Assembly (NCBI GenBank): GCA_945889545.1 | Contig: CAMDCC010000003.1 | Span: forward strand, 1-33,725 | Source: Bifidobacterium breve | GTDB lineage: Bacteria; Actinomycetota; Acidimicrobiia; IMCC26256; PALSA-555 | Direction: 5' to 3' | DNA: 33,725 nucleotides | Shown: positions 1 through 33,725 of the stretch, one piece after another | How the letters are laid out: every line of letters starts with the position of its first letter | Numbering within the stretch: the stretch's first letter is position 1 | Translations under genes and position numbers: made by a program | Notes under the pieces: model-generated | Database searches by the model: none | What the model was told of the DNA's origin: nothing | Seen by the model: only the letters and a program-made list of their open reading frames with translations

Positions 1-69
1 TGCCTGGCCACCACCGTGCTCATCGTCGGCAAACTCATCGACCACCGCGACCGATGGAACCTCAACTGA
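1..69 (+). CDS. C-terminal end of a probable IS5-family transposase (partial, runs off left edge)
   Basis: Frame 1 reads CLATTVLIVGKLIDHRDRWNLN*, resembling C-termini of actinobacterial IS5-family transposases as I recall them; followed directly by a putative IS end. Confidence 0.6.
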   Translation, partial: CLATTVLIVGKLIDHRDRWNLN

Positions 70-89
70 GCACCTATCCGCTCAAGTCC
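1..89 (+). mobile_element. Right end of a putative IS5-family element; candidate terminal repeat ACCTATCCGCTCAAGTCC (72-89) followed by TTA (90-92)
   Basis: Transposase-like tail, then an end reading GGAC... on the minus strand next to a TTA/TAA trinucleotide; partner repeat is outside the window. Confidence 0.5.
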
Positions 90-326
90 TTATGGACGAG
101 TTCTGCGAGCGACCCGGCCCGAGAACCGCCACGGGCCCCGGACCCGACCGACCCGGCGCGACACCAGCCGCGCCCCGCGCACCCACTCGTCGAGATGCGC
201 CTCCGCTTCTGGTGCGGCGTCGGTCGTACTGAACACCGCGACCGCAGCCACGATCGCCGCGACCTCCTCGTCGGACGCGTCGGGCGAGATGGCCCGAAGG
301 GTCGGTCCGCCACCTCGTGTGGTCAT
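90..326 (-). CDS. Acyl-CoA carboxylase epsilon subunit-like protein
   Basis: 78 aa; ASDEEVAAIVAAV helix and Trp/Arg-rich C-terminus; directly downstream of the carboxyltransferase beta gene. Confidence 0.75.
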   Translation of the reverse strand: MTTRGGGPTLRAISPDASDEEVAAIVAAVAVFSTTDAAPEAEAHLDEWVRGARLVSRRVGRVRGPWRFSGRVARRTRP

Positions 327-375
327 GACGTGGTCACTCCGGACGCGATGGACTCAACCCGGCGAAGCAACATGG

Positions 376-2019
376 TTAGAGGGGAAGATTGCCGTGTTTG
401 CGCTGGGGGAGCTGCTCGCGCTTGGTGCGCAGCATCGCCAGCGAACGCACGAGCACGCGGCGGGTGTCACGAGGATCGATCACGTCGTCGACGTAGCCCC
501 GCTCGGCCGCGATGTACGGGTTGGCGAAGCGCTCCGTGTACTCCTCGATGAGCTCGGCACGCCGCGACTCCGGGTCACCGGCCGTCTCGATCTCCTTGCG
601 GAAGATGATGTTGACGGCGCCCTGCGGCCCCATCACCGCCACCTCGGCCGACGGCCACGCAAACGCGAGGTCGGCGCCGATCGACTTGGAGTTCATGACC
701 ACGTACGCGCCGCCGTACGCCTTGCGCGTGATCACCTGCACCCGCGGCACCGTGGCCTCGCAGTACGCGTAGAGCAGCTTGGCGCCGTGGCGGATGATCC
801 CGCCGTACTCCTGGTCGGTGCCGGGCAGGAATCCGGGCACGTCCACGAACGTGACCAGCGGAACGTTGAACGCGTCGCACAGGCGCACGAACCGCGCCGC
901 CTTCTCGGAGGCGTCGATGTCGAGCGTGCCCGCGAGCACCTGCGGCTGGTTGCCCACGATGCCCACCGAGTAGCCGTCGAGCCGGGCAAACCCGCACACG
1001 ATGTTCTGCGCCCACAGTGCGTGCACCTCGAAGAAGTCGCCGTCGTCCACGACCTGGGCGATGACGGCCTTGATGTCGTAGGGCTTGTTGGGTGCGTCGG
1101 GGATGAGCGCCACGATGTCCTCGCAGCGGCGCTCAGGATCGTCGCTGGGCTCGAAGTACGGCGGCTCCTCGAGGTTGTTCGCCGGGAGGAACGACAGCAG
1201 GTAGCGCACCTGCGCGAGCGCGGTCTCCTCGTCGTCGGCCACGAAGGTGCACACGCCCGACTTCGACGCGTGCGTCATGGCGCCGCCGAGCTCCTCCTGG
1301 GTCACGTCCTCGCCGGTGACGGTCTTCACCACGTCGGGCCCGGTGATGAACATGTGCGACGTGCCCTTCACCATGAACACGAAGTCGGTGATGGCCGGTG
1401 AGTAGACGGCGCCACCGGCGCATGGCCCGAGAATCACGCTGATCTGCGGGATCACCCCCGACGCCTTCACGTTGCGGAAGAAGATCCCGCCGTAGGCGTC
1501 GAGCGAGACCACGCCCTCCTGGATGCGGGCGCCCGCACCGTCGTTGAGGCCCACCATCGGGGCTCCCACCGACTCGGCGAGATCCATGACCTTGTGGATC
1601 TTCTCGGCGAACACCTCGCCGAGCGCGCCGCCGAACACCGTGAAGTCTTGGGCAAACACGAACGTCTTGCGGCCGTCGATCATCCCCCAGCCGGTGACCA
1701 CGCCGTCGGTGAGCGGACGGGTGTTCTCGATGCCGAACCCATGCGCCCGGTGGCGGGCGAGCATGTCGAGCTCCACGAACGAGCCGGGGTCGAGCAGCTT
1801 CTCCAGCCGCTCCCGGGCTGTGAGCTTGCCCCGATCGTGCTGACGGGCGACGGCGGCATCGCTCCCGGCGTGCAGCGCCTCTTCCCGCAGGGCGGCAAGC
1901 TGCTCGAGCCGCTCCTCGATCGGGTGCGGCTTCGCCGGCGGCGCGCTGGCCGCAGCAGGCTCCCCGTGCAAGGCCGAGCCTTCAGCCGCTTCCTGGATCT
2001 CCGACTCTTCCAATGCCAC
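376..2019 (-). CDS. pccB: Acyl-CoA (propionyl-CoA) carboxylase carboxyltransferase beta subunit
   Basis: [60 protein letters not shown] motifs. Confidence 0.95.
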
Positions 2020-2114
2020 CAGACGTCTCTCCCGTTGTGAGGAGGTGAAGCGTACCGGCCGTCGCTCCCGCCGATCCGAGAGCCGGTACTAAGCGGCGCG
2101 CTCCGGAGGGGCGG

Positions 2115-2231
2115 TTACCGGCGGGCTCGCTTCCCCGTTGGTATCGGGATGAGCGACGTGACGATGGCCAGCGCGCCGCCCGCCCCGATGATCTGGCGCG
2201 GAGTGATGGTCACGCGAGAAACCGTGTTCAT
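2115..2231 (-). CDS. Possible 38-aa single-TM peptide or gene remnant (MNTVSRVTITPRQIIGAGGALAIVTSLIPIPTGKRARR)
   Basis: Manual translation; hydrophobic core; co-oriented with neighbours; no clear RBS. Confidence 0.25.
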   Translation of the reverse strand: MNTVSRVTITPRQIIGAGGALAIVTSLIPIPTGKRARR

Positions 2232-2256
2232 GAGGCTGGGCCGGCTGGCCGGGGTC

Positions 2257-2811
2257 TCAGGGATTGTGGAAGTGCGCGACCGCGATGTACACGCCGGTGC
2301 CGCCAGGACTTGCGACGCACCCGGCGGCGGCGTTCACCGAGGGGCTGAGGATCGAGTCCATGTTGGCCTTGTGGCCGGGGCTCGCGAGCCAGCCGTTCAT
2401 GGCCTTCGTGGCGCCCAGTGTGGCCGACGGGCACTGACCGGTTGAGGAGTACATGCAGTAGAGGTTCTCCGACGCCGACGACGCGCCCGGGTAGTAGCTC
2501 ATGAGCGTGGCGCCCGACGTGTGGAACGAGGCGAGGGAGCTGGAGCACGCACTGGGCGTGACCGTGGCGAGGATCCGGGCGACCGTCGCCTCGGCGCCGT
2601 TGCTCGAACTGTCGAGGTTGTACATGCGGTACTTCTGGTGGCAGGCCTCGACGGCTTGCGAGAGCGTGCCGCCGACCGTGCAGCTGACGGTGGGAGGAGG
2701 CGGGGGTGGCGGTGCCGGCTTCGGCGCGCACGCGGCGAGCGCGAGCGCAGCGACGGGCAGGATCACGAAGCCCGCGAGCCGGCGTCGATGCTTGGGAATG
2801 GGGCTGGTCAT
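2257..2811 (-). CDS. Secreted lipoprotein with divergent CAP (SCP/Tpx-1/Ag5/PR-1) domain, paralog 1
   Basis: Lipobox LAAC, Pro-rich linker, SFH...SENL...W-x2-SPGHKANM...VYIAVAHF CAP signature; RBS GGAGG. Confidence 0.75.
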   Translation of the reverse strand: MTSPIPKHRRRLAGFVILPVAALALAACAPKPAPPPPPPPTVSCTVGGTLSQAVEACHQKYRMYNLDSSSNGAEATVARILATVTPSACSSSLASFHTSGATLMSYYPGASSASENLYCMYSSTGQCPSATLGATKAMNGWLASPGHKANMDSILSPSVNAAAGCVASPGGTGVYIAVAHFHNP

Positions 2812-2871
2812 TCCTGTTCCTCCACCGGAGCGATCTCGATCTGGATGCGCAGGAGCACATCCACTCCGAGG

Positions 2872-2899
2872 GTATCGGCAGTCAGAGATCAGGGCTGCA
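2872..2899 (-). promoter_or_regulatory. Putative sigma28 (FliA/WhiG)-type promoter TGCAG-N15-GCCGATAC
   Basis: GCCGATA -10 box upstream of CAP paralog 1; same spacing as the site upstream of paralog 2. Confidence 0.5.
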
Positions 2900-2930
2900 G
2901 GGGGCCGGACAAATTCTTACCAAACTTCCG

Positions 2931-2960
2931 ACAACCCCAAACGCCCCCAAACGCCCCCAA
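2931..2960. repeat. 10-bp tandem repeat ACGCCCCCAA (2 exact + 1 degenerate)
   Basis: acaaccccaa acgcccccaa acgcccccaa. Confidence 0.8.
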
Positions 2961-2973
2961 CGTCGAGTCTCCC

Positions 2974-3024
2974 GGAACTCGGGGAAAGCTGGAACTCGGG
3001 GAAAGCTGGAACTCGGGGAAGGCT
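2974..3024. repeat. 17-bp tandem repeat GGAACTCGGGGAAAGCT x3
   Basis: Copies at 2974, 2991 and 3008 (last has 1 mismatch), abutting the stop codon of CAP paralog 2. Confidence 0.9.
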
Positions 3025-3682
3025 ATGGGTTGTGGAACTGGGCCACCGCCACGTACACACCGGTGCCACCCATCGACGTCGCGGTGCACGCCCCGCCGCC
3101 GTTCACGGCGCGGCTCAGGATCGAGTCCATGTTGGCCTTGTGACCCGGGCTGACCAGCCACGCGCTCACGGCGTGGCTGGCACCGAACGCGGGCGTGGGA
3201 CACGCGCCGGTCGAGAAGTAGAGGCAGTACAGGTTCTCCGACACCGACGTGGCGCTCGGGTACTGCTGGCGCAGGTTGGGGGTCGGGTTGTTGGAGGACC
3301 CGCTGTGGAACGAGGCGAGGGAGCTCTGGCACTGCGCCGGTGTGATCAGGGCGGCGATGCGCGCGGCCGTGCTCTGAGCGCTGGGACTCGTGGTGTCGAC
3401 GATGTACGACCGGTAGGTCAGGTGACACTGCTCGATCGCGATGGCGTGGGTGGCCCCGTTACAGCTCGGAGGGGCCGGCGCGGTCGTCGTCGTGGTGGTC
3501 GCCCGCGTCTTCTGGCCGACGTCCTCCGTTCCCCACCGATCCGCAGCCGCTGTGACTGCGCTCGCCTTCTGGGGAGCCGGCGCGGGCGTGGGCCCAGGGT
3601 TACACGCCGTGAGCACGATGGCAGCCGCAGGAACGAGGACGATCCCCGCGATCCAGCGTCGACGTCTGCTGCCGGTGGTCAT
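3023..3682 (-). CDS. Secreted lipoprotein with divergent CAP domain, paralog 2
   Basis: Start MTTGSRRRR with GGAGGAG RBS; lipobox LTAC; Thr/Pro linker; shares SSLASFH, SENLYC, SPGHKANMDSILS and GGTGVY...FHNP with paralog 1. Confidence 0.75.
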   Translation of the reverse strand: MTTGSRRRRWIAGIVLVPAAAIVLTACNPGPTPAPAPQKASAVTAAADRWGTEDVGQKTRATTTTTTAPAPPSCNGATHAIAIEQCHLTYRSYIVDTTSPSAQSTAARIAALITPAQCQSSLASFHSGSSNNPTPNLRQQYPSATSVSENLYCLYFSTGACPTPAFGASHAVSAWLVSPGHKANMDSILSRAVNGGGACTATSMGGTGVYVAVAQFHNP

Positions 3683-3739
3683 CGGTCTCCTCCGCCTGGC
3701 ACTGCACCGCACGTGCGGTCGCACCGAGATGCGAAGGGG

Positions 3740-3767
3740 TTGTCGGCAGATCAGGACTCGGACTTGA
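3740..3767 (-). promoter_or_regulatory. Putative sigma28-type promoter TCAAG-N15-GCCGACAA
   Basis: Resembles the FliA-type consensus; overlaps the mce 3' end, upstream of CAP paralog 2. Confidence 0.5.
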
Positions 3768-4185
3768 TCGGTTCGCGCAGATTCTCCTGCACCAGCTCGA
3801 TCAGAGTGCCGAGGGCGCCCTTGGGGTGTACGAAGGCCACGGTGGTGCCCCGGCTGCCGGGGCGGGGGGCGTCGTCGAGCACCCGGTGGCCGGCGGCCTT
3901 CACCCGCTCGAGGGCAACGGAGCAGTCGGCGACCCGGTAGCCCACGTGGTGGATGCCCTCACCCTTCTTCTCCAGGAACTTCGCCACCGGTGAGTCGTCG
4001 CGGGTCGGCGTGAGGAGCTGCACATAGGAGTCGGCCACCTTCAGCAGCACTTCCTCTACGCCGTCGCGCTCCACCACCTCGCGGTGTGCAACCTCACAGT
4101 CGAAGGTGTCGCGGTAGTACGCGACCGCGGCGTCGAGATCCTTCACCGCGATGGCGATGTGATCGATCTCCGTAAAAAGAGTCAT
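3751..4185 (-). CDS. mce: Methylmalonyl-CoA epimerase
   Basis: IDHIAIAV, GEGIHHV, AFVHPK...GTLIELVQ VOC motifs; follows ccr. Confidence 0.93.
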   Translation of the reverse strand: MTLFTEIDHIAIAVKDLDAAVAYYRDTFDCEVAHREVVERDGVEEVLLKVADSYVQLLTPTRDDSPVAKFLEKKGEGIHHVGYRVADCSVALERVKAAGHRVLDDAPRPGSRGTTVAFVHPKGALGTLIELVQENLREPIKSES

Positions 4186-4203
4186 CTCAGGCCACCTTCG
4201 CGA

Positions 4204-5553
4204 TCACGAGCCGTACCGGCGGAAGAGCGTGATCTTCGCCAGCAATCGCTCGCGCATCTCGGGGTCGGTCACACCGAGACCTTCTTCTGGTGCGTTCACG
4301 AGGATGCCGAGCTTGCCCTCGTGCTGGTTGTGATGCACCTGGAACGCAGCCTCGCCGGTGTCGTCGAGTGAGAACACCTTCGAGAGCGCCGGATGAATCC
4401 GGCCCTCGCACACGAGTCGGTTCGCTTCCCATGCTTCGCGGTAGTTCGCGTAGTGACAGCCCTTGAGCGTCTTCAGGTTCATCCAGAGATAGCGGTTGTC
4501 GAACTCGAGCATGAAGCCGCTCGTGGCCGCGCAGGTGATGATCATCCCGCCGCGCTTGGCCACGAACACCGACGCACCCATCGTCGAGCGACCTGGGTGC
4601 TCGAACACGATGTCGGGGTCGGTGCCTGTGAGCTCGCGGATCTTCTTGCCGAGGCGCAGCCACTCTTTCGGATCCTGGGTGTGCTCGTCGCTCCAGAACT
4701 TGTAGCCCTCGGCCTTGCGGTCGATGACGGCCTCGCACCCCATCTCGTTGAGGAGCGCGGCCTTCTCGGGCGACGAGACCACACCTACCGGGATGCCTCC
4801 GCCGTTCAGCACGTACTGCACCGCGTAGGCGCCGATTCCGCCGCTGGCACCCCAGATGAGCACGGTCTGGCCCTGCGTCATCTGCGAGCCGTTGGGGCTC
4901 ACGATCATGCGGTAGCTCGTGGAGTTGCACAGCGGGTTCACCGCCGACTCCTCCCATGTGAGGTGCGCCGGCTTCGGCATGAGCTGGTTGGCCTTGGCCA
5001 CCGCGATCTCGGCGAGTGCCCCGTAGTTCGTCTCGAAGCCCCAGATGCGCTGGCTGGTGGCCATCATCGAGTCGTCGTGCGCCGACGGATCCTGGTCGTC
5101 CACATAATTGGAGTGCACGGTCACGGCGTCGCCCGGCTTCCAGTTGCGCACCGCCGAGCCCACTCGCAAGACCACGCCGGCGGCGTCGGATCCGATCACG
5201 TGGAACGGCTGGTCGTGGCGCGCGCCCCACACGCTCTCCTTGGCGAGCCGCTTCAAGAAACCGAACGTGGGCAGCGGCTCGAAGATCGACGTCCACACGG
5301 TGTTGAAGTTGATCGACGACGCCATCACCGCCACGTACGCCTCGTCGGGCGCGAGTTCCGGAAGCGCGACATCGTCGACGTGGACCGACTTGCGCGGGTC
5401 CTTCTCCTCCGACGGGAGGTCGGCGAACATCTCCTGCTCGTCGGCCCGCACGACGGCGGCGCGAAACGAGGCCGGAAGCGGGAGTGCCGCGAGTTCCTCA
5501 GCGGGCGCGCCCTCGAGGATCGCAGTGCGGATGGCGTCCATCTCTTGGCTCAT
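4204..5553 (-). CDS. ccrA: Crotonyl-CoA carboxylase/reductase
   Basis: VMASSINFNTVW, HVIGSDAAGVV, IWGFETNYG, LIWGASGG, FEHPG, NRYLWM motifs. Confidence 0.95.
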   Translation of the reverse strand: MSQEMDAIRTAILEGAPAEELAALPLPASFRAAVVRADEQEMFADLPSEEKDPRKSVHVDDVALPELAPDEAYVAVMASSINFNTVWTSIFEPLPTFGFLKRLAKESVWGARHDQPFHVIGSDAAGVVLRVGSAVRNWKPGDAVTVHSNYVDDQDPSAHDDSMMATSQRIWGFETNYGALAEIAVAKANQLMPKPAHLTWEESAVNPLCNSTSYRMIVSPNGSQMTQGQTVLIWGASGGIGAYAVQYVLNGGGIPVGVVSSPEKAALLNEMGCEAVIDRKAEGYKFWSDEHTQDPKEWLRLGKKIRELTGTDPDIVFEHPGRSTMGASVFVAKRGGMIITCAATSGFMLEFDNRYLWMNLKTLKGCHYANYREAWEANRLVCEGRIHPALSKVFSLDDTGEAAFQVHHNQHEGKLGILVNAPEEGLGVTDPEMRERLLAKITLFRRYGS

Positions 5554-5636
5554 AGGGCCGACAGGCTATGCGTCAGCACAAGATCGGCGCCGAAGCGTGG
5601 TGCCGGGCGAGGGCCGAAACGCGGCACCATGGACCG

Positions 5637-6398
5637 ATGAACGGGACACCGGCGCACCGCCATGGCGTGTGGACCCACGAGCATCACCATCACGGTGCTC
5701 ATCGGCATGCCCGCTTGCCGTTCCGCTCCAAGACTCCGGGCGACGACCACGGGCATGTTCACGGCCATGGCCACACGCATGGCCGCGTCGATCCCTCGAT
5801 CATCCGGTCGCGCGCTGGGGTCCGAGCCGTCGCGATCAGCCTCGGCATCCTGGCAGCGACGGCCGCCCTCCAGGTGGTGGTGTTCATCAGCTCGGGGTCG
5901 GTGGCGCTGCTTGCCGACTTGATCCACAACACCGGCGACGCCCTCACGGCGTTGCCGCTCGGCGCGGCCTTCCTGCTGCGAAGCCGACGGGCGGAGCGCT
6001 GGTCTGGGTATGCCGTCGTCGTGATGATCCTCGTCTCGGCGTTGGTGGCCGCGTACGAGGCCGTCGACCGCTTGATCGATCCTCGGAAGCTCGACCATCT
6101 GTGGGCCCTTGCCGCCGCCGGGGTCGTGGGGTTCATCGGCAACGAGCTCGCCGCACAAGTTCGACTCCGCGCCGGGCGACGCCTCGACAGCCCCGCCCTC
6201 ATGGCCGACGGCGCGCATGCCCGCGTCGACGGCTACGTCTCGCTCGGCGTGGTCGCCAGTGCCGGAGTCGTCGCCGCGGGTTGGGAAGCCGGCGATCCGA
6301 TCATCGGCTTGGCCATCACCGCGGTGATCCTGCGCATCACGTGGCAAGCGTGGCGGACCGTGCGCGCCGACCACGACGATCACGATCACGCACACTGA
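5637..6398 (+). CDS. Cation diffusion facilitator (CDF) family metal transporter, His-rich, lacking the C-terminal cytoplasmic domain
   Basis: SGSVALLADLIHNTGD and ALMADGAHARVD metal-site motifs; His-rich N-terminus and tail; start could be 5568. Confidence 0.88.
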   Translation: MNGTPAHRHGVWTHEHHHHGAHRHARLPFRSKTPGDDHGHVHGHGHTHGRVDPSIIRSRAGVRAVAISLGILAATAALQVVVFISSGSVALLADLIHNTGDALTALPLGAAFLLRSRRAERWSGYAVVVMILVSALVAAYEAVDRLIDPRKLDHLWALAAAGVVGFIGNELAAQVRLRAGRRLDSPALMADGAHARVDGYVSLGVVASAGVVAAGWEAGDPIIGLAITAVILRITWQAWRTVRADHDDHDHAH

Positions 6399-6433
6399 CC
6401 CACGTTCCGATTCACGCGCGGTATGTTGACCGC

Positions 6434-6490
6434 ACTCCCCCCGCCTTCCTGGACGCTTCGGCTTGACCTGGAATGGCGGGGCTTTTCGTT
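6434..6490 (+). ncRNA. Candidate small structured RNA, copy 1
   Basis: TATGTT -10 at 6422-6427, A at +7, CCCCGCC...GGCGGGG stem with internal GC-TTCG-GC, then CTTTTCGTT; homologous to 7707-7763. Confidence 0.4.
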
Positions 6491-6502
6491 GCAGGACAGG
6501 AC

Positions 6503-6560
6503 GCGAAACGGCCCCCCGAAGGGGGCCGTCTAACCAGGGATGCGCTCCCTGGCGAGGTAC
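6503..6560 (-). ncRNA. Candidate small RNA divergent from the NYN gene
   Basis: Minus strand: TATCAT -10 (6567-6572), hairpin CCAGGGA-GCGCA-TCCCTGG, then terminator ACGGCCCCC-TTCG-GGGGGCCGT-TTC. Confidence 0.45.
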
Positions 6561-6611
6561 GTAGAAATGATACCCAGGTAATCGGCCCGAAATCCACCCC
6601 TCTGGAGCACA

Positions 6612-7220
6612 GTGGAACGCGTAATCGCATACATCGACGGGCTGAACGTGTACCACGGCCTCTGCGACAAGAAGCTTCGGAAGTTCTTGTGGCTGGACTT
6701 GGTGGCACTCGTCGAAAGCCTGCTGAAGCCGCAGCAGCAACTGAGAGAGACGAAGTACTTCACGGCGCGAGTCTCGATTCCCCCCGACAAGGTGCGCCGT
6801 CAGAGCATCTACATCGACGCACTGACGGCCTGCGGTGTCCACGTCATCGAGGGCAAGTTCCAGGACTCCAAGATCAAATGCAATCGGTGCGGGCGGGTGT
6901 GGAGCGATCATGAAGAGAAGCAGACGGACGTCAACATCGCGGTGGCGATGATGACCGATGCTCATCTCGACCTCTTCGACGTTGCGCTGCTGATCTCCGG
7001 GGACAGCGACCTCTCGCCCCCAACTCGCAGAATTCCTGAACTGCACCCAGGCAAGCGCATCGTCGTCGCGAGCCCGCCGGGGCGGCACTCACTCGATCTG
7101 GCCCATGCTGCCGGCGCGTCCTTCATCATTTCGGCAAACAAGGTGCGCAAGGCTCAGTTTCCGCCCGAAGTCACCACAGCGTCGGGCCATATCCTGCGAC
7201 GCCCACCGGTCTGGGGGTAG
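6612..7220 (+). CDS. NYN-domain (LabA/DUF88, PIN-like fold) ribonuclease
   Basis: YIDGLNVY, EEKQTDVNIA, LISGDSDL catalytic Asp motifs; CNRC insertion; GGAG RBS before GTG. Confidence 0.9.
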   Translation: MERVIAYIDGLNVYHGLCDKKLRKFLWLDLVALVESLLKPQQQLRETKYFTARVSIPPDKVRRQSIYIDALTACGVHVIEGKFQDSKIKCNRCGRVWSDHEEKQTDVNIAVAMMTDAHLDLFDVALLISGDSDLSPPTRRIPELHPGKRIVVASPPGRHSLDLAHAAGASFIISANKVRKAQFPPEVTTASGHILRRPPVWG

Positions 7221-7270
7221 TGGCTCAGTTTTGATCGAGCCTCAGCACGAGCAAGGCCCCTCCGATCTCG

Positions 7271-7564
7271 CTATCCGACGAGGTTCTCCGGCGGGCCGTC
7301 ACGACGCCTTGCAAGTTCCTTGGCGAACATGGATTTCTCATCCTGGGATGTCGACTGGTACGCCGCGTTTGAGGCATAGCGCCGGCTCACTACTAGCGCC
7401 GCGCAGCGCTCGACGCCGCCCGCCCAGCCGCTGACATACGGCGTCGTTTCAGAATCCCTGATCTTTTCAGAATCCCCGGGAAGAGCCAACACCACAATCC
7501 CGGCGACGATCACCAGGGCAAGGAGCCCCAGAACGATCGAACGGAACCTGTGATCGGAGGCCAT
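7271..7564 (-). CDS. Hypothetical single-TM protein, possibly degenerate (MASDHRFRSIVLGLLALVIVAGIVVLALPG...)
   Basis: 97 aa from the internal Met of ORF 7271..8215; strong N-terminal hydrophobic helix. Confidence 0.4.
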   Translation of the reverse strand: MASDHRFRSIVLGLLALVIVAGIVVLALPGDSEKIRDSETTPYVSGWAGGVERCAALVVSRRYASNAAYQSTSQDEKSMFAKELARRRDGPPENLVG

Positions 7565-7706
7565 CGGAGCCACTACACCACGCGTTCGGCTTCGTAGCCC
7601 GTCAGTCCAGAAGCACCGCGATCCCCGGAGGTCAAGACCTCCGCCGCGGCAAACCTGAGCCGGTACCCGTCTGGGCTCATCAGGCTCCACGACGTAGAGT
7701 GAGATC

Positions 7707-7763
7707 ATTCGTCTCTGCCTTCTGGACGCCTCGGCTGTCCTGGGATGGCGGGGCTTTTCGTTT
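7707..7763 (+). ncRNA. Candidate small structured RNA, copy 2
   Basis: TAGAGT -10 at 7695-7700, A at +7; 7717-7770 matches 6443-6498 at 49/56 aligned columns, including identical ATGGCGGGGCTTTTCGTT. Confidence 0.4.
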
Positions 7764-7776
7764 CGGGACACGCGGT

Positions 7777-7819
7777 GACGACGCGCGTTGCAGTCGTCGC
7801 ACGACCATGACGCGTCGTC
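7777..7819. repeat. Imperfect palindrome (REP-like)
   Basis: GACGACGCG...CGCGTCGTC arms with inner GTCGT-CGC-ACGAC hairpin. Confidence 0.5.
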
Positions 7820-7906
7820 GGCGACGCTGACCTTCTGGCTAGAGCCAAGCGGGTGATGGTTCTGTACGATCCACCCACACCATTCCGCGCCTGAAAGGCA
7901 GCCTCG

Positions 7907-9091
7907 ATGCCCGGCTCCGTCATCGTCTCGACGGCCCGCACTCCCATCGGCAAGCTCTCCGGCGCGCTCGCGTCGATGAGCGCCATGGACCTCGGCGGTG
8001 TCGCCATCAAGGCCGCGCTCGAGCGCGGCGGCGTCGGCCCTGAGCAGGTCGACTACGTGATCATGGGTCAGGTGCTCGGCGCGGGCCAAGGGCAGATCAC
8101 CGCGCGCCAAGCCGCGGCAAACGCGGGCATCCCGATGACCGTTCCCGCGCTCACCGTGAACAAGGTGTGCTTGTCGGGCATGAACGCGATCTACCTCGCC
8201 GATCAGATGGTGCAAGCTGGCGACGCCGAAGTGGTGGTGTGCGGTGGCATGGAGTCGATGACGAACGCGCCGTACCTGCTGCCCGGCGCGCGCGCCGGCC
8301 TGCGCATGGGCAACTCGGAGATTGTCGACTCACTCATCCAAGACGGTCTGTGGTGCGCGTTCGACGCGGTGCACATGGGCACCGGCACCGAGAAGTACGT
8401 GGGCGAGTTCGGTGGTCTCACCCGCGAGCTCATGGACGACGCCGCGGCCAAGAGCCACGAGCGCGCCGCCGCCGCGGCCAAGGAAGGCCGCTTCGCCGAC
8501 GAGATCACGCCGGTCGCGATCCCCCAGCGCAAGGGCGACCCAATCATGTTCGAGGTGGATGAGGGCGTCCGCCCGGAGACCACCACCGAGTCGCTCGGCG
8601 CCCTGCGCCCGGCGTTCGGCAAGGAGGGCGCGATCACGGCCGGCAACGCCTCGCAGATCTCCGATGGCGGCGCCGCCCTGGTGGTCACCAGCACCGAGAA
8701 GGCCGAGGAGCTGGGGCTCACGCCCATCGCCGAGCTCGTGAGCTTCGGCATGGTGGCCGGGCCCGACACCTCGCTGCTCACCCAGCCCTCGCGGGCGATC
8801 AAGCGGGCGCTCGAGCAGATCGACAAGCCCGTTTCGGCCATCGACCTCTTCGAGCTGAACGAAGCGTTCGCTGCGGTCGGGCTGGCGGCGATGAAGGACC
8901 TCGGCATCTCCGACGACGTCGTCAACGTGAACGGCGGCGCGATCGCGCTCGGTCACCCGATCGGCATGTCGGGTGCGCGCCTGGTCATCACGCTCGTCAA
9001 CGAGCTGCGCCGACGGGGCGCGTCGCTCGGCGCCGCAGCATTGTGCGGTGGCGGCGGTCAAGGCGACGCCGCGATCGTGCGCGCGCTGTAA
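7907..9091 (+). CDS. Acetyl-CoA C-acetyltransferase (thiolase)
   Basis: NKVCLSG, GGMESM, TAGNASQISDG, ELNEAFA, NVNGGAIALGHPIG, LCGGGGQG motifs. Confidence 0.95.
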   Translation: MPGSVIVSTARTPIGKLSGALASMSAMDLGGVAIKAALERGGVGPEQVDYVIMGQVLGAGQGQITARQAAANAGIPMTVPALTVNKVCLSGMNAIYLADQMVQAGDAEVVVCGGMESMTNAPYLLPGARAGLRMGNSEIVDSLIQDGLWCAFDAVHMGTGTEKYVGEFGGLTRELMDDAAAKSHERAAAAAKEGRFADEITPVAIPQRKGDPIMFEVDEGVRPETTTESLGALRPAFGKEGAITAGNASQISDGGAALVVTSTEKAEELGLTPIAELVSFGMVAGPDTSLLTQPSRAIKRALEQIDKPVSAIDLFELNEAFAAVGLAAMKDLGISDDVVNVNGGAIALGHPIGMSGARLVITLVNELRRRGASLGAAALCGGGGQGDAAIVRAL

Positions 9092-9136
9092 TCCGCGACC
9101 TGCAGTCGCGAGCCCACGCTCCCCGTCACAGACCCT

Positions 9137-10690
9137 GTGCGAGTTCGCGCGCGTCACTGGGTGATCGCGGCCGCGGTCGTGCTGCTGGTGTTCGCCGCGG
9201 GCTGTCAGCCGGAGATCGACTTCGATGTCGACGGGCGTCAGTCGCAGATCGACCGGGTGGTGGTCACGGCCGTCCTCGATGTCGCCGGCGTCGTCCACGT
9301 GCAGCAGCGGTACACGTTCGCCTCGGCCGACGGCGGCACGGTCGCGTTTCCCGACCTGGTTAAGGGCGTGACGTTCCTCCCCGGCGCGTCAAACATCACG
9401 CTCGACGGCGAGCCGGTCACACCGGTGGAAGCCACATTCCAGGCGCAGCTGCGGATCACGAAGCGCACCGCGACGGTCGGGTGGGACCTCACTGGTGTCG
9501 TCCAGCGCTACCAGGACATCGCGGTCCTCGACTTCGACGTGCTGACCGCGCCGAACGACGCCTCCCGCCAGGACCCCGACGTCGATCTCTCCGGCACGCT
9601 CTCGCTGCCCGAAGTCGCGTTGGCGGGAGTTGCGGAGGATGTGATCGAGCCGCACCTGCACGGCGGGCGAGATCGCTCGGTTACCGTCGCCGGCCGCGTC
9701 ATCCGGTTCTCGTCGTAGGCACCGATCTGGATGCCGCGCCAGGAGCTCGACGTGGCCCTCCCGAGCGGCCTCCTGCCGTATGTGGAGGCGATCCCCACCA
9801 CGTTCCTCTCGTCGTTCCAGCTCACGCAGTCGATCCGGGACACCGCCGACGAGACCACCGAGCGCACACTCGGGTCGCTCGACACTCAATCCGACGTGGT
9901 GCGCTGGATCCTCACCGGTCTTGCGTTCGGCCTGCCCGCCATCTTCTGGCTGCTCGTCGTCAAGGTGCTCCTCGTTCGGTTCCGAGACCGGCGCCGAGTG
10001 GTCGGCGATGTGCCGAAGGAGCTCGTCGATCCGCCGAGCGCGGCGGACCCGGCGGTCGTGGCCGTGCTTAAAGGCGAAGGACGCCCGGATCGCACGGCCG
10101 TGGCCGGCACGATCCTCGCGATGGCCGCTCGGAAGGCCGTCGACATCCAGGCCTACGGCGATCGACTCGTGGTGAAGATCCCGCTCGGCTTGTCTGGCGC
10201 CAACACGTCGGAGCAGCTCGTGCTCAACGCGCTCCGGGCGGAGGCCTCGCCCGAGGGCGTGATCGAAGGCCCACCGGTGTGGCGCGGCTCGACGCGCTGG
10301 TTCCGCGCCTTCCGCCGCGACGCCGTGAAGCGGGCGCGTGACGAGGGGATGGTGACGCGCTGGATGCCGCTGCTGCCGCTCACGGGTGCGCTCACCACCA
10401 CCGGCGTGGGCATCGGGATCTTCTTCTTCACCGAACCGGTCGTGTACACCGCGATCGTGATGAGCGTGCAGGTGATCGCGTGGGTTGTGTCGTTCATCTC
10501 CGGGTGGACGCTCACCGACGCCGGGTGGCGCAACCGCGCGGTGTGGCACTCGTTCGCGCGCTACATCAAGAACCAGGGCAAGCTCGACACAGACGTCGGC
10601 CCGGCCGGTGTCGTGATATGGGGTCCGTACCTCGTGTACGGCGCCGTACTGGGCGAAGCCGACGGCGCGACGCGCCCGTTGACTCCCTGA
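9137..10690 (+). pseudogene. DUF2207-like membrane protein interrupted by an in-frame TAG at 9716-9718 (ORFs 9137-9718 and 9731-10690)
   Basis: Both ORFs share a frame; N-terminal beta-rich domain with AAGC lipobox-like signal; C-terminal PP..DPAVVAVL, GTILAMAARKAV, WHSFARYI, IWGPYLVYGAVLG typical of DUF2207. Confidence 0.7.
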
Positions 10691-10707
10691 GGTCAGTTCG
10701 CGTGCGG

Positions 10708-10736
10708 TTGACATTGAGCACTGGTCAGCCAACACT
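10708..10736 (+). promoter_or_regulatory. Putative sigma70-type promoter TTGACA-N17-AACACT with a small palindrome (TGAGCACTGGTCA) in the spacer
   Basis: Perfect -35, weak -10; upstream of the 10774 ORF. Confidence 0.35.
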
Positions 10737-10773
10737 CGTCCCGGAACGCCGGGCGGGAACGAAAGGGCACCCT

Positions 10774-11247
10774 ATGGCCTCGTCTCAGACGGTCTCGCCT
10801 CCCGAAGCACGCGCCGCCGTCAATCCGCTGCGCTTTGTCCTGTCGTATCTCGCGACCCTGCTCTCGTACTTCCTCGCATTCGTGAGCTTCCTGGTGGCCA
10901 TCCCGTGGGCCGGGCTCCGAGGTGTGAGTGACTGGCTCGAGGGAAAGGGCGGGAAGACCGCATCGGGCGCCGCGCCCATGTATGCGGTGCTGGGTTTCCC
11001 GTTCCGAGTCGGTGCGCTCGCCACCACGATCCCTTTCTGGCCACTCTGGAATGCAGGCGCGCCGTATCGCCAGGTGCGGCTCGGACCCTCGGGACTCGGA
11101 CGCTCCGTCGCCATGATCCTGTCACTCGCCTGCTGGCCGGTGTTCGTCAAGCCGCCGTGGTTCGAGAATTTCATGCGTGCGTTCACGGACACGCTCCGTA
11201 CGGGACGAGATCACGCAATCGATGGGAGCGGTCCAATCGGACCATGA
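10774..11247 (+). CDS. Hypothetical membrane protein (157 aa)
   Basis: ATG after GAAAGGG; several hydrophobic Trp/Pro-rich segments; no family recognised. Confidence 0.6.
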   Translation: MASSQTVSPPEARAAVNPLRFVLSYLATLLSYFLAFVSFLVAIPWAGLRGVSDWLEGKGGKTASGAAPMYAVLGFPFRVGALATTIPFWPLWNAGAPYRQVRLGPSGLGRSVAMILSLACWPVFVKPPWFENFMRAFTDTLRTGRDHAIDGSGPIGP

Positions 11248-11256
11248 CGCGGGGCG

Positions 11257-11298
11257 TTACGCGTTGACCTCGCGACGACCTTCGAACGCGCGGCCGAG
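11257..11298 (-). repeat. Displaced copy of the recR 3' end (direct repeat of 12756-12797)
   Basis: 38/42 nt identical; encodes [13 protein letters not shown] versus rec[14 protein letters not shown]. Confidence 0.9.
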
Positions 11299-11329
11299 TT
11301 CGCTGGTCAAGCGCCTACGCTCCCCCGTC

Positions 11330-11716
11330 ATGCTCCTGACGACGCCGGCCCGGCGTCGCACCCGAGGCCTCGCCTCCATCGATGCTCGCACTGCTCGCTT
11401 CCTTGCCGGCGGGCTGCTCGGTGTCGCTGCGCTACGGCCGATGATGGGAGTCGACCTCACTCCAACGTGCCCGTTGCGCTCGATCACCGGCGTCCCGTGC
11501 CCGCTGTGTGGCACGGCGCGTGGCGTGGACGCGCTCGTGCACGGCGACCTGGGGCGAGCGCTCGTGCTCAATCCCGGAGTGCTGCTCCTTGCCGCGGCCA
11601 CGCTCTTCCTCATGGTGCAGTGGCGGATGCCACGGGTGACCGTCCCGGTCCGGACGATCGCCGGTGTGCTCGCTGTGCTCTGGATCTGGCAGCTGGCCGG
11701 GTTCTCGACCGCTTGA
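11330..11716 (+). CDS. DUF2752 family membrane protein
   Basis: CPLRSITGVPCPLCGTARGVDALVHGD...NP signature. Confidence 0.85.
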   Translation: MLLTTPARRRTRGLASIDARTARFLAGGLLGVAALRPMMGVDLTPTCPLRSITGVPCPLCGTARGVDALVHGDLGRALVLNPGVLLLAAATLFLMVQWRMPRVTVPVRTIAGVLAVLWIWQLAGFSTA

Positions 11717-11762
11717 TCACGATCACGATCACGAATCGCTCGCCCAACACCTAGGAGTCTCG

Positions 11763-12476
11763 ATGACGCAGCCGCCACCACCACCACCCGGTACGCCACC
11801 GCCCCCGCCGCCTGGGACGCCACCGCCCGGCAGCGGTTGGGGTCAGGCGCCTGCTGCGGGATCGTTCCGAGTGGGCGAAGCCATCTCGTACGGCTGGACC
11901 GTCTACTGGCAGAACGCCGGACCGATGATCGTGCTGGCGCTCGTGATCTTCGGCGTGAACATGGCCATCGGTCTGGCTGGCAGCAACTTCGACAACGCGA
12001 CGAGCCAGGTGCTGCTCAACATCATCAGCTTCCTGATCGGGATCATCCTCGCCATGGGGCTCATCCGGGCGTCGCTGGCGGTGGTGTCGGGCGGCACGCC
12101 AGCCGTCGCCATGTTGTTCCTGACCGAAGGGTTCGGTGCCTACTTCCTGGCGTCGATCTTGGTCGGCATCGGCGTGGTGCTCGGCATGATCGCTCTCATC
12201 GTCCCCGGGATCATCCTGGCGATCATGTGGCACTTCTTCGGCTACGTGATCGTGGAGGACCCATCAACGGGCGCCCTCGACGCGATGCGGCGATCGGCGG
12301 AGATCACTCGGGGCCACCGCTGGCAGCTCCTCGGGCTCGGGTTCGCCCTGCTCGGCCTCAACATCCTTGGGCTCCTGCTCTGCATCGTGCCCATCATCTT
12401 CACCTACGGCATCACTGCGATCACCGTGGCCTACACCTACAGGCACCTCACCGGTCAGGCGGTGGTCCAGCCATGA
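11763..12476 (+). CDS. Integral membrane protein with Pro-rich N-terminus (DUF975-like)
   Basis: AGGAG RBS; (PPPPPPGT)x2; GEAISYGW, LIVPGIILA, ALDAMRRSAEITRG pattern. Confidence 0.8.
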   Translation: MTQPPPPPPGTPPPPPPGTPPPGSGWGQAPAAGSFRVGEAISYGWTVYWQNAGPMIVLALVIFGVNMAIGLAGSNFDNATSQVLLNIISFLIGIILAMGLIRASLAVVSGGTPAVAMLFLTEGFGAYFLASILVGIGVVLGMIALIVPGIILAIMWHFFGYVIVEDPSTGALDAMRRSAEITRGHRWQLLGLGFALLGLNILGLLLCIVPIIFTYGITAITVAYTYRHLTGQAVVQP

Positions 12477-12500
12477 CGGGGAGGTCTGGCCCTCCCCGTC
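12475..12500. terminator. Stem-loop GACGGGGAGG-N6-CCTCCCCGTC between convergent genes
   Basis: Perfect 10-bp inverted repeat at the stop of the 11763 gene. Confidence 0.6.
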
Positions 12501-12724
12501 GGCCCCTCCCAGCGCCGCTCGAGCCGCGGCTCTGAGGTTCCGAGGCGCAAGCCGCCTCGGGGCGACCCCCGAGCTCACGGACTCGGGATTTCTTTGGTCA
12601 CGACTCGACTCGCTCGGTGACCTGTCGGCGATCACCGACGCCGACACGTTGCGCGCTGCACTCGCCCGCCTGTGCGCCGTCGATTCCAGTCGCGCCGGCA
12701 CCGCCTGACGCTCCCCAGTTCTTC

Positions 12725-12767
12725 ACGCGTCGACTACGCGTCGACTACGCGTCGACTACGCGTCGAC
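12725..12767. repeat. 11-bp tandem repeat ACGCGTCGACT x4 over the recR stop codon
   Basis: Copies at 12725, 12736, 12747 and 12758. Confidence 0.95.
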
Positions 12768-13361
12768 CTCGCGGCGTCCTTCGAACGCGCGGCCGAGCGT
12801 GACCTCGTCGGCGTACTCGAGATCCCCCCCGACCGGCAGGCCACTCGCGATGCGGGTGATGCGAATGCCGAGCGGCTTGAGCACCTTCGCCACGTACATT
12901 GCCGTGGTCTCGCCTTCGATGTTGGGGTTCGTAGCGAGGATCACCTCTTGCACACCTTCTTCCCCGACGCGCCGGACGAGCTCCTTCACGCGGAGCTGTT
13001 CCGGTCCGATCCCCTCGATGGGTGAGATGGCGCCCTGGAGCACGTGATACCGACCGTGAAACTCGTGGGTGCGCTCGACCGCGACGATGTCGGGCGCTTC
13101 CTGGACCACGCACAACAGCGAGGGGTCGCGGCGATCGTCGCGGCAGAACGTGCACAGCTCGCCTTCGGCCATGTTGAAACAGCGCCGACACCACGTGATG
13201 CGGGCCTTGGCCTCGGTGATGGCCTTGGCCAGACGGTTGGCGTCTTCGGGGGCGACCTTCAGCAGGTAGAACGCGACGCGCTGCGCCGACTTCGGGCCGA
13301 TGCCCGGAAGCCGACCGAGCTCGTCGATGAGCGTTTGTACTGGTCCTTCATGCAGCGCCAC
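12756..13361 (-). CDS. recR: Recombination mediator RecR
   Basis: [12 protein letters not shown]4 zinc finger, [38 protein letters not shown]. Confidence 0.97.
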
Positions 13362-13377
13362 GGGGAGTAGGTCGGGC

Positions 13378-13734
13378 TCAGCCGAGGAGGCCGTCGAGCG
13401 CGCCCATGTCGATTCCCTCGGTGACCGAGCCCATGCGCTGCGTGGCCAGGCCCTGCGCGGCGCGCTGCGCCTCGGTGACGAGCGCGAGCACGAGGTCTTC
13501 GAGCATCTCGACGTCGTCGGGATCGACCACCGACGGGTTGATGGTGATCGATCGGATCTCGCCGGCGCCGGTGACGACGGCCTTGACCATTCCGCCGCCC
13601 GCGGAGACCTCGACGGTCTCTTCGGCCAGGGCCGACTGCGCGGCAGCCATGTCGGCTTGCATCTTCTGCACCTGCGCCATCATCTGGTTGAGCTGCCCGC
13701 TCTGGCCGCCACCCGCTGGCTTCTGCTTCGCCAA
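13378..13734 (-). CDS. ybaB: YbaB/EbfC nucleoid-associated protein
   Basis: [33 protein letters not shown]; dnaX-ybaB-recR synteny. Confidence 0.95.
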
Positions 13735-13762
13735 GTTCCTTACATCCTTCTCGTGTTCACGT

Positions 13763-15655
13763 TCACGTGCCCGCGCCGCGCGGGACCTCTTCGACGACGG
13801 TAGCGCCGAGCTGTTGCTCTAACAGGGTGACGGTCGTGGGTGCACCGTCCGGGACGTCGGTGTTCAGTGAGAGGTCGATGTCGGCGATCTCCTCCATCTC
13901 GGGGGATTCGTCGCTGAACGGCTCGACCGGATGAGACGGCGGATCAGACAGTGGATCAGATGGCGGGTCGGGCGGAGGCGCCGAAGGCATCGCATCGGCT
14001 GCGGGCGGCTGCCCGCCGCTGAGTGCGAACTCGTCGGCCGGCTCGAGGTTGAAACGGACCGTGCGCCCCAGACGGTGTGCGAGCGCAGCGCGAATGGTGT
14101 CGGCTTCCTTCTTGAAGCGCGGTTTCGCCGCTTCGATCATCGCCGGCGGTACGCCAAAGACCACGACGTCGTCGTCGACCCGAAGCGGTTGTGCGTTCTG
14201 CACCGCGCTGCGCGTGGCAACCGGGAGCTCCGGCAGGATCGCGCTCCACGCCACGATCACATCGTCGACCTCGAGCGGCGTGGTGGGCGCCTCGGGCTTC
14301 GGGTCCGGTGCGGGTTCCGGCTCAGGCTCAGGCTCGGGTTCCGGCGCCGGGTCGGTTGGCGCCTCGGCCGCTTCAGCCCGCAGCGCGCCCAGCGTTCGGC
14401 GCGGCGACGGTGCGGTGCCGCCTTCCGGCGGAGCGGTGCCCGATGGTGCGGTGCCCATCGACCGGGCCGGTGACCGAGTCGGCACTGGCGTGTCGCCGCC
14501 GGCCATCGCGCGCTCGAGCCGCTCGATGCGCTCGACCACGGTTTGGAGCGGCGGGCCCGCGTCGCGCCGACTGAGTCGCACGAGCGCTACTTCGAGCACG
14601 AGGCGCGGATCCGCGGCCTCAGTGCCCCGCATGTCGGTGACAGCCTGTCCGAGCGTCTCGATCACGCGCACCAGCGCGGCGTTGCCGAGCGCGAGGCCGA
14701 GCTCACGCAAACGCTCCTGCTCTGCTTCCGGCGCGTCGACCCGCACGCGACCAGCACCGGCCGTGAGGAGGAACGCGTCTCGTGCCGTCGCGAGGAGATT
14801 CTCGGCGGCGCGGCGGGGCTCGTGACCAGCTTCGAGCAGCTCACCGAGAGCTACGAGCGCACCGGGCGAGTCTTCGCCGGCAATCGCTTCGAGGATGCGC
14901 ACCCGCAAGGGGAACGGTGCACCACCGAACAGAGCCGCGACCGCTTCGGCCTCGAGCGGGCCGGTCTCGTGCGCGAGGACCTGATCGAGCAGCGACTCTG
15001 CGTCGCGGGCCGAGCCCGCGCCGGCCGCGGCGATCACCTCGAGCGCTTCTGGGTCGGCCTTCACGCCCTCGCGGCTGCAGAGATCGCCGAGGCGTTGTAC
15101 GAGCTGATCGACAGACAGGAGGGTGAACTCGAAGTGCTGGGTGCGCGACCGGATCGTCGGCAGCACCTTCTCCGGGTTTGTGGTGGCCAGCACGAACACC
15201 ACGTGACTCGGCGTCTCCTCCAACGTCTTGAGCAACGCATTGGCCGCCGGGTCGGTGAGCATGTGGACCTCGTCGAGCACGTACACCTTCGTGCGGGACG
15301 CGGCACCCATCCCGAGCGTGGAGCTCTCGATCACGTCGCGGATGTTGTCGATACCCCGGTTCGACGCAGCATCGAGCTCGAAGAAATCAAGGAAACGACC
15401 CGCCGAGATCGCCGTGCAGTTCTCGCACTCACCGCACGGCTCGCCCTCGGACCCGAGGTTCGTGCAGTTCAGTGCCTTCGCAAGGATGCGCGCGGTGGTG
15501 GTCTTGCCGGTTCCGCGTGGCCCCGAGAACAGGTAGGCGTGCCCGACGCGCTCGTCGCGCACCGCATTGCGCAACCCAGTCGTGACGTGCTCCTGGCCCA
15601 CGAGCTCATCAAAGCGCTGCGGCCGGTACTTCCGATAGAGGGATTGGTACGCCAC
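13763..15655 (-). CDS. dnaX: DNA polymerase III subunit gamma/tau
   Basis: GTG start VAYQSLYRKYRP; GPRGTGKTT Walker A, ELDAASNRG, DEVHML, TIRSR. Confidence 0.96.
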   Translation of the reverse strand: MAYQSLYRKYRPQRFDELVGQEHVTTGLRNAVRDERVGHAYLFSGPRGTGKTTTARILAKALNCTNLGSEGEPCGECENCTAISAGRFLDFFELDAASNRGIDNIRDVIESSTLGMGAASRTKVYVLDEVHMLTDPAANALLKTLEETPSHVVFVLATTNPEKVLPTIRSRTQHFEFTLLSVDQLVQRLGDLCSREGVKADPEALEVIAAAGAGSARDAESLLDQVLAHETGPLEAEAVAALFGGAPFPLRVRILEAIAGEDSPGALVALGELLEAGHEPRRAAENLLATARDAFLLTAGAGRVRVDAPEAEQERLRELGLALGNAALVRVIETLGQAVTDMRGTEAADPRLVLEVALVRLSRRDAGPPLQTVVERIERLERAMAGGDTPVPTRSPARSMGTAPSGTAPPEGGTAPSPRRTLGALRAEAAEAPTDPAPEPEPEPEPEPAPDPKPEAPTTPLEVDDVIVAWSAILPELPVATRSAVQNAQPLRVDDDVVVFGVPPAMIEAAKPRFKKEADTIRAALAHRLGRTVRFNLEPADEFALSGGQPPAADAMPSAPPPDPPSDPLSDPPSHPVEPFSDESPEMEEIADIDLSLNTDVPDGAPTTVTLLEQQLGATVVEEVPRGAGT

Positions 15656-15749
15656 GGGGCGACTGTATCTACCAAGCGAGCACCCGGATCCATGCCCAGG
15701 CATGCGGCGCCGGAGGCGCTCGCCAGGGAGCGAGCGAGTAGAGAAGTAC

Positions 15750-16020
15750 GGACCGTGCACCCTCCGTCGACCCGAGCACGCCGCGGAACGGTTTCCCGAC
15801 GTAGCTCAGGTCAGGCTTGCCTGCGGCACACAGAACCTTCCGCTGAGAGCTGCTTCCTTCCGGACCTGACTCGGTTCGCGGGATTCCGTTGCGCAGGACC
15901 CGACCCTCAACGCCACGTTGGGACCGATCATGCGGCGGCCCGTTCCTCGGAAGGGGATTCAGCCCCCCATACGTGGATTTGGGGTACAGGGCACCACGAG
16001 CTCCCCACCTAGCACGGTCC
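15750..16020 (-). ncRNA. ffs: Signal recognition particle RNA, large (Alu-domain) type, about 271 nt
   Basis: Helix-8 motif GTCAGGTCCGGAAGGAAGCAGC; 5' GGACCGTGC pairs with 3' GCACGGTCC; 5' region GGGGAG...GGTGCCCTGTACC resembles Bacillus scRNA; upstream of dnaX. Confidence 0.92.
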
Positions 16021-16061
16021 GCGCTGCGAGCGTATCCGGGCCACGTACGATCGCCATCCCG

Positions 16062-16149
16062 GGAGGGATGCGAGAGCGGCCGAATCGGCACGCTTGGAAA
16101 GCGTGTGTGGGGCAACTCACCGTGGGTTCGAATCCCACTCCCTCCGCCA
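16062..16149 (+). tRNA. tRNA-Ser(GGA)
   Basis: GGAGGGA/TCCCTCC acceptor, CACGC-TTGGAAA-GCGTG anticodon arm, long variable arm, GTTCGAATC, G73 + CCA. Confidence 0.97.
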
Positions 16150-16623
16150 ATGGATCTGGATCAGCGATTCGAGCTCATGGGGATTGCGCTCGATGAAGCG
16201 CGCGGCGCATTGGCGCATGACGACGTGCCTGTCGGTGCTTTGGTGTTTGACGTTGGTTCTGGGGAGGTCATCGCGCGGCGGCACAACGAGCGGGAGGCCA
16301 GCTCGGATCCGACTGCGCATGCTGAGGTGTTGGCGCTTCGGGATGCTGCTGCTGCTCGCGGCATGTGGCGGTTGGACGGGTGCGCGCTCGTTGTCACGTT
16401 GGAGCCGTGCCCGATGTGTGCGGGAGCCGCAGTTGCCGCGCGACTCGACTGCGTGGTGTTCGGTGCGGCCGATCCGAAGGCTGGCGCGATGGGATCGCTC
16501 TACAACCTGGGTGCCGATCCTCGACTCAACCACGAGCTCGAAGTGGTCGGTGGCGTACGTGGCGAAGAGTGCGCCGAGCTGCTCAGCACCTTCTTCGCCA
16601 CGCGTCGCACCGCTCGGGACTAG
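16150..16623 (+). CDS. tadA: tRNA adenosine(34) deaminase
   Basis: DVPVGA, DPTAHAE, TLEPCPMCAGA, FGAADPKAGA, RLNH; alternative start at 16177. Confidence 0.93.
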   Translation: MDLDQRFELMGIALDEARGALAHDDVPVGALVFDVGSGEVIARRHNEREASSDPTAHAEVLALRDAAAARGMWRLDGCALVVTLEPCPMCAGAAVAARLDCVVFGAADPKAGAMGSLYNLGADPRLNHELEVVGGVRGEECAELLSTFFATRRTARD

Positions 16624-16709
16624 CCCTGGAAGGCGCCACATGACGCGAGGTGGCGGAGGTCGCAGATCACTTCGGAGAGTTCCCGCGACGACCCCGTACA
16701 ATCGGCCGG

Positions 16710-16797
16710 GGAGGGGTGCGAGAGCGGCCGACTCGGATGGTCTCGAAAACCATTGTGGCGCAAGTCACCGTGGGTTCAAATCCCACCCCCTCCGCCA
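16710..16797 (+). tRNA. tRNA-Ser(CGA)
   Basis: GGAGGGG/CCCCTCC acceptor, ATGGT-CTCGAAA-ACCAT anticodon arm, variable arm, GTTCAAATC, CCA; TACAAT -10 at 16697-16702. Confidence 0.97.
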
Positions 16798-16826
16798 AGA
16801 GCCCCGGGTACGCCCGGGGCTCTTTC
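16798..16826 (+). terminator. Intrinsic terminator, probably bidirectional (tRNA / metF)
   Basis: AGAGCCCCGGG-TACG-CCCGGGGCTCT-TT. Confidence 0.85.
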
Positions 16827-16853
16827 GCGTCCCGTTACAAGCCCGCGCCCGCG

Positions 16854-17708
16854 CTAGAGGCCCAGGTTCGTGTGGATCTCTCGGGTCGCGTTGGAGCGAT
16901 TCATTGTGTAGAAGTGCAGGCCGGGTGCGCCACCGTCGAGGAGCTCGCGGCAGAGCTTCGTCGCCTCGTCGATGCCGATCTTGCGCACCGCGTCGGGGTC
17001 GTCTTCCACCGCATGCAATTTCGTCATGAACCACTCGGGGAACTCGGAGCCCTGCATCTCGGCCATGCGCTTTGTGCCGGCCAGGCTGAGCACCGGCAAG
17101 ATCCCGGGGATCACCGGCTTGTCCACGCCGAGCGCTCGCAATGAGTTGATGAGATCGAAGTAGTGGGCAGCGTCGAAGAAGAACTGGGTGATCGCGAAGT
17201 CGGCCTCCGCGAGCTTCTCCGCGGTGTGGCGTCGATCGCTCTCGAGATCGGGCGACTGCGGATGCGGTTCAGGGTGAGCGGCCACACCCACGCTGAAGTC
17301 GCCCACCTCTCGGATGAGCCGAACCAGATCGATCGCGTAGTCGAGGTCGCCGGGGGGGAGGTCGAGATCCTTCGGCGGATCACCGCGGAGCGCGAGCAGG
17401 TTCTCGATCCCAGCTTCCTGGTAGCGCTCGATGATGTCGACGAGCTCGGCGCGGGTGTGCGCAGCGCAGGTGATGTGGGCCATCGCGGTCATCGACGTCT
17501 CGCGGTCGATGCGCGTCACGATCTCGTGGGTTCTCTCCCGGGTGGAACCGCCGGCGCCATACGTGACCGACACGTACGACGGTGCGAGTGGCTCCAGGTC
17601 CACGAGGGTTTGCTCGAGCACGAGCATCGCCTCGTCGGTGCGCGGCGGGCCGAACTCAAAGGAGATCGTCCGCTCGCCGTGCGCCAGAATTTCACCGATT
17701 TTGGTCAT
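16854..17708 (-). CDS. metF: Methylenetetrahydrofolate reductase
   Basis: SFEFGPP, SVTYGAGGSTR, LALRGDPP, AITQFFFD, GLHFYTMNR. Confidence 0.95.
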   Translation of the reverse strand: MTKIGEILAHGERTISFEFGPPRTDEAMLVLEQTLVDLEPLAPSYVSVTYGAGGSTRERTHEIVTRIDRETSMTAMAHITCAAHTRAELVDIIERYQEAGIENLLALRGDPPKDLDLPPGDLDYAIDLVRLIREVGDFSVGVAAHPEPHPQSPDLESDRRHTAEKLAEADFAITQFFFDAAHYFDLINSLRALGVDKPVIPGILPVLSLAGTKRMAEMQGSEFPEWFMTKLHAVEDDPDAVRKIGIDEATKLCRELLDGGAPGLHFYTMNRSNATREIHTNLGL

Positions 17709-17787
17709 GGTTGATTGGCCATCTAGCGATCAAGCGTACGCGACGCTCGTCGCCGGTCGCCGCTCGAATCTCGTAGCCTCACCGACC

Positions 17788-18279
17788 GTGCAGTTCACCA
17801 TCGACCAAGTGCTCAACGGCTCACCGCGTGCAGTCGAAGACGTGCTGCTCGATCCCGCGTTTGTGGAGGCGCGGGCCGCATTGCCGAAGCTCAGCGATCC
17901 CGAGTTGCTCGAGTGCACACGCGACGGCGATCACGCGCACCAACGCATCCGCTTCCGGTTTACCGAGCACGTCTCCGGAGCCGTGGCCGCGGTCGTTGAC
18001 CCCGAGCGACTCACCTGGGTCGACGACGCGACCTTCGACCTTGCTGCCCATATCACCGAGCACCGGATCGAGCCCGACCACTACGCCGATCGACTGGCAA
18101 GCACGTACCGCGCCACACTCACGTCGGAAGGCGAAGGCTCGCGTCGAGTGCTCGTCGGAACGGTCAAAGTGCGCATGCCGCTCGTGGGCGGCAAGGTCGA
18201 GCGGGTCATCGTGTCGGGCCTGACGGAGTACGCCGCGGCTGAGGAAACCCTCATCAACGAGTGGCTCGCCCGCAGCTGA
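17788..18279 (+). CDS. DUF2505 family (SRPBCC/START-like) protein
   Basis: GTG start VQFTIDQ; C-terminal GTVKVRMPLVGGKVERVIV. Confidence 0.8.
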   Translation: MQFTIDQVLNGSPRAVEDVLLDPAFVEARAALPKLSDPELLECTRDGDHAHQRIRFRFTEHVSGAVAAVVDPERLTWVDDATFDLAAHITEHRIEPDHYADRLASTYRATLTSEGEGSRRVLVGTVKVRMPLVGGKVERVIVSGLTEYAAAEETLINEWLARS

Positions 18280-18286
18280 CCAGGAG

Positions 18287-20521
18287 TCACGCCTGACTAC
18301 GCCATCCATGGAAACGACGGAGGCGGAGTGAGTTCGTCACGACGAACACCGAGGAGAAGCCCATCGCACCGGCCGCGATGATCGGGTTGAGCAACCCGAT
18401 CGCTGCAAGTGGGATTGCCGCGACGTTGTACGCGAAGGCCCAGAAGAGGTTGCCCTTGATGGTGCTGAGCGTGCGACGGGCGAGCGCGATCGCGTCGGCG
18501 GCGGCGCGCAGATCGCCCGAGACGAGTGTGAGGTCGCTCGCTTCGATCGCGACGTCGGTGCCAGTACCGATGGCGATCCCAAGATCGGCTTGCGCGAGGG
18601 CGGGCGCATCATTCACACCGTCACCGACGACGGCGACGCGGCGTCCGTCGCGTTGCAAGCTCGTCACCACTTCGACCTTCTGGCTGGGCAGGACCTCGGC
18701 GACGACGCGGTCGATGCCGACAACCGCGGCCACCGCTTCGGCTGTCTCCCGTCGATCGCCGGTGACCATCACCGTCTCGAGACCGAGCTCGTGGAGTGCG
18801 GCGACGGCTGCCGCGGAGGATGCCTTGAGGGTGTCGGCCACGATGAACACGCCGCGCGCCTCGACTCGCCCAGTGTCATCGGGCCACGACGCGTAGACCA
18901 ACGTCTGCCCGTTGATGTCGGCGGCCGCGGCCGCGGCTTCCAGGCCGGGCGACACACCGCCCACGAACGTGGCTCGGCCCACCCGCACCTCGACACCGTC
19001 AACGGTCCCCCGCGTCCCTTCGCCAGCGTGGTTCTCGAAGTTGGTCGGTGCGACCAGGTCGACATCCCGCTCGCGTGCGCCAGCCGCGATGGCCGCGGCG
19101 ATCGGGTGCTCGGACGCACTCTCTACGGATCCGGCCCGTCGGAGCAGCGTCGCCGTGTCGACGCCGGGTGCCGGCACAACGTTCGCCAGGCGCATGCGAC
19201 CCTCGGTGATCGTGCCCGTCTTGTCGAGCACGACCACGTCGACGGTCTGCGTTGCTTCGAGCACTTCGGCGCCGCGGATCACGATGCCGAGCTGCGCGGC
19301 TCGCCCCGTGCCCACCATGATCGCCGTCGGCGTTGCGAGTCCGAGAGCGCACGGGCAAGCGATGATGAGCACGGCGACGGCGGCAGTGAACGCGCGGTTC
19401 TCGTCGCCGGTCACGGCAAACCACACGACCAACGTGACGGCTGCGATCACGAGGACGACCGGCACGAAGATCGCAGAGATTCGATCGGCAAGCCGTTGCA
19501 CTGGTGCCTTGGACCCTTGCGCCGCTTCGACAAGGCGAGCGATCTGGGCGAGCGCGGTATCACTCCCCACCTTCGTGGCTTCGATCACAAGGCGGCCCGA
19601 TGCGTTGATCGTTGCGCCGAACACCTCGTCGCCGATGCTCACGTCGACCGGCACCGGCTCGCCGGTGAGCATCGAGACGTCGATGGCGGACGACCCGTCG
19701 ACGACGCGGCCGTCGGTGGCGATCCTTTCGCCCGGGCGAACGACGAAGCGGTCACCCACTTGCAGACTGGCGATCGGGATCTCATCGCCGTTCTCGAGCC
19801 GCGCTGTCTTCGCGCCAAGCTCGAGAAGCGCGCGCAACGCGTGACTCGAGCTGCGGCGAGCCCGCGCCTCGAAGTAGCGGCCGAGAAGCAACAACGTCAC
19901 GATGACCGACGCGGTCTCGAAGTACACGTTCGCCTCGTCGGTCGATCCAGCGAACAAAGCACCGAAGTCCATGCCCATGTGTCCGGCGTCGAGAAACACG
20001 AGTGCGACCACTGACCATACGTATGCCGCCAGGGTGCCGAGTGTGACGAGCGTGTCCATCGTGGTGGCGCCGTGCTTGAGGTTGACGAACGTGGCGCGAT
20101 GGAAGGGCAGCGCAGCCCAGAGGATCACTGGAGTGGACAACACGAACGCCACCCATGCCCAGCCGTCGAACTGGAGCGGCGGCACCATCGAGATCGCGAG
20201 CACGGGGATCGTGAGGAGCGCGGCGACGACCAGGCGCGGCCGGAGATCACGGAGCTCGATCGTCTCGGAATCCTCCGCGTCGGGTTCCGCGATCGCATAC
20301 CCGAGCGATTGGACGGTCGTTGCGAAGTCGGCCTCGGTCGCCGCGTCCGGGTCGTAAACGACGGTGGCGCGCCGGGTGCCGAAGTTCACCGACGCCTCGG
20401 TCACGCCGGGTCGGGCGGCGAGCGCCTTCTCGATGCGCATCGCGCACGAGGCGCACGTCATCCCTTCGATCGGGAGATCGCGCCGTTCGAGCTGCTGGGC
20501 GTCGACATCGATGGGAGCCAC
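18287..20521 (-). CDS. copA: Copper-translocating P1B-type ATPase
   Basis: GMTCASC HMA domain, [38 protein letters not shown]; GTG start after GAAAGGA RBS. Confidence 0.93.
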
Positions 20522-20554
20522 GGCGAGGGTCCTTTCCTCGTGAAGCTCGATGGT

Positions 20555-20571
20555 ATACCCTGGGGGGGTAT
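20555..20571. promoter_or_regulatory. CsoR-type operator ATACCCTGGGGGGGTAT
   Basis: ATACC-C/G tract-GGTAT pseudo-palindrome between divergent copA and csoR. Confidence 0.8.
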
Positions 20572-20911
20572 GCTGACAACCCCGAAGCAGACGAAACCCA
20601 GCGCCACCAAGACCAGCGCCACCAAGACCAGGCGGGGGTACTCCCTCGCCAAGGACGACTACCGCACCCGTCTGCGGCGCATCGAGGGCCAGGTGCGCGG
20701 ACTCCAACGCATGATCGACGCCGACGAGTACTGCATCGACGTGCTCACCCAGATCGCCGCGGTGAGCAAGGCGCTCCAGAACGTGGGGCTCGGGTTACTC
20801 GACGAGCACCTGCGCCATTGCGTGCTCGAAGCGGCGAAGGCCAGCCCGGCGGAGGGTGACGCCAAGGTGCACGAAGCGGTACAGGCGGTCGACCGCCTCT
20901 TGCGCGTCTAG
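20570..20911 (+). CDS. csoR: CsoR/RicR-family copper-sensing repressor
   Basis: [26 protein letters not shown] (C-H-C copper ligands). Confidence 0.92.
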
Positions 20912-21696
20912 CTCGGCGGACTTGGAGGCGCGGGAGCGTCCGTCGACAGTTGCTGCCACTGCTCGTTCTGCGCGAGCAAGCATTCTCGCTGACGAGCCGT
21001 GATCGCTCGGATGACCAGAACTCCCACGACGGCGGCGGCCAATGTCGAGAGCTGGCCCACGATCTGGAGGTCGATCCCGCCCCGCAGATCATCGAGTGTT
21101 GTGGGGTCGTCCACCCGACCGTTGCCCACCAAGATCATGAGGCGTCCGAAGAGCAAGAGCCCCCACCAGAATCCGACCAACAACGAACGGTCGCCGATCT
21201 TCCACCGAGAGTCGCCGCGCGGGATTGAAGGGTCGGCGCCCCGCCACAGGTCTTGCATGATGAGCACCGGGATCACGAGGTTCGCAACCGGGATGAGCCA
21301 CCCGCCGATCGCCCAACCGGGGCCGAAGCGAGCGCGCGAACGCCCGAGTGCCTCGTTGTTCTTCGCAGCTCGCCACATCCAGACCATGAACGCAATGCCT
21401 GTGAGGATCGCGAGCGCGAGGAAAGTGTCGTTGATGGTGCCGACCCGGTCATCAAGTTCGAGCAGACGATTGAAATCACTCACGCCGATCGGCGGTCTCT
21501 CGGGTACCAAACCGCGCTGTTCGAACTGCGTAGCGATCGCGGCCACGACCGTCCCGGCGGTGGCAACCAAGATCGCATACACGACATAGGAGGACCAGCG
21601 AAGATCGCGCCATCGGGGAGTGGTGGTCGGTTCCGGGGCTGACGGCGGCAGCGTTGGTGGGGTGGGTGGAGCCTGTGGTGGATCGTCCATGGTCAT
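20908..21696 (-). CDS. DUF4328 family membrane protein
   Basis: FMVWMWRAAKN, GPGWAIGGWLIPVANL, QDLWR, GFWW; start ambiguous (21690-21708). Confidence 0.82.
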   Translation of the reverse strand: MTMDDPPQAPPTPPTLPPSAPEPTTTPRWRDLRWSSYVVYAILVATAGTVVAAIATQFEQRGLVPERPPIGVSDFNRLLELDDRVGTINDTFLALAILTGIAFMVWMWRAAKNNEALGRSRARFGPGWAIGGWLIPVANLVIPVLIMQDLWRGADPSIPRGDSRWKIGDRSLLVGFWWGLLLFGRLMILVGNGRVDDPTTLDDLRGGIDLQIVGQLSTLAAAVVGVLVIRAITARQRECLLAQNEQWQQLSTDAPAPPSPPS

Positions 21697-21793
21697 CCCT
21701 ACCCCCAAACCTGCCTACCCCCAAACCCGTTGGAACGAAGCCTACGGGTTGAGCCATTCGCCCGCGCAGGCTGCTCTCGTAGACTCACCGACC

Positions 21794-22927
21794 GTGCCGC
21801 CCGAGAAGTTCCAGTGGAAACACCTCTACGAAGAGGTCGTGACGAGCGGCCTGTGCACGGGTTGCGCAGGGTGTGTGATCGCTTGCCCCCACGACGTGCT
21901 CGGGTACCGCGACGACGAAGGCATCTACAAGCCGTTCCAGATGGAAGAGGGCTTCGGCCCCAGCGACTGCAGTCACGGGCAGAAGGGCTGCACGAGCTGC
22001 ACCCGGGCGTGCCCGCGCTTTCGCGACTGGGAAGTCGAGATCGACGAGTTCATGTTCGGGCGCGCCCGCACGGTCGAAGAGCCGTCGGGGGTCTGCAAGG
22101 ACATCGTGCTCGCCCGCGCCACTGATCCCGTTCTCCAAGAGGTCGGTCAGGACGGCGGACTCGTGTCGGCCATCCTCTTGTACGCGCTCGAGCACGACAT
22201 CATCGACGCCGCGCTGGTCAGCTACCTCGAAGGCGACGGCTCAACCTGGAAGGCGATTCCGGGCGTCGCGCGCACCAAGGAAGACATCATCGCCACCGCG
22301 GGGAGTCGCTACACGTACTCGGCCAACACGATGGCGTACGCCGAGGCGGTCGCCGGCGGCGCCGAGCGCATCGCGCTGGTTGGGATGAGCTGTCAGAGCT
22401 CGGTCCCGCCCGTGATGAAGCAACGCAAGGCTGGCAAGGTGGCGCGCCGGCTGTCGCTCAACATCGGGCTGTTGTGCTCGAAGACGTTTGACGATGCAAT
22501 CTTCGAGGAGCTGTTCGAGGCCAAGTACGGGTTGAAGAAGGCCGAGATGAACAAGATGAACATCAAGGGCGTCTTCCAGATCTGGATGAAGAACGGCGAC
22601 TACCACGAGGTCCCGCTCAAGGAATGTCACGCGTGGACGCGTGAAGGCTGCAACATGTGCCCCGACTTCGCGGCTGAGCACGCCGACATCTCCACCGGCG
22701 GCATCGGCGCGTTCAACGACTGGACGCTCACGATCGTTCGCACCGACGTGGGGCGCGAGCTCATGGACGGCCTCGTGCGCGATGGCTGGATCGAGACCCG
22801 TCCCGGCGACGACGACCCCGGTGCGATCGAGCTCATGCACAAGCTGTCGAAGAAGTCGCGCAAGCGCTGGCCCGAGTTCGCGGTCGAGGCCCCCCGGCGC
22901 ATCCCCGCGCCAGCGCCGAAGGCTTGA
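21794..22927 (+). CDS. Coenzyme F420 hydrogenase/dehydrogenase beta-subunit (FrhB/FdhB) family Fe-S flavoprotein
   Basis: CTGCAGCVIACP and CTSCTRACP ferredoxin motifs; QDGGLVSAIL, GMSCQ, IGLLC, GCNMCPDFAAEHADISTG. Confidence 0.88.
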   Translation: MPPEKFQWKHLYEEVVTSGLCTGCAGCVIACPHDVLGYRDDEGIYKPFQMEEGFGPSDCSHGQKGCTSCTRACPRFRDWEVEIDEFMFGRARTVEEPSGVCKDIVLARATDPVLQEVGQDGGLVSAILLYALEHDIIDAALVSYLEGDGSTWKAIPGVARTKEDIIATAGSRYTYSANTMAYAEAVAGGAERIALVGMSCQSSVPPVMKQRKAGKVARRLSLNIGLLCSKTFDDAIFEELFEAKYGLKKAEMNKMNIKGVFQIWMKNGDYHEVPLKECHAWTREGCNMCPDFAAEHADISTGGIGAFNDWTLTIVRTDVGRELMDGLVRDGWIETRPGDDDPGAIELMHKLSKKSRKRWPEFAVEAPRRIPAPAPKA

Positions 22928-22982
22928 CCTGACCCGTCGCGTTCACATCCGACTCCCGAAGGCGGGTCGCTACCTGCCGCCG

Positions 22983-23969
22983 ATGGGCGACGAGTTCGTC
23001 TCGATCGAAGCTGTATCGGGGTTCATGCTCTTGGCGTGCGCGATCGCGTCGCTGGTCTGGGCCACGGTCGGCGGGTACGCCGGATTCTGGGATGAGGCGC
23101 GCATCGGTGATGTGACCGGGCGCGACATCGTCGACGGGTTGATCGTGTTGTTCTTCTTCCTCGTCGGATTGGAGATCAAGCGCGAGCTGTTGGTCGGCGC
23201 GCTCCGAGATCGGCGTGCGGCCGCGTTGCCCGCGATCGCCGCCCTCGGCGGCATCGTGGTTCCCGCCATCATCTTCGGATTGATAGCGGGGAACAGTCGC
23301 GGGCTCGACGGTTGGACGGTGCCCTTCGCCACCGACGTCGCCCTCGCGGTAGGGGTGCTCACGCTGGTCCGGCGCTGGATGCCGTCGAACGCTCGACTGT
23401 TCCTGCTCGAGCTGGCGATCGTGGACGACATCGGGACGCTGCTGCTCGTCGCGGTCTTGTTCAGCGGTGGCGTGTCGGCATCGCTGATCGGGGTGGCTCT
23501 GGCGCTGCTCGTGCCCCTGAACCCTGTGCGCGGCGTCTCACTGCTCGAACGCGTCGAACACCACCTGCTGCCGTGGGTGAGCTTTGTGATCGTCCCACTG
23601 TTCGTGCTCGCCAACGCGGGAGTGTCCTTGGACAACGCCGAGACCGCGTTGGGATCGCAGGTCAGCCTCGGCATCATCGCCGCGCTTGTCGGTGGCAAGG
23701 TGGTGGGAGTCACCGCCGCAACCTTTGTCGGGCTGCGCACCGGTGTCGGTCGACTCCCCGACGGCGTCGAGATGCGTCACGTGGTTGGCATCGGTCTGAT
23801 TGCCGGTGTCAGCCTCACCGTTTCGCTGTACGTCGCCGACCTTGCGTTCACGGGCGTGGCACTCGAGGAAGCCAAGATCGCATTCTTCGCCGCGTCGCTG
23901 CTGGCGGGTGTCCTCGGTGTCGCGTGGTTGTTCATCGGTCGACGCACTCGCGTTCGGGGAAGGACATGA
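22983..23969 (+). CDS. nhaA: NhaA-type Na+/H+ antiporter, shortened (328 aa)
   Basis: FFFLVGLEIKRE, ALGGIVVPA, PFATDVA, LAIVDDIG, IVPLFVLANAGV, GGKVVG, EAKIA. Confidence 0.88.
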   Translation: MGDEFVSIEAVSGFMLLACAIASLVWATVGGYAGFWDEARIGDVTGRDIVDGLIVLFFFLVGLEIKRELLVGALRDRRAAALPAIAALGGIVVPAIIFGLIAGNSRGLDGWTVPFATDVALAVGVLTLVRRWMPSNARLFLLELAIVDDIGTLLLVAVLFSGGVSASLIGVALALLVPLNPVRGVSLLERVEHHLLPWVSFVIVPLFVLANAGVSLDNAETALGSQVSLGIIAALVGGKVVGVTAATFVGLRTGVGRLPDGVEMRHVVGIGLIAGVSLTVSLYVADLAFTGVALEEAKIAFFAASLLAGVLGVAWLFIGRRTRVRGRT

Positions 23970-24274
23970 GAGTCGTGGCGCTGGTGAGCGACCTGATGGA
24001 TCGGTCACGAATCTCCGTAGCGGCTCCAGGCGTGGAGTTCATTGCTGCTGTTGACGGCGCGCGTGACGCTGGTGTGGTGGTCGTGGATCTCGCACGGTTC
24101 AGCGACGCAGTGGCGACGGTGCGCGCCATTGCGCCCGACGCGCGGATCGTGGCGTACGGATCGCACGTCGACGAGCCAACGCTCGATCGTGCCCGTACCG
24201 ACGGAGCCGATCTGGTGCTCCCCCGATCCCGGTTCTTCCGGGACCCCGCGTCTCATCTGGCGCCGACGACCTAG
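23966..24274 (+). CDS. Small atypical receiver (CheY-like) domain protein
   Basis: ATGA overlap with nhaA; VVVVDL, IVAYGSHVD, ARTDGADLVLPRS pattern. Confidence 0.7.
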   Translation: MRVVALVSDLMDRSRISVAAPGVEFIAAVDGARDAGVVVVDLARFSDAVATVRAIAPDARIVAYGSHVDEPTLDRARTDGADLVLPRSRFFRDPASHLAPTT

Positions 24275-24277
24275 AGC

Positions 24278-25981
24278 ATGGAAGCCTTCCCGGTCGTGAC
24301 GTCGCTGATTGACCGCATCGAAGCAGCCGCCGGAAACGGCGCCCAGACGGGCACCCAATCCGGCACCCAATCCGGCACGGGGATCACCTTCCTCGGGTCG
24401 GCCGCGGCCGATCGGCATGCGGAACGAATCTCGTGGGCCGAGCTGCACGACGACGCGGCAGGGATGGCGGCGGCGTTGCAGGCGCTCGGCGTCGTCCCCG
24501 GCGATCGCGTGGCGATCATCGGCCCCACGTCGCGACCACTCGTCACGGCAATCCAGGCCACCTGGCTCACCGGAGCCACCGTCGTGTGCCTGCCGCTGCC
24601 GATGCGGTTGGGTTCGATCGAGTCGTTCACGCTCCAGACTCGGGCGCGCATCGCCAACGCGCAGGCGCGCATGGTGCTCGTCGACCCAGAGCTCGAGCCA
24701 TTCCTTGCCACGCAAGCGGGCGACCCGCCCGTGGTGCGTCTTCCAGAGCTGCGAGGATCGTCAGCGGCGTGGGAGCGCCCGGTGGTCGATCCCGAGTCGC
24801 TCGCCGTGCTCCAGTTCACGAGCGGATCGACCGACGATCCGAAGGGCGTGATGCTCCCGCATCGCTGCGTCGTGAACAACATCGACTCGATCGTCCACGG
24901 TGCGGGCCTCGGTGCCGGCGACGTCGGCGTGTCGTGGCTGCCGCTGTACCACGACATGGGTTTGATCGGGATGTTGTCGACGCCCATGGTGACCGGCTTC
25001 GACCTCGCGATCGCCCCGCCCCAAGACTTCCTCGCCGCACCAGCCGACTGGATGCGTTGGATGTCGGAGTACCGAGCGACGCTCGCGTGCGGACCGAACT
25101 TCGCCTACGCGCTCGCTGCGCGAGCGCTGCGGCGCGTCGACGATCTCGACCTCTCGCAGTGGCGGCTGGCGCTCAACGGCGCCGAACCGATCGATCCGGG
25201 TGCCGTTGAGGCGTTTCTCGACACGGGTGCCAAGCACGGCCTCAAGGCGTCAGCCGCGTTCTGCGTGTACGGCATGGCCGAAGCGACGCTGGCGATCTCC
25301 TTCCCAGAGCCGGGCAGCGGGATGAGCATCGACACGGTCGACCGCACGACGCTCGAGCATGAGCGGTATGCAGCGGAAGCAACTCGCCCCGAAGACGCGC
25401 GGCGACTCGCGCTGTTGGGCCGACCGCTCCGTGGGCTCGAAGTGCGGGTGTGCGATCCCGACACCGGTGCGCCTCGATCCGACCGCGAGGTAGGTGAGCT
25501 CGAGCTTCGCGGCAACTCCGTCACCCCCGGCTACTGGCAGCGCGACGACGTGACGCGCGCAACGTTCCGCGACGACTGGCTCCGCACCGGCGACCTCGGA
25601 TACCTGGTCGACGGTCAGGTAGTGGTGTGCGGTCGAATCAAGGACGTGATCATCGTGGGCGGACGCAACGTGTTCCCCGAGGAGATCGAGCGCGCGTGCG
25701 CGGCCGTCGAAGGCGTGCGACCGGGCAACGTGATCGCGTTCGGGACCGACACGCGGCGCGGGAAGGAGGGCATCGTCGTGGTGGCAGAGACCCGCGCCGA
25801 TTCCGATGCACCGCTCCGAGTGCGCGACGAGGTGGTCGACCGCGTGTGCGACGTGGTGGGCATCCCGCCGCACGAGGTGATCCTGGTGCAGGCCGGCAGC
25901 CTGCCCAAGACGTCGTCGGGCAAGCTGCAACGCTCCCTCTGCCGCACGCAATACCTCGACGACGACCTCGTCCTGCTCTAA
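24278..25981 (+). CDS. Fatty acyl-AMP ligase (FAAL-like)
   Basis: LQFTSGSTDDPKGV, SWLPLYHDMGLIG, GAEPI, YGMAEATL, GRIKDVII, LPKTSSGKLQR. Confidence 0.88.
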   Translation: MEAFPVVTSLIDRIEAAAGNGAQTGTQSGTQSGTGITFLGSAAADRHAERISWAELHDDAAGMAAALQALGVVPGDRVAIIGPTSRPLVTAIQATWLTGATVVCLPLPMRLGSIESFTLQTRARIANAQARMVLVDPELEPFLATQAGDPPVVRLPELRGSSAAWERPVVDPESLAVLQFTSGSTDDPKGVMLPHRCVVNNIDSIVHGAGLGAGDVGVSWLPLYHDMGLIGMLSTPMVTGFDLAIAPPQDFLAAPADWMRWMSEYRATLACGPNFAYALAARALRRVDDLDLSQWRLALNGAEPIDPGAVEAFLDTGAKHGLKASAAFCVYGMAEATLAISFPEPGSGMSIDTVDRTTLEHERYAAEATRPEDARRLALLGRPLRGLEVRVCDPDTGAPRSDREVGELELRGNSVTPGYWQRDDVTRATFRDDWLRTGDLGYLVDGQVVVCGRIKDVIIVGGRNVFPEEIERACAAVEGVRPGNVIAFGTDTRRGKEGIVVVAETRADSDAPLRVRDEVVDRVCDVVGIPPHEVILVQAGSLPKTSSGKLQRSLCRTQYLDDDLVLL

Positions 25982-25984
25982 GAG

Positions 25985-26039
25985 CGGATTCTCGGCACGC
26001 TGAACAAGACAGAGATGGGTTGAACGTGCCGAGAATCCG
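25985..26039. repeat. REP-like palindrome between convergent genes
   Basis: Perfect 15-bp arms CGGATTCTCGGCACG / CGTGCCGAGAATCCG with a 25-nt centre. Confidence 0.8.
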
Positions 26040-26044
26040 AGTTC

Positions 26045-26794
26045 CTAGACCATGGGCCACGGGACGGAGTGGTAGCCGGGGTCGGGATCGGGGAAGCAGC
26101 CGTCGCGGAGGAGGTCGGCAGCGCGGGTCGACAGCGCGGCGAGCTCGGGCGGTGAGAGCAGGGTGGCGAGCCGAGCGCCGATCTCGCCTTCGTCGATCTC
26201 TCTGGTCAGCCGACAGACCGCGTCGGTGAGCGCCGGCGGGAGTGGCTCGCCGGCAAAATCCCAGATCACGGTGCGCAACTTCCACATCGGGTGGAACGTG
26301 AGGCCGTGGTCGATCCCCACTACCACGTCGTTCACTTGATCGTGCAGACAGTGACCGCCCTTGCGATCGGTGTTGTTCACGAGCACGTCGAAGACCGCGA
26401 ACTCGCGGAAGCGTTCGACGTTGCCCTCGAGCAGTGTGAAGTAGTGCTCCTCGGGGTCGTGCTCCACGAAGCGCTGGATCGCGCCGGGACCGAGCGGGCC
26501 GTCGTCGCGCATCACGGTGACCGGCACCACTCCCCACCCGAGTGCTCGCGAAACTTCGTATGCCGCAACTTCCCGATTGCACAGCGTCCCGTCGGGAAAG
26601 TCCCAGAGCGGTCGCTCACCGCGCCTCGGCTTGTAGACCGCGCTGATCTCGACGCCGTCGGTGGTCGCCTGCACGAGGAACGTGCCGTTCGACGCGTACC
26701 GCATGCGCCCAACAACTTCGAAGTCGGCGCGCGCCAGCAGCGCGGCCAAATCGTCGGGGGCCAAATCGTCGGGGTTCAGTTCCAGCGCGGGCAC
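26045..26794 (-). CDS. SCO1664-family protein (PI3/4-kinase-like)
   Basis: ASNGTFL, VYKPRRGERPLWDFPDGTL, REVAAY, NNTDRKGGH, IDHGLTF, KLRTVIW. Confidence 0.9.
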   Translation of the reverse strand: MPALELNPDDLAPDDLAALLARADFEVVGRMRYASNGTFLVQATTDGVEISAVYKPRRGERPLWDFPDGTLCNREVAAYEVSRALGWGVVPVTVMRDDGPLGPGAIQRFVEHDPEEHYFTLLEGNVERFREFAVFDVLVNNTDRKGGHCLHDQVNDVVVGIDHGLTFHPMWKLRTVIWDFAGEPLPPALTDAVCRLTREIDEGEIGARLATLLSPPELAALSTRAADLLRDGCFPDPDPGYHSVPWPMV

Positions 26795-27333
26795 CGGTGT
26801 CCGGCGGGATCCATCGGCATGTCGCAGAGCGGACACGGCGGACGGCCGGCGGCGACTTCTTGGGCGCCGCGCGCCGCCATCGCCCGCACCTGCGGCCGGG
26901 TCGCGTAGATGCGGGCCACATAGCCCTCGCCGTCGTCATCGTCGATGATGAGCTCGAGCGGATCGTCCTCGTCTTCGTCGTCGTCCTCGGACGTGGTGTG
27001 CTCGCGCAGCTCGATGAGCACCAGCTCACGCTCGGGGTCGAAGCCGAGCCCGATGAGACGGGCGCGGAACAGCGGCACCGTGGGCTCGCGAAGCTCGGCC
27101 GCGGCCGCGGGCAACCTGATTGCGTCTTCGGGGTAGTCGTCGGCGATGCGGTCGAGGAAGGCGATCGCCTCGGTGGCGAGCAGCGCGATCTGCTCCTTTT
27201 CGACGAGCACGGTGAGCTGCGCCTCGGCGGAGCGCGCCTGCAGGTAGAAGGCGCGCTGACCGGGTTCGCCGACCGCGCCGGTACCGAGCGCATCGACATC
27301 CTCGAGCTCGATGGGATCAGGTATGGCGGTCAT
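26776..27333 (-). CDS. DUF3090 family protein
   Basis: GAVGEPGQRAFYLQA, VEKEQ, AAGRPPCPLC..PMDPAGHRCPRWN. Confidence 0.9.
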   Translation of the reverse strand: MTAIPDPIELEDVDALGTGAVGEPGQRAFYLQARSAEAQLTVLVEKEQIALLATEAIAFLDRIADDYPEDAIRLPAAAAELREPTVPLFRARLIGLGFDPERELVLIELREHTTSEDDDEDEDDPLELIIDDDDGEGYVARIYATRPQVRAMAARGAQEVAAGRPPCPLCDMPMDPAGHRCPRWN

Positions 27334-28034
27334 GGCTTGTCTTCTTCGTTCGTAGGTACAACCGGCCGCATCTGCAGCTCGTCGAGCCCACCGGTGTCGT
27401 TGCACTTCAGCATGGCCACACCATGGTGACCGAACTCGAAAGCCGTCACCGACGCGGGCGACACCACGATGCGCTGGAACAGATCGAGGTGCACACCTGT
27501 GTAGTGGGCGATCGCGGCCTTGATGGGATCCGCGTGCGAGACGACCACCACGAGCTCACCCGGATGCTCGGTGACGAGCGCGTCGAGTGCGGCGACCATT
27601 CGGGCCTGCATCGCGGCCAGCGACTCACCGCCCGGGAACGACGCACGCGACGGCATACGCTGGACGACCTTCCACAAGTCGGTCTTGGCCAGATCGCTGA
27701 GCGCTTGACCCGTCCAGTCGCCGTAGTCGGCCTCGATCACACCAGGGAGCGGCAGCACGGCGAGGCCGTGGTGGGTTGCCACCGACTGCGCAGTCTGAGT
27801 GGTGCGCTCGATCGGACTCGCGTACACCGCAGCGACCGGGAGCCCGGCGAGCCGAACGCCGAGCGCCTCGGCTTGGCCACGGCCCTCGTCGGACAGGTCG
27901 ATGCCGGGCGCGCGACCCGACAGCAACGGTCCGGTCTGCGCGGTTACGGCGTGGCGCGCGAGCAGCAGACGCGTGGAAGCCGGAGGTGGTTCCGGTGGTG
28001 CGTCGGCTGTGGCGTCGAGCGCGGTGTCGGTCAT
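27330..28034 (-). CDS. Histidine phosphatase family protein (MSMEG_4193-like)
   Basis: LLLARHA, LSGRAPG, SPIERT, EADYGDWTG, VSHADPIKA, DLFQRI. Confidence 0.9.
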   Translation of the reverse strand: MTDTALDATADAPPEPPPASTRLLLARHAVTAQTGPLLSGRAPGIDLSDEGRGQAEALGVRLAGLPVAAVYASPIERTTQTAQSVATHHGLAVLPLPGVIEADYGDWTGQALSDLAKTDLWKVVQRMPSRASFPGGESLAAMQARMVAALDALVTEHPGELVVVVSHADPIKAAIAHYTGVHLDLFQRIVVSPASVTAFEFGHHGVAMLKCNDTGGLDELQMRPVVPTNEEDKP

Positions 28035-28083
28035 CGACCCCGATCGTACCGGCGACCCCGCCACCCCCTTCCGTCGTCCAGTT

Positions 28084-28138
28084 CGGGTTTTGGCGTCAGA
28101 AGTCCGGTAATAGTCCGGCTTTCTGACGCCAAAACCCG
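28084..28138. repeat. REP-like palindrome in a divergent intergenic region
   Basis: Perfect 18-bp arms CGGGTTTTGGCGTCAGAA / TTCTGACGCCAAAACCCG. Confidence 0.85.
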
Positions 28139-28159
28139 CTCCGACTACGGTCCGACGTG

Positions 28160-28609
28160 ATGACCGACATCCCTGTCTCGCTGTCCACCGCGCCCGACGA
28201 GGTCGTGCTCGACCCCGAGCCGAGCGACGCACTCGCCGCGCTCGAACACGCGCTCGCCGCCCCAACCAGCTCGCGGCGCGATGCGGTGTCCGACGTGGTG
28301 GCCCACTGGCCCCGGTTCCTCGACGCGTGGGCCCGCCTCGGCGAGCTCGGCCGCGACGACGTGGAGGCCTATGCCTGCGCCCGGGTCGGCTACCACCGTG
28401 GCCTCGACCGGCTGCGCCAGAACGGGTGGCGCGGCTCGCAATATGTGCGCTGGGAGCACCCCGAGAACCGCGGATTCCTGCGGGCCCTGGCCGGGATGCA
28501 GCGATCGGCGGCGGCCATCGGCGAGACCGACGAGGCCACCCGTTGCGAGCAGCTCCTCCAGCAATTGGAACCCTCGTGGGCCCGAATCGGCTCCGCTGCG
28601 CAGCCGTAG
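28160..28609 (+). CDS. DUF3151 family protein
   Basis: AYACARVGYHRGLDRLRQNGWRG, WEHPENRGFLRAL; start may be GTG 28157. Confidence 0.88.
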   Translation: MTDIPVSLSTAPDEVVLDPEPSDALAALEHALAAPTSSRRDAVSDVVAHWPRFLDAWARLGELGRDDVEAYACARVGYHRGLDRLRQNGWRGSQYVRWEHPENRGFLRALAGMQRSAAAIGETDEATRCEQLLQQLEPSWARIGSAAQP

Positions 28610-28636
28610 GCCGTCGCCCCGTAGGATCAGTCACTC

Positions 28637-29629
28637 ATGAAACGGGCACTCATCACTGGCATCACCGGCCAGGACGGTCGGCACATGTCGGAGTTCCTGA
28701 CCGGCAAGGGCTATCAGGTCTTCGGTCTCGTGCGAGGCCAAGCGAACCCCAAGGCCAAGCTCGTCCTTGACGAGAACCCGGCCCTGGAGCTGGTGGAAGG
28801 CGACCTGCGCGACCTCTCGTCGCTCATCGCCGCGGTCGAGCAGGTCCAACCCGACGAGGTCTACAACCTCGGTGCGATGAGCTTCGTGGCGCTGTCGTTC
28901 CGCCAGCCCGAGCTCACTGCCGACATCACCGGCCTCGGCGTGCTCCGCATGCTCGAGGCCATCCGCATCGTGGGTGGCACCGAGCACAACCCGGTCCGCT
29001 TCTATCAAGCGTCGTCCTCGGAGATGTTCGGCAAAGTGCGCGAGACCCCGCAGCACGAAGGCACCGCGTTTCACCCGCGTTCGCCGTACGGCGTGGCCAA
29101 GGTGTTCGGCCACCACATGACGATCAACTACCGCGAGTCGTACAACCTGCACGCCTCGTCTGGCATCTGCTTCAACCACGAAGGCCCGCGACGCGGCCTC
29201 GAGTTTGTCACTCGCAAGATCACCAATGGCATCGCCCGCATCAAGCTCGGCCTCCAGGACTCCATCACGCTCGGCAACCTCGACGCAGCACGCGACTGGG
29301 GTTTCGCCGGCGACTTCGTCGAGGCGATGTGGTCCATGCTCCAGCAGGACGAGCCCGACGACTTCGTCATCGCGACGGGTGAGACACACACCGTCAAGGA
29401 ACTCCTCGATGTCGCGTTCCAGTGCGCGGGCTACGACGACTGGGAGCGGTTCGTGCGCCAGGATCCGCGCTTCGAACGACCAGCCGATGTCGAACTGCTC
29501 ATGGGCGACGCGTCGAAGGCCAACGCGAAGCTCGGCTGGAAGCCCAAGGTTGCCTTCGACGAGCTCGTGTCGATGATGTACGAATCCGACCTCATCGAAG
29601 AGACCAAGAAAGCCGAGCTCGAGCGCTAG
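28637..29629 (+). CDS. gmd: GDP-mannose 4,6-dehydratase
   Basis: [48 protein letters not shown]. Confidence 0.95.
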
Positions 29630-29633
29630 CCGT

Positions 29634-29849
29634 TCAGCCCGTCTCGCGCCACGAGGCGGTCGCGAGTTTCAAGCCGGCAATCCCCACTCCAAGATCGAGC
29701 GTCGCCACCGTCGCATCACATTCGCTTCCCTCGGCGTCGTAGGCGGTCAGGTCATCGCCAATCGCGATCGGCGCATCTGCCCTTGAGAGCAGGGCACGAA
29801 CGAGACCCGTCGCGTCGACCGAGTTGAAATCGACTCGAACTCTTGTCAT
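29634..29849 (-). CDS. Small hypothetical protein (71 aa, MTRVRVDFNSVD...)
   Basis: GAGGTG RBS; beta-rich acidic sequence. Confidence 0.65.
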   Translation of the reverse strand: MTRVRVDFNSVDATGLVRALLSRADAPIAIGDDLTAYDAEGSECDATVATLDLGVGIAGLKLATASWRETG

Positions 29850-29854
29850 CGCGT

Positions 29855-29986
29855 TCACCACCTCGGCTCGGGGAGTTCGAAGAGCGATTCCAACCGACCG
29901 AGCATCTCGTCGGTCGGTTCCTCGATTCCTAGAAGAATCGTAACGTGATGAGCAGGCGGCGATTCCTCGACGCGGAACCCAGTGCC
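29855..29986 (-). pseudogene. 5'-truncated gene remnant (..GFRVEESPPAHHVTILLGIEEPTDEMLGRLESLFELPEPRW*)
   Basis: Manual translation; protein-like; stop 5 nt before the next start; no plausible start codon. Confidence 0.45.
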
Positions 29987-30030
29987 GGAAGAACATCGAA
30001 GGGTGGTTTCGGTGACGGATTCCCGCGGTC

Positions 30031-30990
30031 TTACAACGCCCTCGCCATCGCGCGTTCGGCTTCTTCTACGAATTGGTGGACGAGGTCACCGGCTGGGGTG
30101 AGCTCGTGGATGGCGCCGACGCCTTGACCTGCCGGGTAGCACTCACGGTCGGGATCGACGTCTTTCGCTTCATCGCCTTCCGGCAGGTGCAAGATTCCGG
30201 CGCCCACGGCCGTCATCATCTGCTCGGGGAACGGCTTGAGCTCGTCGGGGTGCTCTTCGTAGTGCTTGGTCGTCTTGTTACGCACAACTCGCATCGGCTT
30301 GCCGCTGAACGCGCGGCTGACGACCGTGCCGTCTTCACCTGTGGCGAGCAACGTGTCTTTGTAGCCGGGTGCTGAACGCGCTTCGGGTGTCGCGATGAAG
30401 CGGGTGCCGACCCACACGCCATCGGCGCCCAGCATGAGCGCGGCGGCGAGACCGCGCCCGTCGAAGATGCCGCCGGCTGCGACTACAGGAACCCGATCAC
30501 CGACTGCATCGACGATCTGCGGGACGAGCGGCATCGTGGCCACCAATCCGGTGTGACCGCCGGCTTCGGTGCCTTGCGCGACGACAAGATCGCAACCAGC
30601 CTCGACCGCGTCGATGGCGTGGCGCACCTTGCCGCACATGTTCACCACGAGCACGTTGTTCGAGTGGCAGAGCTCGATGACCTCACGCGGCACGCCGAGC
30701 GCGGCCACGAACACCGGTACCCCTTCGGCGATCAGCAGCTCGACGTTGTGCATCATCTGGTCGGGCAGCGCAGTAAGGAGGTCGACACCGATCGGCTTGT
30801 TCGTGAGCGCCTTTGTCTTGCGGATCTCGTCGACCATCTGGTCGCTCGTCATCGCACCGGCACCGAGACAGCCGAAGCCGCCGGCCTCCGACACCGCGGC
30901 GGCAAGCCGGTGGTACGACACACCGCCCATGCCGGCGAGCATCACGGGATGCTCGATCTGGAGCACTTCGGTCAGTCGGGTCTTGATCAT
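30031..30990 (-). CDS. Nitronate monooxygenase / FabK-like FMN oxidoreductase
   Basis: HPVMLAGMGG, AAVSEAGGFG, AQGTEAGGH, VVAAGGIFDGRG, GVWVGTRF, PAGQGVG. Confidence 0.9.
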   Translation of the reverse strand: MIKTRLTEVLQIEHPVMLAGMGGVSYHRLAAAVSEAGGFGCLGAGAMTSDQMVDEIRKTKALTNKPIGVDLLTALPDQMMHNVELLIAEGVPVFVAALGVPREVIELCHSNNVLVVNMCGKVRHAIDAVEAGCDLVVAQGTEAGGHTGLVATMPLVPQIVDAVGDRVPVVAAGGIFDGRGLAAALMLGADGVWVGTRFIATPEARSAPGYKDTLLATGEDGTVVSRAFSGKPMRVVRNKTTKHYEEHPDELKPFPEQMMTAVGAGILHLPEGDEAKDVDPDRECYPAGQGVGAIHELTPAGDLVHQFVEEAERAMARAL

Positions 30991-31013
30991 GGGGGTGAGG
31001 GTAACGTCAACTC

Positions 31014-31514
31014 GTGGCACGCGATCCTTCACCGCTGGTCGGCGTGATCATGGGGAGCGATTCCGACCTTCGCGTGATGCAGGCCGCGCTCGACGCGCTG
31101 GACGAGTTCGGTGTGGCCCACGAGGTGCGCATCGTGTCGGCGCACCGCACCCCCGATGTGATGGTCGAGTACGCGCGCACGGCTGCCGAGCGCGGGCTGC
31201 GCGTCATCATCGCCGGAGCCGGGGGCGCCGCACACCTCCCCGGCATGACTGCGTCGATGACCGCGCTCCCCGTCATCGGTGTGCCGGTCAATGCCACGAC
31301 CCTCGACGGGCTCGACGCGCTGCTCTCGATCGTGCAGATGCCTGCGGGAGTACCCGTGGCCACGGTCGCCGTTGACAACGCTCGAAATGCGGGCCTGTTG
31401 GCCGTCCGCATCCTCGCAACTGCCGACCCCGAGTTGCTCGCCGCGATGGAGAAGTTCCAGGCAACCCTCGACGAAGCCGTGCGGGCCAAGGACGCCAAGC
31501 TCCAAGACCTGTAA
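31014..31514 (+). CDS. purE: N5-CAIR mutase
   Basis: [46 protein letters not shown]. Confidence 0.96.
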
Positions 31515-31534
31515 TCCCACTAGCCTCCTCGGCC

Positions 31535-33088
31535 ATGTGGCCCGGACTGCACGCGAAGAACAGCCCCGACAAGCCCGCCTACATCATGGCGAGCAGTGGT
31601 TTGGTGGTGACGAACCGCGAGCTGGACGAGGGCTCGAACCGGCTCGCCCATCTGCTCCAGGATCGCGGACTCAAGTTTGGCGACCACATCGCGATCTTCA
31701 TGGACAACAACGCCCACTACATCCAAGTTGCGTGGGCGGCGCAACGCTCCGGCCTCTACTTCACACCGATCAACTTCCACTTCAACGCCGACGAGGTCGC
31801 GTACATCCTCGAGAACTCCGAGGCGAAGGCCGTGATCGTGTCGGCCGCGCTCGGGCACGTGGTCACCGAGCTGCTCGATGTGATGCCCGAGCTCGTGCAG
31901 ACGCGACTCGTCGTGGGTGGCGACGTCGATGGCTACGAGCGGTACGAGACGGCCGTCGCCGCGTGCCCGAGCGAACCGATCGACGAGGAGCTCGAGGGGC
32001 ACGGGATGTTCTACTCATCGGGCACCACTGGGCGCCCCAAGGGCATCAAGTACCCGCTCGAACGCAAGCCGGTGGGCTCACCTGAGCCCATGCTCGCCGG
32101 CTTCGGCCAGATCTACGGCATCGACGAGACCAGCACCTACCTCTCTCCCGCGCCGCTGTACCACGCCGCGCCGCTCCAGTTCTGCATCGCGATGAGTCGC
32201 ATCGGCGCCCCGAGCGTCATCCTCGAGCGCTTCGACCCCGAGTCGTTGTTGCAGGCGATCGAGACGTACAGCGTGACGCACGCGCAGTTCGTCCCGACCA
32301 TGTTCGTGCGCATGCTCAAGCTGCCGAAGGAAGTGCGCGACAAGTACGACGTGTCGTCGCTCCAGCTCGCGATCCACGCTGCGGCGCCGTGTCCGGTGAG
32401 CGTGAAGCACGAGATGATTGCGTGGTGGGGCCCGATCATCTTCGAGTACTACTCGGCCACCGAGGGCACCGGCTCCACGATGATCAGCAGTGAGGAATGG
32501 CTCGCTCACCCCGGGTCGGTCGGCCGCGCGTACACCGGAACGCTGCACATCCTCGACGAAGAGGACGATCCCGTACCGAATGGCGAGTCGGGCGTCGTGT
32601 GGTTCGAGCCGACCGAGCGCAGCATCACGTTCGAGTACCACAACGATCCCGAGAAGACCGCGTCCGCACACAACCGCGACGGATGGGCCACGGTCGGCGA
32701 CATGGGGTACCTCGACGACGAGGGCTACCTCTACCTCACCGATCGACGCGACTTCATGATCGTGTCGGGCGGGGTGAACATCTATCCGCAGGAAGCGGAG
32801 AACGTGCTCATCGCCCATCCGTTGGTGCTCGACGTTGCGGTGTTCGGCGTGCCGAACGAGGACATGGGTGAAGAGGTGAAGGCGGTCGTGCAGCCGATCG
32901 ACATGGTCGACGCCGGACCCGAGCTCGAGCAGGAGCTCATCGAGTACTGCCGCAGCCAGCTGTCGCACTACAAGTGCCCGCGTACGGTCGACTTCGACGA
33001 CGACCTCCCTCGTCAGCCGACGGGAAAGCTGTACAAGCGCCTCCTTCGCGACCGCTACTGGGGCAACAAGACGTCGAAGATCGTCTAA
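31535..33088 (+). CDS. Acyl-CoA synthetase (AMP-binding)
   Basis: YSSGTTGRPKG, PLYHAAP, EYYSATE, GDMGYLD, SGGVNIYPQE, PTGKL. Confidence 0.92.
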   Translation: MWPGLHAKNSPDKPAYIMASSGLVVTNRELDEGSNRLAHLLQDRGLKFGDHIAIFMDNNAHYIQVAWAAQRSGLYFTPINFHFNADEVAYILENSEAKAVIVSAALGHVVTELLDVMPELVQTRLVVGGDVDGYERYETAVAACPSEPIDEELEGHGMFYSSGTTGRPKGIKYPLERKPVGSPEPMLAGFGQIYGIDETSTYLSPAPLYHAAPLQFCIAMSRIGAPSVILERFDPESLLQAIETYSVTHAQFVPTMFVRMLKLPKEVRDKYDVSSLQLAIHAAAPCPVSVKHEMIAWWGPIIFEYYSATEGTGSTMISSEEWLAHPGSVGRAYTGTLHILDEEDDPVPNGESGVVWFEPTERSITFEYHNDPEKTASAHNRDGWATVGDMGYLDDEGYLYLTDRRDFMIVSGGVNIYPQEAENVLIAHPLVLDVAVFGVPNEDMGEEVKAVVQPIDMVDAGPELEQELIEYCRSQLSHYKCPRTVDFDDDLPRQPTGKLYKRLLRDRYWGNKTSKIV

Positions 33089-33096
33089 CGGTCCAC

Positions 33097-33725
33097 ATGG
33101 CGACCTCGGAGAACCTTCCGCACGGGAAGAAGCCGGCGGTAGTTCTGGTCGGCGTCAACTTCCTCGACGGGCTCGACTGGGGCATCCTCATCGGCGCGTT
33201 GTCGCTGCTCCAGAAGGAGTACGGGTTCAGCGATACGTGGGGGGGCGCCATCGCCACGGCAGCCACGATCGCCGGACTCTTCGCGCTGCTTCCCGCAGGC
33301 TGGATGGCCGATCACCTCCCGCGCGCCCGTGTGCTCGTGTTCGTGCTCGCGTCGTGGTCGCTCTTCCAAGGTCTCACTGCGGCTTCTGTCGCGTTCTGGA
33401 TGCTCGTGCTCACGCGCGTGTTGCTCGGCGCCGCCGCACACATCGACAATCCGCTCGCGTCGAGCCTCCTCGCTGACTACTACCCGCCCGCCGTGCGCGG
33501 ACGCGTGTACTCATACCAACGGCTCGCGCAGATCCTCGGCACCGCGGCAGGAATCGGCGTCGGGGGTGGCGTCGGGGATCTCCTCGGGTGGCGCGCCGCG
33601 TTCCTCGTCACGATCCCACCGACCTTGGTGGTCGCGGCGCTGGCGTACACGTCGCGCGAGCCGTTGCGAGGTGCGCTCGACCACGAAGCTGGGAGCGCGG
33701 CGGCCGTCGCCGCGGCTGACGGCAT
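33097..33725 (+). CDS. MFS transporter (partial, runs off right edge)
   Basis: Manual translation MATSENLPHGKKPAVVLVGVNFLD...GWMADHLPR...RVLLG...LLADYYPPAVRGR...GWRAAF. Confidence 0.88.
   Translation, partial: MATSENLPHGKKPAVVLVGVNFLDGLDWGILIGALSLLQKEYGFSDTWGGAIATAATIAGLFALLPAGWMADHLPRARVLVFVLASWSLFQGLTAASVAFWMLVLTRVLLGAAAHIDNPLASSLLADYYPPAVRGRVYSYQRLAQILGTAAGIGVGGGVGDLLGWRAAFLVTIPPTLVVAALAYTSREPLRGALDHEAGSAAAVAAADG

Follow-up and report, generated by a model that had tools for sequence, protein, structure and literature searches.

The locus described here raises the question of why a ribonuclease gene should stand between two copies of a small hairpin unit, and which RNA, if any, is its partner. 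A preliminary description of the window, that is, the whole 33,725-nucleotide stretch of DNA analyzed, had proposed that these small-RNA-like units form a system with the NYN ribonuclease gene that they enclose, or else that the repeats act as recombination boundaries of a cassette. Two RNAs are distinguished below, the bracketing repeat (RNA A) and a further element (RNA B), together with two nuclease subfamilies, NYN-A (the enclosed gene) and NYN-B. The covariance model of the RNA A motif is termed R1, and the model used for RNA B is termed R2. The features of the locus are collected in Table 1.

Table 1. Features of the islet and its RNA and protein genes, in window coordinates.
Feature	Position	Strand	Basis or remark
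Islet, 1430 nt	6405..7834	.	blastn against L035; empty counterpart in same-genus G004
-10-like box TATGTT, RNA A copy 1	6422..6427	+	A at 6434 is the likely start; -35 poor
RNA A copy 1, long imperfect hairpin CCCCGCC...GGCGGGG with U-rich tail CUUUUCGUU	6439..6499	+	R1 81.5 bits; fold
RNA B	6497..6559	-	5' tail, then an 8-bp hairpin (pentaloop GCGCA), a linker, a GC-rich terminator hairpin and a GUUUC tail
-10-like box TATCAT, RNA B	6567..6572	-	predicted; 7 nt before the aligned 5' end
NYN-A ribonuclease gene, 202 aa, HEC-09 type, CxxC insert	6612..7220	+	ORF intact
97-aa ORF with N-terminal membrane helix	7271..7564	-	cargo
-10-like box TAGAGT, RNA A copy 2	7695..7700	+	A at 7707
RNA A copy 2	7713..7771	+	R1 71.4 bits; fold
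11-codon ORF VTTRVAVVARP*	7775..7810	+	possible stub of a lost NYN-B gene

The sequence bears out what had been reported of the repeat. A BLAST search with positions 6430-6500 against the whole assembly returned the query itself and 7717-7770, with 88% identity over query positions 14-69, in agreement with the 49 of 56 matching columns claimed for 6443-6498 and 7717-7770. The two TANNNT boxes, each with an A seven bases downstream, are present, and in both copies the long imperfect hairpin is closed by GGCGGGG, with CTTTTCGTT after it. A 23-nt pattern allowing up to three mismatches matched these two sites only (reversed-pattern control, 0), and the third match in the R1 search of the genome reached just 17 bits (E 0.54). 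Since each of these searches yields two sites, RNA A is a two-copy element and not a dispersed REP or terminator; as the 2.84 Mb searched (an assembly 80% complete) contain RNA A twice and RNA B once, a dispersed REP- or terminator-type repeat was rejected.

Taken singly, neither copy of RNA A folds more stably than shuffled sequence (z -1.28 and -1.18); the significance of the structure comes from its relatives. Among 26 distinct copies, 93.1% of the cells are paired and 12 of 18 pairs carry compensatory changes, and none of 500 shuffles did as well, in an alignment fitted to the model. The plus strand is indicated by copy 2, which folds at -23.3 kcal/mol on that strand versus -13.5 on the minus strand, and whose outer stem contains two G.U pairs that work as pairs on the plus strand only. 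Across the family, the outer stem hardly varies in sequence. In 21 of 25 copies a TANNNT box lies 16-21 nt 5' of the stem, frequently accompanied by a TTGACN -35 element. A strict-rule sigma-70 scan called no promoter at RNA A or RNA B, the boxes cited here being weaker matches that are conserved in position. BLAST of RNA A in 60 close relatives gave a best E of 0.012, and the top two matches lay within coding sequence. A coding reading was also considered: the ATG in GGAATGGCGGGG opens MAGLF..., in frame with NYN-B in G015 and G411. It was set aside because the 5' arm is paired, pairs change in a compensatory manner and the reading frame differs in the window.

The repeats lie within a recognizable insertion. 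Window positions 6363-6404 correspond to 2320-2361 of locus L035, and 7835-7950 to its positions 2363-2477, while in G004 the genes for a CDF transporter and a thiolase are adjacent, separated by a spacer free of the islet. The islet has a GC content of 0.58-0.65, versus about 0.70 around it. The hexamer CTGACC occurs near both edges (6395-6400 and 7827-7832). In the interval from the CDF gene to the NYN gene, RNA A copy 1 and RNA B converge tail to tail. The sole RNA library covering part of the locus supplied one 155-nt contig at 7017-7162 inside the NYN gene, with short stray pieces, and is uninformative on small RNAs; a joint skipping 6388-8008 in RNA run X2 has one side of 21 nt, which makes it unreliable.

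As the preliminary description held, the bracket contains an intact NYN RNase and a membrane-helix ORF, with no recognizable protein antitoxin. NYN-A matches Pfam NYN (PF01936) over residues 4-172 with 46.1 bits (cut-off 24.2; E 9.3e-12), and D9, D106, D131, D133, C90 and C93 are invariant in alignment A2 of 23 relatives. It thus retains all the conserved acidic metal-binding residues, and catalysis is predicted. NCBIfam names no family for it, and a search of solved structures by sequence gave a weak match to 2qip only. A terminator-like site lies at the end of the gene (7211-7228). The 97-aa ORF had a GC content by codon position of 0.64/0.49/0.72 and matched nothing in Pfam, PADLOC or NCBIfam profile searches. 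It was rejected as a conserved partner of the nuclease: a single homologue (65% identity) came to light, and none in the 80 NYN-A loci.

The closest named relative of NYN-A is HEC-09 (PADLOC PDLC04163; E 8.5e-81), residues 1-201 aligning with positions 1-202 of the 203-position profile. The preprint that describes HEC-09 presents it as a candidate defense protein with a MARF1-like NYN domain and three conserved aspartates, and reports that, cloned with its native promoter region, it gave no protection against any phage tested (10.1101/2024.01.29.577857). The likeness to NYN-A covers both the end-to-end profile match and the acidic residues, which are equivalent to those aspartates. Two differences emerge from the description in the preprint. 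Payne et al. treat the protein alone as the candidate, and the words non-coding, ncRNA, small RNA and intergenic do not appear in the main text of the preprint (10.1101/2024.01.29.577857), whereas here RNA B adjoins the gene. In addition, the present gene lies between CDF transporter and thiolase genes, not inside an Hma system.

It is RNA B that follows this nuclease from genome to genome. Eighty loci of NYN-A homologues, from many phyla, were collected, and RNA B adjoins the gene in 78 of them (76 found by nhmmer, two more by the covariance model). The exceptions are L073, whose upstream sequence spans just 112 nt, and L103, which gave no scored match. The association also holds when the RNA is the query: R2 found five matches in 150 other genomes of the phylum, three of them abutting NYN-A; the two without NYN-A within 1.5 kb were the weak match L139 and L137, whose surroundings resemble a prophage. 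The pairing recurs on one plasmid each of Thermus oshimai (63.9 bits) and Streptomyces (41.2 bits), where RNA B again abuts NYN-A; RNA B was sought and not found on a small Klebsiella plasmid carrying a 33%-identical NYN. In the window genome, R2 scores RNA B at 56.2 bits, as a single copy.

The structure of RNA B is correspondingly well defined. The window copy folds at -37.3 kcal/mol (z -4.51), and it shares 94% identity over 50 nt with L049, including a compensatory change from A:U to G:C. Across 88 copies, 96.1% of the cells are paired and compensatory changes affect 16 of 17 pairs; the covariation score is 0.564, versus 0.207 in shuffles, none of which did as well (0 of 500), and slid controls were only 37-53% paired. 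Besides the terminator, conservation extends to the linker and to the pentaloop of a further hairpin that is not a terminator. The TATCAT box lines up with the TACAAT of L049 and the -10-like boxes in alignment A6. More generally, boxes of the TTGACA/TAnnnT type precede RNA B, replaced by TAnnTTTG-like boxes in loci with Bacteroidota titles, and a U-run follows it.

An Rfam scan, proposed in the preliminary description, gave no match at gathering score for RNA A or RNA B in the window (Rfam 15), nor for RNA B in 20 other loci. A sub-threshold Hammerhead_II match (RF02276) scores 20.3 bits at 6501-6565, where the threshold is 37 (E 0.42). Type II hammerheads have the core CUGANGA, and this core box is absent here. 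The promoter and terminator signals, together with the G.U pairs that 61 of 87 rows have at the foot of helix 2, place RNA B on the strand opposite that match, and the sub-threshold Hammerhead_II and isrB matches were put down to its hairpin layout alone. From these comparisons, RNA B stands as a structured RNA family with good support, spread over many phyla and missing from Rfam 15, and it is the likely partner of the NYN-A gene.

RNA A has a different attachment. NYN-B was found in 14 of 401 genomes of the window's class, and an A-type hairpin adjoins it in all 14: directly upstream on the same strand in 12, giving the layout promoter, RNA, terminator, nuclease, and convergent just past the stop codon in two. 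With R1 as the query, 150 genomes yielded four non-self matches, three of which abut NYN-B. A pattern scan of metagenomes returned 21 loci with 11 true RNA A copies (R1 above 35 bits). NYN-B lies within 1.5 kb of six of these, and the other five precede Cas_GSU0053, an HNH-like ORF or an unknown ORF. By the same comparative evidence RNA A is a second structured RNA family, so far encountered only in the window's class and in metagenomes.

These distributions bear on the original proposal that the two bracketing copies serve the enclosed NYN-A as antitoxins or controllers. The proposal draws on their position at both sides of the gene and on the character of RNA A as an independent promoter-hairpin-terminator unit linked to NYN genes generally. 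Yet among the 80 NYN-A loci no R1 score exceeds 24 bits (the best two, at about 23 bits, lie 1.9-2.3 kb from the gene), and the near-constant companion there is RNA B, while RNA A is found beside NYN-B (14 of 14); we therefore regard a controlling role of RNA A over NYN-A as very improbable. What the comparative data bear out well in the idea of a NYN-small RNA system is the pairing itself, with RNA B, which that description did not flag, rather than RNA A accompanying the enclosed gene. The suggested covariance-model search did reveal linkage to NYN genes, but to a subfamily that this genome lacks. The alternative that had been envisaged, a dispersed terminator or REP without nuclease linkage, is contradicted by the two-copy count and the 14-of-14 association.

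The window genome has no NYN-B gene, and its only NYN-B-like sequence is the 11-codon stub after RNA A copy 2. NYN-B proteins begin with ..TRVAVFIDYQN immediately 3' of RNA A, which is suggestive of the stub being the remnant of a lost NYN-B gene, and suggestive only, since the ORF is too short for statistics. As their NYN-B partner is absent, the RNA A copies may be relics in this genome.

Single hairpin RNAs with terminators could also serve as leaders or insulators. One account is that both RNAs act only in cis, without any antitoxin role, RNA A as an attenuator leader (perhaps cleaved by NYN-B in an autoregulatory loop) and RNA B through promoter interference or antisense action on a long NYN-A leader. 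The spacing is in keeping with this: in 12 of 14 loci the distance from the end of RNA A to the NYN-B start is 10-45 nt, leaving no space for a further promoter, and a median of about 64 nt separates the 5' end of RNA B from the start of NYN-A (an offset derived from the aligned segment), so that the promoters of RNA B and NYN-A must overlap. A pure leader or promoter-interference role nevertheless fits poorly with RNA A being convergent to NYN-B in L140, L170 and L173 and downstream of it in L158, and with RNA B lying downstream of NYN-A in three loci and being repeated in tandem (2-4 copies) in eight of the 78. A role confined to cis is judged unlikely, though worth keeping in view. Apart from the three downstream cases, RNA B is upstream of NYN-A, divergent in 72 loci and co-oriented in three.

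The related idea that the RNAs are ordinary intrinsic terminators, insulating against read-through from an inserted cassette, would explain why each ends in a GC hairpin and a U-run and why RNA B and copy 1 of RNA A meet tail to tail in the CDF-NYN interval. It leaves out of account the conserved promoter box upstream of each RNA, the additional hairpin of RNA B with its pentaloop and linker, the conservation of the RNA sequences across phyla in specific association with NYN genes, and their occurrence only once or twice in the window genome; its probability is very small.

How the bracket itself arose is best addressed with a pair of metagenome loci. L158 carries RNA A, NYN-B, RNA A and Cas_GSU0053 in that order, and L142 carries RNA A followed by Cas_GSU0053. 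Their flanks are 94% and 80% identical, the insert measures 1.15 kb, and the duplicated segment is exactly the transcribed RNA A. Because a NYN-B cassette was there inserted at RNA A with duplication of RNA A, the bracket in the window probably arose by recombination at RNA A as well. The part of the preliminary description that cast the repeats as recombination boundaries finds support in this occupied and empty pair, but not in G004, whose empty site has no copy of RNA A. Support for a Campbell-type model thus comprises one occupied/empty pair and the window.

RNA A might on these grounds act mainly as a DNA attachment site for cassettes, with the NYN genes as cargo. Besides the L158/L142 pair and the bracketed cassette of the window, this account can invoke the near-invariant outer stem and the tyrosine integrase genes of L140 and L181, which face the 3' end of RNA A at a distance of about 0.6-0.8 kb (the L181 gene recognized only from its ORF translation). 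Integrative islands use tRNA genes as insertion sites, and the likeness to tRNA- or tmRNA-targeting islands and to integron attC sites is that a structured RNA gene is duplicated at both cassette ends; with tRNA-targeting islands, the integrases facing the 3' end at two loci are a further resemblance. The differences are that RNA A is not a tRNA, that the islet has no integrase of its own, and that GTTRRRY, the attC core, is missing from the sequence. An attC identity was rejected for that reason, and a tRNA identity was rejected as no Rfam match falls at RNA A (ARAGORN covered 15500-17100 only). Against a mainly DNA-level role stand the single upstream RNA A in 12 of 14 NYN-B loci, with no second copy in the locus, the mostly housekeeping neighbors with no recombinase among them, the G004 empty site free of RNA A, and the promoter and terminator signals and compensatory changes (in L162 and L172) expected of a transcribed RNA. 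This attachment-site account is compatible with the explanation preferred below, and we consider it quite possible, although less than probable.

Weighing all of this, we lean with modest confidence toward reading the islet as a set of acquired RNA-plus-nuclease modules, NYN-A with RNA B and the RNA A that belongs to NYN-B, brought into their bracketed arrangement by Campbell-type recombination and acting, presumably, as regulators of their nucleases. RNA B would be a small RNA of about 60 nt, divergent from NYN-A and with its own promoter and terminator hairpin, while RNA A is elsewhere the dedicated neighbor of NYN-B, usually in the order promoter, hairpin RNA, terminator and nuclease gene. 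Each RNA might be made in excess and bind its NYN partner through the parts conserved in sequence, namely the pentaloop and linker of RNA B and the invariant outer stem of RNA A, thereby keeping the RNase inactive or serving as its preferred substrate. Were the RNA to disappear, as could happen when transcription stops in a phage-infected cell, a potentially toxic nuclease would be set free, much as type III toxin-antitoxin or abortive-infection systems operate. As to the bracket, a circular cassette would have recombined Campbell-style within a resident RNA A gene, duplicating it, and the resident NYN-B would have been lost afterwards. In this picture the elements with their structures, strand and promoter signals, their association with NYN genes and the insertion are observed, whereas RNA-protein binding, toxicity, defense and the mode of recombination are inferred.

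Type III systems are defined by an RNA gene, a Rho-independent terminator and a toxin gene under one promoter, in the formulation given in PMC5086642. The modules share with these systems (ToxIN, CptIN, TenpIN; AbiQ) an endoribonuclease beside a small non-coding RNA and an occurrence in small patchy islets and plasmids, and tandem arrays of RNA B recall them further. The RNA A/NYN-B layout matches that genetic definition in 12 of 14 loci, whereas the mostly divergent layout of RNA B and NYN-A, in the window as elsewhere, is unlike the operon. In most loci neither RNA is a tandem array of short repeats of the kind that type III toxins process into monomers, RNA A being a single hairpin and RNA B single in 70 of 78 loci, and the nuclease is NYN/PIN-like in contrast to ToxN, CptN and TenpN, as judged by Pfam, where NYN is the only family found. 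AbiF-type abortive infection, as characterized in PMC12373285, involves a defense or toxin protein controlled by an adjacent small RNA. The likeness is again an RNA beside a protein, and the difference is the protein family. A broader proposal, offered tentatively and rather doubtful at present, is that two sister NYN families, one of them present in many bacterial phyla and on plasmids, each locked to its own structured RNA, constitute a new RNA-protein toxin-antitoxin or defense class with type III-like logic, an unrelated nuclease fold and non-repetitive hairpin RNAs, in which the RNA A gene doubles as a swap site.

For the HEC-09 family the implications are direct. It is a candidate phage defense that was inactive when tested as a protein-only system, and if an RNA partner goes with nearly every member, the functional unit has been incompletely drawn, and both the tests and the mechanism need revisiting. 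Cultured carriers include Thermus oshimai JL-2 (pTHEOS01), Asanoa iriomotensis NBRC 100142, Arcticibacter pallidicorallinus and Aquirufa antheringensis. If the RNAs are antitoxins, the range of RNA antitoxins would extend to a new nuclease fold, and two natural, specific RNA-RNase pairs would become available for study. The RNA-plus-nuclease module may be a widespread and so far undescribed unit that works in the manner of a toxin-antitoxin or phage-defense system.

The window reveals two families of small RNAs associated with NYN ribonuclease genes. One of them, RNA B, occurs across many phyla, shows strong covariation and is missing from Rfam; the other, RNA A, is the repeat that the preliminary description had recognized on both sides of the window's NYN gene. 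That observation is confirmed: a BLAST search of the entire assembly (2.84 Mb in 341 contigs, 80% complete) returned 7717-7770 as the sole non-self match of 6430-6500 (88% over 56 columns), and a pattern for the 23-nt core, allowing three mismatches, recovered the same two places, the reversed control giving 0. Reading and folding bore out both boxes (TATGTT and TAGAGT), each with an A seven bases downstream, as well as the GGCGGGG-closed hairpin and its CTTTTCGTT tail. Rfam 15 contains no family at either copy. By themselves the hairpins do not exceed shuffled sequence in stability (z -1.28 and -1.18), so the case for function must come from relatives.

Both copies belong to a 1430-nt islet present in the window and absent from G004, a genome of the same genus, since blastn homology between the two ends at window position 6404 and restarts at 7835. 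In G004, the efflux gene (90% identical) directly adjoins the thiolase gene (98%), and the short spacer between them lacks a copy of the motif. The islet has a GC content of 0.58-0.65 versus about 0.70 around it, and CTGACC at 6395-6400 is repeated at 7827-7832. Pieces of the locus were found in DNA contigs of three different studies, in two of them with the junction between efflux gene and copy 1. The NYN protein is rare in the family, relatives occurring in 2 of 42 other genomes, both distant. The efflux gene of G004 terminates in a GACGAACGC-type repeat run encoding an Asp/Glu/Arg-rich tail (contig C46, about 2266-2345), unlike its counterpart in the window, which ends in a short Asp/His tail. 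Elsewhere in the window, the SRP RNA and tRNA-Ser genes look like ordinary housekeeping RNA genes, and both further direct repeats probably lie within paralogous coding sequence.

Features of the window and their coordinates
Feature	Position	Strand	Remarks
Direct repeat, 182 nt	2312-2493 and 3081-3262		75% identity
Crotonyl-CoA-reductase-like dehydrogenase	4204-5553	minus	
Cation-efflux protein	5568-6398		
Islet	6405-7834		
RNA A, copy 1	6439-6499		
RNA B	6497-6559	minus	
Perfect GC hairpin			between RNA A copy 1 and NYN gene
NYN gene (NYN-A)	6612-7220		Pfam NYN, E 9.3e-12
97-aa membrane ORF	7564-7271	opposite to NYN	
RNA A, copy 2	7713-7771		
Thiolase	7907-9091		after RNA A copy 2
Direct repeat, 41 nt	11258-11298 and 12757-12797		93% identity
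SRP RNA gene, large	15753-16017	minus	
tRNA-Ser genes, anticodons GGA and CGA	16062-16149, 16710-16797	plus	82% identical, 648 nt apart

The protein of the enclosed gene, NYN-A, belongs to a large family (1426 matches at E up to 1e-5) whose members are about 203 residues long and share a CxxC insert and invariant acidic residues, and the PADLOC profile HEC-09, a candidate defence protein, covers it end to end (E 8.5e-81). The preliminary description overlooked RNA B. This element lies close to the gene in nearly all of 80 genome loci of NYN-A relatives drawn from many phyla. Iterated nhmmer found it in 76 of them and R2, the covariance model of RNA B, in two more; of the remaining two, one has just 112 nt of upstream sequence and the other gave no scored match. 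An Acidimicrobiaceae MAG carries an NYN only 57% identical, yet its RNA B is 94% identical over 50 nt, with one compensatory change relative to the window.

In RNA B, a short 5' tail leads into an 8-bp hairpin whose pentaloop (U/G-N-G-Y-A) is conserved, and a linker, likewise conserved, joins this to a terminator hairpin with GUUUCUUUU 3' of it; boxes of the TTGACA/TAnnnT type, or TAnnTTTG-like in Bacteroidota-titled loci, stand on its 5' side. Across 88 aligned copies, 96.1% of cells are paired (37-53% in slid controls), compensatory changes occur at 16 of 17 pairs, and the covariation score is 0.564 versus 0.207 in shuffles, none of 500 equalling it. The RNA strand is opposite to NYN in most loci, and G.U pairs are common on it; one pair has them in 61 of 87 rows. 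The window's RNA B, a single copy in its genome, folds at -37.3 kcal/mol (z -4.51). RNA B lies upstream and divergent in 72 loci, upstream and co-oriented in three, and downstream in three; eight loci hold 2-4 tandem copies. Four such copies adjoin NYN-A in locus L117 (3154-3547) and three in L106 (2244-2441), where they abut with no space for promoters of their own and so would be made as a single precursor, like type III antitoxin arrays. Among 150 other genomes of the phylum, R2 returned five matches: three abutting NYN-A, one in a prophage-like region and one weak. The prophage-associated match, locus L137 (G542:C34, about 1501-1565), shows a B-like architecture at 46.8 bits with an atypical loop; an excisionase-like ORF is its neighbour, and tblastn found no NYN-A within 1.5 kb. 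RNA B and NYN-A are adjacent on two plasmids as well, one from Thermus oshimai and one from Streptomyces. NYN relatives (about 33% identical) are carried by numerous small plasmids of the ColE1 type, about 4.2 kb in size, from Klebsiella and Escherichia; in the one examined, no B-type RNA was detected.

RNA A keeps different company. A loose pattern matched one other genome among 401 of the class (two for the reversed-pattern control), directly 5' of a gene of a different NYN subfamily, NYN-B, and a weak BLAST match in G015 has the same arrangement. Protein searches found NYN-B in 14 of the 401 genomes and not in the window's genome. With R1, the covariance model of RNA A, an A-type hairpin adjoins NYN-B in all 14, immediately upstream on the same strand in 12 and convergent just past the stop in two, and none of the 80 NYN-A loci holds an RNA A above 24 bits. 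Applied to 150 genomes, R1 gave four matches, three abutting NYN-B and the fourth facing an integrase-like ORF (recognized by translation only) and an ORF of no assigned family. A stricter metagenome pattern scan yielded 21 loci: 11 true copies, eight chance matches in coding sequence (four of identical sequence) and two ambiguous. NYN-B lies within 1.5 kb of six true copies; the others stand before a Cas_GSU0053 gene, an HNH-like ORF or an ORF of no assigned family. In metagenome loci L142 and L158, RNA A precedes by 85-170 nt a gene of the Cas_GSU0053 family of CRISPR-associated proteins, so RNA A is not restricted to NYN genes and may stand at the head of further defence genes.

In an alignment of 26 distinct RNA A copies, fitted to the model, 93.1% of cells pair, compensatory changes occur at 12 of 18 pairs and none of 500 shuffles is as good; the outer stem is nearly invariant in sequence. 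Of 25 copies, 21 have a TANNNT box 16-21 nt 5' of the stem, and a TTGACN -35 often accompanies it. In G015 (L048, C53, 245-331, minus), a hydrophobic ORF of 28 codons lies on the opposite strand, some 170 nt upstream of RNA A/NYN-B; it could be a chance occurrence or encode a small membrane peptide. The proposed NYN/sRNA module is partly right in that small RNA families do adjoin NYN genes, but its pairing differs: the window's NYN goes with RNA B, and the repeat with NYN-B. As corrected, the picture extends beyond the original proposal.

The bracketing of the gene had alternatively been ascribed to repeats acting as recombination boundaries. L158 reads A, NYN-B, A, Cas_GSU0053, and L142, which comes from the same data set, has A followed by Cas_GSU0053. 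Identity between them is 94% for the left flank with A and 80% for A with the right flank, the duplicated segment being exactly the transcribed RNA A. A circular cassette recombining inside A would yield such a duplication, and the window has an order of like shape (A copy 1, B, NYN-A, membrane ORF, A copy 2); in two loci, integrase genes are oriented towards the 3' end of A. The L158/L142 pair gives the boundary option an example of A duplicated around NYN-B. The empty site in G004 holds no RNA A, so the cassette scheme does not account for how A first came to this site. Copy 2 is followed by GTG and codons for TTRVAVV, like NYN-B protein starts, and then a stop; this stub, too short for statistical assessment, suggests that a resident A with NYN-B may once have been present and that its nuclease gene was later lost.

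NYN-B is neighboured mainly by housekeeping genes and, in a few loci, by a recombinase. Housekeeping surroundings with an occasional recombinase are typical for small selfish modules. Both NYN subfamilies are accompanied by a dedicated small RNA gene, flexible in position but always close, which is the behaviour of a two-component module. A full-text literature search found no paper tying NYN genes to a dedicated small RNA, and NYN, LabA and DUF88 are absent from the main text of Weinberg et al. 2017. HEC-09 gave no protection in the single published test, and the main text of the preprint nowhere mentions an RNA (10.1101/2024.01.29.577857). Type III toxin-antitoxin loci are genetically defined, in passages of PMC5086642, by a promoter-RNA-terminator-nuclease layout whose terminator keeps the RNA in excess over the toxin. 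The usual RNA A/NYN-B layout of promoter, RNA, terminator and nuclease gene corresponds to this definition, which suggests that the RNAs bind and restrain their NYN nuclease or are its preferred substrate. The NYN nuclease fold, however, differs from that of known type III toxins, most of the RNAs consist of a single hairpin, and RNA B is usually divergent from NYN-A. An RNA-antitoxin function is plausible, and the modules would then act as toxin-antitoxin or abortive-infection units.
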